This document shows positions 1 through 64,000 of a stretch of DNA of 64,000 bases, one piece after another. The translations under genes and the position numbers were made by a program. Position 1 is the first letter of the stretch, and each line of letters starts with the position of its first letter. The DNA lies in sequence record LR756502.1; one strand, written 5' to 3'. The notes under the pieces are model-generated. The model did not search any database. It had not been told where the DNA came from and saw only the letters and a list, made by a program, of their open reading frames with translations.

Positions 1-493
1 TAACTCTACCAGCGACATCATCTTGGTTTGTATATTTAACTGTAAATGTTTGACCACCTGTTCTACCCGCAACTGATATCGCCATTATCTGAACTCCTTT
101 ACCATCACTCCATCTTAGTAATGGAGTTGATGTTGTTAGTATTTGCTCATCAGTGGTTCCCTCATCTATAAATGGATAGTACATTAGATAGTCTAATAGT
201 AATATTCTCATTGGTAATGCGGTAGCTGTATTTGATATAACTGTTAATTCCTTAAGAAAGGTTTTGCTTGATGTCAACCCGGTGTTGTGATATAGTCCAA
301 CGTCAGAACTTTTAAAATTAACAGACACTAGTGGGGTTGATGCGTAATATTGTGGAATAGGATTGCCTGGAGTAACTGATAGATCATACCAAACCCTCGC
401 TGGAGTTACACCTGTTGGTGATTTTCTCCAGGACCCGATTGATGTTTTCCCATCTGTTTCAATTGCATCTACAAGTTCTTTTAAATTCCTCAC
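1..493 (-). CDS. Conserved phage hypothetical protein, probably virion-associated (truncated by window start; not in ORF track)
   Basis: Open frame from GTG at 493 to the window edge: VRNLKELVDAIETDGKTSIGSWRKSP...LLLDYLMYYPFIDEGTTDEQ; downstream of tail-fibre genes on the same strand. Confidence 0.7.
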   Translation of the reverse strand, partial: MRNLKELVDAIETDGKTSIGSWRKSPTGVTPARVWYDLSVTPGNPIPQYYASTPLVSVNFKSSDVGLYHNTGLTSSKTFLKELTVISNTATALPMRILLLDYLMYYPFIDEGTTDEQILTTSTPLLRWSDGKGVQIMAISVAGRTGGQTFTVKYTNQDDVAGRV

Positions 494-499
494 TAATTA

Positions 500-655
500 T
501 TACTTAACTTTATTTACTGAAGAAGATCCATAAGTTATTGCTGATATCTCGGCGATAATTGGAGCTTTACAGTTACAAGCTTTTATTGGCTCTGCTATTC
601 CTGGTAGAATAATAACAGCCAAATTACATTTACTACATCTATAAGTCTGTTGCAT
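500..655 (-). CDS. Small Cys-containing protein, 51 aa (CxxC...CxC); not in ORF track
   Basis: Manual translation MQQTYRCSKCNLAVIILPGIAEPIKACNCKAPII...; packs between neighbouring ORFs. Confidence 0.55.
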   Translation of the reverse strand: MQQTYRCSKCNLAVIILPGIAEPIKACNCKAPIIAEISAITYGSSSVNKVK

Positions 656-782
656 AAAATTTTATATTTGTTTTTCCTTCTTCTTCTAGTTGCTTAAAGT
701 AAGCAAATGCCTCTTTAATATCTAGAAATAAAACGACTGGTTTTACATCATCGTCTCTATCAATTATACAATGTACCACCAT
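639..782 (-). CDS. Small hypothetical protein, 47 aa; not in ORF track
   Basis: Manual translation MVVHCIIDRDDDVKPVVLFLDIKEAFAYFKQLEEEGKTNIKFYATDL; abuts the stop of 784..1194. Confidence 0.5.
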   Translation of the reverse strand: MVVHCIIDRDDDVKPVVLFLDIKEAFAYFKQLEEEGKTNIKFYATDL

Positions 783-783
783 A

Positions 784-1194
784 CTAGTCTTCTTGAATTT
801 GTAATGCTGCCGCAGAAAACTGTGGCTGAATTAGATTCGTCACTGTTAGTGATGAGTTTAGTTGACCAGAATATAATATCTGTGTTGCTCCCGAACTTGA
901 TAGACCGATTGCTACATAGGTTAATACATTTGTGCCTCCTGTTGATTGTGGGAACTGTATAAGAGCTGCGTTTTGAGCAGTATTACCAGATACTGACCAC
1001 CCTACGACACTTCTTACAACCTCTACTCTTGAGTAGGATCCATAATTTGCTTCAAATGAGCTTTGATCACCAGAGTCAGTTGGGTCCGCTGTGTGTAGCG
1101 AAACGTATAGGTTTGGTGAAGCATTCCAGGTGAAAGGAGTTGCCTTAAATGTATAATTAAGGAAATCGGTTTCAGTTGTGTTACTTTTTGACAT
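784..1194 (-). CDS. Tail/fibre-associated small beta-rich structural protein
   Basis: LYVSLHTADP...YSRVEVVR...NAALIQFP...GATQILYSGQL pattern typical of phage tail-associated proteins; follows the collagen fibre. Confidence 0.6.
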   Translation of the reverse strand: MSKSNTTETDFLNYTFKATPFTWNASPNLYVSLHTADPTDSGDQSSFEANYGSYSRVEVVRSVVGWSVSGNTAQNAALIQFPQSTGGTNVLTYVAIGLSSSGATQILYSGQLNSSLTVTNLIQPQFSAAALQIQED

Positions 1195-1214
1195 AAATTA
1201 ATCTTCTTTTTTAT

Positions 1215-1223
1215 TATATATTA
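1215..1223 (-). promoter_or_regulatory. Putative late promoter TAATATATA
   Basis: Exact motif 20 nt upstream of ATG 1194. Confidence 0.6.
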
Positions 1224-1250
1224 TATATGACTTATTCATTTTGTTTAGAT

Positions 1251-4200
1251 TTAGGTATATGCTATACTAGATAAAGTTGCCCCAGAGTATGTTAATGTTT
1301 TTGTTAATGATATTCCACCCGGAGTATTTCCAGACAGAACTATACTTGTAATGTTATCTCCTGTATAATTAAGTGTCTTTATTATTGAATATGTACCAAA
1401 TGTATATGTAATTGTTGTTAGATTACTTCCTGTGTAACTAAACGAATAATCATATGATTTCAAATTTTTCGAAACGGATTCATATGTTTCTACAAAAGAT
1501 CCTGATCCGGTTGCTCCCTGAATACCTTGAATACCTTGACTTCCTGTTGCTCCTGCTGATCCTGTTGATCCTTGAATACCTTGACTTCCTGTTGCTCCTG
1601 CTGGTCCTGTTGCTCCAGTTTCTCCCTGAATACCTTGACTCCCAGTAGCACCTACTGGTCCAGTTGATCCGGTTGCTCCTTGAACACCTTGACTTCCTGT
1701 TGCTCCTTGAACACCTTGACTTCCTGTTGCTCCTTGACTACCAGTAACACCAACTACCAAACCCATACTTGAATATATTGATGATGTTGCTGCATTTAAT
1801 TGACTAACATTTACCGCATCAAGATTGTTAGATCCGGTTGCCAAATTTATAATCTTATTATTACCATGATCAACCAATCCATCAAATCTACTTGCGCTAC
1901 CTTGTACCCATAAAGCATAGTTATTTGTTATAGTCATATTTGGTCCAGTTGTTGCTGCTCCTGTTATTGCTAGTGTTGCTGCATTTGTTATAACTGATGC
2001 GGTTGTGCTTGCTGAATATGTTGCTGCATTTATAACAAAACTCCTTTGATTTGATATAGCGGTTGCTGAACCAACAAACTGAGTTATCTGTTGAGTAACT
2101 AAAAAGTTAATCTGTTCGGTGCTGGATGTTTGTGTTGTCTTTGATGGTGATGTAAATATATAAGATGTTAGATTTCCAGTTGATGCACCACTTGATGCAA
2201 ACTGAATTAATCCATTTGTTACGGTTACTCTAGCCGAACCACCAGTCATTATAGCTACCGCATTTCCATTTAAAAATGTATTACCACTACCACCACTAGC
2301 AACCTTTAGTATATAATTTGTTGCGGATGGAACAAATCCAGACTGAGTATTGCCCATATATATCGCCGGGTCTGCGGGCGTACCAACAGATGATCTGATA
2401 ATTGTTCTACCAGATCCATCATCTACTGTTACTGCACCACTCTGTACCCATAGAGCATGTGAGTTTGTTATACCAGCAAATGCTCCCGCGTTTGGAGCCC
2501 CACTGATAGCTAAAGTAGCCGCATCTGTTATTGATGACGTAGCAACAAATGAATATGTTGGGGCTTCAATTAACGCAAACCTCTGTACAGAAACAGTTCC
2601 TGTTGCATGTTGTATTGTTGCTGAAGCGATGTTAAATGATAATGCCTCAATTGTTGCTGTAGTCGATGATGAGCTTGCTACTGCTATTTTAAATGCGGTT
2701 GTTGTTGCAAGAGCTGCTTGAGTTGGTGTGAATATAAATGAATTAGCATCCATTGTCATCTTATCAACGTTTCCTTGTTGTAATTTAAGAAATGCTGAGT
2801 TGATCTGCATTGTATTTGCAGAGGTGACTAAGATTGAGTGATTTGTTGCTGATGGTGTTTGGTTTATCCACATACCAAAAGATCCGGCTCCTATTTGTCC
2901 AAAGTCCATCCACGCTGACCCTTGAGCAACTCTAAGTACACCTAATCCTGAGTTATTAACCGCAGTTGCTCCAATTACACTCTGTGTTCCTGATACAAAT
3001 AAATTACTAGATGCTCTCAATGTTGGTACATATACTGTATTAGATTGAGTTGCGGATAATCCAACACCACCCAATATAACAGAGTTTGTTATACCGGCAC
3101 TAAAGCTTGCTTTTCTAGCACCGATGAAAATTGCATTTCTGTTTACATTACTTGATGTTGCACTAAATAGTCCATTTTCTCTTATGTTTATTTCTTGATA
3201 ATTGTCATATGCAGTTGAGTAGTTTCTTGATACTCCTATATTTACTACAGATGCGGTGCCAGTACTCCAAACATTTGTTATATTTTCCAAATTTAAATCA
3301 CCCGGAGAATCCATTAGACTTTCTATACCAGCATACCCATCTCTTGTATATAAAGCTGTCTGTGTTGTGTATACTTCCAAAACTCCACCAAGCCCATCAC
3401 CACCATCTGATGTTATTACCACATCACCAGGTGATGTCCAATCGAAATTAATTTGACCTCCACCATTTGAACTTTTAATATTAGTACCTGTTCCCATTAT
3501 TATGGAATATGTGCCTGAGTTATTGTTAATTGATAGTGATCGATCTAGTCCAAGTGTTGGTCCAGTTGCTCCAGTTACTCCTTGTGGTCCTTGGCTTCCA
3601 GTTGGTCCTGGTAGTCCTGGTAATGCTTGTAGTGTTGTGTGTAAGTGACTCACATGTAAGGCACCCTCATAATATGTTGTTACTATCTTAGAGGACCCTC
3701 CTGAAGTATAAGTATATAATTTAAGAACTAGTCTGTCTGTTATATTAACAACTGTCTGTGGAATAGTAAATGGTATATCATATAATCCTGTTGTTAGAGA
3801 TAGAATTTCAGAAGAGGAAGAAGTAGCAAGTATACTTTCTGTAACACCTGGATAATTTCTAACATATAACTCACCATAAATAAATGTTGGTTGTGATAGA
3901 TTATCAACATTCGCATATATATTTATATCCCATATACCGGTTGGTAGTATGGTTACTCCAGGTAAACCAATTGGGTTTGTAAATATTGTGATTAAAGCAG
4001 GTGTTGAATTTGTTGCAGTCGTAGCTATATTACTTTCTGTATATCCATCATATATACCATACATCTCTCTATAACCAGTTATATCTGATGCTATTGAGTT
4101 GTTAAAATATAATATCCTACCAGTTGTTTCTCCAGTATCTCCTTTGCTTCCTGTCGCACCTGTTGCTCCTTGTATACCTTGACTACCGGTTGCTCCGGTT

Positions 4201-5684
4201 GCTCCTTGTATACCTTGACTTCCAGTTGCTCCTGTTTCTCCTTGAATACCTTGACTTCCGGTTGCTCCGGTTGCTCCTTGAATACCTTGGCTTCCGGTTG
4301 CTCCTGTTTCTCCTTGTATACCTTGGCTTCCAGTTGCCCCGGTAGCACCAACTCCTTGTATACCTTGGCTTCCGGTTGCCCCAACACTATTAACTTGAAT
4401 CCAATAGGCTGCTCCAACTGTTGCGGTGTGACACCAATATAGTAGATTTGTATCCAAATCATACCACATATGACCAACATGATATCCCAATGAGAAGTCA
4501 TCTGTTGCTACTGGTACTCCATTTTTCATAACTGTTGAACTTGAAGGTTGCCAAACAGCACTTGCCGTTGATGCATCTGTACACACCCATATTGAACTTT
4601 GTCCATTTACATACCCATATACACTCCATAGACTACCAACTTGGTATCCTTGTGTCATGTCATTTGTTGTGGCTGGTGCTGATTGAGAAAGTGTTGTTAG
4701 TATTGGTGGTCCTTGTATACCTTGGCTTCCGGTTGCTCCGGTCGCTCCTGTTATACCTTGGCTTCCAGTTGCTCCTGTTTCCCCTTGGCTTCCGGTTGAT
4801 CCAGTTGCTCCGGTAGCACCAGTTATACCTTGAATACCTTGACTTCCAGTTGCTCCTATTGATCCGGTAGCACCTGTTGCTCCTTGAATACCTTGGCTTC
4901 CGGTTGCTCCTGTCTCACCTTGAATACCTTGGCTTCCGGTTGCTCCTATTGATCCGGTAGCACCTGTTGATCCTTGAATACCTTGGCTTCCGGTTGCTCC
5001 TATTGCTCCTTGGCTTCCGGTTGATCCTGTAGCACCTTGTATACCTTGACTTCCGGTTGCTCCGGCCGATCCTTGAATACCTTGACTTCCAGTTGCTCCT
5101 ATTGATCCGGTTGCTCCTTGTATACCTTGGCTTCCGGTTGCTCCTGTCGATCCTTGAATACCTTGGCTTCCAGTTGCTCCTATTGATCCGGTAGCACCTG
5201 TTGCTCCTTGAATACCTTGGCTTCCAGTTGATCCGGCCGATCCTTGAATACCTTGGCTTCCAGTTGATCCTGTTGATCCGGTAGCACCAGTTGCTCCTTG
5301 AATACCTTGACTTCCGGTCGCCCCTTGACTTCCGGTCAATCCAATACTCATTACTGACCAGTGTGTAGTATCTACATTTGGTGGTGAATATGGTGATCCA
5401 CCATAAGTTAATCCTAATATATTTATATAGCTATTTCCTTGATAGTAAACTGAATCATAGTAGAAGTAAATCATCATAGGATCCCAATCACCCATCCATG
5501 ATAAAGATGTTCCTTGAGACCCGGTTGCTCCTTGAGGACCAGTTGGTCCTTGAGGTCCAATTGAATATGTCCCTCCTCCTAGACTCAATAGGTTCCCAAA
5601 CCCATCATAGTATAGTCCTCCAATAACTTGAACTAATCTACCATATGTGCTTGATACCGTTAAACCGGTTAAATTATTACCCAT
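1251..5684 (-). CDS. Collagen-like tail fibre, ~1477 aa (true start probably ATG 5684)
   Basis: Several Gly-X-Y blocks (GATGSQGIQ units), a CBM5/12-like W..Y..D.V.Y.G.SY...P...W module and S/T/G-rich beta regions; late-promoter motif just upstream of ATG 5684. Confidence 0.85.
4715..5330 (-). repeat. Tandem 9/18/27-nt collagen-coding repeats
   Basis: Repeated ccttggcttccggttgctcc / ccttgaatacc units; shorter blocks at ~1490-1740 and ~4130-4380. Confidence 0.9.
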
Positions 5685-5689
5685 AATCC

Positions 5690-5698
5690 TATATATTA
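5690..5698 (-). promoter_or_regulatory. Putative late promoter TAATATATA
   Basis: Exact motif 5 nt upstream of ATG 5684. Confidence 0.65.
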
Positions 5699-5731
5699 AT
5701 TGTAGAAAATCCCTCCAAGGATAGCTTAGAT

Positions 5732-5740
5732 TAATATATA
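5732..5740 (+). promoter_or_regulatory. Putative late promoter TAATATATA
   Basis: Exact motif upstream of ATG 5747. Confidence 0.65.
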
Positions 5741-5746
5741 GGATAT

Positions 5747-6082
5747 ATGGACACAAGGCACTATTTGAATTGGGAGGAAGTTAACTTCACTTGGGAAAGT
5801 GTTGATATGTTATGGGAAGAGGTTTTTATAGAGATCGAACAGGCTGTAAGAAGGGGTGGTAATGGTGGATATGCTGAATATGTTAAGGGAAATCCTTGGG
5901 ATAAGTTAAGAAGAGATATAGGTGAAGAAAAAACTAAGAAAGTAATAAAGCTTTACTGTAAAGTAAATGGAATAGACTATGAAAAGGTTTTAGAAAGTGG
6001 TACCGATATTAAAGTATCGGTTAATAGTTTCGAGAGATTTGTTAAAGAGGGAATTAGTGTGAAAGTTAATTTAAAAAATTAA
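5747..6082 (+). CDS. Hypothetical protein with Trp-spaced N-terminus
   Basis: 111-aa ORF with W-x6-W-x6-W pattern; late motif upstream. Confidence 0.7.
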
Positions 6083-6088
6083 TATATA
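6080..6088 (+). promoter_or_regulatory. Putative late promoter TAATATATA
   Basis: Exact motif upstream of ATG 6093. Confidence 0.65.
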
Positions 6089-6092
6089 AATT

Positions 6093-6656
6093 ATGAAAGA
6101 TGATGTTTTTACCTTTGATGATTTTTTTAAAAATCCAAAGAAATCCGAATTAGTTAAAGAGAGTATTCAAGAAGAGCAATCTAATGAGAATCCCGATGAG
6201 CAAACTTCTGATGTTATAGAAAATGTTCAGGAGGAAGTAAAGGATGTTCAAGAGGAGGTTTTAGAAACTAATGAAGACATCGATAATAATAATTACTATA
6301 ATGTGTTTATGGATAAGAACGAAGAGTTTTCTTGTGACATATCTATTGAAGGTGCTAAGAAAGATGAAACCTATGTTAGATTAGTAATTGAATCTGATGA
6401 TTGGACTCTTATGTTTAATGGTGAGATAAGAAATGGTAAATGTTACATTCCTATAAGAAAGTTAAATATCTTAACTGAAGGTCAAGTTGGTAATATAAGA
6501 CTTGAAGTAATAGCTGAGGGCAATCTCTTTACTCCTTGGGAAGATAAATTTAAAGTTAAATTATCAAAAAAGGTTACTGTTAAAGTAAATGAACAAAAAG
6601 ACTCTACAAAGTTTGACAAGAATAGAGTTGGTGTTAAAGTAAATGTTAATAAGTAA
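6093..6656 (+). CDS. Hypothetical acidic protein
   Basis: 187-aa ORF; acidic low-complexity N-half and beta-rich C-half; weak CTS-like start (VFTFDDF). Confidence 0.75.
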   Translation: MKDDVFTFDDFFKNPKKSELVKESIQEEQSNENPDEQTSDVIENVQEEVKDVQEEVLETNEDIDNNNYYNVFMDKNEEFSCDISIEGAKKDETYVRLVIESDDWTLMFNGEIRNGKCYIPIRKLNILTEGQVGNIRLEVIAEGNLFTPWEDKFKVKLSKKVTVKVNEQKDSTKFDKNRVGVKVNVNK

Positions 6657-7121
6657 CTAAAATCCAGGTAGTCCACTTGGTAGATAACTATCTAAGTATG
6701 ATATATCAGTCACCCATTCAAACCTACTACGATCTGACCATAATTTGAAGGAGTTATCAATATAATCATATGATTCCTTTAGTTTTAAAGAGTTTACCTT
6801 TGCTAAGTGTTTAGCTACCCTATCAAGTTGACCATTTATTTGAGCCAACCCAACATGTTTTGTTTTATGACACATTGGACAAAGTGATATAAGTCCTTCT
6901 AACTTTTGAATGAAATTTATATCATCATATGACCATATCTCATGACACTCAACTGCATGTTTTATACCTTGATTGAATCCAGTATCTTTACAAATTTCGC
7001 ATTTATTTCCAGCTAACTCATAACAATGTTTCCTTATCTTATCCCATTCAGACTTGGTTACATTACTTCTAACATTTGTATACCAACAAGTCCTTGGTAC
7101 TAATTCTATTGTCAGCTTCAT
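6657..7121 (-). CDS. HNH endonuclease family protein
   Basis: CEICKD...ECHEIW...LCPMCHKTKH zinc-binding HNH signature; ATG 7121 preferred over TTG 7127. Confidence 0.8.
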   Translation of the reverse strand: MKLTIELVPRTCWYTNVRSNVTKSEWDKIRKHCYELAGNKCEICKDTGFNQGIKHAVECHEIWSYDDINFIQKLEGLISLCPMCHKTKHVGLAQINGQLDRVAKHLAKVNSLKLKESYDYIDNSFKLWSDRSRFEWVTDISYLDSYLPSGLPGF

Positions 7122-7123
7122 TT

Positions 7124-7357
7124 TCAAATAAATATTCTTTTCCTAACTATTGTATCATATTCATTACTTGAGTTAAAATAATATAATATCCTATTGGTCT
7201 TTTGACCCCTTTTTAATTTTATACCTTTAACCTTCTCATTCTCACAAACTGTCGCAACATAATAACCAAAATACCTTAATATTGGATTTATCATAACCTT
7301 GAGCAGTGATCGATGGTTTACTATTCTACCATCTTTGTATAGAATACCTAATCTCAT
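7124..7357 (-). CDS. Hypothetical basic protein
   Basis: 77-aa ORF coupled to the upstream gene by a 1-nt stop/start overlap. Confidence 0.6.
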   Translation of the reverse strand: MRLGILYKDGRIVNHRSLLKVMINPILRYFGYYVATVCENEKVKGIKLKRGQKTNRILYYFNSSNEYDTIVRKRIFI

Positions 7358-8133
7358 TAGTCATCTGAGAAGTTTTGTTCAAATGATAACATAAGATTTG
7401 AATTGGATCCTTTTATTAACATAAAGTTGTCAAATATATTAAACTCCACGTCCTGACTCTCATCTATACATGATAGGAACTTCTTATTTAGAATTAGATT
7501 AGAGTTTCTATCTTTATCTAATTGGTCTACTTCTAGTTCCCATGCTGCTGTTTCTGATAAGATTACTTTACCTGACATTATATTAATTGATATTAATCTA
7601 TCTGCGTTTATACTTGATAACTTCTTAACATCACCAAAGTCTGCTTTGGATATGGTGAATGCCCACTTCCTGTTCTTAAGGTCTAATCTCTGGTCTAGTT
7701 GGGGTTTTGTTATGTCTTTTAATTCATATTGTTCACCACCTACCCAGTTTATCTTTAACTTTCCACCAACAATTTGTACTGACCTTGCGTTCATAACTGT
7801 CTCATCATCTGTTGATGCTTTATACGATACTTCCATTGTCACTTTATCAGATGTCTTTAGAAAGGTTAAGTTCTTTACAAACTTACCAGAATTTGCAATT
7901 ACTATATCGAGTGAATATTCCATATCATCTTCATATTCAAGATACTCTCTAGTTTTTATAACATAGTTTTTGAATGCTAGTATAACATTACTACCAATCA
8001 TTGAATACATTAGTATGTTATCGTTATCTATTTTTAGTTTAACAGTATCACTTATTTTTGTAAGGTCGCTTATTTTATCTATAAAGTCTGAAATTTTATC
8101 AGGATTTACTTTGAACTTAATTTTATTTGCCAT
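7357..8133 (-). CDS. Probable sliding clamp (gp45/PCNA-like)
   Basis: 258 aa with a two-domain alternating alpha/beta pattern and clamp-like size; fold inferred, no diagnostic motif. Confidence 0.5.
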   Translation of the reverse strand: MANKIKFKVNPDKISDFIDKISDLTKISDTVKLKIDNDNILMYSMIGSNVILAFKNYVIKTREYLEYEDDMEYSLDIVIANSGKFVKNLTFLKTSDKVTMEVSYKASTDDETVMNARSVQIVGGKLKINWVGGEQYELKDITKPQLDQRLDLKNRKWAFTISKADFGDVKKLSSINADRLISINIMSGKVILSETAAWELEVDQLDKDRNSNLILNKKFLSCIDESQDVEFNIFDNFMLIKGSNSNLMLSFEQNFSDD

Positions 8134-8193
8134 TTTAGATATAGTTTTTGATACTTAATATATCAATTGATTCTTATTTTGTTTATTTGTATT

Positions 8194-8202
8194 TAATATA
8201 TA
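8194..8202 (+). promoter_or_regulatory. Putative late promoter TAATATATA
   Basis: Exact motif upstream of ATG 8222. Confidence 0.65.
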
Positions 8203-8221
8203 AGAAAATTGTAAAAGTTCT

Positions 8222-9076
8222 ATGATTAAAAAATGGGGTGATTTCATAAGAGAGTTTGTAGATGAGCCTATAAATGTAGATTATATAAACTCTCGTATGC
8301 ATGAGTTAAAAGACACCGTCATGCAAACACAAAATGATCAATATAATGATGATGACTTTTATTTAGGACTTGAATGGTCTATTGAAGGAAAATCACATGA
8401 TAATAATAGTCAAGGTCAGTTAAATATCAACTTCTCAACTGTTGATGGTGATATTAGATTTGAATTTGATTTAGATAGATTAGAAATTAATAAAATTGAA
8501 AATGAATCTTCTATATCCAATAATATAAAGTCTATGAAAATTTCCTCAGTTGAAGAGGGTCTTGATATTATTGAAAAGTATATTTATAACTACCTTGGTG
8601 TATCTGAGTCCGTAGTAAATGAGTGGATCGATATCCAAACCAATACACCAATTGCCGACGCCTTGTTGGTTACATACCTTTTGCTTTTTATGAAATGGAG
8701 AGATTTGACAATTGAAAATCTTGTTAATAATACAAAGAAGATTGTAATTGACTTTGCTAAGTTTTTGAATGGATATGGTTATCCAATTGATGTTGATGTG
8801 TTGGAGAATAGGTTTGATAAAATAGTAAAGATGGTAACTATTAAAGCGAAGAGTGATCGTTTGCGTGAATCGTTTGTAGGTAAATTTGATTATAAAGATC
8901 TAATTGGTAAAAAGGTTAGGATTGTTAGATTAGAAGATCCATACACACATCTAAAACCAGGTGATGAGGGCACTGTTAGAGGTGTTGATGATGCTGGTCA
9001 TATTATGATGAAGTGGGATAGTGGGTCTACTCTAAATATAATTCCTGAAATAGATGAATTTGACGTAATAGATTAA
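8222..9076 (+). CDS. Protein with C-terminal DUF4314-like domain
   Basis: C-terminus GKKVRIVRLEDPYTHLKPGDEGTVRGVDDAGHIMMKWDSGSTLNIIPEIDEF matches the DUF4314 pattern. Confidence 0.7.
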   Translation: MIKKWGDFIREFVDEPINVDYINSRMHELKDTVMQTQNDQYNDDDFYLGLEWSIEGKSHDNNSQGQLNINFSTVDGDIRFEFDLDRLEINKIENESSISNNIKSMKISSVEEGLDIIEKYIYNYLGVSESVVNEWIDIQTNTPIADALLVTYLLLFMKWRDLTIENLVNNTKKIVIDFAKFLNGYGYPIDVDVLENRFDKIVKMVTIKAKSDRLRESFVGKFDYKDLIGKKVRIVRLEDPYTHLKPGDEGTVRGVDDAGHIMMKWDSGSTLNIIPEIDEFDVID

Positions 9077-9083
9077 TAGGCAT

Positions 9084-9114
9084 AAAAACCCCTTAGAGAA
9101 ATCTAAGGGTTTTT
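9084..9114. terminator. Bidirectional intrinsic terminator
   Basis: aaaaaccccttag-agaaat-ctaagggttttt hairpin between convergent genes. Confidence 0.8.
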
Positions 9115-9118
9115 GTTT

Positions 9119-10534
9119 TTATAAAAAGTCTACTTGAGCTCTTTCTCTAATCTCCTCAAATGTCCATTCTTGTTTAATATATCCATCTAAGAATACCTCA
9201 ACCAACTCATCACCAACCTCATCATGAGAGTGTTCAATAGTTAACCCATTAACCAATTTCAAACGACCAGCCTTTGACTTCTTGAACGATTGTACTCGTT
9301 CACCATTCTCATTAATTTCAATTGGATTCTTACGAATATCAACTTCTTCCCCATTGATTGTTATAGAAGAACATTTGAAAGCGAACTTCTGTGTATCTCT
9401 ATCTACTTTTTGAAGTAACGCCCCACCCATACCAAATGCTATATTTTCTACTGAAAATCCTTCCTCAACCATCATGTCTAGAACATCAATTATAGATTCA
9501 TAATTAACACCATCACCTTGGATTACTCTAACGTGTGGGTCAATAACTTTGAAACCTTTATCATTGATAACTCCACCAAATTTATCCCAAAGAATATGGA
9601 AAACTTGTCTAAGTGTTTGTACTGGGTCACCACTATCAGGGCGAATTACAAGACGTCCATCACGACTTAGAATTTTATCTCTAAGTTCTGTACCCCAATA
9701 ATCTTTACACGCTCTAATGATATCAAATGAGTCTGATACACAAGCTACAAGTCCTGTTGGATATTGGTCTAACATATTCTCCATAGCCTTTACTTCAAAT
9801 GGTTCTGTCCAAGAAGTAATAGTTGAGTGCTCTGATGCTGGTATGGAGAACGCCAACATATTATCTGTGTTATAAAAGTCTTGTGCTAATAAGATACCTG
9901 ATACTGTATCTGTTCCTAAGAAGTTTACAATATGAGCTGAACAACCAATTGCTGATGATTCAACTGAACTAACTCCACGGAATCCGAAATCATGTAACAT
10001 GAAAGATACGATGTTTTTAATTCCATCACCATCATATGACGTAGTTTTCTTTAAGTAAGAAACAAGTAATTTCTTAATCTCTCTTGATAGAGTACCAACT
10101 GTTGTTGGATACCATACTTGTAATAAGATACTTTCTAGGTAGTTTGTTAACCAAGGAACTTCTGGGTCAGTATTCTCAACTGTAATAAGAACATTGCTTG
10201 TTTTTACGGAAGTCCCTTCTGGAACTGCTTTGATTCTAACTGGTAATCGACCATCGTGTTTTTCAAGGATGTGCATCCATCCCTCTAAATTGAAATGTCC
10301 TGGTCCTAAGTGAGCGTCATAGAATTTATGAGCTTTTGCAATTTTTTCAAGTGTTACAACCTTACCTACTAAATACTGCTTGATGAAGTATTGAAGACCA
10401 TAGAACATGGTGTTGTCAAATTTACCCCCTCTTGATTCTAGGTAAGAGTAAACCTTCGATGTACCTTTTGGGTATTGCTTCCAGTGTGTTGGCTTGTAAC
10501 TGTCTGTTAGCATTAAAATGTTGTCGTTAAACAT
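9119..10534 (-). CDS. nadV: Nicotinamide phosphoribosyltransferase (Nampt/NadV)
   Basis: LTDSYKPTHWKQYP, LHDFGFRG, SIPASEHS, VSDSFD, VIRPDSGDP, IQGDG, FGMGGALLQ and RDTQKFAFK motifs. Confidence 0.95.
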   Translation of the reverse strand: MFNDNILMLTDSYKPTHWKQYPKGTSKVYSYLESRGGKFDNTMFYGLQYFIKQYLVGKVVTLEKIAKAHKFYDAHLGPGHFNLEGWMHILEKHDGRLPVRIKAVPEGTSVKTSNVLITVENTDPEVPWLTNYLESILLQVWYPTTVGTLSREIKKLLVSYLKKTTSYDGDGIKNIVSFMLHDFGFRGVSSVESSAIGCSAHIVNFLGTDTVSGILLAQDFYNTDNMLAFSIPASEHSTITSWTEPFEVKAMENMLDQYPTGLVACVSDSFDIIRACKDYWGTELRDKILSRDGRLVIRPDSGDPVQTLRQVFHILWDKFGGVINDKGFKVIDPHVRVIQGDGVNYESIIDVLDMMVEEGFSVENIAFGMGGALLQKVDRDTQKFAFKCSSITINGEEVDIRKNPIEINENGERVQSFKKSKAGRLKLVNGLTIEHSHDEVGDELVEVFLDGYIKQEWTFEEIRERAQVDFL

Positions 10535-10608
10535 ATATTTTAGTTTTAGTTATTGAAAAATCTTTCTTAAATGTGATTCCTTATGTAATCATAGGTTGTT
10601 CCCATATA

Positions 10609-10639
10609 CAAATATACGAATTATTTCGTAATTAACAAA
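10609..10639 (-). promoter_or_regulatory. Bacteroidota sigma-A type promoter for nadV
   Basis: TTTG-N19-TATATTTG (consensus TTTG-N19/21-TAnnTTTG). Confidence 0.7.
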
Positions 10640-11581
10640 TTATTTTAACTCACTTTTAATGAGTAATTTCATTAGTTCTTGGTGTTCTTGTACCATACCA
10701 ACTTCTGTTGTGTGGTTATCATTCATGTCATACCAAGTGTCTCTAATCCACTTTAGGTCAAACCATCTAAGTTCTGAAATCTCTTGTGATGGTTCAATTC
10801 TACCAAACATAAACTTACACTTGAATAATATAGTCGTAATCTTATCTTCTTCTGATCGGTATCTCCAATCATCTACCCTAAGTGATGTTATATACTTAAT
10901 ATCACCTATTTCAGCTTGGCCAGCTTCATCCATGAACTTTCTTTTTGCAGTATCTTCATATGAAGCGTCTTTTGGGTGAGCAAACCCACCAATAAACCTC
11001 CATCCATCTTCATTCGGTTTTTTTGCTAATAGTACCTTTGTACCATCTTCATTAAATGGTGCTATATCTATACTTGGGTGCACCTTTGGATATTGGTTAT
11101 ATGATTGGTAAATAACACCTGCTCTAAAATCAGATGACTCTTTTACCTGTTCAGACACTATCTTTCTAACCTCTGTTCCTGAAACAAAGGTGTATTGGTC
11201 AAGCTCTTTGCAATCAAATAAACCTCCACCTTTTTTATAGTATGGTATGAAAGAGTCTCTCCCACCATACATCAATACATCACCAATTGGATATATCTCT
11301 CTTATTCTCTTATCCATCTCTAGTGACCATCTTTTATCATCACCGAAATCAGGTAATGCAATAATGGTAATGTCTGGATAGTGCTTTTGAATCATTCTCT
11401 TTCTTGTTTCAAAGTCAAGAGGATTCTTTTTTGTACTTGATGTTCTTGTGACACCAAGAAATAAAATAACTTTTTTGTGGTTATCGACTACCTGTTTAAT
11501 AACGTAGTGATGTGCGTCATGTAGTTCGTGAACTTGAAATCTGCCAACGAGTGCTCCGATTGAATAACTTTTAGTTTCCAT
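10640..11581 (-). CDS. nadM: Bifunctional NMN adenylyltransferase / Nudix (NadM-Nudix, NatV-like) with a degenerate Nudix box
   Basis: VGRFQ..HDAH, KKNPLDFETRK and SGTEVR NMNAT motifs; C-terminal Nudix-like GGFAHPKDASYEDTAKRKFMDEAG; adjacent to nadV. Confidence 0.88.
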   Translation of the reverse strand: METKSYSIGALVGRFQVHELHDAHHYVIKQVVDNHKKVILFLGVTRTSSTKKNPLDFETRKRMIQKHYPDITIIALPDFGDDKRWSLEMDKRIREIYPIGDVLMYGGRDSFIPYYKKGGGLFDCKELDQYTFVSGTEVRKIVSEQVKESSDFRAGVIYQSYNQYPKVHPSIDIAPFNEDGTKVLLAKKPNEDGWRFIGGFAHPKDASYEDTAKRKFMDEAGQAEIGDIKYITSLRVDDWRYRSEEDKITTILFKCKFMFGRIEPSQEISELRWFDLKWIRDTWYDMNDNHTTEVGMVQEHQELMKLLIKSELK

Positions 11582-11582
11582 A

Positions 11583-12005
11583 TTATTTAAGTATTTTACT
11601 TAGTTTATGATCTCTAATTTCTTTTCTTATGCTTGGGATATGACTTGAGAATAATTTATATATCTCACTTCTTAGTTCGGGTATTGTTTGTACTTGGTAA
11701 TCTAACCTACTCTTCTTGTCCTCCTTGGTTAGGATGGATATACAGTGTTCATAATATTTTCTTTTTATTGACTCGTCTGTTATTTCCTCACCCCACTTCA
11801 ATATTTCCTTGTTGAATTTAGACCAATTACATAAATAATTGGTACTTTTCCTATTACTCTTAATTGAAGAAATTAGATTAAATATTGATGCTCCTATAAG
11901 GACAACAGGTATTAATATGAGTGTTATTGTTAATATTACATGTACCATAACTGAAACAAATATACGGATAAATTTCGAATCACAAAAGCTTTTTAATGTT
12001 CTCAT
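11583..12005 (-). CDS. Membrane protein with C-terminal IRDHKLSKIL motif
   Basis: Long hydrophobic N-terminal segment; 140 aa. Confidence 0.7.
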   Translation of the reverse strand: MRTLKSFCDSKFIRIFVSVMVHVILTITLILIPVVLIGASIFNLISSIKSNRKSTNYLCNWSKFNKEILKWGEEITDESIKRKYYEHCISILTKEDKKSRLDYQVQTIPELRSEIYKLFSSHIPSIRKEIRDHKLSKILK

Positions 12006-12384
12006 TTATAAACCTCTCTATTTCTTTCAACTTTTTTCTTGTTGTGGTCACATCAAGCTGAATCCTCCATCTTTTTGAGTGTTCATCATCATCATCTGGT
12101 ATCTCCTCAATAACTATCTCAACCTCTTGTTGATTTTCAGCTTCCTTTTCCTCCTCAATAACATCAAATAAAAGTTTACTGTTTGATATATCTTTCAAGA
12201 CTCTCATACCATCTTCTCTAAGAATTGTTTTCCCCGCAATAGTCTCTATTATATATTCACCATTTTCGTTAGCCTCAAAAGTGGTTCCCATATCTAATAA
12301 TTTAATTTCTTTTTTAGAATTAGCTATCTCTAGCTTAATTATCATATCTTCCTTCAGGATAAATTTAGGGCCCATTTCAAACAA
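11980..12384 (-). CDS. Hypothetical protein
   Basis: 134-aa acidic ORF; start may be ATG 12375. Confidence 0.7.
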   Translation of the reverse strand: MFEMGPKFILKEDMIIKLEIANSKKEIKLLDMGTTFEANENGEYIIETIAGKTILREDGMRVLKDISNSKLLFDVIEEEKEAENQQEVEIVIEEIPDDDDEHSKRWRIQLDVTTTRKKLKEIERFINENIKKLL

Positions 12385-12407
12385 TTTTTCTTTTTATATA
12401 ATTAATT

Positions 12408-12416
12408 TAATATATA
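12408..12416 (+). promoter_or_regulatory. Putative late promoter TAATATATA
   Basis: Exact motif upstream of ATG 12423. Confidence 0.65.
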
Positions 12417-12422
12417 GTTTAT

Positions 12423-14378
12423 ATGTGTAAAAATCATAATCATAATCATAGTAAAAAAATCTTCAAATTTGAAGATTTTGTTAATGAGAGCAAGGTAATA
12501 GAATTACTGATAGAGGGAAACCTTACAGCTTCTGATAAATTTCTTAAAAAACTATCCTTGATAAGAAGTAATCCTATCGCGGATACACTGTATAATGCCT
12601 TCCTAAATAAGACACATATTGATAAAGACTTATCTCAAAATTGGGTAGATGTTAGTGATAAAGAAGATGTTGTGACTTTTATGGCGGATAGAGGTGCTAG
12701 TAGGTTAGATAATAAACCAGAGTCTATTTTTTCTGCAAATAGGAATGAAATAAAGGTTGGTAGATTTGCTAGAGCTATACTAACTGAACTTGGACAAACT
12801 GTTGCTGATAAAGACATTGAAGTATTTGTTAATACATATAAAGCATCAAACGTGGATACAACTAAAAAGTTTGAGATGGTTAGTGGTAAAGATATTAAAA
12901 AATATTACCACGAGGATAGCTATTCTTCCGATAAAGGCACACTCGGTGATTCCTGTATGAGATATGATAACTGTGAAAAATACTTTAAGATATATACTAA
13001 AAATCCAAAATATTGTCAATTATTGGTGTATTTGGATGACAATGGTAAGGTATTGGGAAGAGCCCTTGTTTGGAAACTTAAAAAGAAAAAGCTTTTTAAT
13101 ATAAAGGACCAGAGTAAGTATGATTGTCCAGCTATTTATTTTATGGATAGGGTTTATACAACATCTGATTCTGATGTTGTTAAATTTACTAACCTGGCTA
13201 AAGAAAAAGGATGGTTATATAAATGGAAGATGACCGCTGATACAGAGCAAGGTCTTATATTTAGATATAATGATCAAATACTTTTCGGTCAAATAACTGT
13301 CGAATTGGACAAAGTGGAGTTTAGAAACTATCCATTTTTTGATACATTATCATTTTGTGATGGTGATTCTTATATAAGTAACGTTGGTTTAATTGGTGAT
13401 GATGCATTCACTATGTGTAGTACAGAGGGTGAGAGTGAACCATGTTGTGATTGTGATGGAGATGGGTATGATAAGGATAATGATGGAGATTGTAGAGCTT
13501 GTAGTGGTAGTGGTAATATGGATGATCCAAAATGTGGTGGAATGGGTCAGGAAATTTGTATTAAGTGTGATGGGGATGGAAGTATAGTTTGTAAAAAATG
13601 TAATGGAGATGGATCTTATGATTGTCCAAGCTGTAGCGAGGGTGATATTAATTGCGTGAAGTGTGGTGGTAACGGATATAAAGAATGCTCGGTTTGTAAA
13701 GGGACTGGGGATGGAGATCATTGTACAAAATGCAAAGATGGTACTTTGTCTTGTTCAGAATGTGGTGGAAAGCCTGTCACATGTAAGACTTGTAAGGGAT
13801 CTTGTAGTATAGTGAAAAAATGGGGAGTTGGTAAAAGAACAGTGAGTTGTCCAGATTGTGGTGGATTGGGTGTTGGTTTAAGTGGACCTGACTCACAAAC
13901 TGGTTGTAGATGTGACAAATGTTCATGTACTACATTTTCTGATGGTAGTTGGGACTTTTGGAGAAACACAGGAGTTGTTGATTGTGAAGAATGTGATGGT
14001 CTTGGTACTTTACCATGTATAGAATGTAAAGATAAAGAGGGTGGATTTCACATTGGTTGTATAGAATGTGAGGTTTGTGATGGTAATGGTAGTAAGCCTT
14101 GTGAGGTTTGTAAAGGAAATAGATCATATACACATGGTTCAATTGAATGTGAGGTTTGTAAAGGAAATGGTAGTATTGGAGAATGTGATAAATGTAAAGG
14201 ATCCGGATCTCTTGGTAAATGTAAGAACCCATCATGTGATAATGGTAAGGTAACTTGTCTACTGTGTAATGGTAAAGGGGAAGACCTAAGAACGGGTAAA
14301 ATTTTATGCCCATCGTGTACTGGACTACTCGATATATTTAAGGAAGACCTAAAATGTGGTATTTTTACGCTAAAATGA
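12423..14378 (+). CDS. Large protein with ~20 DnaJ-type CxxCxGxG zinc-finger repeats
   Basis: N-half has SCMR..GRALVW..FMDRVY; C-half has about 20 CxxC(xGxG) units; no J domain (no HPD). Confidence 0.85.
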   Translation: MCKNHNHNHSKKIFKFEDFVNESKVIELLIEGNLTASDKFLKKLSLIRSNPIADTLYNAFLNKTHIDKDLSQNWVDVSDKEDVVTFMADRGASRLDNKPESIFSANRNEIKVGRFARAILTELGQTVADKDIEVFVNTYKASNVDTTKKFEMVSGKDIKKYYHEDSYSSDKGTLGDSCMRYDNCEKYFKIYTKNPKYCQLLVYLDDNGKVLGRALVWKLKKKKLFNIKDQSKYDCPAIYFMDRVYTTSDSDVVKFTNLAKEKGWLYKWKMTADTEQGLIFRYNDQILFGQITVELDKVEFRNYPFFDTLSFCDGDSYISNVGLIGDDAFTMCSTEGESEPCCDCDGDGYDKDNDGDCRACSGSGNMDDPKCGGMGQEICIKCDGDGSIVCKKCNGDGSYDCPSCSEGDINCVKCGGNGYKECSVCKGTGDGDHCTKCKDGTLSCSECGGKPVTCKTCKGSCSIVKKWGVGKRTVSCPDCGGLGVGLSGPDSQTGCRCDKCSCTTFSDGSWDFWRNTGVVDCEECDGLGTLPCIECKDKEGGFHIGCIECEVCDGNGSKPCEVCKGNRSYTHGSIECEVCKGNGSIGECDKCKGSGSLGKCKNPSCDNGKVTCLLCNGKGEDLRTGKILCPSCTGLLDIFKEDLKCGIFTLK

Positions 14379-14905
14379 AGTATATTAAAAACATAAATGA
14401 ATTCTTTGATACTGAGGACCTAAAGTCCAAGATGGAAATTCCATATTTAAAAGGGGAAATTCCTTTCAAGGAAATTGTAAAAGATAAGAATATGTTATCA
14501 TATGGTGATGGACTACTTGCTAAGTTATTAATAGATTGTCCCTATATTGGTCAGTTAAACTATAATAGGCTAAGCAATACTATATTAAACCTTGGGTTCC
14601 ATAAAAATATAAATTTTGATGGTAAGGATGTATTAATATATTTTGTTATAGAGATAATGGAGAGCTCAGTAAACAATAGATTTATATCCAATACCTATGC
14701 TAGGTGTGTTAGTGGAGACTACCTATTTGATAAGGCAATAAAGAAGGGAACCTTTGGTTATCAAGGATTGGTGACCTCTCTAAATAATGAAACACTTGAT
14801 CTATTGGTTGAATTTAATAATTTTACTAATAATAAATTTGGAATAAAGTGTGTGCCATTTATAACCAGAGAGTACATGAAGGAATTTAATGTTGGTAGAA
14901 ACTAA
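14375..14905 (+). CDS. Hypothetical protein with CTS-like N-terminus
   Basis: ATG 14375 overlaps the upstream TGA (ATGA); begins MKYIKNINEFF. Confidence 0.75.
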   Translation: MKYIKNINEFFDTEDLKSKMEIPYLKGEIPFKEIVKDKNMLSYGDGLLAKLLIDCPYIGQLNYNRLSNTILNLGFHKNINFDGKDVLIYFVIEIMESSVNNRFISNTYARCVSGDYLFDKAIKKGTFGYQGLVTSLNNETLDLLVEFNNFTNNKFGIKCVPFITREYMKEFNVGRN

Positions 14906-15400
14906 CTACTTACCAAGATAATTCATTAACTCAATCATATTCTTTATTGAGTATGATAACGACTCTAAATTTTTAACACTAGCTCTTAAAAACTCCACAT
15001 AAGATTCTATAAGCTCTATACATCTATCATTTTCTCCAATATGAGCATCAATTAGTATTGACTTTTCTCCCATATTTGTCTTTATTCCAAATCCTGTTGC
15101 GTAGAAAATAAATTTGTCCTGACGTAATTTTTTTATTTTTGTAACTTCTCTACTTCTTCTATTTAGGAAATAATTTATTTGTTCATTTATACCCTGTCTA
15201 TATGATAATGCTAAAGATTGTGAATTTAATATTTCTTTTGCATTTGATGGATTGGAAAGATCAACATTCAGTGCCTTGAACAGTGGTTCGATATTTTTAT
15301 TCCAATCTTGTCTTTTCTCATTGAAGAATTCCTCCAATTTATCATTGGTCTCCCTTGTCTTACTTATTCTATCTAACTCTTCTTGATTATATACGTTCAT
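14906..15400 (-). CDS. uvsY: UvsY-like recombination mediator
   Basis: Coiled-coil protein ending YVEFLRASVKNLESLSYSIKNMIELMNYLG, the UvsY C-terminal pattern. Confidence 0.7.
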   Translation of the reverse strand: MNVYNQEELDRISKTRETNDKLEEFFNEKRQDWNKNIEPLFKALNVDLSNPSNAKEILNSQSLALSYRQGINEQINYFLNRRSREVTKIKKLRQDKFIFYATGFGIKTNMGEKSILIDAHIGENDRCIELIESYVEFLRASVKNLESLSYSIKNMIELMNYLGK

Positions 15401-15450
15401 ATGCTTTGTATTTTTCTATGTCTATTTTATAGTTTGAATGTTTGTTTGTT

Positions 15451-15459
15451 TAATATATA
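15451..15459 (+). promoter_or_regulatory. Putative late promoter TAATATATA
   Basis: Exact motif upstream of ATG 15481. Confidence 0.65.
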
Positions 15460-15480
15460 TCAAAAAATATATAAAGTATT

Positions 15481-16215
15481 ATGAATATTACAATCGATAT
15501 ATTAAAAAGTACAGTATCCAAACTAGGATATAAATGGTATACGGATCGTCCGAATCTTATAGGAATTAGAACTACATTGCAAATACCCGATGTCTTTAAT
15601 GATGTTTTCTGTCTTGTTTGGAAGCAAGATGTTATACCAACTGGTTTAACTGATATTAAAAGGCAGGAATGGTTGAATAAAAATCTTTTCTATGGAAAAA
15701 CTGGATTACCTTTATCTGTTGATGGTGATTTTGGATCAAATTCTCAATTTGCAATGGATCAATATAATCAAGTTGTTGGTGAGGAAAGATTGAAATTTTG
15801 GGTTATAACAACTGACCCTGGTACATTTTGGCTAAATAATCCATATAGCTCACTTGGAACTGCTGTTTTGAAACCTGGTCAATGGGTAGATTGTTGGTCA
15901 TTAGGATTACACCAAGGAAAAGCTGACCATCCAGCTTTTGTGCAAGTGGGTAAAGTTACTGTCTTTAGAGATAATGATAAGGATTCTATTTCAGAAGAGC
16001 AAGGAAAAGAAGAATCTGGGCTATTTGGAATAAACATTCACAGATCAAATGCAACTAGCAAATCAATGGTCATAGGGAAATGGTCGGCTGGATGTATGGT
16101 TTTTCAGACAAAGTCTGATCATGATCAATTAAGATCCATATGTGATCAGTATAAATCTAAAGTAAATAATAGATTTACATATACCCTTTTAAGAGAAAAA
16201 GAGTTATCAATATAA
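15481..16215 (+). CDS. Putative cell-wall peptidase (YkuD/L,D-transpeptidase-like) with inserted peptidoglycan-binding motif
   Basis: GINIH...WSAGC catalytic His/Cys motif; internal VDGDFGSNSQFAMDQYNQ resembles PG_binding_1. Confidence 0.65.
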   Translation: MNITIDILKSTVSKLGYKWYTDRPNLIGIRTTLQIPDVFNDVFCLVWKQDVIPTGLTDIKRQEWLNKNLFYGKTGLPLSVDGDFGSNSQFAMDQYNQVVGEERLKFWVITTDPGTFWLNNPYSSLGTAVLKPGQWVDCWSLGLHQGKADHPAFVQVGKVTVFRDNDKDSISEEQGKEESGLFGINIHRSNATSKSMVIGKWSAGCMVFQTKSDHDQLRSICDQYKSKVNNRFTYTLLREKELSI

Positions 16216-16668
16216 TGGTTGGGTATATTTATTTACTAAAATGTCCTCTAACAGAGGAAGTTAAATATATTGGGTTAACAAGAAATTATAAGAAAAGAAA
16301 AAGTCAACATAGATGCTATAGCGAATCTATGTCTAAGAACCATCAATATAATAAGTGGAAAGATACTCTAAAACTATCTGGAAAGAGACCTATTTTTGAA
16401 ATTATTGAAGAGAACTAGTGAATCTCTAAAGGGTGAGAATAACCCAAATTACAAAGGGGTAAATTGTACTAGGGAATGGAAAGAAAGTCAGTCCAAGTCA
16501 CAAAGCAAAACTCCACTATTAATATATGATGGTGATATCTTAATCAAAGAGTTTTCTAATTCTAAAGAGGCTGCTCAATTTTTAAATTGTTCTGAATCTA
16601 ACATAAGGGAATGTAAGAGAAATGGATGGCTTATAAAAAGGAAATATAAAATAGTTAAAAAATATTAA
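16215..16668 (+). pseudogene. Split GIY-YIG homing endonuclease (catalytic fragment plus NUMOD DNA-binding fragment)
   Basis: 16215..16418 has GYIYLL...KYIGLT...R; 16396..16668 in the +1 frame has KGENNPNY and FSNSKEAAQFL..SESNI. Confidence 0.7.
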
Positions 16669-16674
16669 TATATA
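16666..16674 (+). promoter_or_regulatory. Putative late promoter TAATATATA
   Basis: Exact motif 4 nt upstream of ATG 16679. Confidence 0.65.
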
Positions 16675-16678
16675 GTGT

Positions 16679-17845
16679 ATGATTAACAATTTTATAAAGT
16701 TCATAAATGAAGAGATAACTATAGGAAAAATGGATCCTAAAACACTCTCTACTATTAAGGATAACTTAGTTGAGAGATTAGATGAGTATAAGGATTATAT
16801 ACTTGGTTCTATATCTTATGATATTAAGACCAATAAGGTAGTATATAATGATGACTTTGATAATATTGACCTAAGTATTATAATGAGAGAGCTTATAAAT
16901 GAGTTTTCTCAGGACATTATCGATGATCTAAATGTGGATACATTTCTAAGAAAAATACATCAAATAATTGATTTGAGGAAAAGAAATACCAAAAAGCAGA
17001 TTCGTGATGAGTTTGTTGAGTATTACATTTCATTAAATAATAGGATTGAAAGAATGTATAAGAGAATAAACCAGCCTGAACAATATAAGGATTTTGGTGA
17101 GGAAGAAGATGAAACATCTATTCTTGGAAGAAAAGAATATGAATCAGAAAAATATGACATCCAAGTTGAGTTAATGAAACTTCAAGAGTGGGTAATGAAA
17201 AATAATAAAAGAATAGCTATTGTTTTTGAAGGTAGAGATGCTGCTGGAAAAGGATCTACAATAAAGAGATTTACAGAATATTTGAATCCTAAGGGGTTTA
17301 AGGTTGTTGCTCTTGGTGTTCCAACTGATGAAGAAAGAAAAGACTGGTTTGGTAGATATGAAAAGCACTTACCTAAAGATGGTGAGATAGTTTTCTTTGA
17401 TAGATCTTGGTATAATAGATCAGTTGTTGAACCAGCTATGGGTTATTGCACAGAGGATCAATATATGGAATTCATGGAAAACGTTGTTGATTGGGAAGAA
17501 GAAATGATGGATGATGGATTGATATTAATTAAGTTGTGGTTCTCTATTACAAAGGAGAAGCAATTACTTAGATTTGAAGCTAGAAAGAAAAGCCCACTAA
17601 AATATTGGAAATTTTCACCAAATGATGCTAAGGTAATTGATAAATGGGATATAATAACTAAATATAAAAATCAAATGTTTAATAATGCATCTAGTTCTAA
17701 ATCTCCTTGGATTATAATAAATTCAAATGATAAGAGAATAGGCATGTTGAATGCTATGAGGTATGTTCTTTGGGACATTGACTATGATAACAAGGATGAG
17801 TCTGTTAGTGAGTGGTACCCAGAGGTTGTGCATGTGATAAAATAG
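16679..17845 (+). CDS. ppk2: Polyphosphate kinase 2 with ~150-aa N-terminal extension
   Basis: FEGRDAAGKGSTIKR Walker A, FFDRSWYNR Walker B, LIKLWFSITKEKQLLRF and WKFSPND motifs. Confidence 0.93.
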   Translation: MINNFIKFINEEITIGKMDPKTLSTIKDNLVERLDEYKDYILGSISYDIKTNKVVYNDDFDNIDLSIIMRELINEFSQDIIDDLNVDTFLRKIHQIIDLRKRNTKKQIRDEFVEYYISLNNRIERMYKRINQPEQYKDFGEEEDETSILGRKEYESEKYDIQVELMKLQEWVMKNNKRIAIVFEGRDAAGKGSTIKRFTEYLNPKGFKVVALGVPTDEERKDWFGRYEKHLPKDGEIVFFDRSWYNRSVVEPAMGYCTEDQYMEFMENVVDWEEEMMDDGLILIKLWFSITKEKQLLRFEARKKSPLKYWKFSPNDAKVIDKWDIITKYKNQMFNNASSSKSPWIIINSNDKRIGMLNAMRYVLWDIDYDNKDESVSEWYPEVVHVIK

Positions 17846-17854
17846 AATAAAATT

Positions 17855-18322
17855 ATGGAAAATATAAAATCATTTGATAGTTTTAATGAGAAAAAGTGGA
17901 TTAAAGATGCTATTGAGCATCCAGGATCACTTAGAAGATCATTAAAAAAGAAGAAAGGTGAGAAGATCACTAAGTCTGAAATAGGGTCAGAGATATCTAA
18001 ACTAAAAAAGAAAGATAAGGATAAAGACAAACCAGGACTTCAACTTGGTAATAGAGATAAGACTAAGTATAAGAAACTTGTTCTTGCCAAAACTCTTAAA
18101 TCTATGAAAGAAAGTAATGAAGGAGACACACAAAACTATATGTTTTTCAGTAATCTACAAACTATTAAGAGGTTGGTTGATGATATGTTAGAAATGGATG
18201 AAAAAGAGGTAGATGATATGTTATCAGATGGTCATGGTTGGGCCACAGATCATATAGCTACATCGAAAGATGACGTTGAAGAGGTTTATAACTTCCTCAG
18301 AGGAACTAGTGATTCTAAATAG
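17855..18322 (+). CDS. Hypothetical basic/acidic protein with CTS-like N-terminus
   Basis: MENIKSFDSFNE; KWIKDAIEHPGSLR basic module; NYMFFSNL...GHGWATDHI module. Confidence 0.75.
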   Translation: MENIKSFDSFNEKKWIKDAIEHPGSLRRSLKKKKGEKITKSEIGSEISKLKKKDKDKDKPGLQLGNRDKTKYKKLVLAKTLKSMKESNEGDTQNYMFFSNLQTIKRLVDDMLEMDEKEVDDMLSDGHGWATDHIATSKDDVEEVYNFLRGTSDSK

Positions 18323-18360
18323 AATGAGTGAAGAAATAAATCTAAAAAAAATTAAAAAAA

Positions 18361-18948
18361 ATGAAATACCTAAAACGATTTAATGAAGAACTTGATCCAA
18401 AGACTTATATGTCTGCTGGTAAATCCTTACAAAGTAAGGGTCATGTGGCCAGGGGTCAGAAGTTAATTGATTATTCAAATTCAAATTCAAAAATGTCGGG
18501 TATTGCCGATGAGTTTGAATTCACTTCAAGTGGTAAAAAATATTTAGCAAAATGGGACTATACAAAGGGTGTATTTGAGACAGCTGATGGGAAAAGAATA
18601 TACTTAAAGGGTACTAATCTATTTTGTAATTCATACCCAATAAGACGAGGGGAGTCTCATCCACACGCATATGTTACTAATCGTAAGGATGCTGTTAATC
18701 TACTTAAATTTTTGAAAACAGTTATTACTACTCAACATCCTCGCGCCTTACCTGTTATGCCAACTATAAATGATTTATATCAAGAGGATGCTCCTAAAAG
18801 TTTGGCAATACCGAAAGATACTAACACAGTGGATAATTACTATGATAGTGGATCACTTAATAATAAAAAGGTATCAAAATCAAACTGGTTTAAGAGAAAT
18901 ATTTATCCAGGAAGTACAAAATCTGGGGATGATGGTGCTGATTTTTAA
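18361..18948 (+). CDS. Hypothetical protein with CTS-like N-terminus
   Basis: Begins MKYLKRFNEE; 195 aa. Confidence 0.75.
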   Translation: MKYLKRFNEELDPKTYMSAGKSLQSKGHVARGQKLIDYSNSNSKMSGIADEFEFTSSGKKYLAKWDYTKGVFETADGKRIYLKGTNLFCNSYPIRRGESHPHAYVTNRKDAVNLLKFLKTVITTQHPRALPVMPTINDLYQEDAPKSLAIPKDTNTVDNYYDSGSLNNKKVSKSNWFKRNIYPGSTKSGDDGADF

Positions 18949-18952
18949 TAGA

Positions 18953-19918
18953 CTATGCCTTTTTATCAAATAGATAAAGGTCATATATCGCATTACCTTT
19001 TACTCTTTTAATGTTTTTTAGTGTTTGTCCGGTTGTTGAGTCAAGTACCTTATATACACCAAGGTTAATGCCTTTTTCATTTAAGACCTTTACTGTATTT
19101 CCTGGTTGACCAAGTGCTCCTAATATAGCAATATATTTATTTCCATAAATGCTCTTCAAAAAAGATACCCTAAGGTTAGCAATATCTTTTGAGTTATTTA
19201 TATATGCATTTTCCATTGGTTTTGTAAGATCTAATTGGGTATCTGTTGTCTTTACTCTAACAGTAACGAACTTTCTCTCCTGATCATCCAATGTTACTTC
19301 TTCTCTATCTTGAATTTTATTTGCCTTAACTAAATTTTGTTGATTCTTCCTTATTTCATTGAAGTCAGCACGCGCGATAATACCACCTCTCATACCTTTA
19401 TCATTCATATTATAACCAGATGGTGGTAATCTATAAAAAGAACCTGTAAATGTAATTGATAGTATTCTATCTGCTCTAAAAAGTCTCCATATCTTATTTA
19501 TGTGTCTTTTTTGAGATACTGACCAACCATTTAAGTGCCATCCTCTAATTAAAACTTTACCTTGTGTTGATCTACCAAGTACCATAGGGTAAATTACCCT
19601 TTCATGACCCGCAAAGTGCTTATCTTTTTCGCCTTTATAGTTTAGTAGGAATATCATTCCATATTTTATGGCTTTTATTAGAATATCGTCTGTGTATTTA
19701 ACTGGTTCATTGATTGGAATATTTGCAATCTCTTTAGCGTCCTTTATATTAAACCTAGGTATGTACTCATTATCTTCAATTAAATTGAAATTCTCGTTTT
19801 TAATAACATACTCAACGACCTTCTTATTAAAAGAACTTGGCCAGATTGGATCTGATTTTCTTGCATCCTCTAGTTCAGCTCTAATAGCATTCCTTTTTAT
19901 AAAACTTGGTTTATCCAT
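18953..19918 (-). CDS. WYL-domain-like protein (no obvious HTH)
   Basis: LNYKG...ERVIYPMVLG...RGWH...WRLFRADRILSI matches the WYL core Y..R...P....W...R.FR.DRI. Confidence 0.65.
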   Translation of the reverse strand: MDKPSFIKRNAIRAELEDARKSDPIWPSSFNKKVVEYVIKNENFNLIEDNEYIPRFNIKDAKEIANIPINEPVKYTDDILIKAIKYGMIFLLNYKGEKDKHFAGHERVIYPMVLGRSTQGKVLIRGWHLNGWSVSQKRHINKIWRLFRADRILSITFTGSFYRLPPSGYNMNDKGMRGGIIARADFNEIRKNQQNLVKANKIQDREEVTLDDQERKFVTVRVKTTDTQLDLTKPMENAYINNSKDIANLRVSFLKSIYGNKYIAILGALGQPGNTVKVLNEKGINLGVYKVLDSTTGQTLKNIKRVKGNAIYDLYLFDKKA

Positions 19919-19923
19919 CTAAT

Positions 19924-19932
19924 TATATATTA
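19924..19932 (-). promoter_or_regulatory. Putative late promoter TAATATATA
   Basis: Exact motif upstream of ATG 19918. Confidence 0.65.
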
Positions 19933-19952
19933 ATAATCAATGGTTCATTTTA

Positions 19953-20678
19953 TTATTTACTGATCCTTATGTTTGTTAAATCAATAGCTCTTTGATTTAT
20001 ATCACATCCGATAAATTTCCTATTAAGTTCTTTACAACAAAGAGCGGTAGTTCCTGATCCAAGGTAAAAATCAGCTATTGTGTCTCCTTCATCAGATGAT
20101 GATTTAATTATTCTTTCTACTAAAGCTTTTGGTTTTTGAGTATCATATCCAACTCTTTCTTTCTTATCATTCTGACCAAGAATATTCATTTGCCAAACAT
20201 CACCAATTACCTTACCGTCTTTATGATAGTATTTCTCTTTCTCATATCCTCTTGGTGCACTTAATGAGTATGGTTCTCTTTGTGGATTAAATTTATATTT
20301 ATCTGTTTTAGTGTATCGATATATTATATCATGTCTTTTGCCAAAGTCATTCTTCTTTCTTGGTGCTGTATTATATGACCATATAATTTCATTTCTCATA
20401 TTCTCATATCCAAATATATCATCTAGTATTAATCTTACCCAGTGGTTTATCTTGGTGTCCATTTGAAGATATATTGTTCCTGTATCTTTTAATACACGAT
20501 GCATTTCCTTTATTCTTGGAATGTAATGATCTTCTATATCGGACTTAATTGGTTTAAGGTCTTGATAGTCTTTAAATTTTCTACCAGTCCCAAATAATAT
20601 ATCACAGTATATCAAATCAATTGACTTATCCTCGATTGATTTTAGGAATTCTAAATTATCTTTACATTCAATTCTCAT
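19953..20678 (-). CDS. DNA N6-adenine/N4-cytosine methyltransferase (beta class)
   Basis: IDLIYCDILF (motif IV variant), LKDTGTIY, TQKPKALVERII and DFYLGSGTT (motif I). Confidence 0.85.
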   Translation of the reverse strand: MRIECKDNLEFLKSIEDKSIDLIYCDILFGTGRKFKDYQDLKPIKSDIEDHYIPRIKEMHRVLKDTGTIYLQMDTKINHWVRLILDDIFGYENMRNEIIWSYNTAPRKKNDFGKRHDIIYRYTKTDKYKFNPQREPYSLSAPRGYEKEKYYHKDGKVIGDVWQMNILGQNDKKERVGYDTQKPKALVERIIKSSSDEGDTIADFYLGSGTTALCCKELNRKFIGCDINQRAIDLTNIRISK

Positions 20679-20700
20679 TATAGTTTATATTATTTAAAAT

Positions 20701-20730
20701 AAAAAAGAGACCATTGAGGTCTCTTTTATT
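20701..20730. terminator. Intrinsic terminator
   Basis: aaaagagacc-attga-ggtctctttt hairpin downstream of the lipoprotein gene. Confidence 0.75.
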
Positions 20731-20746
20731 ATAAGTTTTCCTGTAA

Positions 20747-20920
20747 TTACTTTACAGATGCAGAATCTGTTTTAACAGAGTCACATTTAGCAGCACAAGT
20801 AGTATCAACAGATACTGCTACCTTAGTAGAGTCAGTGCTCTCAACTTTTTCAGATCCGCCACCGCAAGATGCTAAAGTTAAAGAGATAGATGCTAATAAT
20901 ACAATTGCAATTTTTTTCAT
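20747..20920 (-). CDS. Small lipoprotein, 57 aa; not in ORF track
   Basis: MKKIAIVLLASISLTLASC|GGGSEKVESTDSTKVAVSVDTTCAAKCDSVKTDSASVK has a signal peptide II with lipobox LASC; own promoter motif and terminator. Confidence 0.85.
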   Translation of the reverse strand: MKKIAIVLLASISLTLASCGGGSEKVESTDSTKVAVSVDTTCAAKCDSVKTDSASVK

Positions 20921-20955
20921 AATTTTGTTTGTTTTTATTTTGTTAATTTGAACTA

Positions 20956-20964
20956 TATATATTA
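20956..20964 (-). promoter_or_regulatory. Putative late promoter TAATATATA
   Basis: Exact motif upstream of lipoprotein ATG 20920. Confidence 0.6.
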
Positions 20965-21003
20965 AAACTAATTAGATTTGTTTTAAAAGGATGTAAATTT
21001 TTT

Positions 21004-21012
21004 TAATATATA
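21004..21012 (+). promoter_or_regulatory. Putative late promoter TAATATATA
   Basis: Exact motif upstream of ATG 21034. Confidence 0.65.
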
Positions 21013-21033
21013 CTCAAACATATTACCATAACT

Positions 21034-21345
21034 ATGCAATATATTAAAAAGTTTGAAGATTTGGATTTTTCACAAACACTTCCAGTTACAAGTGTTAATG
21101 TTCTAACGAACTATTATCATTGTGATTCTTGTAATGCTCTTTGGAAAGAACTTAATAAACAGTGTAATAGATGTAAGTTTTGTAATGGTTCTGATGTAGA
21201 GGAGTTATCAGAAGATGAATGGTATGAATCTGTTAAGGGTAGGTTAGATGATGAAGATGGTGATATAGACGAAGATAGATTGAGAGATGAAAACCACTTT
21301 CTGGATTTCTCAGAATGTGATGACCTATATGATGATGAAAATTAA
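21034..21345 (+). CDS. Zinc-ribbon protein with CTS-like N-terminus
   Basis: MQYIKKFED; CDSC...CNRCKFC; acidic tail. Confidence 0.75.
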   Translation: MQYIKKFEDLDFSQTLPVTSVNVLTNYYHCDSCNALWKELNKQCNRCKFCNGSDVEELSEDEWYESVKGRLDDEDGDIDEDRLRDENHFLDFSECDDLYDDEN

Positions 21346-21353
21346 TAATAATA

Positions 21354-22064
21354 ATGTCAATTAATAGTAGAGAAGATGCTAATAAGTATTACCAAACAAT
21401 AAATACACTTGTTGATGATTATATCGATAGGTGGAAGGTTAGGCCATCCAATTTGAGAAGATACTTACAACCTGGTAGTGAGAGATTTAATAAATTTCTT
21501 GAGAGAAATGGACTTAAGGATATTAAAGGAGCTGATAGAGTTCTTAGAGATATAATCGAGGATAGAGATCATATGGAAAAGGATGGTGTAATTACATTTG
21601 AGAGTTTCAAAATATTTGAATCGGATGAGTTCAAAATAGCATCGCTAAGGCAGTGTTTATATAAGGGTATTAATAAGGCAACAAATGTACATGAAAAGAT
21701 ATTAGCTGATGTTTTTGATACGAGTCTAGGTCACATTGATATTATAGATAGTGATAGACATATATTTAAGATAGATGTTTGGGGCAAAATAAATGATGTT
21801 GTAATATATAGTAAGGAAGAGTTAGATCTAATAACTGAGAATATGTTAGAATATCTATATGATGAGGTTAAAACTAAGAAGGTTGATTTATCTGGTGGTA
21901 TTAAAATTGGTTTAGGTAACTTAATTACAGAAGAATCGTTTAAGAAAGAGGTAAAGGAGAATATATTCTCTATTAGCAAACCTGTTAACTTAGTAACTCA
22001 ATGCCTTGGATATGAATTCAAATCTGAATTTGAGAACTACTTTATCTGGATAAAAAATGAGTAG
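21354..22064 (+). CDS. Hypothetical protein
   Basis: 236-aa ORF; internal ITFESFKIFE resembles the N-terminal tag of its neighbours. Confidence 0.75.
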   Translation: MSINSREDANKYYQTINTLVDDYIDRWKVRPSNLRRYLQPGSERFNKFLERNGLKDIKGADRVLRDIIEDRDHMEKDGVITFESFKIFESDEFKIASLRQCLYKGINKATNVHEKILADVFDTSLGHIDIIDSDRHIFKIDVWGKINDVVIYSKEELDLITENMLEYLYDEVKTKKVDLSGGIKIGLGNLITEESFKKEVKENIFSISKPVNLVTQCLGYEFKSEFENYFIWIKNE

Positions 22065-22070
22065 TATCTT

Positions 22071-22805
22071 ATGGTGTCATCATTTTTTTACTTACTGGTT
22101 GCATTCATACCAGTACTTCTATACATATTTGTAATATGGGCAACATCCCCTTGGAAATCAATTAGTCTTGGTACTGCATTTCAATACTTATTTACTGGTT
22201 TAGTTAGTATTGGTATAATTCTTACTGTATTTAGAATATTCCCTAGTTGTCAGAGTCCAGTATTTGGATATAGTCCTTCACTTTCTCTTTTCTTTTTATG
22301 TTATATACAAATTGCTATGCTTGAAGAGCTTTGTAAATTGACTGCTTTCTCAATTGGTGATAGAATAAGGAAGGATGAGAGGCATTATGACTCCGCAATT
22401 GGGACAATGTTCTATTGTGGTATATCTGCTTTAGGGTTTGCATTTCTTGAGAATGTGAGTTATGCTATGCAGTATGGTGGTGATGTTATTATCTTCAGAA
22501 GTGTTGTTTCGATGATGGTTCACTTTCTATGTGGTTTAATAATGGGGTACTGGATATCAGCTAGTAGACTACCATTCAAATTAGAAAATAGATCTATGTT
22601 TGAGGTTATGTGTGGTCGTAGACCTTTATTTAAAAAGGCTTCTTATTATACAATCGGTATATTTTGTGCTGTTAGTTTGCACGGCTTATATGACTTTAAT
22701 ATTTTTATTCGTGGTAGTGAGTCGGTTAGTTACATAATAATATTTGGAGGAATTATATCTGCTTACTTAGCAGCAAAAAGTCTAATAGAAAGGTCAAAGT
22801 TTTAA
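22071..22805 (+). CDS. prsW: PrsW-family intramembrane metalloprotease
   Basis: Multi-pass; EELCK, GFAFLEN, VHF and HGLYDF equal the EExxK / FxxxE / H / HxxxD PrsW motifs. Confidence 0.88.
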   Translation: MVSSFFYLLVAFIPVLLYIFVIWATSPWKSISLGTAFQYLFTGLVSIGIILTVFRIFPSCQSPVFGYSPSLSLFFLCYIQIAMLEELCKLTAFSIGDRIRKDERHYDSAIGTMFYCGISALGFAFLENVSYAMQYGGDVIIFRSVVSMMVHFLCGLIMGYWISASRLPFKLENRSMFEVMCGRRPLFKKASYYTIGIFCAVSLHGLYDFNIFIRGSESVSYIIIFGGIISAYLAAKSLIERSKF

Positions 22806-22861
22806 ACATCATGTAACACCATGATATAACTTTACACTATATAATAATAAATACACATATA

Positions 22862-23695
22862 ATGATGAAATTAAGAATCAAGGAGTCTTTAAATGATCAA
22901 ATACATAATATCTACTTATATCTTAGTGGGTATCTTAGAAAGATACTTAAAGTGAAGAGAATGGGTACATCTGAACCTTTTACTGGTACTATGAAATTGC
23001 AATTTGAAGATAATTTTGAATTCTTTGATTATAATAGATGGAGAATAGGACAACCTTGGGGCAAATTTCACCCGGAATATCCTAATCAATGGTATGGAGA
23101 AGACTCTGTTTATATAGAAAACAAACATCTTGTATTGGATAATAGATATCAACCAGTTCAATTATCTACGTGGGATAGTCCAAAAAAATATGATATTTCC
23201 TACTCTGTTGGATTGATTACTTCATATGAATCTTATGGATATGGGTACTACGAGTTTGAGGCTAAATTACCTGATGGTGTTGGATTATGGCCAGCTATTT
23301 GGTTAAGTTGTGTAGACTCATGGCCTCCTGAAATAGATATAACCGAATCATATTCTGATAAAAATGGAGAATATAAGGATAAATTAGAATCAAATTTTCA
23401 CTTTAATTTAGGGGAAAGTAAAACATCGTCCGGAGCAAGAAGTCACCCAATTTACAGGTCTAAAGAGTTAATCAAATTTTCACTCTGGTGGACAAAGGAC
23501 TTTATTAAGGTTTATTATAATGGATATTTGGTTAGAGTAATAACTTCCAAGGACAGTCTTCAATGGTTTAGAGATAAGAAGATGACTATTATACTAAATA
23601 ATGGCATGAGAAGTGATTTTGATAACATACAACCAAAGGAGGAAAAAGTAAGCATTTCAAAGTTTGAAATCTATAGTGTTAAATATTGGATATAA
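22862..23695 (+). CDS. Glycoside hydrolase family 16 (beta-glucanase-like)
   Basis: GYYEFEAKLP, WPAIWL and EIDITE (ExDxxE catalytic motif). Confidence 0.88.
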   Translation: MMKLRIKESLNDQIHNIYLYLSGYLRKILKVKRMGTSEPFTGTMKLQFEDNFEFFDYNRWRIGQPWGKFHPEYPNQWYGEDSVYIENKHLVLDNRYQPVQLSTWDSPKKYDISYSVGLITSYESYGYGYYEFEAKLPDGVGLWPAIWLSCVDSWPPEIDITESYSDKNGEYKDKLESNFHFNLGESKTSSGARSHPIYRSKELIKFSLWWTKDFIKVYYNGYLVRVITSKDSLQWFRDKKMTIILNNGMRSDFDNIQPKEEKVSISKFEIYSVKYWI

Positions 23696-23709
23696 ACATT
23701 TTATTAAAA

Positions 23710-23718
23710 TAATATATA
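23710..23718 (+). promoter_or_regulatory. Putative late promoter TAATATATA
   Basis: Exact motif upstream of ATG 23742. Confidence 0.65.
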
Positions 23719-23741
23719 CATAAATATATATAGTTATAGAT

Positions 23742-24131
23742 ATGAAGAAATTTAACGAATTTAATAGAGTAAATGAAGGTTCTGATCCAGAACAAACTTT
23801 AATGGAAAATTTATTTTCATTTTTCTATAAAAAATACAGTGTAGTATCTATAGCAAAGGTTGAATCTAACTTCATCGAATCCGCTTCTAAGTTAGTTTCT
23901 GATGGTGAGATTAGTGAAATTGCTTATAAAAAGTTTTTAGACTCAAAGGGAATAGATGTTAAAAAACATAAAACACCAATTTCTGTTGGACGTTCCTTAA
24001 GCTTTACTCCTGATGATGAATGTGGATCATCATCCAGAAGATCTTCATCATCAAGATCATCATCTTGTGGTGATTCAAAACCATCTTCCGATTGTGGAAT
24101 GGGTGGTGGGTATAGTACAAGTCGTTGTTAA
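23742..24131 (+). CDS. CTS-like protein with Ser/Gly/Cys-rich C-terminal tail
   Basis: MKKFNEFNRVNE...DECGSSSRRSSSSRSSSCGDSKPSSDCGMGGGYSTSRC. Confidence 0.8.
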   Translation: MKKFNEFNRVNEGSDPEQTLMENLFSFFYKKYSVVSIAKVESNFIESASKLVSDGEISEIAYKKFLDSKGIDVKKHKTPISVGRSLSFTPDDECGSSSRRSSSSRSSSCGDSKPSSDCGMGGGYSTSRC

Positions 24132-24140
24132 ATATTAAAT

Positions 24141-25028
24141 ATGAATAAAATAGATTTATTTGGTAGAGAAATACCACTAAGAACACACTTCTGTCAATTC
24201 TTTGAACAAGATCCTGAACCAGTAAACGAACCGACTGTTAGTTTATATGTTAGGTCTAAATTTTGCAACTCAAAATGTAAATTCTGTATATGGTCTGAAG
24301 ATGCTCAATTTTTTAATGAGAAAAAATATAGAGAAGTATTAGAAGGAATTTCTAGTAAAATAAAAATTAAAAAAATATCTTTTACTGGTGGAGAACCAAC
24401 TATGAATTTCAAAAAATTCAAAAAGATGGTTCAGATAGCAAAGGAAATAACACCAAATACTAAGATGTCTGTTAATACAGATGGGTTAAGACTAAAGCAG
24501 TTATTTGAGGATGATATAATTGAGAACTTCTATAGTGTGGCTTTGAGTAGACATCATTTTAATGATGACCTTAATAATGAAATATTTGATTTTAAGTGCC
24601 CATCAACAAATGAGATAAGAGATATACAAAGTAACTTTAAAAATAAAGAAATACTACATTTTAGTTGTAATTTAATAAAAGGATATCTTGATGATAAAGA
24701 TAAGATATATGAATTTTTAGAGTGGTCATCATCAGTTGATGTAAGAAGTGTTGGGTTTGTATCATTAATGCCTGTGAATGATTATAGTAAAGAAAAATTT
24801 ATAGATTTTAAGATTAAAGACTTAATAAATGATAGATTTAATTTAACAAAGGAGTGGCAATATAAGAATATGTGTAAATGTAACAATTATATTTACATAC
24901 CCGAAAGCCTTAATAACACGATTAAGGTATATCAAAAGAATACATTCAAACCATTTGATATTCAAGAGAACTTAACATTTGATGGTGAGAACCTTAAGGT
25001 TGGATTTGGTGATGATATAATTTACTAA
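24141..25028 (+). CDS. Radical SAM enzyme
   Basis: CNSKCKFC (CxxxCxxC), FTGGEPT, VNTDG and VALSRHH; C-terminal CKC. Confidence 0.92.
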   Translation: MNKIDLFGREIPLRTHFCQFFEQDPEPVNEPTVSLYVRSKFCNSKCKFCIWSEDAQFFNEKKYREVLEGISSKIKIKKISFTGGEPTMNFKKFKKMVQIAKEITPNTKMSVNTDGLRLKQLFEDDIIENFYSVALSRHHFNDDLNNEIFDFKCPSTNEIRDIQSNFKNKEILHFSCNLIKGYLDDKDKIYEFLEWSSSVDVRSVGFVSLMPVNDYSKEKFIDFKIKDLINDRFNLTKEWQYKNMCKCNNYIYIPESLNNTIKVYQKNTFKPFDIQENLTFDGENLKVGFGDDIIY

Positions 25029-25037
25029 TCTGTGAAT

Positions 25038-25046
25038 TAATATATA
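25038..25046 (+). promoter_or_regulatory. Putative late promoter TAATATATA
   Basis: Exact motif upstream of ATG 25067. Confidence 0.65.
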
Positions 25047-25066
25047 CTAAAAAATAATATCATATT

Positions 25067-25396
25067 ATGCAAATTACAAAATTTACAGACTACGTTAAAG
25101 TTAACGAATCAGCTGGATTGACTTTATATAGAGTTGTTCCAATTAAAAAAGGATAAAAACTAAATGTTAATGATCCTGGTACATACTATGTGGACTCTAA
25201 ATCTAAGATTAAAGACCTTACATTAAAAAGTGAGGCTGGTGATATGTATATTATTAGTGTTAATGCTAAAGCATCTGATATTAACGATAAGGCATCTGAG
25301 AAAGAATCAGAAGTACAAGGTGTTAAAGTTATTGCTTTGAATAAAGATGCTGGTAAAGAAATTGTTAATATTCAACCTTATAAAAAGGCTGCTTAA
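25067..25396 (+). pseudogene. CTS-like ORF interrupted by one in-frame TAA at 25154
   Basis: MQITKFTDYVKVNESAGLTLYRVVPIKKG*KLNVNDPGTYYVDSKSK... continues in frame into track ORF 25190..25396. Confidence 0.7.
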
Positions 25397-25424
25397 TTAT
25401 CTAAATTGGATAAATGATATCAAT

Positions 25425-26432
25425 CTATACATTGAAATTAGTACTAACTACATCAATGCATGATTGATATCTTTCGTTCCAATCAACTCCACCAATTTCA
25501 ATGAATTCACATCCTCTATCAATTAGTTCCTTCTTAATTACTTCATAATGTTCCAATCTGGAATCTAAGAAACTTCTAGTACCATCTTGAACCGATTTAC
25601 AATCAGGCATTAGTAATAAATATAGATCATATTTCTTTTTAGTATTTAAAATATTTAGGAACCAATCCTCTACTTGTAGATATTCGTCTGGACAATACAT
25701 CTTTGTGAATATGTATGTAGTAATATCCTCTGTGTCACAAAATATAAGTTTATTTGATTGTAGAAGTAACCAATCTTCAAGAGATTGTCTACCCCTTGAT
25801 ATAGGCATAAAGTCATCAATCGTTACCTTATTACCATTCGCCTCATATATTAGTCTACCATATTCAACCACAAAATTTGTATTGAAGTAAGTTGCGAGCT
25901 TTTTAGTCATTGTTGATTTACCAACAGACTCTGGTCCCATAATAGCAATTCTTTTTACAAAGTGAGGTCTAACCTGCTCGGGAATATATTCCCAATTACT
26001 AAATGTTTCGGTTCTTACTTTTGTCCCTGATGTGGGAAATGTCTTTCTGTCCAAATCCACAATATGATGTTTTATTCCAAGTTTCTCTGAATAAGGATCT
26101 CCGTAGTTTTCTGATGTGAATATTACATCGAGATCTGGTGGGCAATTATTCCTGGCTATTCCTACCCATATATCCCAAAAGTTCGGGTCCTCTTCTGGTA
26201 CTTGAGGTACCTCTTCTTTGAAGTTAATTATATTTAATCTCTTCTCACCCTTATAGATTTCTTTCAACCAATTAAATCTATCATCTCCTTCTATCGGTTC
26301 ATTTTTAAGAGAACATACCAATAGTGTAACTATCTCGGCGTTTTCTAACGCAGTGTTTATTAGAAATAAATGACCTTTGTGTGGTGGTAAAAACTTACCT
26401 ACAATTAATCCACTTTTATACTTTTTCTCCAT
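25425..26432 (-). CDS. nadR: NadR-type bifunctional NMN adenylyltransferase / ribosylnicotinamide kinase (no HTH)
   Basis: VGKFLPPHKGH (HxGH), SGTKVR, IAIMGPESVGKST (Walker A), EYGR and FCDT motifs. Confidence 0.93.
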   Translation of the reverse strand: MEKKYKSGLIVGKFLPPHKGHLFLINTALENAEIVTLLVCSLKNEPIEGDDRFNWLKEIYKGEKRLNIINFKEEVPQVPEEDPNFWDIWVGIARNNCPPDLDVIFTSENYGDPYSEKLGIKHHIVDLDRKTFPTSGTKVRTETFSNWEYIPEQVRPHFVKRIAIMGPESVGKSTMTKKLATYFNTNFVVEYGRLIYEANGNKVTIDDFMPISRGRQSLEDWLLLQSNKLIFCDTEDITTYIFTKMYCPDEYLQVEDWFLNILNTKKKYDLYLLLMPDCKSVQDGTRSFLDSRLEHYEVIKKELIDRGCEFIEIGGVDWNERYQSCIDVVSTNFNV

Positions 26433-26950
26433 TTTAAAATACCTGATATTGATAACAAAAGGAATATAAAGTATATTCCAGATGAAAGGTATAGTTCATT
26501 AACATAAAAGAACCATACAAATATTATATCCGCAATTATCCAATATATCCAATTTTCTATTTTCCTGTAAGCTAGAAGAATCATCGCCATTATACTCAAC
26601 GATGTTGTTAATCCATCGAAGTATGGCATTCTACCACCAATTTTCATCATTGATAGTGATATAATCATTGTTAATATTACTGTTGATCCGAATATAGCTA
26701 CTCTATTATGAGTATCTATGTACTTTATTGGATATTTGGATGGCTTTTTCCAGTTATACCAACCAAGAATAGATTGAGCAATGAATATAAATTGTAAATA
26801 CATATTACCCCATATTTGGTTTTTGCCAAATAGTATCATGTAGAATATGATTCCAATAATACCAAATGGCCAACACCAAATATTGTTTTTTACTGTTAAT
26901 ATTACAGATAGTAAACTAAATATAACAGCGATTATCTCGATAGTATCCAT
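26405..26950 (-). CDS. pnuC: PnuC-family nicotinamide riboside/vitamin transporter
   Basis: Multi-pass; KNNIWCWPFGII, DGLTTSLS and ENWIYWIIADI (WxxWxxxD) motifs. Confidence 0.92.
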   Translation of the reverse strand: MDTIEIIAVIFSLLSVILTVKNNIWCWPFGIIGIIFYMILFGKNQIWGNMYLQFIFIAQSILGWYNWKKPSKYPIKYIDTHNRVAIFGSTVILTMIISLSMMKIGGRMPYFDGLTTSLSIMAMILLAYRKIENWIYWIIADIIFVWFFYVNELYLSSGIYFIFLLLSISGILKWRKSIKVD

Positions 26951-29001
26951 TAGAATTTATATGATAAACTTACATAATAGTTTCTTGGAGATCCAACATA
27001 ATATGATGATGTTGGTCCATTTCCATTAAATCCAACATATCCGGATGTGTAATATTTTTGACTTGTTAGGTTATTTACTGTTAATTTGAAACACACATTT
27101 TTAATATTTACTTGTGTGAAGATATCTAAAAGATAAAACTCCGGAGTAACAAACTTATCATTCTGTGTATTATCTAAGTATGACTTAGATACATATCTTC
27201 CATTTACTCCAATAGTAATATATTTGTAACTATAGGACATTGATGTATTGCTTATAATATTTGGTGTTAGTAAAGGAGATACGTTTTTGTATGTTATACT
27301 ATCAAAGTCCGTTGTGTATTCCTTTATTTTATTATATGAGTAGTTTACGTTCTGTGAGAACACAAACCCTTTTATTGGAGTCCAAAGTAGGTCAAACTCC
27401 ACACCACTTCTGAAAGAGCTTTTGACATTTTTTCTTAGAGGTAGTCCTATATAAGACATTTGTCCTATCTGAGCAATCTCATTCTTGAAGTCCATATAGT
27501 ATCCATTCAGATCAACTGATAACTTCTTTGATTTATATGAGACACCAATCTCAAAGTCAGCAACTTTCTCTGATTTAATATTTCGTATATCAATAGTGTC
27601 AACACCAAAACCAACATATTGATATTTGTTTATAGGTGAGACATCATCATATCCATTAAATAAGTCATTTCTTGTTGGTTCTCGATGATTTACACCAATT
27701 GATGTGTATATAGATAGGTTATCATTCTGATTGAATCTAAATCCGCCCTTTGGATTAAAGAAAGTGTAGTCTATATTATCTAATCTGTTTTTATTGGATG
27801 TATCTCCCGATGCGTATATAAATGTAACCGATCTATATTGTAAATCAATAAATGAAACCAACTTCTTTGTTAGATTGTAGTGTAGTTTCATAAATGATGA
27901 TATTTCGGTCTTATATCCTGTGTTATTATATAAATTGGTTCCGAAGTTTGGATAGTTGGACATCATGTGTGTTCTATCATAAGAGCTGGTATTTATTCCG
28001 AATTGGAACTTAACTCTATCCTTTGAATAATTAAATGTTGACATTATTCCGTAGAAGTTTGACTTCAATTTAAACTTATACATGTCATTTGTTGATGTAA
28101 TTGTATCTGGGAATAAAATATCATAATTACCATCAAGACTATTATAGAAAATAGAAGTGTTTAGGTATGAGTTTTTATCAATGTTAGATATCCACTGTAG
28201 TGATATTAAATGTTGATTAAATTTATCTTGCTCTTCCTTTGTTAGGTAGTTTGTTCTAGGGTCAACTTTAATATCTTCAATATTTGTGGCTAGATACGCC
28301 ATTCCATTATTAGACTGACCAGAGAATGCTGTTAGTTTAAGTATATTTTTATCACCATAGTATCCAGCTGACGCGAAGAATGTCCTTGAATCATTGAATG
28401 AGTTATATCTATACCCATCAGATCCAATCATTGAATATCGACCATATACAGCGAACTTATTTTTAATACCGGAGTTATATCCAACCGAGTTTCGGTATGT
28501 ATTATATGATCCATATCCTGTTTCAAGTGATGTGTAGTTTGAGTCTGTTAGATTTGGTCCCTCAAAATTAATAGAACCTCCATAAGACGATGACCCATAT
28601 GATGATGTTCCAATACCTCTTTGTATTTGTACTGAGTTTAGGTTCGATCCAAAGTCTGGATAGTTTGAGAAATATACTCCTTGGTCTTCAGGCTCATTTA
28701 ATGGAATTCCATTTAGAGTCATATTTATCCTTGTTTGGTCAATTCCTCTTATTCTAAAATATGTATACGAATTATATAAACCATTATCGGAGTTGGCTGT
28801 GATTGATGGTGTTTTTGATAGTATATAAGACATATCTTGTCCAGTATATTCCCTTTGAATATCAACCTTTTTTATGGTCTTTTGAGTAACTGGTGTCGAT
28901 TGATCAGCTCTTACTGATACAATCTGTACTTCCTTTAGAGTATCTTGTCCAAATGATAGAAGTGTTGTTATTACAAATAATATGGATAATAGTTTTTTCA
29001 T
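26950..29001 (-). CDS. TonB-dependent outer-membrane receptor
   Basis: Signal peptide; LKEVQIV TonB-box-like segment; plug motifs IRGIDQTRINMTLNGIPLN and QIQRG..S..YG...GGSINF; ends YVSLSYKF (beta signal). Confidence 0.93.
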   Translation of the reverse strand: MKKLLSILFVITTLLSFGQDTLKEVQIVSVRADQSTPVTQKTIKKVDIQREYTGQDMSYILSKTPSITANSDNGLYNSYTYFRIRGIDQTRINMTLNGIPLNEPEDQGVYFSNYPDFGSNLNSVQIQRGIGTSSYGSSSYGGSINFEGPNLTDSNYTSLETGYGSYNTYRNSVGYNSGIKNKFAVYGRYSMIGSDGYRYNSFNDSRTFFASAGYYGDKNILKLTAFSGQSNNGMAYLATNIEDIKVDPRTNYLTKEEQDKFNQHLISLQWISNIDKNSYLNTSIFYNSLDGNYDILFPDTITSTNDMYKFKLKSNFYGIMSTFNYSKDRVKFQFGINTSSYDRTHMMSNYPNFGTNLYNNTGYKTEISSFMKLHYNLTKKLVSFIDLQYRSVTFIYASGDTSNKNRLDNIDYTFFNPKGGFRFNQNDNLSIYTSIGVNHREPTRNDLFNGYDDVSPINKYQYVGFGVDTIDIRNIKSEKVADFEIGVSYKSKKLSVDLNGYYMDFKNEIAQIGQMSYIGLPLRKNVKSSFRSGVEFDLLWTPIKGFVFSQNVNYSYNKIKEYTTDFDSITYKNVSPLLTPNIISNTSMSYSYKYITIGVNGRYVSKSYLDNTQNDKFVTPEFYLLDIFTQVNIKNVCFKLTVNNLTSQKYYTSGYVGFNGNGPTSSYYVGSPRNYYVSLSYKF

Positions 29002-29012
29002 GTTTATTATTT

Positions 29013-29543
29013 TTAATTGTTTTTATCTTTGATATAATTTATAAATTTCATAATTCGTTTATCGTGGTTAAATGCGAAGTCATACTCACCTAAGTCTTTA
29101 ATGTTGACCCATCTAACATCATCAGTTTCGCCTTCTTCGCAGTATTTATTTGTTATGATTGGATCCTCCGCTGATGTGATTGATAGTCCAAAGTATAAGG
29201 CAACATCCTGATTATAATTTAGAGTTGGGTTTGTCACGATATCATATGGATATTTCATCATGTTAAACTCTATATTCTCTTCTGATATCTCCGTTATATC
29301 TAATCCAGTTTCCTCAAACACTTCCCTCATTGCACATTGTGTAGCACTTTCATTCCAATCTAAGTATCCACATGGATTGCACCATTTATTTGGTGATGAT
29401 ATCTTTGATCCTCTTTTCACAAGAAGAACTTTTTCATTATTCAATATAATGGTAGTTACTGTCGCAAGAGATCTAGAGATCCAATGAGCTTTACCACTAT
29501 CATCCTTTACTATATGATTTGGTTTATTTTCGAATTTTGACAT
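29013..29543 (-). CDS. Nudix hydrolase (ADP-ribose pyrophosphatase-like)
   Basis: Intact Nudix box GYLDWNESATQCAMREVFEETGL. Confidence 0.9.
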   Translation of the reverse strand: MSKFENKPNHIVKDDSGKAHWISRSLATVTTIILNNEKVLLVKRGSKISSPNKWCNPCGYLDWNESATQCAMREVFEETGLDITEISEENIEFNMMKYPYDIVTNPTLNYNQDVALYFGLSITSAEDPIITNKYCEEGETDDVRWVNIKDLGEYDFAFNHDKRIMKFINYIKDKNN

Positions 29544-29545
29544 AT

Positions 29546-29788
29546 TTATCTCTTTTGAAATCGGTTAGATATTTTACTATTTTTGGCAAAAATAGCACCA
29601 TCTATCTTCGAGAAAAACTTTTTAATCTTATCGAAAATGGATGGTGTGTATTTTTTTTCTTCTATTCCTAGAAGCTTATTTATGTGATTGTTTGCCTTAT
29701 CTGTCAGAATAGGTTCTTCTCCTTCTGAGAATATATTCTGTAATCTTTGATAGGGAGGTAATTTTTGAATTTCGTTTTCGTCGCTCAT
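29546..29788 (-). CDS. Hypothetical protein
   Basis: 80-aa ORF, first gene after a host-type promoter. Confidence 0.65.
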   Translation of the reverse strand: MSDENEIQKLPPYQRLQNIFSEGEEPILTDKANNHINKLLGIEEKKYTPSIFDKIKKFFSKIDGAIFAKNSKISNRFQKR

Positions 29789-29805
29789 AGTTTTACTTTG
29801 AATGA

Positions 29806-29836
29806 CAAATATAAGGATATTTTCTTTAAAACGAAA
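29806..29836 (-). promoter_or_regulatory. Bacteroidota sigma-A type promoter for the Nudix-TBDR-pnuC-nadR operon
   Basis: TTTC-N19-TATATTTG upstream of ATG 29788. Confidence 0.65.
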
Positions 29837-29838
29837 TT

Positions 29839-30300
29839 CTAAGACTTAAAATATAAATCAGATTCAGCTTGTCTCCTTTTTACTAATCCTGGTAATGTCT
29901 TTCCACCACCCTTAGTCCATTTACCAAACTCAACTTTAATAGACTCATCGATTGGATTGATATTTACCTTCTTTAGTAGGGTTGAACTTTTTAGATTCTG
30001 AGGTCCTAGGTTATAACAAAAGCTAACTAGAGCATCAAATTGATTTTGATTTATATCATCTCTACAAAATGAGTCAACATATTTTTCAAACGATGATAAC
30101 ATGTCTTTTAATAGTTCGGTTGCTCTTGCTTCTGTTATTTCTGGATCGGATAGTGTTACCTTTTTACCATTTCCGTAAAATGTTGCTCCATATCCAATTG
30201 TTGGTATATTTGCTGGACATAGATAAGGTTTCCCTTTGAATCCTTCAAATTGTTTTATTAGTGATATGCATCCTTCACTAGCTTTTACTATTTTTGCCAT
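29839..30300 (-). CDS. Lysozyme/endolysin (GH24 muramidase)
   Basis: IKQFEG...YLCPANIPTIGYG, NQNQFDALVSFCYNLG and LPGLVKRRQAE; CAATATATA late-like motif upstream. Confidence 0.93.
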   Translation of the reverse strand: MAKIVKASEGCISLIKQFEGFKGKPYLCPANIPTIGYGATFYGNGKKVTLSDPEITEARATELLKDMLSSFEKYVDSFCRDDINQNQFDALVSFCYNLGPQNLKSSTLLKKVNINPIDESIKVEFGKWTKGGGKTLPGLVKRRQAESDLYFKS

Positions 30301-30345
30301 AAAATAAACTTTTCTTTTATATATTGAAAAGTTTATCGTATCCTA

Positions 30346-30507
30346 TTAGTCAATAATCTTATTGATTATTCTGATTAATTTTTCTTGATCACTCTTATCT
30401 AAAGATGTATTGCAAAGAAATAGATCTATTTCCTTTATGAACTTATCGTTGAATCTTTCTGATAAATTTTTCTTTACTGAATCGTTTGTTGGTTTATATT
30501 TTTCCAT
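30346..30507 (-). CDS. Small hypothetical protein, 53 aa; not in ORF track
   Basis: MEKYKPTNDSVKKNLSERFNDKFIKEIDLFLCN...IINKIID; start overlaps the upstream stop (TAATG). Confidence 0.55.
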   Translation of the reverse strand: MEKYKPTNDSVKKNLSERFNDKFIKEIDLFLCNTSLDKSDQEKLIRIINKIID

Positions 30508-31172
30508 TATAATATACTTTCTATTTTTATGTCCCTAATAATTGATAAGAATATTGATGGTGAATCCTTGCTTATTGAATCTAATATCTTTTGCCTTGAA
30601 AAGAATCCATCAAATATGTTATTTGGTGTTCCTGTATGTGTAAATCCGGATTGAATTGATAAAAATAAATTTGGCTTTATTCTTATAATATAAGATCTCT
30701 GTGGTTCATCAAACATTAGTATATATGATTGGTCATAGTCTAGACCAAAATTGAACTCTCTGTTTGGTGAAAATCCTATCTTTTCGAGAAAGTCTGTTAC
30801 TATTTTATATTTTCTATACTTATTTGTCTCCTTCGTCTCTGTGTCGTAGTAAGAGAACCTTGATGGCATTTCGCGGAAATATAACTCTGTACCAATGTGG
30901 AATTTATCATCATCAGATACTAACTCATCTAGTAAAATTTCCCTTTTCTCCTGCTTGTTTAGTGTGTATCTACTTTTTATTAGGTTTGATATTGATCTAT
31001 CAAATATGAAATATGTCTCATTGTTTTCGATTGAAAGTTCTTCACATCTATCAATAAGATATTTTGGTATATCTGATTTTTCATATATCAAAACATCTAA
31101 CTCTTTTGACTCTGATTGATATCCTGTTGACTTAATTGATATGTTAGATTGTGTAGCCGCGTTCATGATCAA
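30507..31172 (-). CDS. Hypothetical protein with C-terminal IRDIKIESIL motif
   Basis: 221-aa ORF. Confidence 0.7.
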   Translation of the reverse strand: MIMNAATQSNISIKSTGYQSESKELDVLIYEKSDIPKYLIDRCEELSIENNETYFIFDRSISNLIKSRYTLNKQEKREILLDELVSDDDKFHIGTELYFREMPSRFSYYDTETKETNKYRKYKIVTDFLEKIGFSPNREFNFGLDYDQSYILMFDEPQRSYIIRIKPNLFLSIQSGFTHTGTPNNIFDGFFSRQKILDSISKDSPSIFLSIIRDIKIESIL

Positions 31173-31365
31173 ATCTTATACTTAAGAAGTCGTTCAAAGT
31201 TTTACACTTTTCATATTCTTCTTTCTCCTCAAAATGATCTATTACTTTTTTAATAAACTCCTTTGTATATGGTTTGAATGTATCATCAAATGGTTTATTA
31301 ATTTGACTTATCTGAGCAATTCTATTATAACAATCATTCATTATATTATCGATAATACTATCCAT
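31144..31365 (-). CDS. Small protein with UVR-like motif
   Basis: DHFEEKEEYEKCKTL; 73 aa. Confidence 0.65.
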   Translation of the reverse strand: MDSIIDNIMNDCYNRIAQISQINKPFDDTFKPYTKEFIKKVIDHFEEKEEYEKCKTLNDFLSIRFDHERGYTI

Positions 31366-31978
31366 TGTTATGATTTTTAAGAAATTCCTTTTCTTTCTTT
31401 GTTAAATTATCATATCCAACTTGGCCTATCCTATCAAGTACGTTATCTAGTGATAGTTTGCTATTATTATCATCAATTATCTTATCAATGTCGGACTTTT
31501 GATCATCCATTTTTTTTATTGGTAAGTGTTGGATAGATATTTGAGAATTTATACTCAACATCCTTTCAAACTCATTTTTGGAGAATGTGATTCCTAAAAC
31601 ATCCACTGTGTCATTAATTTCCTTTCCAAACTTTATTTTTATTGATTTAATTATATCATTAATTGTTTCATTTGGTGAAGTTGATGTGTATATGCATTTA
31701 TTTTCCTTAAATATGGCGATATCCTTCTTATCCATCATGTACACTACATCTACATTACCATGATCCTCTATCGATGTTAGTATATAGACCGTTTTGTTTA
31801 TTCTGCTCTTAAAATTACACTTACCTGATCTAATATTACTCAATACCTCTGAGTACTGCTTAGATGCGTCCGCTAGTATCTTTTTATTCTTTAAAAATTC
31901 ATTTTTCTTTACTGTTATGGATTTAGCCCACCATCCAGTAACTAACCCAAGACATAATGTAATAATTAATATTTCCAT
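31358..31978 (-). CDS. Membrane-anchored protein with C-terminal DUF6576-like motif
   Basis: N-terminal TM helix; LDNVLDRIGQVGYDNLTKKEKEFL. Confidence 0.7.
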   Translation of the reverse strand: MEILIITLCLGLVTGWWAKSITVKKNEFLKNKKILADASKQYSEVLSNIRSGKCNFKSRINKTVYILTSIEDHGNVDVVYMMDKKDIAIFKENKCIYTSTSPNETINDIIKSIKIKFGKEINDTVDVLGITFSKNEFERMLSINSQISIQHLPIKKMDDQKSDIDKIIDDNNSKLSLDNVLDRIGQVGYDNLTKKEKEFLKNHNNG

Positions 31979-31981
31979 AAT

Positions 31982-32230
31982 TTATTTTTTAATTTTCTGA
32001 ATAGATTTGAACTCCATTATTAGTTTATATGATAGTCTCCATAAGACAACAACCACTACCCACATCATAGAGGGTAGTGATGAGAATTTTGGTATAATTG
32101 AAAATGAGTCAACTATAAAAAATATACTAATGTATGGTATAATTATTATAGCTAGATAGAATAGGTCTCCTTTAATACCTGGTAGTTTTTCATACCACTG
32201 ATTTGTTTTTATAATAAATCTTGATATCAT
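31982..32230 (-). CDS. Small two-TM membrane protein
   Basis: 82 aa, two hydrophobic segments, basic C-terminus. Confidence 0.6.
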   Translation of the reverse strand: MISRFIIKTNQWYEKLPGIKGDLFYLAIIIIPYISIFFIVDSFSIIPKFSSLPSMMWVVVVVLWRLSYKLIMEFKSIQKIKK

Positions 32231-33366
32231 ACGTTGTATATTTTTTTTCTTATACTAACTAATAAAGTATTTATAAAATCCTCATCTACCGATTCTGGTA
32301 AATTTGATGACTTAAATAGATTGTCTATAACTACAATCTCCGACTCTACATCATTGATAAGAGTTTGTAGATCAACCTCGCCCTTCCTAATAGATATTAG
32401 CTCTTGTGCATTTGGTCTTTTTACGATAATACCTTTGCCTTCTGCTATCTCTCGAGCCATTTGCATAAGCCTTTTACAATGCATCATGTTCTTACCATCA
32501 ATTTTCTGACCATGAGATGAAACATCTACCCATCTAGACATATTTCTCTCATTTATCCAAGTTTCATATGACTTATAATCATTGCAGTGTTGAGTGTATC
32601 CATCTTTGTTATAACTAACTTGTCCAATTAACCATTCTTTTTCTTCTGATCCGAAATCTGGTACAGATGATAATCTAATATCATTAGAGTCTTCAAAGGA
32701 AATACCTTTAAATTTCATCTTAGGTATACCCATTTCTGTGAAATATTCGGGTTCATAGAGATCAGAGAAGTCATAGTAGAGAGCATATATATCTCTGGAA
32801 TGTGGAATTTTTACCAGACCACACTTTGACTGGTCCTTTTCTGATCTTTCTAGCCATTCAGATATCGGTGTTGTTTTAGATCCCTGAATCAGGTAGCAAA
32901 AGTCTAATGGGGTTTTGCGAGTTATCTTTTCTTTCTCCCAATTTTGTTTTTTGTTTTGACCCTTTGCTTTTTGAATTTGTGCCTTTGCATAACCACCAAA
33001 TGAATTAGCGCAGATTTTGGTGATGAACTTATCCCTGTTGGATAGAATTTCATCAAAGATTGGATCTTTATATAGGATACAATCTTCAGGTGTATTTAGT
33101 AGTTCTAATACAGTTGGGTTGTTTTTTTGTAGGAGTTCAAGAAATCTACGAACCTCATAAATGACCGTGTCATTTTTATCATCATTTATTTGCTCAATAT
33201 ATTTGTTACCGAGAATATCATCATGTGATTGTATAAATACCCCTGAATAATCAATATCGGATGTTGGTACCGATGTGCCATATGCATGTGACCCTCTTAT
33301 AACTAAGTATAGTGGTTTAGCGTTTGGTGATTTACTATTAATAAAATCTATTAGTTCTTGCTTCAT
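32227..33366 (-). CDS. Pol-beta superfamily nucleotidyltransferase (RlaP/YcgL-like)
   Basis: RGSHAYGTSVPTSDIDYSGVF (GS...DxD), NNPTVLELL and DGKNMMHCKRL motifs. Confidence 0.85.
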   Translation of the reverse strand: MKQELIDFINSKSPNAKPLYLVIRGSHAYGTSVPTSDIDYSGVFIQSHDDILGNKYIEQINDDKNDTVIYEVRRFLELLQKNNPTVLELLNTPEDCILYKDPIFDEILSNRDKFITKICANSFGGYAKAQIQKAKGQNKKQNWEKEKITRKTPLDFCYLIQGSKTTPISEWLERSEKDQSKCGLVKIPHSRDIYALYYDFSDLYEPEYFTEMGIPKMKFKGISFEDSNDIRLSSVPDFGSEEKEWLIGQVSYNKDGYTQHCNDYKSYETWINERNMSRWVDVSSHGQKIDGKNMMHCKRLMQMAREIAEGKGIIVKRPNAQELISIRKGEVDLQTLINDVESEIVVIDNLFKSSNLPESVDEDFINTLLVSIRKKIYNV

Positions 33367-33385
33367 ATTAAAATTAGATTATTCA

Positions 33386-33417
33386 CAAATATATAAAGAA
33401 ATGTTTATAATGCCAAA
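33386..33417 (-). promoter_or_regulatory. Bacteroidota sigma-A type promoter
   Basis: TTTG-N20-TATATTTG upstream of ATG 33366. Confidence 0.7.
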
Positions 33418-33434
33418 TCCGAAAAGTTCATTTT

Positions 33435-33443
33435 TAATATATA
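33435..33443 (+). promoter_or_regulatory. Putative late promoter TAATATATA heading the structural block
   Basis: Exact motif upstream of ATG 33466. Confidence 0.65.
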
Positions 33444-33465
33444 AGAAAATTATACTGTTCAATAA

Positions 33466-34497
33466 ATGTCATTAATTGGTACATATTCAATTACCGGTGT
33501 TACTCAATCACTATCCCATAGGTGGGATAATATTGATAACCTATTGGTTCAATTGCTTGATAATGCCGCTAATGAGATTGGTGCGAATGATATAAGAGAT
33601 TCGGTTTATACTCTATGGAAAAGGATAGATGATGTTCAGATAATGGCAAGTCAGTCCGCCTCAGCATCTACATATTATAGTAATTCTACTCCTGTTCCAG
33701 TAACAATTGGTGGGATATCAGCAGGAGTTACATTTAGTAATGCTTCAATGAGTGATATGTTTAATCAGCTTTTATATCCATATATTGCTCCATCCGCATC
33801 ACTTAGTATAACAACTACATCATATCAATATGGTGGTCCAACATCTTTCGTATTTAGTTGGTCTGTTACCGCCCATACAAATCCAGTTAGTCCAATTATT
33901 GTAAATGGTAATGTAAAGGCAGTGCCTGTTCCTCCAAATCCATCATCTGGTTCTCAAGCATTGACAGGAACACATTCGCTAACTCCTGGTATAAGCCAAA
34001 CAAATGTATTTGGTATGGTTTATGGTGACTCCGTTACAAGTGTAACATATAGTACAACCGCTACAATAACCTGGATGAATAAGAGATATTGGGGGTATAT
34101 TAATCTATCATCTCTTGGTAATCCAAACTTAACAACAAATCCAGGATCATCCTCACTGGTTGGTTCTTATATAACAGACGCTATGGTTAATAGTGGTGTT
34201 AATGGTGCAAGTGCTAATGGTGATTCAATATTAAATCCAAATAGTGGTAGGGAATTATCTATCACGAAAAATAAAACATATACTGGTATTAATGGAGCTG
34301 GAAACCACTTGTTATTTGCCTTTCCAACATCTTTCGGTACTCCTGCGTTTTCGGTTAATGGGTTACCAAATACTGCGTTTACAAAAGTAAGATCAAATTT
34401 GGCATTTACTAATGAAACTGGATTTAGTGGCACCAATTATGATGTTTGGGTAAGTAATACTTTACAAAATTCACCATTAAATATAATAATAAGTTAA
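33466..34497 (+). CDS. Virion structural (tail/baseplate-associated) protein
   Basis: S/T/G-rich beta composition; modules shared with 36966..38609. Confidence 0.65.
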   Translation: MSLIGTYSITGVTQSLSHRWDNIDNLLVQLLDNAANEIGANDIRDSVYTLWKRIDDVQIMASQSASASTYYSNSTPVPVTIGGISAGVTFSNASMSDMFNQLLYPYIAPSASLSITTTSYQYGGPTSFVFSWSVTAHTNPVSPIIVNGNVKAVPVPPNPSSGSQALTGTHSLTPGISQTNVFGMVYGDSVTSVTYSTTATITWMNKRYWGYINLSSLGNPNLTTNPGSSSLVGSYITDAMVNSGVNGASANGDSILNPNSGRELSITKNKTYTGINGAGNHLLFAFPTSFGTPAFSVNGLPNTAFTKVRSNLAFTNETGFSGTNYDVWVSNTLQNSPLNIIIS

Positions 34498-34525
34498 TTA
34501 TGATAGTTGAAAAAAATAATAAAGC

Positions 34526-36946
34526 ATGAGTCAAAATACGGGTACATTAGTTTCAAGTGCTATTAGACCAAACGATTCCTTAGATCCGATAGCATCAGCA
34601 TTCGCTAATGAGGTAAAAGGTGGTCACCATGCATATGCTTCGGTAACCGAGAGAAACGCTATTATAGTCGAAAGACGAGAATGGGGTATGCTTACAACTG
34701 TGTATGATGATAATGGTGATGGTTCCACATCATCAAATAATTTGACATATCAATTAAAGCATAATTATATAGATACTGTTATTACTAACAATTTAAATTG
34801 GGTTGAGTTTAGTGGTTCAGGTGGGACTGGGACAACTGATGTTATATCAATAACAGCAACAAGTAGTTTAGGTTTTGCTTATACTGCTTTACCAACTGTG
34901 GCAATTGTATCATACTCAACAGAGGTGATATACCTAACAACATTTGGTATTACAAACTCAGCAAGCGCATCACTTAATATAGATGGACTTGGTGATATTC
35001 CTATTAAAAAGATAACTAGTGTTGGTTTGGCTGATGTTGCTGGTGGTGATCTTATTCCTGATATTAATTACAGTCTTACGTATGATACAAGTAATTTCCA
35101 GGTTGCTATTCCTATTAGTGCTTCATTTAGTGGTAATATAGGACCTGCTGAGGATGGTACATATGATGATGGATTGTACACTGACTTCACACAATATACT
35201 CCAATAGGAACCCCAATAGATAGATTTAATGAAATATTAAAATCACTAGTTCCTCCATCTGCTCCTGACTTATCTGATTGGTCAGGGAGTAAGTCAGGAA
35301 GCGTAACTGGTAAGCTAAGCTTCGATGGTGTTTATGGTATTTCTGGTTCAAGTTATATAAGTGCTACTAATTCACCGACCTCTCCAATATCAGTTGATGG
35401 TACTTGGACTCAAGCTGGTAAGAGGATTGGTATATCTGGCTCAGCGTCATCTGATATTACTGGTATATTAAACTATCAAGTTGTTGCTAATACTAGCGTA
35501 CCAACACCAGCCTATATTGCACAATCATTTGGTGATGCTAATGTTGGTTCACTTAAAATGTATGTCAATGGTATTCTTAAGATATCCGCCTCTATGAGTT
35601 TGGGTAACTTATCTGCATTAGATACAACAACATCTGGTACAACAACCGGATTTAGCGTTTCTGCCGCAACATCTTCCAAATTTCCTGGTGGTGATCCATT
35701 TACTCTATTCTCATATAGAACAGGTACTTGGTTATTGACCGGTGATGATTCTGATATAGTATTGGGTTATAACTATGTTTATGTTGTTCATGATAATAGT
35801 CCTTCTTTTACAAGAACATTGTCAAGATATGAATTTATTATAGATGATAGTACAGCATCCACTATAATATCAGGAGCTACTGTTAGCTCTTATGTATTAA
35901 CTGGTAATAAGGCTCTATCTGGGGTTAGATATTTTACTGGTGGATCACTTAGATATGATGTTTCTGCTGATAATCTTTATAAGAATACATATTACTCTTC
36001 ATCTGATGCTATATCATTTAGTGATCAAAGTGGAGGAACATCACCCATACTAACAGTTAGTGCTACAATTGCACTTGCTAATTGTGTTGGTGATGAATAT
36101 AAGCAATTTAAGATAAGTAACTCTGATCAAAATGGATCATCACTTACATTTAGCATTATAAGTAGTGGTAAGAGAGTATTGAATGATATTATTGGTTTAA
36201 ATTGCACAGCTAAGAGAACAATACAAGGTAATATATCCGGTGGAACTGCTTCTATATATAATGTTTACCTAGATAATGTCTCTTCTTCATCTACCGCTTT
36301 AGTTGAGAACTTTGATGATGAAACATATAGATTATTGGACACCTATTCTGGTCTATCTTATAGTCTAATATCTGATGTTACCGGAAACACATGGAATTCA
36401 GCATACTCTTTAATAAGTGCTACAAGTGGATACTCTGATGGATTACAAGTTTACAATAGTAGACTATATTACCCATCAATATCTTTTAATAGTATAGGAT
36501 CAATAACGACTAATCTGAATTTTGGTGATAGTGGTGTTAATTATTCAACTGCGTCAGGTAGTAGAGTATATATAAGATACTTTAGGCAAGTAACTCCTAC
36601 AACTGGTAACTTTACAATGGTTATTAATGGTAGTACCGGTACATTTGTACCAGTCACTACTTCATTAACTGGTAATAATATACATGTTGAGGTAAAGGCT
36701 CCTGGTGCATCAGTTGGTGAGACTGGTTGGATGGATGCTTATAATGACTTTGCAACTAGTGCTTGGGCTGATGGTGCTGGTGCTAGAAATGCTTCGGGTG
36801 GTGTTGGTAGATCATTTGCAACTACTTGGGGATTAACAATAGGTACAAAAAATACGGCAAATACTTCAGGGTATATGGTTGTTAGAATAACAGTTGGTTC
36901 ATCATTTGCTGGATATTTTGATAGCATTACTTGGACGTTTGCATAA
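34526..36946 (+). CDS. Virion structural protein, 806 aa
   Basis: S/T/G-rich; N-terminal module shared with 38642..41323. Confidence 0.65.
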   Translation: MSQNTGTLVSSAIRPNDSLDPIASAFANEVKGGHHAYASVTERNAIIVERREWGMLTTVYDDNGDGSTSSNNLTYQLKHNYIDTVITNNLNWVEFSGSGGTGTTDVISITATSSLGFAYTALPTVAIVSYSTEVIYLTTFGITNSASASLNIDGLGDIPIKKITSVGLADVAGGDLIPDINYSLTYDTSNFQVAIPISASFSGNIGPAEDGTYDDGLYTDFTQYTPIGTPIDRFNEILKSLVPPSAPDLSDWSGSKSGSVTGKLSFDGVYGISGSSYISATNSPTSPISVDGTWTQAGKRIGISGSASSDITGILNYQVVANTSVPTPAYIAQSFGDANVGSLKMYVNGILKISASMSLGNLSALDTTTSGTTTGFSVSAATSSKFPGGDPFTLFSYRTGTWLLTGDDSDIVLGYNYVYVVHDNSPSFTRTLSRYEFIIDDSTASTIISGATVSSYVLTGNKALSGVRYFTGGSLRYDVSADNLYKNTYYSSSDAISFSDQSGGTSPILTVSATIALANCVGDEYKQFKISNSDQNGSSLTFSIISSGKRVLNDIIGLNCTAKRTIQGNISGGTASIYNVYLDNVSSSSTALVENFDDETYRLLDTYSGLSYSLISDVTGNTWNSAYSLISATSGYSDGLQVYNSRLYYPSISFNSIGSITTNLNFGDSGVNYSTASGSRVYIRYFRQVTPTTGNFTMVINGSTGTFVPVTTSLTGNNIHVEVKAPGASVGETGWMDAYNDFATSAWADGAGARNASGGVGRSFATTWGLTIGTKNTANTSGYMVVRITVGSSFAGYFDSITWTFA

Positions 36947-36965
36947 AATAAAGATATAATAAAAA

Positions 36966-38609
36966 ATGGCATTGACATTTTCAACACAAGCAGTTATAGC
37001 ATTTAAGAACTTATCTGGTAAATCAAATACTGATGTTACTAGTAAGGGAGTTAATAATGAGGCGGAGGGTATATTCTTTAATATAGACTCAAATAATATT
37101 TGGACTAGTCAGATATCATTGACTCCTAGTGTTGCTGTTTCCATTGGTTCTGCTATTTTTGTTACAGCTAGTTTGGTTGTAGATAGTACTTCAAATGGAC
37201 ATGCATACTTTGCTCAGTGGCCTACAACACCACCAAGTGGAACTGATCCTGTGACTTTAGCTATCTATACATATGGAACTGGACTTTTATCCGGTATATC
37301 ATCTGGTGATAGAGTTAGAGATGCTATTCCTCCATCATATGGATATTTATACGAAGCTAAACCTTACATATCAGGTCCTACTCTTATACCTCCTGGTGAT
37401 CCAAGAAATTGGATATATCAATATAATTCGGGTGTGTTTTTTCAACAAGATATTGTTGGCTCTTCACCATCGACAATAAACATATATGCTTATACCGGTA
37501 ATAATTTAAGTGATCAACAATCGGTATCATCTACTAATATAAGAGTTTCCGCTACTGGTATTGATACCTATTATGGAGTTGCTACACCATCCATCGCTAC
37601 CTATTCAATAACTGACCTTTATTTAGTTGACTTTAATAACACAAATACTGGTGTTACTGTATCTTTAAATATTGATGGCCTTGGATATTATGATGTTATT
37701 AAATTTGATGAGAGTGGTCCAATTGGTTTAACTGGTGGTGGTGAGATAAATATTGGTCAAATCTATTATGTTACTTGGGATGGTGCTAATTTTCAACTAT
37801 TTGATAATAATCCTTCTTCATCTTCTCCTGTTACTTATACCAATCCAGCTCCAGTACCAACAACAATTGGTGGTATTGTTGCTGGTATGACATTTAGTGA
37901 TACTACAATGAAGCAGATGTGGGATTTATTATTATATCCATATCAACAACCAAACTTTACTGCTTTTACATTTAATCCTCTTGGTGGATTTACAAGGGAA
38001 GTTGGTAACTCAATAACCGCTGGTACATATTCATTTATCTGGACAATTAGTTATCCGGCAAATGTTGCTGTTAATAGTGTATCTATAAAGGACATAACAA
38101 CACCATATACACTTATATCAGGAACTGCTAATGATGGCATTGCTGGGTTGACATTGAGTACAATAAATAAAACAACTGCTGCTTCACATCAATGGAAGGC
38201 AAGTGCTGTAAGAACAAATGGTACACTTATAACAAGCACATTAACATCTACTTGGTATTGGAGAAGATTTAATGGAACCCAATCAGCAACTTCGTTAACT
38301 GCTTCTCAAATACAGTCACTATCTGTTACTGCTTTGGCTGCGAATAGAACAGGAACATATGTTTTTGGTGTTGTTGGGTATAAGTATTTCGCATGGCCTA
38401 CTGCTTTTGGTACTCCGCTACTATTTAGAGATAATAGTACTAACTTAGCGGTTGCTATGGCTGGTGTTGCTGAGGGATATACAACCGCTGTTGGTACATA
38501 TTATGCTCAGATAGTTTCTGTGACGAATACATATGGAATAACAACCAATTACTATGTTTTTAGAAGTAAGAATATATTAGGTGGGTCAATAAATATTGTA
38601 GTAACATAA
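36966..38609 (+). CDS. Virion structural protein, 547 aa
   Basis: Mosaic of modules also found in the two upstream genes. Confidence 0.65.
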   Translation: MALTFSTQAVIAFKNLSGKSNTDVTSKGVNNEAEGIFFNIDSNNIWTSQISLTPSVAVSIGSAIFVTASLVVDSTSNGHAYFAQWPTTPPSGTDPVTLAIYTYGTGLLSGISSGDRVRDAIPPSYGYLYEAKPYISGPTLIPPGDPRNWIYQYNSGVFFQQDIVGSSPSTINIYAYTGNNLSDQQSVSSTNIRVSATGIDTYYGVATPSIATYSITDLYLVDFNNTNTGVTVSLNIDGLGYYDVIKFDESGPIGLTGGGEINIGQIYYVTWDGANFQLFDNNPSSSSPVTYTNPAPVPTTIGGIVAGMTFSDTTMKQMWDLLLYPYQQPNFTAFTFNPLGGFTREVGNSITAGTYSFIWTISYPANVAVNSVSIKDITTPYTLISGTANDGIAGLTLSTINKTTAASHQWKASAVRTNGTLITSTLTSTWYWRRFNGTQSATSLTASQIQSLSVTALAANRTGTYVFGVVGYKYFAWPTAFGTPLLFRDNSTNLAVAMAGVAEGYTTAVGTYYAQIVSVTNTYGITTNYYVFRSKNILGGSINIVVT

Positions 38610-38615
38610 TATATA
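38607..38615 (+). promoter_or_regulatory. Putative late promoter TAATATATA
   Basis: Exact motif upstream of ATG 38642. Confidence 0.6.
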
Positions 38616-38641
38616 GAAAGTATGAAAAATAATAATAATAA

Positions 38642-41323
38642 ATGTCTTTAATACCTGGTTCGATTCCTGTTACTGGTTTTATCGCCCCAACAGACACAAC
38701 GGATACATATCCGGTTACTGATGCTATCTATGGTATAGATGGGATGAGGAACGTTGCTGATTATACTGAAAGGGATAATATTTCTCTGGAGAGAAGAAGA
38801 GCGGGTATGGTTGTTGGTACTATAAATGATGGTAAATATTGGAGGCTAAAAAACCAAGCATGGACACTTGGTAGTCCTTCTGATTGGGAGTTATTTCTAC
38901 AAGTAGGTCCAAGTGGATCAGTTATAAGCACTGGTCTTAAATATTATATTGAAGCGAGTGATGATATATCAGTTCCTTCAAACACACAATATTGGATATA
39001 TGGAGATCTAACAGTTGCTGGTCAACTAACAAATAATGGCCAAGTTGTAATAGCAAATGGTACTATGAGTATAGTGGGTGGTACATTTTCAAACTTTGGA
39101 TCACTTATATATGTTAGTTTGACATCATCAAGTATTCCTTCATCAAGTAACATATTTACCAATACAACAACTATTGGATTTACTTATAGTGGGTCAACTG
39201 TATCCGCAAATGTTTTACCTGGTTCCTTAACAGCATCTCTTCTTAATACTGCTGGTGGATATGCAACGGCTGGATATTATTTATCTGTTGATGTTCTTGG
39301 TAGATTTAAGTGGGTTGGTCCAACATCAATTGCTGTTTCTGGTGGTACTCAAGGTTTATCTAGTGTGTTGACTGAAAGTAATGTTACTGGTCCCTTTGAT
39401 ATTATAATATCAGAAACACAGAGCATTAAATCAGCTACCGGTGGTGGTCAAATAAATTTCGATTGGAATAGCAACCCTAGTTATGTTGCTATATCATCTG
39501 ACTCCGGTAATGGATTGGAGGGCTTATTGGAGGTAAGTGCTGGATATTCCGCATTGACTACACTTGAATACTTTATGGGAGTTGAGTTATTTCAAGATAT
39601 TGGAGTTGGTGAAAATATAACAAATCTTTGGAGTACTGGTACAAATAGTGTTATTAATATTGGTGTTTCTAGAACATATTCTCCATTCTATGATGAGTAT
39701 CAGGATATAACAATCAGAGAGAGTTCGGCTACCGCCTCGGTCACCAATAACAACAGAAATTCAATATTTATTGGTACTAGAAACTCAACAATAAATGCTG
39801 GATTGACAAATTCTGTAATAATATCAGGTAGTGATATTTTAGCTACTCAATCAAACACTTTATATACTGCTAATTTTAAATTATATGGTAGTGTGCTTGG
39901 TAAATATACAATTCAACCAAACCTTACTGTTGGTTTTGATGACCTTACTTTAGTAACTAAAGGTTGGGTTGATGGTAGAATATCATCCAGTGCGAGTATT
40001 TCCGGTGTTTCCGGTGTTACCGCAGGTGATGGTTTGTCTGGTGGAGGAACTGGATATATTACACTAAATGTAAACACTGGTAATGGATTATCAATTTTGA
40101 GTGATAGTGTTGTATTAGGTGGCACTCTATCACAACAAACAACAATTCATGGTAATAATAATGGATTATTAATAGATAATTTAAGTACTTCTGGTGGTGC
40201 TGTTATATCACTCACTGGTGGTAATACTTTTCTAAACTTACAAAAAGGTTGGGCATCATTATCGGATTTAACATTTGGTGGAGCTGCTGAGTTGGTTGCT
40301 GGTGTTGGTCAAGCTGTTGGTTCATTTGCATCTGATCTTAATGGTCATGTTGATATGTCTGTTGGTCTTGGTATTAATAGGGCAAGAATTCAAATGTGGA
40401 CAGCAAGTGGTGTTCACGGCGCTGGTGACGGTTCTGTTAACAATAATATGGTTGTTTCTGATGGAATTGGTAGTAAAGGATTGGTTTATGGTGGCAGCTA
40501 TTCTGCTAATTTTACTACATATTCACTTGTTACAAAGGAATATGTTGATCTGGGAATATCTAGTGGTAGTAACGTAGTATATTCTGGATCAGGATTGACA
40601 TCAAGTGGAACAACCGCTTCTAGAACAATCCATCTAGGTGGTGTGTTGACTCAAAATGCTATATTTGATGGATATTATGACGTTACCTTCGGTAATATTG
40701 TGCCTTTATCCTGGTTCTTCACTAAGGTTGGTGTTGGTGTAACCGCCTCACAAATAGAAATAATACAAAGTGAGATAGACATTGTTACTTTCACTGGATC
40801 AAGTGCGTCAAGAATACATTTCTATTCTAGTGGATCTTCAATAAGTGATTCATCTGTAAATAATTCAATGGTAGTTACTGATGATATCTATAATAAAGGT
40901 CTTGTTTATAACAATGATTATTCTGGTAGTTTTACAAACAACTCACTTGTTACAAAGCTATGGGTTGATAATAGAGTTACTGCTAGTTTTAGTAGTAATA
41001 AAATGTCGGTTAATGATAAATTCCTTCTAGCTGTTGATGCTGTTGGTGATGGTCAATTTTCCGGTGGTGTAATAACAAGTACTCCAGTTGATGGTTGTTA
41101 TGTAGCTGTTTATATAAATGGTCAGGAATTTGAAGTTGGTAATGGAGTGACTAATAGTGTCTCAAGTTACTTTAGTGGGAATGGTGGTGCTAGTGCTAGA
41201 GGTTTTTACTCATCACACCCAAATGGTCGAGTTCAGGCGGGAGATAGTTTATATTGGAATGAAAATTTTGCTGGCACTGACCTAAAGAGTGGTTGGAGAA
41301 TATCTCTACATTATTTAATCTAA
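38642..41323 (+). CDS. Tail fibre-like protein, 893 aa
   Basis: LVTKxxVD fibre knots and AGDGLSGGG repeats; shares a ~150-aa module with the collagen fibre. Confidence 0.7.
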   Translation: MSLIPGSIPVTGFIAPTDTTDTYPVTDAIYGIDGMRNVADYTERDNISLERRRAGMVVGTINDGKYWRLKNQAWTLGSPSDWELFLQVGPSGSVISTGLKYYIEASDDISVPSNTQYWIYGDLTVAGQLTNNGQVVIANGTMSIVGGTFSNFGSLIYVSLTSSSIPSSSNIFTNTTTIGFTYSGSTVSANVLPGSLTASLLNTAGGYATAGYYLSVDVLGRFKWVGPTSIAVSGGTQGLSSVLTESNVTGPFDIIISETQSIKSATGGGQINFDWNSNPSYVAISSDSGNGLEGLLEVSAGYSALTTLEYFMGVELFQDIGVGENITNLWSTGTNSVINIGVSRTYSPFYDEYQDITIRESSATASVTNNNRNSIFIGTRNSTINAGLTNSVIISGSDILATQSNTLYTANFKLYGSVLGKYTIQPNLTVGFDDLTLVTKGWVDGRISSSASISGVSGVTAGDGLSGGGTGYITLNVNTGNGLSILSDSVVLGGTLSQQTTIHGNNNGLLIDNLSTSGGAVISLTGGNTFLNLQKGWASLSDLTFGGAAELVAGVGQAVGSFASDLNGHVDMSVGLGINRARIQMWTASGVHGAGDGSVNNNMVVSDGIGSKGLVYGGSYSANFTTYSLVTKEYVDLGISSGSNVVYSGSGLTSSGTTASRTIHLGGVLTQNAIFDGYYDVTFGNIVPLSWFFTKVGVGVTASQIEIIQSEIDIVTFTGSSASRIHFYSSGSSISDSSVNNSMVVTDDIYNKGLVYNNDYSGSFTNNSLVTKLWVDNRVTASFSSNKMSVNDKFLLAVDAVGDGQFSGGVITSTPVDGCYVAVYINGQEFEVGNGVTNSVSSYFSGNGGASARGFYSSHPNGRVQAGDSLYWNENFAGTDLKSGWRISLHYLI

Positions 41324-41386
41324 ATAGATAAAAACGGAATATGTAATTGAATATATAGAATAAGTTAAAAAAATAATAATATAAAT

Positions 41387-44146
41387 ATGCCATTATTGAA
41401 CGGTAAACAGCTACAGAATACATCAGTAACTCTTAATAAAATGTATGGTACAGGGTCATTGGTACTGCAAACCGGAGCTGTTCTACAGTTACCAACGGTT
41501 AATATTGTTAACCCAACCGATGTTGTTAATAAGGCATATGTTGATGGTGTTGCAATTGGTATGAATGTGCACTTGGCTTGTAAAGTCGCAACAACTGGTA
41601 CTATTTCGCTTACAACTGGTACTGTTTCTCCTGTCATTGATGGTGTTACAATGTCTTATAATGATAGAATTCTTGTTTGGCAGCAAAGTTCAAACCCACA
41701 AAATGGTATTTATGTTTTTACTGGTCTTACTGCTGGTTCTTCTGGTACTTTTTCTAGATCAAGTGATATGGATGGTAGTACATCCTTTGATACTCCAACA
41801 ATTGGCGATTATACATTTATAACTAATGGTAATACATTAGCTGGTAATGGATATGTTATTGTTCCAAGTGGAACATACTCAAGTGGTCTATTAACTCCTC
41901 TTAACGTTGCTCCGGTTGTTTGGTCTTTATTTACAGGTCCTGGTATATTTACATGGGGTAATGGACTAAATAATACTGGTAATATTATAAACGTTGAGCT
42001 AGCTGGTGGTGGTGGTTTAACATTCTCTGCTACTAACCTGACAATAGATTCATCAATTGCTGGAAATGGTTTAGCATGGACAACAGGTGTTTTAAGTGTT
42101 AACGTATCGAATGGTCTTTCTATTATAACTGATACTGTTCAAGTTGATAACTCAATAGCTGGTACTGGATTAACATTCTCTGCTGGTATCTTAAGTATTA
42201 AAAATACAGCTGTCACTCCATCTACATATGGTTCAACAAATTCAGTTGGTTCAGTAACATTTAATCAACAGGGTCAAGCAATAGCAGCAACCGCTGTTTC
42301 AATTGTTCTAAACGCACTTGCTAACATAAACAACTTTACTGCATCAGCTATTACATCAGTATTAGCGGCTGCTAACTTTACAGATACCGCAACGATAGAT
42401 TTAACTGCAAACAGTTCAACTGTAAATGCTAACATTATTGTTGGGTCAATAACCGCATCTTTACTTAATGCAACAGCATTTACATCATCAATGTCTGGAT
42501 ATCTTGTTAGTGTTACCGCTACTGGTTCATTCGCGTATGTACCAACCGGTGGTGGTGTTACTTCTGTTATTGGTGGTACTGGAATATCTGTAAATGGTAC
42601 AACAGTAGCAACTGTATCAATTGCTAACACTGGTGTTGTCGCTGCACAATATGGTTCAACAAACTCTGTTTCTCAAGTAACTTTTAACTTACAAGGTCAG
42701 GCTACTTCAGCTACTTCAGTTTCAATTGTTCTAAACGCATTATCAAATATAAACAACTTTACTGCATCAGCTATTACTTCTGTATTAGCATCGGCTAACT
42801 TTACTGATACAGCAACAATCGATTTAACCGCAAATGGTTCAACTGTAAATGCTGCAATTATTGTCGGTTCTATAACCGCTTCACTTTTAATGGCTAATGG
42901 TGGAGCAACCGCTGGATTGGTACTAAGTGCTGGTCCAACTGGTTCATTTAACTGGATCTCAAGTACTACTGGTGCTATAGTTAGTGTGAACAGTGGTACT
43001 GGTATATCAGTTAATACATCTGCTGGTAGTGGTAACGCAACCGTTTCAATAAACAATACTGGTGTTGTTGCCGCTCAATATGGTTCAACAAACTCAGTAT
43101 CTCAAGTAACCTTCAACTTACAAGGTCAAGCGACATCAGCAACATCCGTTTCAATTGTTCTAAACGCACTTGCTAACATAAACAACTTTACTGCATCAGC
43201 TATTACATCAGTATTAGCGGCTGCTAACTTTACAGATACCGCAACGATAGATTTAACTGCAAACAGTTCAACTGTAAATGCTAATATTATTGTAAACTCA
43301 ATAACTGCATCATTGCTTAATACAAACAGTGGTGGAGCAACTGCTGGTTATGTTTTAAGTGTTGGTTCAACTGGATCATTCTTATGGGTACCGAATACAG
43401 TCGGAAGTATAACCGCTGTGAATGGTGGTACTGGTATATCTGTCTTAACATCAGCTGGTAGTGGAAATGCAACTGTCTCAATTGCTAATACTGGTGTTGT
43501 CGCTGCACAATATGGTTCAACAAACTCTGTTTCTCAAGTAACCTTCAACTTACAAGGTCAAGCGACATCAGCAACATCCGTTTCAATTGTTCTAAACGCA
43601 CTTGCTAACATAAACAACTTTACTGCATCAGCTATTACTTCTGTATTAGCATCCGCAAACTTTGTAGATAGCGCAACTATCGACTTTACCGCAAACAGTT
43701 CAACCGTTACTGCAGTGATTGTTCCTGGATCTATAACAGCATCTCTATTAAGTGTTCAAAGTGGTGGAGCAACCGCTGGATACTTCTTAAGTGTTAGTGC
43801 TACTGGTTCATTTATTTGGTCTCCATCAAGTGCTGTTGTTGGTACTCCATTATATACACAAAGAAATGTTACACCAGCCGCAACTACTGGTAATGGATCG
43901 TCAACTGGTATTACTCTTACATTTACACCAGATCCTGATATAAATGTCTCTGTTTATCTAAACGGTCAGTTAATGTTCCTTGGTAATGGAGTTACAAACT
44001 CTGTAGACTGTTATTTCGGTACATCACCAATTGCCGCTGTTGCTATTGCATCATTAGTAGCAACCAATACACTATATTGGAATGGTACATACATTGGATA
44101 TGACTTAGATACCAATGATAGAATTGATATTCTTTATAATAAATAA
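41387..44146 (+). CDS. Tail fibre protein with four ~142-aa internal repeats
   Basis: DVVNKAYVD...ACKVATT...IDGV...DRILV..Q...QNGIYV fibre domain; GNGL repeats. Confidence 0.8.
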   Translation: MPLLNGKQLQNTSVTLNKMYGTGSLVLQTGAVLQLPTVNIVNPTDVVNKAYVDGVAIGMNVHLACKVATTGTISLTTGTVSPVIDGVTMSYNDRILVWQQSSNPQNGIYVFTGLTAGSSGTFSRSSDMDGSTSFDTPTIGDYTFITNGNTLAGNGYVIVPSGTYSSGLLTPLNVAPVVWSLFTGPGIFTWGNGLNNTGNIINVELAGGGGLTFSATNLTIDSSIAGNGLAWTTGVLSVNVSNGLSIITDTVQVDNSIAGTGLTFSAGILSIKNTAVTPSTYGSTNSVGSVTFNQQGQAIAATAVSIVLNALANINNFTASAITSVLAAANFTDTATIDLTANSSTVNANIIVGSITASLLNATAFTSSMSGYLVSVTATGSFAYVPTGGGVTSVIGGTGISVNGTTVATVSIANTGVVAAQYGSTNSVSQVTFNLQGQATSATSVSIVLNALSNINNFTASAITSVLASANFTDTATIDLTANGSTVNAAIIVGSITASLLMANGGATAGLVLSAGPTGSFNWISSTTGAIVSVNSGTGISVNTSAGSGNATVSINNTGVVAAQYGSTNSVSQVTFNLQGQATSATSVSIVLNALANINNFTASAITSVLAAANFTDTATIDLTANSSTVNANIIVNSITASLLNTNSGGATAGYVLSVGSTGSFLWVPNTVGSITAVNGGTGISVLTSAGSGNATVSIANTGVVAAQYGSTNSVSQVTFNLQGQATSATSVSIVLNALANINNFTASAITSVLASANFVDSATIDFTANSSTVTAVIVPGSITASLLSVQSGGATAGYFLSVSATGSFIWSPSSAVVGTPLYTQRNVTPAATTGNGSSTGITLTFTPDPDINVSVYLNGQLMFLGNGVTNSVDCYFGTSPIAAVAIASLVATNTLYWNGTYIGYDLDTNDRIDILYNK
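42203..43800 (+). repeat. Four ~423-432-nt tandem repeats
   Basis: Copies start at ~42203, 42626, 43055 and 43487; further copies at ~44928 and ~46104 in the next gene. Confidence 0.9.
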
Positions 44147-44167
44147 TTAAATATCTTATAGATATAT

Positions 44168-44196
44168 AAAAAGGTGAGATTTAATCTCACCTTTTT
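44168..44196 (+). terminator. Intrinsic terminator
   Basis: aaaaaggtgagatt-t-aatctcaccttttt hairpin after 44146. Confidence 0.8.
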
Positions 44197-44228
44197 TGCT
44201 TTTAATAAAAATTACAGAAGTAGCGAAT

Positions 44229-44237
44229 TAATATATA
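44229..44237 (+). promoter_or_regulatory. Putative late promoter TAATATATA
   Basis: Exact motif upstream of ATG 44265. Confidence 0.65.
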
Positions 44238-44264
44238 GACATATATAATAAAAATAAAATCTAA

Positions 44265-47200
44265 ATGCCGCAGTATAATATTAAGCAAGTAAAGGGAGCT
44301 AGTCAGGGGTCTGTTTTATTTTTGGGTAGTAATGGTAAGGTTGTTGAGAATAATACCAAACTATTTTGGGAAAATACATCAGGGGCTTTATTGATTGGTA
44401 CTAACTCTTTATTTGGATCAGAGAAGTTTAGGGTATTTGGTTCACAAAGGATAGATGGTGATTTAGTTATTACTGGTAGTTTTTCTGTTCTTGGATCAGC
44501 TTCATTTATAAACACTCAGAATTTATTAGTTCAAGATCCAATAATACTATTAGCTGCTACTCAGTCTGGTGCTCCTGTATTAGATTCTGGTTTTTTTATA
44601 AATAGAGGAACTGGAGCTACACAGGGTGTTATATGGGATGAATCTGCTTCAGAGTTTTCTTTTATTCAAACAGATGATGGTGCTTCTGTTATGGGTAATG
44701 TTAATATTACATCATATGCGAAGGTTAGAGCTGGTGGATTAACAGTATCACAATTAAAGATAAGTAGTGGGGCTTCTCCTGGATATGTATTAATGTCAAC
44801 GGATGTTAATGGTCTTGGTGCCTGGGTCACATCATCATCTTTTATAGGACCTAGTATAAACACAGTTATTGCTGGTACTGGAATGTCAGTTGTTAGTGGA
44901 CTAACAGTTGCGACTGTTTCAATAAACAATACGGGCGTTGTTGCTGCACAATATGGTTCAACAAACTCTGTATCACAGGTGACTTTTAACTTACAAGGTC
45001 AAGCGACATCTGCTACTTCAGTTTCAATTGTTCTAAACGCATTATCAAATATAAACAACTTTACAGCATCGGCTATTACATCTGTATTAGCATCTGCTAA
45101 CTTTACAGATACCGCAACGATAGATTTAACTGCAAACAGTTCAACTGTAAATGCTAATATTATTTTTGGATCTATAACTGCTTCACTACTAAATTCAAAT
45201 GGTGGTGTCGGTGGAGCAACGGCTGGATATATGTTAACAGTTGGTTCAACTGGATCATTTTATTGGAAATCACCACTTGCTGTTGTATTAGCGGCTGCTA
45301 ACTTTACAGATACATCAACAATCGATTTAACTGCAAATGGTTCAACTGTAAATGCCGCAATTATTGTTGCTTCTATAACTTCATCATTACTAATGTCAAA
45401 TGGTGGGGCAACCGCTGGTTATGTTTTGAGTGTTGGTTCGACAGGATCCTTCTATTGGATTCCTTCTGGTGGTGGATCTATTACATCGATAGTTGCTGGT
45501 ACTGGTTTAACTGGTGGTGGTTCATCTGGTGTGGTTACAATTGGTGCTAGTGCAACAAATGGATTAAATGTTGATGTTGTTAGTGACTCTGTTGAATTGG
45601 GAGGACCGTTAACTAAAAATACATTAATATCTGCCGGTCTTAGTAATGCATTTACTATGTCTAGTAATGGTGCTACTTTAAATATAGAGGTGGTTACTCA
45701 GGGTAGTTTCCACACATTTTCTCATCAATCTACCAGTACTGGTGCCTTCACTAGAGCAATAACTGGTGGTGGTCCTGGACACGTTCAACAGTTTTTGGTT
45801 GATAATGCCAAGGCATCATTTCAGGTTACAATAGGTACTCAGTCTGGACTTGCTTCGGGATCTGTTTCAAATATAATAATTTATAATACGGATAATGCCG
45901 TTAGTGGATCAGACGCATCTATTAACAATAGAATGTTGGTAACTGATGATGTCTATAAGAAAGGATTGGTATATTCTAATGACTATACTGCGAATTTTAC
46001 AAATAACTCTTTAATAACAAAAGGATGGGTTATAAGTAATGCTATTACAAGTATAATAGCTGGTACTGGTATTGCTGTTAGTGGTGCTACAGTATCAATA
46101 AACAATACTGGTGTTGTTGCATCCACATATGGATCAACAAATTCGGTTCCTTCTGTGACGTTTAACTTACGTGGTCAAGCAATAGCAGCAACTGCTGTAT
46201 CAATTGTCTTAAATGCATTATCAAATATAAACAACTTTACAGCATCTGCCTTAACATCAATATTTCAATCGACAAATTTTATTGATTCTAGTACTGTTGA
46301 TTTTAGTTTATTTGGAGCAACTGCAGTAACTGCTTTTATTGCTCCTTCATCAATAACCGCATCACTTTTAAATAGTGCCGGTGGTATTGGTGGTGCGACC
46401 GCTGGATATGTTTTAAGTGTTGGGTCAACCGGATCATTCTATTGGATACCATCTGGTGGTGGATCTATAACTGGTACAGGTACCGCATCATATTTAACTA
46501 GATGGATAACTTCAACACAAATTGGATCATCTAATATAACTCATGGTGGTACTGGACCAGTTGGTTTTGGTACTGCCTCACCTACTCACATGTTGTCTAT
46601 TGACTTTGACTCAAACTTTCAGGATGGAATCGAGGTTAGAAATAACTCTAATGGGGCTGGCGCAATAACAAATGGTGTGTTTAAGAATAATACTCCCGCA
46701 AGTGCTGGGGTATCAGGAACCTTTATTGATATTGGTATTCTTGGTGGTGGTAATACTGTAAATAGTACAACAGGTGGTCCTAATGATGTTTTTCTTAGAA
46801 CACATAATATTAATAACTTTAATATTATAAATTTCAAACCAACTGCTGCTGAAGCAGCCACTGCCTCATATATATTTAAAGTAGCTACCGGTGCTTCTAT
46901 TGCTGCACCAACCTCTAGTTCTATGATGATGTTGCATAAAGGAACACAATCGGCTACACAATTCTCATTTGCTTTTGGTATTGGTGCTGCAAACTTTGGA
47001 CAAACTGGATACATTGCAAATGGTACAGCATCAGGCGCTGCTAGATTTAGATATGGTGAGTTTTCTGTTAGTAGTGCTAAAGTTAACCAAAGTGCTATTA
47101 ACTCATATGGATCCGCAATATCTTCTATATTGACTGCCGCTGCTGAAACATCTGGTGCGGCCACAAGTACAATGTATCTTGATAGTATCGGTACAACCGG

Positions 47201-47507
47201 ATCTCAGGTTGTTTATGTTCCTCTAGGATCTGGTGTTGGTTATAGAGTTAGTGTGGTTGCTGTTGATGGTACTGCTAGTAGATCATCGTTTCATATTCTT
47301 CAGGGTGTTGTTAGAAGGCCAGCAAATGGTGTTATAGCTTTAGATGGTTCGACAAATACTGCAGTATATAATGGATTTACAAATAGTAGTGTTGCCATAA
47401 CAGCAGACTCTACTGATAATTCTATGAAAATAGCGGTTACTGGTATAGCTGGTTATAATATAAGATGGGTGGCTAGGATAGATTTGGTACAGGTAATTGC
47501 TATATAA
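44265..47507 (+). CDS. Tail fibre protein, 1080 aa
   Basis: GDLVITGSF...TQNLLVQDPII.L fibre motif; repeats shared with 41387..44146. Confidence 0.8.
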   Translation: MPQYNIKQVKGASQGSVLFLGSNGKVVENNTKLFWENTSGALLIGTNSLFGSEKFRVFGSQRIDGDLVITGSFSVLGSASFINTQNLLVQDPIILLAATQSGAPVLDSGFFINRGTGATQGVIWDESASEFSFIQTDDGASVMGNVNITSYAKVRAGGLTVSQLKISSGASPGYVLMSTDVNGLGAWVTSSSFIGPSINTVIAGTGMSVVSGLTVATVSINNTGVVAAQYGSTNSVSQVTFNLQGQATSATSVSIVLNALSNINNFTASAITSVLASANFTDTATIDLTANSSTVNANIIFGSITASLLNSNGGVGGATAGYMLTVGSTGSFYWKSPLAVVLAAANFTDTSTIDLTANGSTVNAAIIVASITSSLLMSNGGATAGYVLSVGSTGSFYWIPSGGGSITSIVAGTGLTGGGSSGVVTIGASATNGLNVDVVSDSVELGGPLTKNTLISAGLSNAFTMSSNGATLNIEVVTQGSFHTFSHQSTSTGAFTRAITGGGPGHVQQFLVDNAKASFQVTIGTQSGLASGSVSNIIIYNTDNAVSGSDASINNRMLVTDDVYKKGLVYSNDYTANFTNNSLITKGWVISNAITSIIAGTGIAVSGATVSINNTGVVASTYGSTNSVPSVTFNLRGQAIAATAVSIVLNALSNINNFTASALTSIFQSTNFIDSSTVDFSLFGATAVTAFIAPSSITASLLNSAGGIGGATAGYVLSVGSTGSFYWIPSGGGSITGTGTASYLTRWITSTQIGSSNITHGGTGPVGFGTASPTHMLSIDFDSNFQDGIEVRNNSNGAGAITNGVFKNNTPASAGVSGTFIDIGILGGGNTVNSTTGGPNDVFLRTHNINNFNIINFKPTAAEAATASYIFKVATGASIAAPTSSSMMMLHKGTQSATQFSFAFGIGAANFGQTGYIANGTASGAARFRYGEFSVSSAKVNQSAINSYGSAISSILTAAAETSGAATSTMYLDSIGTTGSQVVYVPLGSGVGYRVSVVAVDGTASRSSFHILQGVVRRPANGVIALDGSTNTAVYNGFTNSSVAITADSTDNSMKIAVTGIAGYNIRWVARIDLVQVIAI

Positions 47508-47533
47508 ATATATAAAAAAATTAATAAAAAGAA

Positions 47534-49069
47534 ATGCCGGTTGTATTTGGAATTGGATCAACAAGTAGTGAATCACCAAATTTATTGGGTGGTTTATCTA
47601 CTATATTGGGTGGTATTGATGTATCTTTTACTAATGGATATATTGGTAGATGGACAGTTGATGCGTATAGTGGTAGTAATACCGGTATAGCTAGATATAT
47701 TGACCTAAATCCTGATGAATTTACTGGAGCTAATAAAAGCTATCTAAAGCTTTCCAATACTAATGGGAATAGCTTAATAACTATTAGTCCTAATATACTA
47801 ACAGTTACTGCTAGTTATATAGATATGTACTCATCTGGTAGTATGTCTATATCATCTAATTTATATTTCCATCCATCTACTGGTAAGAGTGGTGGTAGCT
47901 ACTTTGGTAGTGATGGGTTTGGTACTGTATTTGCTGGGTCACAATATATGTTTTTTAATCAATCAGCTTCTACATATTTCACAGGAGGTATTGTCGCTCG
48001 AGGTGGTATTAGTCAGGACCAGGCTGCTTATCTTACCTTGACTGGTGGGTCCTTATCCGATACCTATGTAGTAGGTAACTTAGGTATTGGTGTTGTTCCA
48101 TCTGCTTCGTTTAGATTAAATATATTGGGTGGTGGTATAAATTTACAACACTCTGGTACATTTACAAATGAATTTAAATCTAGCTCTGGTGGTACTAATA
48201 TAGTTACTTTTGATTTATCAAACGTTTCATCCGAGGATTATCAATTAAGAATGGCTGTAAATGGTTCCGAGGGATATTTAGAAGCAAGTACTGGAGCTAC
48301 ACAAACCTATGGATTGGCACTTACATCACCTAGGTATGTTAGGATTGGACCATCTGATAATATATACATAAATAGCTCCGGTAACGTGGCTATGGGTAGT
48401 AGTTTTACTAATAGTAATGCCAAGCTACATATAAGAGGTACCTCGATAGTACAGAACGACTTTGCTCTTAAGGTAGCTGACTCTGGTCAAGGTCCATTAC
48501 TATCAGTTAGAAATGATGGGGTTGTTCTATTCGCAACAAGTTCCGCTGGATCTGGTCTTCAAATAACACCTGTTGTTGATTCAGCTACTAATACAATGAA
48601 GGCAACTTCATATCAGGCTGCTGTACATGGTACATTTAGTGATAATGCTGGTGGTAGATTTTTTCAAATAACTGGTATTAACTTACTTCCATCATCCATC
48701 TCATGCACTGTTGATTGTATGGTGTCTGCTTTGGCTGGAGCGACCGCTGGTGGTCTTACTGCATCTACAAGGTTTATACATTTTAATGTTGTTAGAAATA
48801 GAGGAACTGTTTTAGCTGGATCCGCTAGTGTTACCGTTTTGTCAACAGGAGGTACTAATAGCACATCTCCCGCATCTTTAGATATAAATACAATAACAGT
48901 TCAGGCTGTTAGTGCATCAACATCACTCACTGTCAATCTGGTTATTGATATAGTTGGTACCCTAGCCGTTCCAGCGGCTGGTACAATATTAACAGCGACC
49001 GGTGTTGTTAGGATACATGGTAAAGGTATTGGTGTTTCTAATAACCTTGCTATAGTTTCTGGATTATAA
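47534..49069 (+). CDS. Tail fibre / receptor-binding protein, paralogue A
   Basis: GNLGIG and GNVAMG..P/N..KLHI fibre motifs; high similarity to the next gene. Confidence 0.7.
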   Translation: MPVVFGIGSTSSESPNLLGGLSTILGGIDVSFTNGYIGRWTVDAYSGSNTGIARYIDLNPDEFTGANKSYLKLSNTNGNSLITISPNILTVTASYIDMYSSGSMSISSNLYFHPSTGKSGGSYFGSDGFGTVFAGSQYMFFNQSASTYFTGGIVARGGISQDQAAYLTLTGGSLSDTYVVGNLGIGVVPSASFRLNILGGGINLQHSGTFTNEFKSSSGGTNIVTFDLSNVSSEDYQLRMAVNGSEGYLEASTGATQTYGLALTSPRYVRIGPSDNIYINSSGNVAMGSSFTNSNAKLHIRGTSIVQNDFALKVADSGQGPLLSVRNDGVVLFATSSAGSGLQITPVVDSATNTMKATSYQAAVHGTFSDNAGGRFFQITGINLLPSSISCTVDCMVSALAGATAGGLTASTRFIHFNVVRNRGTVLAGSASVTVLSTGGTNSTSPASLDINTITVQAVSASTSLTVNLVIDIVGTLAVPAAGTILTATGVVRIHGKGIGVSNNLAIVSGL

Positions 49070-49086
49070 AAAAATAATAAAATAGA

Positions 49087-50712
49087 ATGCCACTTGTATT
49101 TACCGAAGGGTCAACAAGCAGTTATTACCCGAACCTACTTGGTGGATTTTCCACTGTATTAGGAGCTACGCTTAGTGATAATACTACCGGGTATTTTGGT
49201 AATTGGTCTGTTGATGCTCACGGTCGTACCGACGGAACATTAAGGAGATTTTTACAGTTAAATGGTGATAATACTGGTGGGTCAAATTCACCCACCTCTA
49301 GTTATATTAAATTTCTTAATGAAAATGGTACTAGTTTTCTGAGATTAAATCCTAATGTAATAACAGCTTCCTCTAGCTATACTGATATTTATGGATCTAG
49401 TATGTCTATTACTGTCCCATCAGGAACTAGTGTAGGAGGACTTTATTTTGGTAGATTTATTGGGTCTTCTTTTAAGGCTGATTCAGTTGCTGGTGTTATG
49501 TATTATGGTGCCGCTTATATGTTTTTTAATAATGATGCATTAGGTGACCCTGCGGTATCTACATATTTTACTAATGCAATTGTCGCCCGAGGTGGTATTC
49601 TTCAGGACGGGGCTACCTATCTTACCTTGACCGGTGGTACTAATCAAGATACTTATGTAGTTGGTAACTTAGGAATTGGTATAACTCCAAGTTCATTATG
49701 GCGCTTAAATATATTGGGTGGTGGTATAAATTTAGAAAGCACTGGCACATTTACAAATGAATTTAAATCTAGCTCTGGTGGTACTAATATAGTCACCATC
49801 GACCTATCAAACGTTACGAGTGAGGATAACCAATTAAGACTTTCTGTTGGTGCTCCTTCTGGTGTTGGATTTGGAACTGAAGCAGGATTGGCAGCTGCAA
49901 CTGGGGCTACACAAACCTATGGATTGGCACTTACATCACCTAGGCATGTTAGGATTGGTACAAGTACTGATAATATATACATAAATAGCTCCGGTAACGT
50001 GGCTATGGGTAGTGGTTTTACTAATAGTGAGTCCAAGTTGCATATAAGAGGTACCTCGATAGCTAATACAGACTTTGCTCTTAGGGTGGATAACTTCGGA
50101 TCCGGTGGTGGTCCAATATTATCGGTTAGAAATGATGGGGCTGTTTTATTCGCAACAAGCTCTAATACAAATATATTTAGTGCAATAACACCAGTTGTTG
50201 ATGCCGCCGCTGGTAGTGGTACTCATATAGTAACTACATATCAAGGATGTATTCATGGAACATTTAGTGATAATATTGGTGGTAAGCTTTGTATTATAAC
50301 TCTTCCTAGTAATACAAGTCCTGCATCATTATCTGCTAAGTTTGATTGTATGGTATCCGCAATTGCTGGATTTACCGCTGGTGGTCAAACATGTTCCACG
50401 AGGTTTATATCCTTTGTTGTCTCTAGATCTAGAGCTACTAGTGTTAATGGTACTTGTTCGGTTACTACATTGACAACCGGTGGTACTAATAGTGTGGCTC
50501 CAGCTTACTTAGATATAAGTACGATAGTTCCTTCGGCTAAAAGCTTACAAGCATCTCTTACAGTTAATTTGGTAGTTGATATAACCGGAACAGGTGCTCC
50601 AGCAAATATGGGTACAATATTATCAGTGACATCCAATGTTACTGTCTTGGCTAAAGGATATGGACTTTCCGATAATATAACTATTCAAGGTGGTGAGTGG
50701 TGGACGCCTTAA
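49087..50712 (+). CDS. Tail fibre / receptor-binding protein, paralogue B
   Basis: Tandem duplicate of 47534..49069 with diverged ends. Confidence 0.7.
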   Translation: MPLVFTEGSTSSYYPNLLGGFSTVLGATLSDNTTGYFGNWSVDAHGRTDGTLRRFLQLNGDNTGGSNSPTSSYIKFLNENGTSFLRLNPNVITASSSYTDIYGSSMSITVPSGTSVGGLYFGRFIGSSFKADSVAGVMYYGAAYMFFNNDALGDPAVSTYFTNAIVARGGILQDGATYLTLTGGTNQDTYVVGNLGIGITPSSLWRLNILGGGINLESTGTFTNEFKSSSGGTNIVTIDLSNVTSEDNQLRLSVGAPSGVGFGTEAGLAAATGATQTYGLALTSPRHVRIGTSTDNIYINSSGNVAMGSGFTNSESKLHIRGTSIANTDFALRVDNFGSGGGPILSVRNDGAVLFATSSNTNIFSAITPVVDAAAGSGTHIVTTYQGCIHGTFSDNIGGKLCIITLPSNTSPASLSAKFDCMVSAIAGFTAGGQTCSTRFISFVVSRSRATSVNGTCSVTTLTTGGTNSVAPAYLDISTIVPSAKSLQASLTVNLVVDITGTGAPANMGTILSVTSNVTVLAKGYGLSDNITIQGGEWWTP

Positions 50713-50976
50713 CTACTTTGATAAAATAGTATCTATGTTTTCTTTTGAAAATCCTTCTAATGGAGAACCTCCCGATTTAAGATAGTTTTGGTATAAATCT
50801 TGATACATATCAACCGTATAGAATTTATCATCCAAATCAGAGTATATTATATTTGTATGTCTATCAGAAATAGTTTTATTTTGAGTTCTAGTTTCTCCAT
50901 AAGCCGGTCCAACTGGTCCAACCAATTCGGTTCCTGAAACTTCCTCATTAAATGATTTGAATGATTTAATTGCCAT
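50713..50976 (-). CDS. Small protein with CTS-like N-terminus
   Basis: ATG 50976: MAIKSFKSFNEE. Confidence 0.75.
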   Translation of the reverse strand: MAIKSFKSFNEEVSGTELVGPVGPAYGETRTQNKTISDRHTNIIYSDLDDKFYTVDMYQDLYQNYLKSGGSPLEGFSKENIDTILSK

Positions 50977-51433
50977 TTTTAATTGGGATCTTTTCATAAT
51001 ATTCGTCCTGAGCCTCCAAAGAGTACTCATCCTTTTTGCTATTGTAGATTATATTATATAAGAACTTATCATGTAACTCATGAGTTTCTCCATTTTTAAG
51101 AGTCATTACACAAGTTTCATTCTCGAAGTCATTTTCAATTCCACTTATCTTTGTTGAAATTTTACCATCCTTATCATATAGGTCACATATAACACTTTTA
51201 CCCTTTTCTAATAGGTTTTTAATTTTGTTAAATGTTGTGTTTTTTGATAAATACATATAGTCATTCATATCTTCCTCAGAAGTTGAATTATATAAGTCCA
51301 AGAAATTTTTCTCCTTATCCTCTAAGTTTTTCTTTTTAGAAACCTTATCAAGAATCCTATTTAGTTCCATCTCTTTAACAGACTCACCTAGTAGGTAGTG
51401 CTTTATGAATTTTTTGAATCCCATAATTTCCAT
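50966..51433 (-). CDS. Hypothetical protein with DUF6576-like motif
   Basis: MGFKKFIKHYLLGE; ELNRILDKVSKKKNLEDKEKNFL. Confidence 0.75.
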   Translation of the reverse strand: MEIMGFKKFIKHYLLGESVKEMELNRILDKVSKKKNLEDKEKNFLDLYNSTSEEDMNDYMYLSKNTTFNKIKNLLEKGKSVICDLYDKDGKISTKISGIENDFENETCVMTLKNGETHELHDKFLYNIIYNSKKDEYSLEAQDEYYEKIPIKNGN

Positions 51434-51456
51434 TTTTTTGTTCTTATTTCTTATAG

Positions 51457-51465
51457 TATATATTA
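51457..51465 (-). promoter_or_regulatory. Putative late promoter TAATATATA
   Basis: Exact motif upstream of ATG 51433. Confidence 0.65.
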
Positions 51466-51556
51466 AGAAGTTTAATCTATTTTATATATAGTATTGTTGT
51501 ATTTATATTTCTAAACAGATAATAAGTTTTAATGAGTAAAATTTACAGTAAAGTTA

Positions 51557-54544
51557 ATGGATAAGAAGCTTTTGGATAGTTTGAATAATTTATCAGTTGC
51601 TCTTGAGGCAATTGGACAAGCTCTTGCTTCAAAAAAAGAGCCAACTGCACCAAGTGCACAGGCATTAAAAAGTGGTAATTTTATAGAGCAAATAACACAA
51701 ATCAACAAAGGTGTTAAATCATTAAAGAAAGATACTGAGAAAATTTTGGCTAACCAACAAACAATTTTAGCTATGTCTAAAAAAGGTGATAAGAAAGCCG
51801 AGGCAGCAGAAGGTATAGGTAAAGATAAGGAGAAACAGAAATCAATTAAAGATGGGTTGGGTGTGATTATGTTAATGGCTGTTGCTATATTGGCGTTGGG
51901 GTTAGCATTTAAAATAGTTGGTAGTGTTAACTTTCTATCGGTTATAGCTATATCAACCGCTATATTACTATTATCAATTGCCTTTGCTAATGTTCAGAAG
52001 GTTTTGAAGAAGGTTGGATTTACTCCGAAGGATGGAATAAACTTTGTATTGGCTGTTGTGTCAATGTCAATTGGTGTTGCTGCTTCCTCTTGGATACTAT
52101 CAACTGTTAAGCCAATTGGATTGGCTCAATTATTTACAACAATATTTATATCTGCTGCATTTGCTGCTGTTGCTTTTGGTATGAATAAAATGTTGGAAGC
52201 TTTCAAAGGAAAGAATCCAAAAGATATAGCATTGGCAACATTAAGTCTACCAATAATATTACCAGCAATCGCTTTGGGTATCGCTTTATCATCATATGCT
52301 TTGCAACTTGTTAAACCAATTGGATTGGCTCAATTATTTACAACATTATTTATATCTGCTGCATTTGCTGTGGTTGCTTATGGTATGAATAAGATGTTAG
52401 CCGCTTTTAAAGGAAAGAATCCAAAAGAAATAGCACTAGCAACATTAAGTCTACCAATAATATTACCGGCAATCGCTTTGGGTATCGCTTTATCATCATA
52501 TGCTTTGCAACTTGTTAAACCAATCGGACTGGCTCAATTTTTCACAACATTATTTATAGCATTCGCATTTACTGTGATAGCATTCTCGTTAAGCACAATG
52601 ATGAAGGCCTTTGGTGGTAAAAGCATGAAGGAAATAGCCACACTTGCTCTTGGATTGGTAATTGTATTACCCGCAATTGCATTGGCTATAATGATATCAT
52701 CACATATATTAAGTCTATCAAAACCAATTGAGACCGCATTACTAGTAAAAATGTTAGCACTTGGTGTTGTTTTGGCTGGTATAGTTTTAGTTTTATCTCC
52801 AGCTTTGGTTATTCTTAAAAAAGTTGGAATAGGTACTTTATTGATGGGTGGTTTGGCATTGGTTATAGTCGCTGCAGCAATTGCCGCATCATCTTGGGTA
52901 TTATCTTTTGGTAATTATAGTAAATATCCACCACTTGCTTGGGTAACTAGTGTTTCTATAGCAATGGTTGTATTTGGATTGGGTATGGCTGCTCTCGGTG
53001 TGTTAGGTCCAATTGGTTTAGCTCAAATGTTATTTGGTGGTATCGCTGTTTTGATGGTAGCTGGTGCTATCGTTGGAGCTTCTTATATATTGGGTACTGG
53101 TAAGTATGATAAATACCCTTCATATGACTGGGCTGCTGGAGTTGGTCTTGTTATGACCGTTTTTGGATCATCAATGTTGGTCTTGGGTTCATTTATACTT
53201 GGTACTCTTGGTCTTGGTGGTTTGGCTTTAATAGCTGGTGCTGGTGCTGTACTTCTTATAGCTGATACTATTGTACAGTCTGCTGATATTTTCAGAAGAG
53301 GTAACTTTACAGGTGGTCCAAAGAAAGAATGGGCCGAAGGTGTTTCACTTGCTATTGGTGCATTTGCTCCTGTTTATGGAATGCTTATGAGTCAAAATAT
53401 TATGTCAACCTTATTTGGTGGTGGTGTTAGTCCAGATAAGTTTGCTCAAGCAATAAGAACGATATCAATGGGTATAGTTGATGCTGCTAACTTCTTTAAT
53501 GGTCCAGAGGCCAAAGTTGCATTTGAAGGTGGTCCATCTAAGAGATGGGCTGAGGGAGTAGGTTTAGCAATTGGTGCCTTTGCTCCTGTTTATCAAGTAC
53601 TTGCTGCAAGTAGTGGTTGGTTCAGTAGTGGTCCTTCTGTTGATGATATGAGAAAGGCTATAATGACTATATCTCAGGGTATAGTTGATGCTGCTAATTT
53701 CTTTGGAAAAAATACGGCATCTTTTGATGTGTCAAAAGTTCCTTCAAAAAAATGGGGTGAGAATGTGGGTGCTGCTATCTCAGCATTTTCTCCAGTTTTT
53801 AAACAAATGTCTGATGATTCTGGTTGGTTTACCTCTGGTGATAAAGTTGTTGCTAGTATGGGTAAGGCTATACTAATAACCGCTAATTCAATAGCTGGTG
53901 TTTCACTTCTATTAGCTAAAGGTGACTATACCAAAACAATACCAGTTGCTTGGATGAAAAATGCTACATTATCTTTGATGCAGTTTTCTTTATTATCAAA
54001 GATAATGAGTGGTCCTGATACCGGATTGGCTGGTATTGTAAATAGTTTAACTGGTAAGATGGATCCAATGTCAAAAGCAGCTGATGGTATAGCTAAACTA
54101 TCTATTGCTTATAGTAAGTTAGCTAACTCGCTTGGTAAATTCAGTGGTGTTATAAGTACAATTGATGTTGAGAAATTGTCAGCATTTAGATCCTTAACCG
54201 GAAACTTGGCTTTGTTATCATTGATGGATGCTGAGATGTTTAGTTCTATGTTGGATAAATTAGAGGAAAAGGCTGGCACATTTACTGATATAGTTAAAGA
54301 ATTTGAAAAACAACAAGCCGCTACTCCTGGTGCTGTTGTTGGTAAAAAACCTGGGGGTGGAGCTGTTGCTGCTGGTAAAAAGAGCGATTCTGATATACTT
54401 GGTGAGAAGCTTGATAGAATTGCAGCAAGTCTATCTGATATACAGACTGTTGTTGGATCAAATGGTACATTAAAATCTTATATGGATTCACTTGGTAAAG
54501 AAGCTAACATCGGTGGTAATTCACATGCTCCAGGATATCGTTAA
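51557..54544 (+). CDS. Tape-measure-like protein, 995 aa
   Basis: Long Ala/Gly/Leu-rich amphipathic and hydrophobic helical repeats with coiled-coil ends. Confidence 0.6.
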   Translation: MDKKLLDSLNNLSVALEAIGQALASKKEPTAPSAQALKSGNFIEQITQINKGVKSLKKDTEKILANQQTILAMSKKGDKKAEAAEGIGKDKEKQKSIKDGLGVIMLMAVAILALGLAFKIVGSVNFLSVIAISTAILLLSIAFANVQKVLKKVGFTPKDGINFVLAVVSMSIGVAASSWILSTVKPIGLAQLFTTIFISAAFAAVAFGMNKMLEAFKGKNPKDIALATLSLPIILPAIALGIALSSYALQLVKPIGLAQLFTTLFISAAFAVVAYGMNKMLAAFKGKNPKEIALATLSLPIILPAIALGIALSSYALQLVKPIGLAQFFTTLFIAFAFTVIAFSLSTMMKAFGGKSMKEIATLALGLVIVLPAIALAIMISSHILSLSKPIETALLVKMLALGVVLAGIVLVLSPALVILKKVGIGTLLMGGLALVIVAAAIAASSWVLSFGNYSKYPPLAWVTSVSIAMVVFGLGMAALGVLGPIGLAQMLFGGIAVLMVAGAIVGASYILGTGKYDKYPSYDWAAGVGLVMTVFGSSMLVLGSFILGTLGLGGLALIAGAGAVLLIADTIVQSADIFRRGNFTGGPKKEWAEGVSLAIGAFAPVYGMLMSQNIMSTLFGGGVSPDKFAQAIRTISMGIVDAANFFNGPEAKVAFEGGPSKRWAEGVGLAIGAFAPVYQVLAASSGWFSSGPSVDDMRKAIMTISQGIVDAANFFGKNTASFDVSKVPSKKWGENVGAAISAFSPVFKQMSDDSGWFTSGDKVVASMGKAILITANSIAGVSLLLAKGDYTKTIPVAWMKNATLSLMQFSLLSKIMSGPDTGLAGIVNSLTGKMDPMSKAADGIAKLSIAYSKLANSLGKFSGVISTIDVEKLSAFRSLTGNLALLSLMDAEMFSSMLDKLEEKAGTFTDIVKEFEKQQAATPGAVVGKKPGGGAVAAGKKSDSDILGEKLDRIAASLSDIQTVVGSNGTLKSYMDSLGKEANIGGNSHAPGYR
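52107..52720 (+). repeat. Three 204-nt (68-aa) tandem repeats
   Basis: VKPIGLAQ.FTT.FI units at ~52107, 52311 and 52515; the first two are nearly identical. Confidence 0.9.
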
Positions 54545-54581
54545 TTAAATAAACTTTATTATAATTTTAAATATAATTGAT

Positions 54582-55022
54582 ATGAAAAGGTTATCATTAT
54601 TTAAGCGACTTTCGTTATATAGACTATATAAGAGAGTAATAAGAGCTAACTCATCTGAGTTAGACCAAAGATTTGGTCTGAGAAAAGATAGAGCTAATCG
54701 CCTATATACAGTATTAAATATACCATCCGAAAATGTCGGAGAGGCTTATAATATTAAGAAATCTGATATAGATAAAATTGCTGAAGGATATATAAAGGAA
54801 TTTTCAGTAGAGGTCGCAAAGTATTTAGACTCTAAAGGATTGAAAGAGATATATGATCTGTATGAAGTTAAAAAAGTAGACAAATACTCATATCTAGTAG
54901 TTATAGGTCCACATAAAGATAGAGTATTAGATTCCTCATTATATAATAAAAGAATCTATTATAGAGCTATTCCAATTTCTATTATTGTGTTAATAGTTAT
55001 CTCTTTAATTTTATTTCTTTAA
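54582..55022 (+). CDS. Hypothetical protein with C-terminal TM anchor
   Basis: 146 aa; ends AIPISIIVLIVISLILFL. Confidence 0.75.
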   Translation: MKRLSLFKRLSLYRLYKRVIRANSSELDQRFGLRKDRANRLYTVLNIPSENVGEAYNIKKSDIDKIAEGYIKEFSVEVAKYLDSKGLKEIYDLYEVKKVDKYSYLVVIGPHKDRVLDSSLYNKRIYYRAIPISIIVLIVISLILFL

Positions 55023-55072
55023 ACTTTTTAACCTTTTTCCTTATAAATTAAAAACCAATAAATTAAATAAAT

Positions 55073-55504
55073 ATGAGCAATTTCTACAAAGTATCGGAAG
55101 ATACAGAAAGTACTTTCTTTGATGTCTTCAATAAGAAGTCATTTCCTGTTAGTGTTAAATTTCTATTCCAAGGAAGTGAAAAACAAAAAGAATTAATTAA
55201 ACTAAGTAAAATCCCAGATCAGTATGTCTTCGCTCTTGAAAAAGAATTGTTGATATCGTTTAATGAGGACCTACTACAAGTATTTGATGAAGAGTCTATA
55301 ACAATTCTAATTGAGCAAGAAATTGATAAAGTAAATATCAATATCGAAACTGGTAAAATTAAATTAATTAAGCCAGACTTGTCAACTTTCTCATCACTTA
55401 TTAATAAATATGGAGTAGAGAAAATAGCAAAGGCTAACAAAGTTGAGGAGTTATATCATCAACAAGTTAAAGATAAAAAAACTGATGAGGAATTCATCGT
55501 ATAA
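55073..55504 (+). CDS. Hypothetical protein
   Basis: 143-aa ORF. Confidence 0.75.
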   Translation: MSNFYKVSEDTESTFFDVFNKKSFPVSVKFLFQGSEKQKELIKLSKIPDQYVFALEKELLISFNEDLLQVFDEESITILIEQEIDKVNINIETGKIKLIKPDLSTFSSLINKYGVEKIAKANKVEELYHQQVKDKKTDEEFIV

Positions 55505-55523
55505 ATAAAAAATAAAAAGAGAT

Positions 55524-56201
55524 ATGAAAATTGAAACAAATGTAATAAAACCAGAAATTAAATTCCTTAATAAGGATGTTGAATATCTTTTGATAGATAA
55601 CTCAACTGAAAGTAACCTTGATTCAAAAATCAATAATATTGAGAACTATATGTCCTCAAATATTGGTAAAGGAAAAACTGAGGAAGAAAAAGACCTTTTA
55701 TATAAAGGGGCTCAAGAATTATGGAGTGAGTATGCAAATGCTCTAAAAGAATCTAAGTATAACTTCTACTTAAATAGACCACAACATAAATTTCTAACAT
55801 CATTGCTTTTAACAAAATTGGAATTTGATGTTAATACATTATTCTTCGCAATTGAGTTGACTGATATGTTGGTTAATATGAAAGATGTTAAATTCACAAA
55901 TGATGATGATATCATTCCTTTCTACGTAAATACTACAGAGATAACTTATATCTATCACTTGATATCAAAGCATAAAGTTAATGGATTGACTAGAGACGCT
56001 TATACTTTCGCTCAAGTTTTGAGAAAGATTGGTGATATTAGTAAAATATTCAATTACTATGATGCTGCTGGTAAAAGCTTATCAACTGAGGTTCAAGATT
56101 GGGTAGCTTCATTTGAAGATGGTGTTGTTAGAGAAACCGAGACAGTTGAATCAGAGGAAGTAGTTGATGCTAAAGTATCAAAACCTTCTAAAAAGAAATA
56201 A
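55524..56201 (+). CDS. Hypothetical helical protein
   Basis: 225-aa ORF. Confidence 0.75.
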   Translation: MKIETNVIKPEIKFLNKDVEYLLIDNSTESNLDSKINNIENYMSSNIGKGKTEEEKDLLYKGAQELWSEYANALKESKYNFYLNRPQHKFLTSLLLTKLEFDVNTLFFAIELTDMLVNMKDVKFTNDDDIIPFYVNTTEITYIYHLISKHKVNGLTRDAYTFAQVLRKIGDISKIFNYYDAAGKSLSTEVQDWVASFEDGVVRETETVESEEVVDAKVSKPSKKK

Positions 56202-56219
56202 CATAATATAATAATTAAT

Positions 56220-56249
56220 AAAAAACCCACTCATTGAGTGGGTTTTTTT
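56220..56249. terminator. Bidirectional intrinsic terminator
   Basis: aaaaaacccactca-t-tgagtgggtttttt between convergent genes. Confidence 0.85.
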
Positions 56250-56250
56250 A

Positions 56251-56868
56251 TTAGTATCCTGATATAAGTGGAGGCTCGATAGTAAAGTTATTATCGATAT
56301 ACTCATCAATCCAGTAGTCAGCAACAAAATCTGCTTTAGCAGTCCAGATGTCACCAGAACCTTCCCATTTCAATGAGATTCCACCAACACTCTTAATTTG
56401 TGTATTTTGGAAAGTTACCCTTCTTAAAACCACACCTTTTTTATCATGTTGATTAACAATAATTGTTCCGATAATATCACTCTTGTAGTGAAGAGAACCG
56501 TTTTGAGAGTTCCAAACAAGATCATACCAAGCTTTCAAAGCATTCCAAGATTCCATTGACCCTTGCTCATTAACATTTACTGTGAAGTCAATGCTAAATT
56601 CAACGTGGGTTTTTTCAGGAGTTCCTAGGAAAGCTCTAGTTGAATACTTGAATCTTTGTTCTTTGATAGCGATTGCTTCTGTTAAGTTAAGGTCGATATT
56701 AGTCGCACTTTGTAACATTAAAAGAGGATCTCTACCTTGTGCCTGTAAAATAACAGGTAGTACAAAGGTAACCTCAAAGAGGTTTAAATAAACCGGTTCT
56801 TGCGGCTTAGTTCCTGGGCCACCGGGACTACCAGTTACTAATAATTGGGTAAAGTGAGGTAAGGGCAT
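56251..56868 (-). CDS. gp19: T4 gp19-like tail tube protein
   Basis: NLFEVTF...QRFKY..R.F......F...F......WN.LKAW.DL.....G....YK......I.V.Q.DK.G..LR...F...W........L.W......FV.DYW tube pattern. Confidence 0.8.
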   Translation of the reverse strand: MPLPHFTQLLVTGSPGGPGTKPQEPVYLNLFEVTFVLPVILQAQGRDPLLMLQSATNIDLNLTEAIAIKEQRFKYSTRAFLGTPEKTHVEFSIDFTVNVNEQGSMESWNALKAWYDLVWNSQNGSLHYKSDIIGTIIVNQHDKKGVVLRRVTFQNTQIKSVGGISLKWEGSGDIWTAKADFVADYWIDEYIDNNFTIEPPLISGY

Positions 56869-56894
56869 AGACTTTTTTATTATTTTTTATAATT

Positions 56895-56903
56895 TATATA
56901 TTA
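56895..56903 (-). promoter_or_regulatory. Putative late promoter TAATATATA
   Basis: Exact motif upstream of tail tube ATG 56868. Confidence 0.7.
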
Positions 56904-56988
56904 TTTACACAACAACATCTATCTCTTCTTTGATAAAATATGTTGTAAAAGTTGCCGTTTCCACTTTCCACTTGTTATATATAACTAT

Positions 56989-57645
56989 ATGGTATGTCAG
57001 TATAGATATTGTAATAAGAGTATTAATTATGGTCGAACAGATAGAAAGTATTGTAATAAAAACTGCAAGATGAAGGAGGTAAGTATTATCAAGCAATTGA
57101 AGATGTTAGATAGAAAGTCTAAAAAGACAAGGGAGTTTATATTAAAATCACAGTCTGTGCATGGTGATAAATATATCTATGATTTGGTTGTTTATGATAA
57201 TTGTAGAACCAAGGTTAAGATAGTTTGTCCAACTCATGGTATATTTGGACAATCACCAGATGCTCATCTATATAAGTCAAGTGGGTGTGAGCAATGTTCC
57301 AGAGATGCTCATAGACTAACCGAGATACCACCTGATAGATTGAAAAATATTATGACTATTCATAATAACAAGTATTCATATGTTGACCTATCGGTTAATA
57401 GTGGTAAAATAAAGGTAACTTGTCCAACTCATGGTGAGTTTTCACAAAGTATATATCATCACGAAAATGGTCATGGTTGTTATGATTGTGAGAAGGAGTC
57501 AAGAATTAAAACTAGAACTAAAGTTTGTAAGTCTTGTAACATCGATAAGCCTAAATCTGATTTTCTTCCAAAATATAGAATATGTAAAGAGTGTTGTGAT
57601 AAACTCCTCATTTACTTTATCTATTTCAGAAAACTTTCTCATTAA
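56989..57645 (+). CDS. Homing-endonuclease-derived zinc-finger protein, apparently lacking the nuclease domain
   Basis: Two (H/N)..KY.Y..V......KV.I.CPTHG.F.Q....H...G.C..C repeats plus CKSC..K...F...CKEC, then a stop. Confidence 0.65.
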   Translation: MVCQYRYCNKSINYGRTDRKYCNKNCKMKEVSIIKQLKMLDRKSKKTREFILKSQSVHGDKYIYDLVVYDNCRTKVKIVCPTHGIFGQSPDAHLYKSSGCEQCSRDAHRLTEIPPDRLKNIMTIHNNKYSYVDLSVNSGKIKVTCPTHGEFSQSIYHHENGHGCYDCEKESRIKTRTKVCKSCNIDKPKSDFLPKYRICKECCDKLLIYFIYFRKLSH

Positions 57646-57674
57646 TAGACATATAAAAAATAAAACCATACGTA

Positions 57675-58793
57675 ATGAAAGCGTTCATCACAACAGATTG
57701 GCATTTTGGAGTTTATTTAAATAACTTGGATAAATGGTTAAATACAATGGAGGATTATTTCTATAACGATTTTATACCATATATAAAAGAGAATGTTAAG
57801 GAAGGTGATATACTTATTCATTGTGGTGACCTTTATGATAACAGAACCTCAATTCCAATTATCGCCTCATATAAAGCCGAAAAAATACTTCTTGAATTAT
57901 CAAAAATTCTACCATTACATATAATAGTTGGTAATCATGACCTATGGAATAAAGGATCTAATGATGTGAACTCTGTTAGGTTATTTAACTATGTTGATAA
58001 TGTTAATGTATATACTGAGACAAATAGTATAGTAATTGATGGTAAAAAACTCGTTCTAATGCCTTGGGTGGAGAAACGAGTTGATATGATCAGTGAGATT
58101 AAGAATAACCCAGGAGACTATTTATTCTGTCACTCCGACCTAAATGGATGTAGAATGCATCTTAGCTCAGTCGCTCATAGAAATGCTGATAAAATTGATG
58201 TGGATGAGTTTGGTGGATATAAGCATGTTTTTTCTGGACACATACACATAACACAGACAAATAATAACTTCTCATTTATTGGTAGTCCATATCAAATGGA
58301 TAGAAATGATATGGGTGATCAAAAAGGAATAACTATATTAGACCTTACTACTGGTAAAATAGACTTTTCACCAAATAAATACTCACCCGTATTTAGAAAA
58401 GTCTCAGTTTTGAAGGAGGAGGACGTTGATGGTCTTGATGAATTGACCGGTAGTAAAGATTATATTGACTTATCAATATCAAATAGTCTTTTAATAAGTA
58501 ATCGAAAACTTAGAAGAAAGTTAGAGACGCTTTTGGAGAAGGGTGGATTTTCATCAGTTGAATATATTGATGATATTGTTAAGAGTCAAGAGGAAATGGA
58601 TATTATCAAAGAATCAATTTCTGATGGTGATGATGATATAACTCCATCGGTTGATCTAGAATATGCTGATTATATAAGAGAGTATATTTTGAAGCAAAAT
58701 TATGATAATGAGGATTTTAAGTCTGGTATTTTGAGTGAATTTGATGATGTTGTTAAGATATATAATGAAAACTATAAGTCACTAAAGGATTAG
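57675..58793 (+). CDS. gp47: Recombination endonuclease subunit (T4 gp47 / SbcD / Mre11)
   Basis: TDWHFG, CGDLYDNR, VGNHD, CHSD and SGHIH metallophosphoesterase motifs; GSPYQMDRND. Confidence 0.92.
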   Translation: MKAFITTDWHFGVYLNNLDKWLNTMEDYFYNDFIPYIKENVKEGDILIHCGDLYDNRTSIPIIASYKAEKILLELSKILPLHIIVGNHDLWNKGSNDVNSVRLFNYVDNVNVYTETNSIVIDGKKLVLMPWVEKRVDMISEIKNNPGDYLFCHSDLNGCRMHLSSVAHRNADKIDVDEFGGYKHVFSGHIHITQTNNNFSFIGSPYQMDRNDMGDQKGITILDLTTGKIDFSPNKYSPVFRKVSVLKEEDVDGLDELTGSKDYIDLSISNSLLISNRKLRRKLETLLEKGGFSSVEYIDDIVKSQEEMDIIKESISDGDDDITPSVDLEYADYIREYILKQNYDNEDFKSGILSEFDDVVKIYNENYKSLKD

Positions 58794-59222
58794 TTCTCCA
58801 ATTTTAGAAATTGTAATAACAAACATATAGTTATATATTTGAGTGTGTACTCTATACCCTTCAGATTCAATGTGTTTAGATGAGTCTACTATTTCGGATA
58901 GTGTATTTTGTAATTTAATAATATCTTTGGTTGATATTGAATGAGAATCATGTCCATATTCCTCGTAGAATGGTACACTATCTTCATATGGTAATTCACC
59001 TGTGATCATAATAACTTTAATATCTTCTGTTTCTTCTGGGTGTTTATCTTCTGTTTCTTCTGGCTCAGCAGAGACATGATATTCTGTTGTTCCTGATAAC
59101 CATTGGTGTGATATTTCAATATTGTTTAGATGATCATCCAGATTTGCAAATACCTCCTTAACCTCTTGTATAGAGATAAAGTTATCACTTTTCATATTTT
59201 CGTTAAATCTTCTAATTCTCAT
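58782..59222 (-). CDS. Hypothetical acidic protein with CTS-like N-terminus
   Basis: ATG 59222: MRIRRFNE. Confidence 0.75.
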   Translation of the reverse strand: MRIRRFNENMKSDNFISIQEVKEVFANLDDHLNNIEISHQWLSGTTEYHVSAEPEETEDKHPEETEDIKVIMITGELPYEDSVPFYEEYGHDSHSISTKDIIKLQNTLSEIVDSSKHIESEGYRVHTQIYNYMFVITISKIGELIL

Positions 59223-59223
59223 A

Positions 59224-59553
59224 TTACTTCTTGGTCTTAGTCTTTTCTGATGGATCAAATCCAAAGTCATTAAATTTCTTAACGTGTGGTTCTACTAATT
59301 TTTTTACATCCTTAGAGTCAATATGATCATCCTCGTCCGTTAGGTATGTATATCCGGTACCCTCTGGTGATATTAGATCCTCTGGATTTAGACCCACTTT
59401 TTGAATATTTTTTGAAGGATCTGATGTCATATAATCAGGACTAGTTGTATAGAACTTTGGTAATCCAACACTACCAACTGATGCTACATTATCTTTTATG
59501 GTGTATCTTCCTTTACCCTCATTAAGTTCACTGAATCTTTTAAGATGTTTCAT
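59224..59553 (-). CDS. Hypothetical protein with CTS-like N-terminus
   Basis: MKHLKRFSELNEG. Confidence 0.75.
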   Translation of the reverse strand: MKHLKRFSELNEGKGRYTIKDNVASVGSVGLPKFYTTSPDYMTSDPSKNIQKVGLNPEDLISPEGTGYTYLTDEDDHIDSKDVKKLVEPHVKKFNDFGFDPSEKTKTKK

Positions 59554-59588
59554 ATTTTTATTATTTTTTAGTTTTTACTAGATATTTT

Positions 59589-60908
59589 TTAATTAATAAT
59601 TTCCAGACAAATTCTTCTTTGTCTCCAATTTTCATCATTTCCAGCTCTTAGGTTAATTGCATGGATAAGAGTTCTGATATTTAGGTCAAATTTAACAGGG
59701 AAATTATCCGTAACGAATGTTAAATACTCAAGAGCCTCTTCTTTAAGTTCCATACTCACATCCGGCATCATTTTACTCATAATCTCCTTCATTCTTCCTA
59801 TTATTTCCATCTTGTTAAGATGTACATCAACATGTAGAGATCTTGATATTAAAGCATCATCAAATTTTTCCTCTGGTAAATTTGATATGAAGATAACCTG
59901 TCCTCTAAATTCAAATCTATTTGGTAAAATTTTCTCACCAGTAGCTTCCCACTTTGCTTGTATTTCCTTATCCAACATCCCAGTTGAATCAAATGTATTT
60001 CCTTTAGTGTGTTTAGCTAATTCCCTTACATCATAAGTGTCTAAAGCCCCTTTAAGCATATTTATTGAGTCTGGGTCCTTAAATACCGCATCACAATCAT
60101 CAAATATAACAAGCTTATTTCTATTTTTAAATAGAATTTCATACAGAGCAGCTGTTGTTACCGTTCCAGTTGACTTATAATAATGTATATCTGGTATCAT
60201 TCCTATTGACTTTAGTGTATCTGTTACTGTTGCTGTTTTGCCAACTCCTGCCATTCCAGTTATTACTAATGCATTACTTTTACCTCTCGCCACTTGTATT
60301 GTATATAATTCAATGGCCTTAAAAACATCTATTTTAAGGTCATCTTGTGTCATACTATCACTATCCTTTTCCACGGTTTCTTCGTGAGCTATTGAAGCTC
60401 TTAGTCTCTCTATTCTCTGTGATATTTTTTCTTTCGATTCTGTGCTTCTAGCTCTTTTAAGTCTCTTTTCTTGATCTTTTATCTCTTCTAAAGGATCATA
60501 TCTCTCAACCATTACACCTTCTTCTTCACCAACTGTAACGTAAGAAATAGGATTTTTGAAAAAATCAACAATTTGTTGTATAAATTTTATAACAGATAAT
60601 CCTTCTAGGTGTAGTGTGTAGTCTGGCTTTGTATCAAATGAGAATGAGTTCCAAGTATCAATAGATTCTATCTCACTTCTTATATCATCTTTAATCCAAT
60701 TTATTCTAACCGCCCTACTAGATTTAAGTGATAGAAACAATTGACCTGTTAGAAATAAATCACCTTTTTGAATATGGAATAATTCATCATATGGATATAA
60801 ATCTATTCCTGTTTTGCTTGTTAAATTTGAAATTATAAGATCGATAGCCTTTTCTTTATCTCTATTTAGGAAAGCTTCGTAGAAAGCCTGATATTTTTTT
60901 ATTTTCAT
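59589..60908 (-). CDS. AAA+ ATPase with CTS-like N-terminus
   Basis: ITGMAGVGKT Walker A, LVIFDDCD Walker B, IFISN sensor and ALISRS; begins MKIKKYQAFYE. Confidence 0.85.
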   Translation of the reverse strand: MKIKKYQAFYEAFLNRDKEKAIDLIISNLTSKTGIDLYPYDELFHIQKGDLFLTGQLFLSLKSSRAVRINWIKDDIRSEIESIDTWNSFSFDTKPDYTLHLEGLSVIKFIQQIVDFFKNPISYVTVGEEEGVMVERYDPLEEIKDQEKRLKRARSTESKEKISQRIERLRASIAHEETVEKDSDSMTQDDLKIDVFKAIELYTIQVARGKSNALVITGMAGVGKTATVTDTLKSIGMIPDIHYYKSTGTVTTAALYEILFKNRNKLVIFDDCDAVFKDPDSINMLKGALDTYDVRELAKHTKGNTFDSTGMLDKEIQAKWEATGEKILPNRFEFRGQVIFISNLPEEKFDDALISRSLHVDVHLNKMEIIGRMKEIMSKMMPDVSMELKEEALEYLTFVTDNFPVKFDLNIRTLIHAINLRAGNDENWRQRRICLEIIN

Positions 60909-61276
60909 AAATTTTTAATTTTTTTAAGAATTTTCTCACATTTTTCATACTTTTCCAACCTCTCATATTCCTTTAGCATCTCCTGTAGTTGAGGTTTATC
61001 ACATAGTTTAAGCTTTATTTCAAATCTAACCTCTTTTAACTGAGACATATTATCAACTTCACTATCTATTAATTTATTAACAACTTCCCTATCAAATGTG
61101 GTCATTGCACAGAAATCGTTCCAGTCTTTAACATCATTTGATCTAAGAAATTCAAGAATATTAAAAACACACTTATCAATCTTATTGCTTTTATTCATAG
61201 ACTCTTTCTTTGACTTTGATCCTAATGAAAATATACTTTCTGTTATAAATTCTTTATATTTTCTAATTCTACTCAT
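60905..61276 (-). CDS. Hypothetical protein with CTS-like N-terminus and UVR-like C-terminus
   Basis: MSRIRKYKEFITES...EYERLEKYEKCEKIL. Confidence 0.75.
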   Translation of the reverse strand: MSRIRKYKEFITESIFSLGSKSKKESMNKSNKIDKCVFNILEFLRSNDVKDWNDFCAMTTFDREVVNKLIDSEVDNMSQLKEVRFEIKLKLCDKPQLQEMLKEYERLEKYEKCEKILKKIKNL

Positions 61277-61280
61277 ACTC

Positions 61281-61289
61281 TATATATTA
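61281..61289 (-). promoter_or_regulatory. Putative late promoter TAATATATA
   Basis: Exact motif 4 nt upstream of ATG 61276. Confidence 0.65.
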
Positions 61290-61315
61290 TTTTTAGTTAG
61301 TAAAGAATTATAAAT

Positions 61316-61324
61316 TAATATATA
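61316..61324 (+). promoter_or_regulatory. Putative late promoter TAATATATA
   Basis: Exact motif upstream of ATG 61346. Confidence 0.65.
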
Positions 61325-61345
61325 AGTAAAACATATACATAATAG

Positions 61346-64000
61346 ATGTCAAATCACAAAAACCTTGTATTTTTTAATAATCAAGGGGATTCATTGAATT
61401 ACGAGTACAAAGACAGTGTGGATAGATTTGAGGGTGATATTCTTTTTGATGAGAATTCATCAGATACTTTTAAAACCGCTGGAATTTATATGTTTGAAAA
61501 GATAGCATCATTTGAATATGAGCTACCTGGTTTATTAACATTAGATAAATTTCAATTATTTAATGAGTTTGGATTGCATTTCTATGGTGCTAAATACGCA
61601 AGTCAATCGGTTGATAGGGTAGAACCTGTTAATAATGATCCAAATTTTTATTCTAAATGGGTATATGGGACTAACTTTGAGTCAAGGTTTCCAATAGGCA
61701 CAATTATTGTTTTTAATAGTCCTTTAATGGAGTTTAATAATCCTAATCAAACGTATGTGGTTGTTTCTACAAAGAAGAATGCATTAATGATAATAAGTAC
61801 TATCGATAATGCTACATTTGATACAACATACTATACAACCTATAATGATCCAAATACTTATATTGGTAAAACAATAACCGGTATTAATGTTGTTAGTGTT
61901 TATAACTATATTGATGAATTATTTAATAATAATTTATCAAATTGGTCAGAACCTAATTTCTATGATAAGTACTATGTTGGTAAGAAACTGAATATAGTAA
62001 ATAGTATAAATAATGATGGCGCTTTTACTGTTACAAATGTAGATATTACTGACATTATAAATTTTGAATATGAGGTTTCTGGAGCACCAACAAACTCAAA
62101 TCTTATAATGGAGGTTATAACAAGAACAGATCTTCCTATTATATATGAGGGTCCTATCGATATATCTAGTAATAAAGTTAGTTTTTCTGGAGTCGCTCCA
62201 TCAATTCTTAAGCCAGGGTCAGAGTTTAAGATAGTTGGATCTTCATTAAACACAAATTTCTTAAATGTCTCGGCTCTACCAACATTTCTTGGTAACACAC
62301 AACTTACATACTACTCAACTCAATCACAAGTCCTTTGGAATAACAGAGTTTATGAGTGTTTGTCAGCATATACACAAAGTGCTACATCAAGTATTAACCC
62401 AGATAACACATCATATTGGACTTTATCGACATATGTTCCAGTTGATGAATCAACTGTCTCAGAAACATTACTAAATGTTCAAGTATATTTAACAACTGAC
62501 CATTTCTATTTTGAATATGGGTGGACTCAAAGTAATGCTGTTACACTAGCATCAACTGCTGAGAAATATGCTGAAGATTTAAAGATATTTAATATTGATT
62601 TGTATTATAAGTACAATAAATTAAAAGCGGATTTAATATACCCTAGTAATTATGCTGAAGTTAACTTCTATTACGATAATATATTAGCAACATCATCGAT
62701 TGGTAGTATGAGATCTGTTTATGAGAAGGCTGTTCAAGTTAGAGAAGATCTTATAACAGAACTTAGTTATGATTATTCCACAAATAAAAGGTATAATATA
62801 GTATTTACTGATATTGATGAATTTGGTATAAAGATAATTATTAATAAGATGGTTTATCAAGAGGAAATCTCTTGGGTATATTCTACTGGTATAACCGTTG
62901 ATATGGATAGAACAATTGATGCCACTCTTAGAAATTGGATGGAAAGACACTATGTTAAACTAATAACTCTTGGTATAATAGCTGAGTTAGAATACATTGG
63001 TAACTTCTCTTCTATCTATTATAACTCTATAATATTAAATACTCAATATCCAAATGTTCCAATGGACTTTAGTGTTGAAGTCGGAACAACAGCTGATTTT
63101 CATATTGAACATTCAACAGTTTTATTTACTGATATGGGTGGGTATCTATCTTTCATTATAAATGATAAGAGTTACGACCAAGCTACTGTATTTTTAACAG
63201 GCACAATGTCTCAATATCCTGATATACCAGCTACTCTATCAGCTTGGGTTGAGGCACATACAGAATATCTGACTGAGTTGGGTATAACTGTGGTTGAATA
63301 TAATAACCTTTTGAGCTTCAGTATTGAGGATCTTGAAAGAAGATTTACATATGAAATAAAAATAGGCAAGTCTTTATTACCTGGTCTGTCCGCATATACA
63401 ATTAATAATAAAATCAAGGGAAATGAGGGTGTTCTTATAGCATCAAATGAGGTTTTATTACCTTCTGGTGCCGCTTCTTTGGAAGAGGCTGGATTTGCTA
63501 CGGGAATGGTATTTTCTATTAATAATACTGTTTATCCTTTTGATAATCAAGAGTATAATATTCAATATTTGGATCCTGATAGACTTAATTTAAGTTATCA
63601 AGGACCTTTCTGGGGTCTTACTGATAGTTTATGTAACTCATCTGCTTTTGTTACAATTGCATTTAACACTGGGTTTGGACAAACTGGATGTTCGCCATCA
63701 TCTCCTATTACTGGATTTGCTGGTCCTTTTGAAGATGGTCCTTTCAATACATCTGAATTTAGTATATCATATAATCCAAATACATATACTGTAAATGAGT
63801 ATGCTCTTAGTTCACATGCAGGTACATCAAATCTTATAGATATACAGTATGTGCAATTGTCTAACTCTATATATGGGCTCGGTGATGATGTTACTGTTAT
63901 AGATGCCTATACCGGATACTATAATACTACAATATCTCTTTTGGGTAATACTCAAAGTGTTGATATGGAGTACAATCCAATAAATAGTTATTTATATTGT
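61346..64000 (+). CDS. Large structural protein (>885 aa, runs off window; not in ORF track)
   Basis: ATG 61346 MSNHKNLVFFNNQGDSLNY...; the start, one internal segment and the end were translated in the same frame; CBM5/12-like YSTQSQVLWNNRVYECLSAYTQ...NPDNTSYW at ~62310. Confidence 0.8.
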   Translation, partial: MSNHKNLVFFNNQGDSLNYEYKDSVDRFEGDILFDENSSDTFKTAGIYMFEKIASFEYELPGLLTLDKFQLFNEFGLHFYGAKYASQSVDRVEPVNNDPNFYSKWVYGTNFESRFPIGTIIVFNSPLMEFNNPNQTYVVVSTKKNALMIISTIDNATFDTTYYTTYNDPNTYIGKTITGINVVSVYNYIDELFNNNLSNWSEPNFYDKYYVGKKLNIVNSINNDGAFTVTNVDITDIINFEYEVSGAPTNSNLIMEVITRTDLPIIYEGPIDISSNKVSFSGVAPSILKPGSEFKIVGSSLNTNFLNVSALPTFLGNTQLTYYSTQSQVLWNNRVYECLSAYTQSATSSINPDNTSYWTLSTYVPVDESTVSETLLNVQVYLTTDHFYFEYGWTQSNAVTLASTAEKYAEDLKIFNIDLYYKYNKLKADLIYPSNYAEVNFYYDNILATSSIGSMRSVYEKAVQVREDLITELSYDYSTNKRYNIVFTDIDEFGIKIIINKMVYQEEISWVYSTGITVDMDRTIDATLRNWMERHYVKLITLGIIAELEYIGNFSSIYYNSIILNTQYPNVPMDFSVEVGTTADFHIEHSTVLFTDMGGYLSFIINDKSYDQATVFLTGTMSQYPDIPATLSAWVEAHTEYLTELGITVVEYNNLLSFSIEDLERRFTYEIKIGKSLLPGLSAYTINNKIKGNEGVLIASNEVLLPSGAASLEEAGFATGMVFSINNTVYPFDNQEYNIQYLDPDRLNLSYQGPFWGLTDSLCNSSAFVTIAFNTGFGQTGCSPSSPITGFAGPFEDGPFNTSEFSISYNPNTYTVNEYALSSHAGTSNLIDIQYVQLSNSIYGLGDDVTVIDAYTGYYNTTISLLGNTQSVDMEYNPINSYLYC

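What the first reader, a model, noticed from the sequence alone, without database searches (positions are those of the whole stretch)
25425..29836. Complete import route to NAD+: TonB receptor + PnuC + NadR + Nudix under a host-type early promoter
Seen: one tightly coupled operon (TBDR stop overlaps the pnuC ATG as TAATG; pnuC overlaps nadR) behind TTTC-N19-TATATTTG. Known: PnuC imports nicotinamide riboside and NadR converts NR to NMN to NAD+. Phage NAD+ reconstitution pathways NARP1 (Adps+Namat) and NARP2 (Nampt+Nmnat) recycle intracellular breakdown products to defeat Thoeris/SIR2/TIR NADases. Vibrio phage KVP40 has pnuC/nadR-like genes. Inference: adding a full-length outer-membrane TonB-dependent transporter gives an outer membrane to inner membrane to cytoplasm pipeline that pulls precursor from outside the cell, independent of the ADPR/nicotinamide pool. 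This would be an import-based third NAD+ rescue strategy. A phage-encoded intact TBDR is unusual in itself. Caveat: in Bacteroidota, TBDR+Pnu pairs also import thiamine (PnuT), and the WxxWxxxD motif alone does not fix the substrate.
Basis: partly seen in the sequence, partly recalled or inferred. Interest (0 to 1): 0.85.

Follow-up and report, generated by a model that had tools for sequence, protein, structure and literature searches.

The report
Huge-phage outer-membrane-to-NAD+ salvage cassette
A 642-kb lake phage carries an intact three-gene cassette copied from Bacteroidota bacteria: an outer-membrane TonB-dependent receptor, the inner-membrane transporter PnuC and the enzyme NadR. Together they most likely pull a vitamin-B3 nucleoside in from outside the cell and turn it into NAD+, which extends the recently published phage pathway NARP3 with an outer-membrane step.

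Summary
On the minus strand lie orf80, a 176-aa Nudix, a 683-aa TonB-dependent receptor (TBDR), PnuC and an HTH-less NadR.

The window is 100% identical to LR756502.1, a 642-kb uncultured huge phage predicted to infect Bacteroidetes. TBDR>PnuC>NadR is a conserved unit:
- It occurs in 15 of 17 IMG/VR contigs that carry the TBDR.
- It occurs in 43 of 69 assessable bacterial loci (Bacteroidota, Gemmatimonadaceae), often beside NrtR, NAMPT, Prs and Macro genes.

This context, and the absence of any riboswitch, favours an NAD precursor over thiamine. All three genes give the same coarse phylogeny and have dN/dS of 0.09-0.36 among phage copies.

- The "import-based third strategy" was published in 2026 as NARP3 (PnuC+NadR). 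Phage TBDRs with NMN-transporter neighbours were noted in an October 2026 preprint.
- orf80 and Nudix belong to a separate phage backbone block and are not a conserved part of the cassette.
- The same window also holds a NARP2-type pair (NAMPT plus NadM-Nudix) at 9119-11581.

"Early promoter" and the anti-defence benefit are untested. Verdict: a new variant of a known kind, of moderate interest.

The parts
29806..29836 (-). Promoter-like site TTTC-N19-TATATTTG; the -7 element fits the Bacteroidota TAnnTTTG type
   Evidence: Read. It lies 18 nt before the orf80 ATG, in the 50-nt gap after the lysozyme gene. Statistics are weak: 110 TANNTTTG sites in the window, only 3 just upstream of genes. 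That the motif type is Bacteroidota-specific rests on my own knowledge.
29546..29788 (-). orf80, an 80-aa protein with no family match. It is the conserved partner of the Nudix in the phage backbone, not of the transporter cassette.
   Evidence: No Pfam, NCBIfam or PHROG hit. Homologous 77-80-aa ORFs directly precede the Nudix in L111, L112 and L113, where no TBDR follows.
29013..29543 (-). Stand-alone Nudix hydrolase (176 aa) with an intact Nudix box; substrate unassigned; adjacency to the cassette is specific to this genome
   Evidence: PF00293 at 2e-20. The 88 homologues are all single-domain and none carries the NrtR winged-helix domain. Only weak, mixed PDB matches. Contexts.
26950..29001 (-). 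Full-length TonB-dependent outer-membrane transporter (683 aa): signal peptide, plug, barrel, C-terminal Phe
   Evidence: Pfam Plug and barrel. AlphaFold model pLDDT 88.4, pTM 0.87. Best fold matches are PqqU 9c4o (TM 0.82) and YncD 6v81. 2901 homologues at E<=1e-10. dN/dS 0.09-0.31 among phage copies.
26405..26950 (-). PnuC-family inner-membrane transporter (181 aa); start codon shares one base with the TBDR stop
   Evidence: PF04973 at 1e-46; TIGR01528 above its cut-off. phrog_1880. PDB 4qtn PnuC at 9e-8. Junction read.
25425..26432 (-). NadR-like bifunctional NMN adenylyltransferase / ribosylnicotinamide kinase without the HTH domain (335 aa); overlaps PnuC by 28 nt
   Evidence: TIGR01526 full-length at 244 bits. 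NF005988 aligned from position 62 of 411, so there is no HTH. PDB hits: 8x7f at 7e-45, 1lw7 at 1e-41, 9x6f (NARP3 enzyme Bas30_86) at 2.5e-38. The HxGH-type, SGTxxR-type and Walker A motifs are aligned.
9119..10534 (-). NAMPT (nicotinamide phosphoribosyltransferase), part of a second NARP2-type NAD+ arm in the same window
   Evidence: NF006629 at 583 bits, cut-off 405. Pfam NAMPT_N and NAPRTase. 76-85% identical to the NAMPT that lies about 2.5 kb upstream of the TBDR in relatives L114 and L010.
10640..11581 (-). NadM-like adenylyltransferase fused to a Nudix domain (313 aa), partner of NAMPT
   Evidence: Pfam NUDIX at 3e-12 plus weak CTP_transf_like. Weak matches to the bifunctional NMNAT/Nudix NCBIfam models. 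Conserved next to NAMPT in L010, L114, L006 and L057.

Best explanation
TBDR-PnuC-NadR is a three-gene, three-compartment salvage cassette that huge phages took from Bacteroidota hosts and keep intact.

Inferred mechanism:
- The TonB-dependent receptor, energised by the host TonB-ExbBD system, takes a pyridine nucleoside or nucleotide across the outer membrane. The ligand is nicotinamide riboside, or NMN/NAD that is trimmed in the periplasm.
- PnuC carries nicotinamide riboside across the inner membrane.
- The HTH-less NadR traps it by phosphorylation to NMN and adenylylates NMN to NAD+.

With the NAMPT plus NadM-Nudix pair in the same window, the phage can rebuild NAD+ both from external precursor and from internal nicotinamide. 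The likely benefit is to hold up the NAD+ pool through a long infection. This includes infection under NAD+-depleting defences, as shown for the two-gene NARP3 pathway.

Shown here: gene identities, intactness, coupling, conservation, host origin, NAD-type genomic context.
Inferred: the ligand of the TBDR, the enzyme and transport activities, expression timing, and the selective benefit.
For: - Identity of parts.
- NadR is a sequence relative of the experimentally characterised NARP3 enzyme Bas30_86 (9x6f, E 2.5e-38). NARP3 function is described in PMC13464706.
- Phage origin: 100% match to LR756502.1. Host prediction is Bacteroidetes (PMC7162821).
- The trio is conserved in LR745206 and LR756501, in metagenomic relatives L010, L011, L012 and L114, and in 15 of 17 IMG/VR contigs carrying the TBDR.
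- Cellular homologues: of 69 assessable loci, 43 show TBDR>PnuC>NadR, 6 more TBDR>NadR, and 9 have PnuC or NadR within 6 kb. 23 of 80 loci also carry NrtR, NAMPT, Prs, Macro, NADAR, KptA or ARH genes. Cultured isolates are included: Mucilaginibacter, Chitinophaga, Zobellia, Flammeovirga.
- In the 735-kb phage the trio is flanked by NadE and an isochorismatase/PncA-like gene.
- All three proteins agree on affinity. The window group is closer to bacterial clade II, and four of the five 735-kb-group loci are closer to clade I for each protein scored (L108 PnuC sides with clade II; L108 NadR was not scored).
- dN/dS is 0.09-0.36 among phage copies.
- The trio stayed intact while its flanks were rearranged in this genome.
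- No riboswitch was found.
Against: - No activity, ligand or expression data exist for this protein set.
- NadR scores below the TIGR01526 equivalog cut-off (244 versus 341 bits).
- The PnuC family also contains thiamine and riboflavin transporters, and sequence alone does not fix the substrate.
- No TBDR with a pyridine-nucleoside ligand is described in the searchable literature, so the outer-membrane step rests on gene context alone.
- The trees are neighbour-joining without bootstrap.
- Some "bacterial" MAG contigs may be misbinned phages (L008, L016, L026).
- The anti-defence role is extrapolated from a T5-like coliphage.
Confidence: 0.7

Rival explanations
1. Same transport-and-synthesis mechanism, but the benefit is ordinary metabolic support and not counter-defence. 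The cassette would supply NAD+ for a very large genome's replication and NAD-dependent enzymes in nutrient-poor water.
For: - The cassette is a copy of a housekeeping-type bacterial salvage cluster.
- PnuC and NadR occur in 495 and 791 phage records of many lineages.
- No defence or anti-defence gene was recognised next to the cassette.
- KVP40-type NAD salvage was first described as a metabolic function (cited in PMC9723777).
Against: - The two-gene version was shown to restore NAD+ and phage growth against Sir2-HerA (PMC13464706).
- Bacterial neighbours rich in ADP-ribose-processing genes (Macro, NADAR, ARH, KptA) hint at NAD-turnover stress.
- The two benefits are not exclusive.
Confidence: 0.4
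2. The TBDR acts mainly at the cell surface, for example by remodelling the receptor landscape or excluding superinfecting phages, and its linkage to PnuC-NadR is secondary.
For: - The preprint on huge-phage outer-membrane proteins proposes receptor interference as one role for such proteins, and reports transcription of a Lak-phage TBDR.
- In Lak phages the TBDR lies 5.8 kb from NadR-PnuC and is not adjacent.
Against: - In this clade the TBDR stop overlaps the PnuC start.
- The order TBDR>PnuC>NadR is kept in 15 of 17 viral loci and 43 of 69 bacterial loci.
- The three genes share affinity patterns.
- The plug, the barrel and the 65 family-invariant columns are retained.
Confidence: 0.1
3. 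The pair TBDR plus Pnu transporter imports thiamine or another vitamin (PnuT/PnuX type), as in the known Bacteroidota thiamine systems.
For: The PnuC family includes thiamine and riboflavin transporters, and TBDR+PnuT pairs exist in Bacteroidota.
Against: - NadR is translationally coupled to the transporter.
- No TPP or FMN riboswitch occurs in the window or in 7 related loci.
- Neighbours are NrtR, NAMPT, Prs, NadE and PncA-like; none of the neighbours identified is a thiamine gene.
- TIGR01528 is matched above its cut-off.
Confidence: 0.04
4. The cassette is bacterial contamination or a decaying passenger with no function in the phage.
For: It is clearly host-derived: 43-49% identical to Bacteroidota proteins.
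Against: - The window matches a curated 642-kb phage genome.
- The cassette is flanked by phage genes: lysozyme, RlaP, radical SAM and, in relatives, PolB.
- All three ORFs are intact, with dN/dS 0.09-0.36 among phage copies.
Confidence: 0.02

Closest known systems
NARP3 (phage PnuC-like Bas30_87 plus NadR-like Bas30_86; Yan et al., Sci Adv 2026, PMC13464706)
   Same: An adjacent PnuC-family transporter and an HTH-less bifunctional NadR in a phage. The NadR here matches the Bas30_86 crystal-structure sequence (9x6f) at E 2.5e-38 over its full length. The logic is the same: import NR, then make NAD+.
   Different: The published system has two genes, in T5-like phages of Enterobacteriaceae, with no outer-membrane component; the paper does not mention TonB or the outer membrane. 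Here a TBDR is translationally coupled upstream, the gene order is PnuC>NadR, the source is a Bacteroidota-type cluster, and the carrier is a 642-kb phage. Activity is untested here.
Bacteroidota/Gemmatimonadaceae chromosomal cluster (NrtR)-(NadM-Nudix)-NAMPT-...-TBDR-PnuC-NadR-(Prs)
   Same: Same three genes in the same order, often with the same short overlaps. Proteins are 36-48% identical for the TBDR and 28-45% for PnuC and NadR. Relatives of this phage also keep NadM-Nudix and NAMPT a few kb upstream, as bacteria do.
   Different: The phage copies have no NrtR regulator gene and none of the Prs, Macro, NADAR or ARH genes within the regions read. L115, of unknown origin, does have NrtR. 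I found no paper that describes the bacterial cluster or its TBDR ligand.
NARP2 / Vibrio phage KVP40 NadV plus NatV salvage
   Same: The same window encodes NAMPT and a NadM-like/Nudix fusion at 9119-11581.
   Different: That pair recycles intracellular nicotinamide. It is a separate block 16 kb from the import cassette in this genome.
PqqU/YncD, the TonB-dependent transporter for the cofactor PQQ (PDB 9c4o, 6v81)
   Same: Best structural matches of the predicted TBDR (TM 0.81-0.84) and among the best profile matches. Both are small-cofactor TBDTs of about 700 aa with no SusD partner.
   Different: Only 17-18% identical. Ligand specificity cannot be transferred.
Bacteroidota thiamine uptake pair (outer-membrane TBDR plus PnuT)
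   Same: Same architecture: a TBDR followed by a Pnu-family inner-membrane transporter (own knowledge).
   Different: No TPP riboswitch, and NadR and NAD genes as neighbours rather than thiamine genes.

Membership tests
NARP3 (phage PnuC-like + NadR-like NAD+ reconstitution pathway) | Adjacent PnuC-family and NadR-family genes in a phage genome | tested here: met
   The ORFs overlap by 28 nt. The window is 100% identical to phage LR756502.1.
NARP3 (phage PnuC-like + NadR-like NAD+ reconstitution pathway) | NadR-like enzyme with NMNAT and RNK modules and no N-terminal HTH | tested here: met
   NF005988 aligned at positions 62-404 of 411; TIGR01526 aligned at 2-325 of 325. The adenylyltransferase HxGH-type and SGTxxR-type motifs and the kinase Walker A align with 8x7f and 1lw7.
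NARP3 (phage PnuC-like + NadR-like NAD+ reconstitution pathway) | Sequence relationship to the characterised proteins Bas30_86/87 | tested here: met
   NadR versus 9x6f/9x6h (Bas30_86): E 2.5e-38, residues 5-327. PnuC falls in phrog_1880 and PF04973. Direct comparison with Bas30_87 was not made.
NARP3 (phage PnuC-like + NadR-like NAD+ reconstitution pathway) | NR uptake, NR-to-NAD+ conversion, and restoration of NAD+ under NADase defence | not testable with these tools
   No biochemical or infection data.
TonB-dependent outer-membrane transporter | Signal peptide, plug domain, 22-strand-type barrel, C-terminal aromatic residue | tested here: met
   Pfam Plug and barrel. Model pLDDT 88.4 with an N-terminal helix at 2-15, the plug, then the barrel. 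TM 0.82 to PqqU. The protein ends in Phe.
TonB-dependent outer-membrane transporter | TonB box and dependence on TonB-ExbBD | tested here: inconclusive
   A short beta-prone segment after the signal peptide (residues about 22-32) lies in the low-confidence linker. It includes family-conserved columns: R31 is invariant among 14 sequences and at 90% or more among 83. No TonB, ExbB or ExbD gene was sought in the phage, and dependence cannot be tested.
Bacteroidota NAD-precursor uptake cluster (TBDR-PnuC-NadR, NrtR-linked) | Order TBDR>PnuC>NadR on one strand with short gaps or overlaps | tested here: met
   Window; 43 of 69 bacterial loci and 15 of 17 viral loci.
Bacteroidota NAD-precursor uptake cluster (TBDR-PnuC-NadR, NrtR-linked) | NrtR regulator next to the cluster | tested here: not met
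   No NrtR hit in the window. The Nudix upstream has no NrtR winged-helix domain, and neither do its 88 homologues.
Thiamine-type TBDR + PnuT system | TPP riboswitch and thiamine-salvage neighbours | tested here: not met
   No Rfam family above the gathering score in the window. In the 7 related loci the only matches are tRNAs, in L006 and L008. The neighbours identified by homology are NAD genes.
NARP2 (NAMPT + NMNAT) | Phage-encoded NAMPT with an NMN adenylyltransferase | tested here: met
   Window 9119-10534 is NAMPT, above the NCBIfam cut-off. Window 10640-11581 is a NadM-like/Nudix fusion with weak adenylyltransferase matches.
NARP1 (Adps + Namat) | PRPS-like Adps gene | tested here: not met
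   A bacterial Prs query found nothing in the window at E<=1e-5. The rest of the 642-kb genome was not examined.

The most novel reading that the evidence does not exclude
The TBDR clade found here would be the first TonB-dependent transporters for pyridine nucleosides or nucleotides (the vitamin-B3 family). Huge phages of Bacteroidota would carry it so that NARP3-type NAD+ rebuilding does not depend on passive outer-membrane permeability. An infected cell could then actively scavenge trace NR, NMN or NAD, for example from neighbours already lysed.
Probability: 0.4. Interest if true: 0.7.

Novelty: new variant of a known kind. Interest (0 to 1): 0.55.

Why it matters
If the outer-membrane step is real, three things follow:
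- TonB-dependent transporters gain a new substrate class. A widespread and apparently undescribed NAD-precursor uptake cluster in Bacteroidota and Gemmatimonadaceae gets a name.
- Phage NAD+ reconstitution (NARP3) exists in a three-compartment form. Huge phages would hold it together with a NARP2-type arm, which points to strong selection on NAD+ supply during long infections.
- It becomes a clear case of a phage carrying a full-length, conserved, 22-strand-type outer-membrane transporter as part of a metabolic pathway and not only as a surface protein.

The core idea (import plus NadR) is already published, so the gain is incremental.

Tried and rejected
1. Nudix as a truncated NrtR. tblastn showed 28-32% identity to the Nudix half of NrtR in Flammeovirga-type loci. 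However, all 88 homologues are stand-alone Nudix proteins. In L111, L112 and L113 they sit in a backbone block (RlaP, DUF6576, orf80, Nudix) without the TBDR. Rejected as part of the cassette; the substrate is left open.
2. Single acquisition by phages. NJ trees do not make the phage sequences monophyletic. There are two affinity groups.
3. Lak phages as members of the same cassette. Their TBDR is only 27-28% identical and lies 5.8 kb from NadR-PnuC. Left unresolved.
4. Promoter enrichment. TANNTTTG is hardly enriched in non-coding DNA (15 of 110 sites against 10% non-coding), and the sigma-70 scan equals the shuffles.
5. Riboswitch control. None found.
6. Direct sequence search of the TBDR against the PDB found nothing. 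A profile search and a fold search were needed.
7. The small ORFs just upstream of the TBDR in relatives, and the 205-aa ORF between TBDR and PnuC in the 735-kb phage, have no family match and no counterpart in the window.
8. The radical SAM gene that follows NadR in relatives could not be assigned a function.
9. One Rfam call failed because too much sequence was submitted, and was repeated with less.

Full report
**Observation.**
On the minus strand, from 29788 down to 25425, lie five ORFs:
- orf80 (29546-29788)
- a 176-aa Nudix (29013-29543)
- a 683-aa TonB-dependent receptor, TBDR (26950-29001)
- a 181-aa PnuC (26405-26950)
- a 335-aa NadR-like protein (25425-26432)

Pfam and NCBIfam confirm each identity:
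- The TBDR has Plug and barrel domains.
- PnuC matches PF04973 at 1e-46 and TIGR01528 above its cut-off.
- NadR matches TIGR01526 over its full length at 244 bits, below the equivalog cut-off of 341. It aligns to E. coli-type NadR only from position 62, so it has no HTH domain.
- The Nudix matches PF00293.

The junctions were read directly. TBDR and PnuC share one base (TAATG). PnuC and NadR overlap by 28 nt. The Nudix to TBDR gap is 11 nt. TTTC-N19-TATATTTG sits 18 nt before the orf80 start, in the 50-nt gap after a phage lysozyme gene.

The motif fits the Bacteroidota -7 element, which I know from my own background, but its statistical weight is small. TANNTTTG occurs 110 times in the window, and only three sites lie just upstream of genes. 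"Early" timing cannot be assessed.

**Where it comes from.**
The window is 100% identical to LR756502.1, a 642,428-bp uncultured phage. [quoted passage not shown] It came from a French freshwater lake (PMC9723777).

**What the three core genes are.**
- **NadR.** It matches solved NadR structures: 8x7f at 7e-45, 1lw7 at 1e-41 and 6gye. It also matches 9x6f/9x6h at 2.5e-38. Those two entries are Bas30_86, the enzyme of the published phage pathway NARP3. The adenylyltransferase motifs and the kinase P-loop are aligned and present.
- **PnuC.** It matches the N. mucosa PnuC structure 4qtn and the phage family phrog_1880.
- **TBDR.** Its model has high confidence (pLDDT 88.4, pTM 0.87) and shows a signal helix, a flexible linker, a plug and a barrel. 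Its best structural neighbours are the PQQ cofactor transporter PqqU (9c4o, TM 0.82) and YncD. A profile search also recovers these.

**The trio is a conserved unit in phages.**
- The same order TBDR>PnuC>NadR is found in LR745206 and in the 735-kb LR756501. In LR756501 it is flanked by NAD synthase and an isochorismatase/PncA-like gene.
- It is found in the closest metagenomic relatives, whose TBDRs are 59-70% identical.
- It is found in 15 of 17 IMG/VR contigs that carry the TBDR, on contigs of up to 483 kb.
- Among phage copies, dN/dS is 0.09-0.36 for all three genes, with dS saturated.

**The trio is of host type.**
TBDR homologues at 43-49% identity lie on Bacteroidota chromosomes. On a 3.3-Mb Cyclobacteriaceae contig the layout is NrtR, Nudix, NAMPT, PRPP synthetase, x, TBDR, PnuC, NadR. 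A Bacteroidia contig adds NADAR, KptA and Macro genes. Xanthocytophaga has an ADP-ribosylglycohydrolase between the TBDR and NadR.

A scan of one genome per species found 559 relatives. The best 80 loci are about 57 Bacteroidota, 15 Gemmatimonadaceae and 8 others by record title. Of these, 69 have enough downstream DNA to assess:

| Arrangement | Loci |
|---|---|
| TBDR>PnuC>NadR | 43 |
| TBDR>NadR | 6 |
| PnuC or NadR within 6 kb | 9 |
| None | 11 |

Of the 80 loci, 23 also carry NrtR, NAMPT, Prs, Macro, NADAR, KptA, ARH or NadE genes. Cultured isolates are among them, which rules out a purely metagenomic artefact.

No riboswitch of any kind is present in the window or in seven related loci. 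The substrate is very probably an NAD precursor and not thiamine.

**Transfer as a block.**
In rough NJ trees, and in simple identity comparisons, all nine phage sequences of the window's group are closer to bacterial clade II for TBDR, PnuC and NadR alike. Clade II holds the loci with NrtR, NAMPT and Macro contexts. Four of the five loci in the 735-kb phage group (L002, L107, L105, L104) are closer to clade I (Chitinophaga, Mucilaginibacter and others) for all three proteins. The fifth, L108, sides with clade I for the TBDR but with clade II for PnuC, and its NadR was not scored. This points to co-inheritance of the three genes. It also points to at least two sources, or to an old split. The trees have no support values.

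**What does not belong to the cassette.**
The Nudix and orf80 are a different module. The Nudix has 88 homologues, all stand-alone. On contigs of 617, 269 and 216 kb, the block RlaP, DUF6576, small ORFs, (lysozyme), orf~80, Nudix is conserved, but no TBDR follows it.

Conversely, relatives L010, L114 and L001 all place orf258, small ORFs, TBDR, PnuC, NadR, a small ORF and a radical SAM gene on one strand. L010 and L114 add NadM-Nudix and NAMPT upstream of this run and a PolB gene downstream. In the window those same genes are split:
- the NAMPT block lies at 7.4-15.4 kb
- the radical SAM gene lies at 24141-25028 on the opposite strand
- the trio lies at 25.4-29.0 kb

So in this genome the trio was relocated or inverted as an intact unit and landed behind orf80 and the Nudix. 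The Nudix substrate cannot be assigned.

**A second NAD+ arm.**
Window 9119-10534 is a NAMPT, above the NCBIfam cut-off. Window 10640-11581 is a NadM-like/Nudix fusion. This is the KVP40/NARP2 type of pathway. The phage therefore does not rely on import alone.

**Comparison with what is known.**
- PnuC and NadR are common phage genes, with 495 and 791 of 50,697 records matching.
- The PnuC plus NadR pair was shown in 2026 to import nicotinamide riboside, make NAD+ and overcome Sir2-HerA. It was named NARP3 (PMC13464706). That paper does not mention an outer-membrane component.
- TBDR homologues occur in only 24 phage records: the four largest genomes, the 15 Lak phages and a few faecal fragments.
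[quoted passage not shown] It notes NMN-transporter genes among their neighbours and shows transcription of a Lak TBDR.
- In Lak-B4 the TBDR lies 5.8 kb upstream of NadR-PnuC.
- I found no paper describing a TonB-dependent transporter for nicotinamide riboside, or the bacterial TBDR-PnuC-NadR cluster. The searchable library is limited.

**Mechanism and verdict.**
The most likely mechanism has three steps. TonB-dependent uptake of a pyridine nucleoside or nucleotide across the outer membrane is inferred from context only. PnuC transport of nicotinamide riboside follows from family membership and context. NadR kinase and adenylyltransferase steps to NAD+ follow from motifs, homology to characterised enzymes and context.

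The benefit could be NAD+ supply in general or NARP3-like counter-defence. The data here cannot separate the two.

The finding is real and well conserved, but its central idea has been published. What remains new is the outer-membrane extension, its Bacteroidota origin and its pairing with NARP2 in a huge phage. I rate it a new variant of a known kind with interest 0.55.

Noticed in passing
window 9119-11581 (-): NAMPT plus a NadM-like/Nudix fusion, a NARP2/KVP40-type NAD+ salvage pair. In relatives L010 and L114 it lies only about 2.5 kb upstream of the TBDR cassette; here it is 16 kb away.
   Followed up: yes
window 24141-25028 (+): Radical SAM protein with weak MoaA/viperin-like matches. 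It follows NadR on the same strand in at least ten related phage loci but is inverted relative to the cassette here. Function unresolved.
   Followed up: partly
window 33366-33400 (-): A second and better Bacteroidota-type promoter-like site, TTTG-N20-TATATTTG, lies 20 nt before the RlaP-like gene (32227-33366). That gene heads the conserved backbone block ending in orf80 and the Nudix.
   Followed up: partly
L008 10097-13824: About ten tRNA genes directly after NadR, followed by WYL, peptidase S24 and RNase T genes, on a 575,752-bp "Bacteroidia MAG" contig. This contig, and the 651,911-bp contig of L016, might be misbinned huge phages.
   Followed up: no
L026 (MAG labelled Deltaproteobacteria, 16.5-kb contig): Its TBDR, PnuC and NadR nest among phage sequences in all three trees, so it is probably a misbinned phage fragment. 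Several other loci carry non-Bacteroidota labels (Thalassovita, Hydrocarboniphaga, Staskawiczbacteria, Marinamargulisbacteria) that look like binning errors.
   Followed up: no
L002 7205-7822 and 9496-9846: In the 735-kb phage, a 205-aa ORF with no family match sits between the TBDR and PnuC, and a 116-aa ORF sits between NadR and the PncA-like gene. The cluster there is NadE, TBDR, x, PnuC, NadR, x, isochorismatase.
   Followed up: partly
L116 (Prevotella phage Lak-B4) 8997-18653: Lak phages carry NadR>PnuC, the NARP3 gene order, 5.8 kb downstream of a very divergent TBDR (27% identity) on the same strand.
   Followed up: partly
window 22862-23695 (+) and 29839-30300 (-): A GH16 glycoside hydrolase (beta-glycanase-like) and a phage lysozyme flank the region. 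Both are cell-envelope or polysaccharide-acting genes near the transporter cassette.
   Followed up: no
L115 (12.2-kb contig): A contig of unknown origin (phage or bacterial) carries NadM-Nudix, ..., NrtR, NAMPT, x, x, TBDR (with an N-terminal CarboxypepD_reg domain) and PnuC. It looks like a possible intermediate between the bacterial and phage layouts.
   Followed up: no
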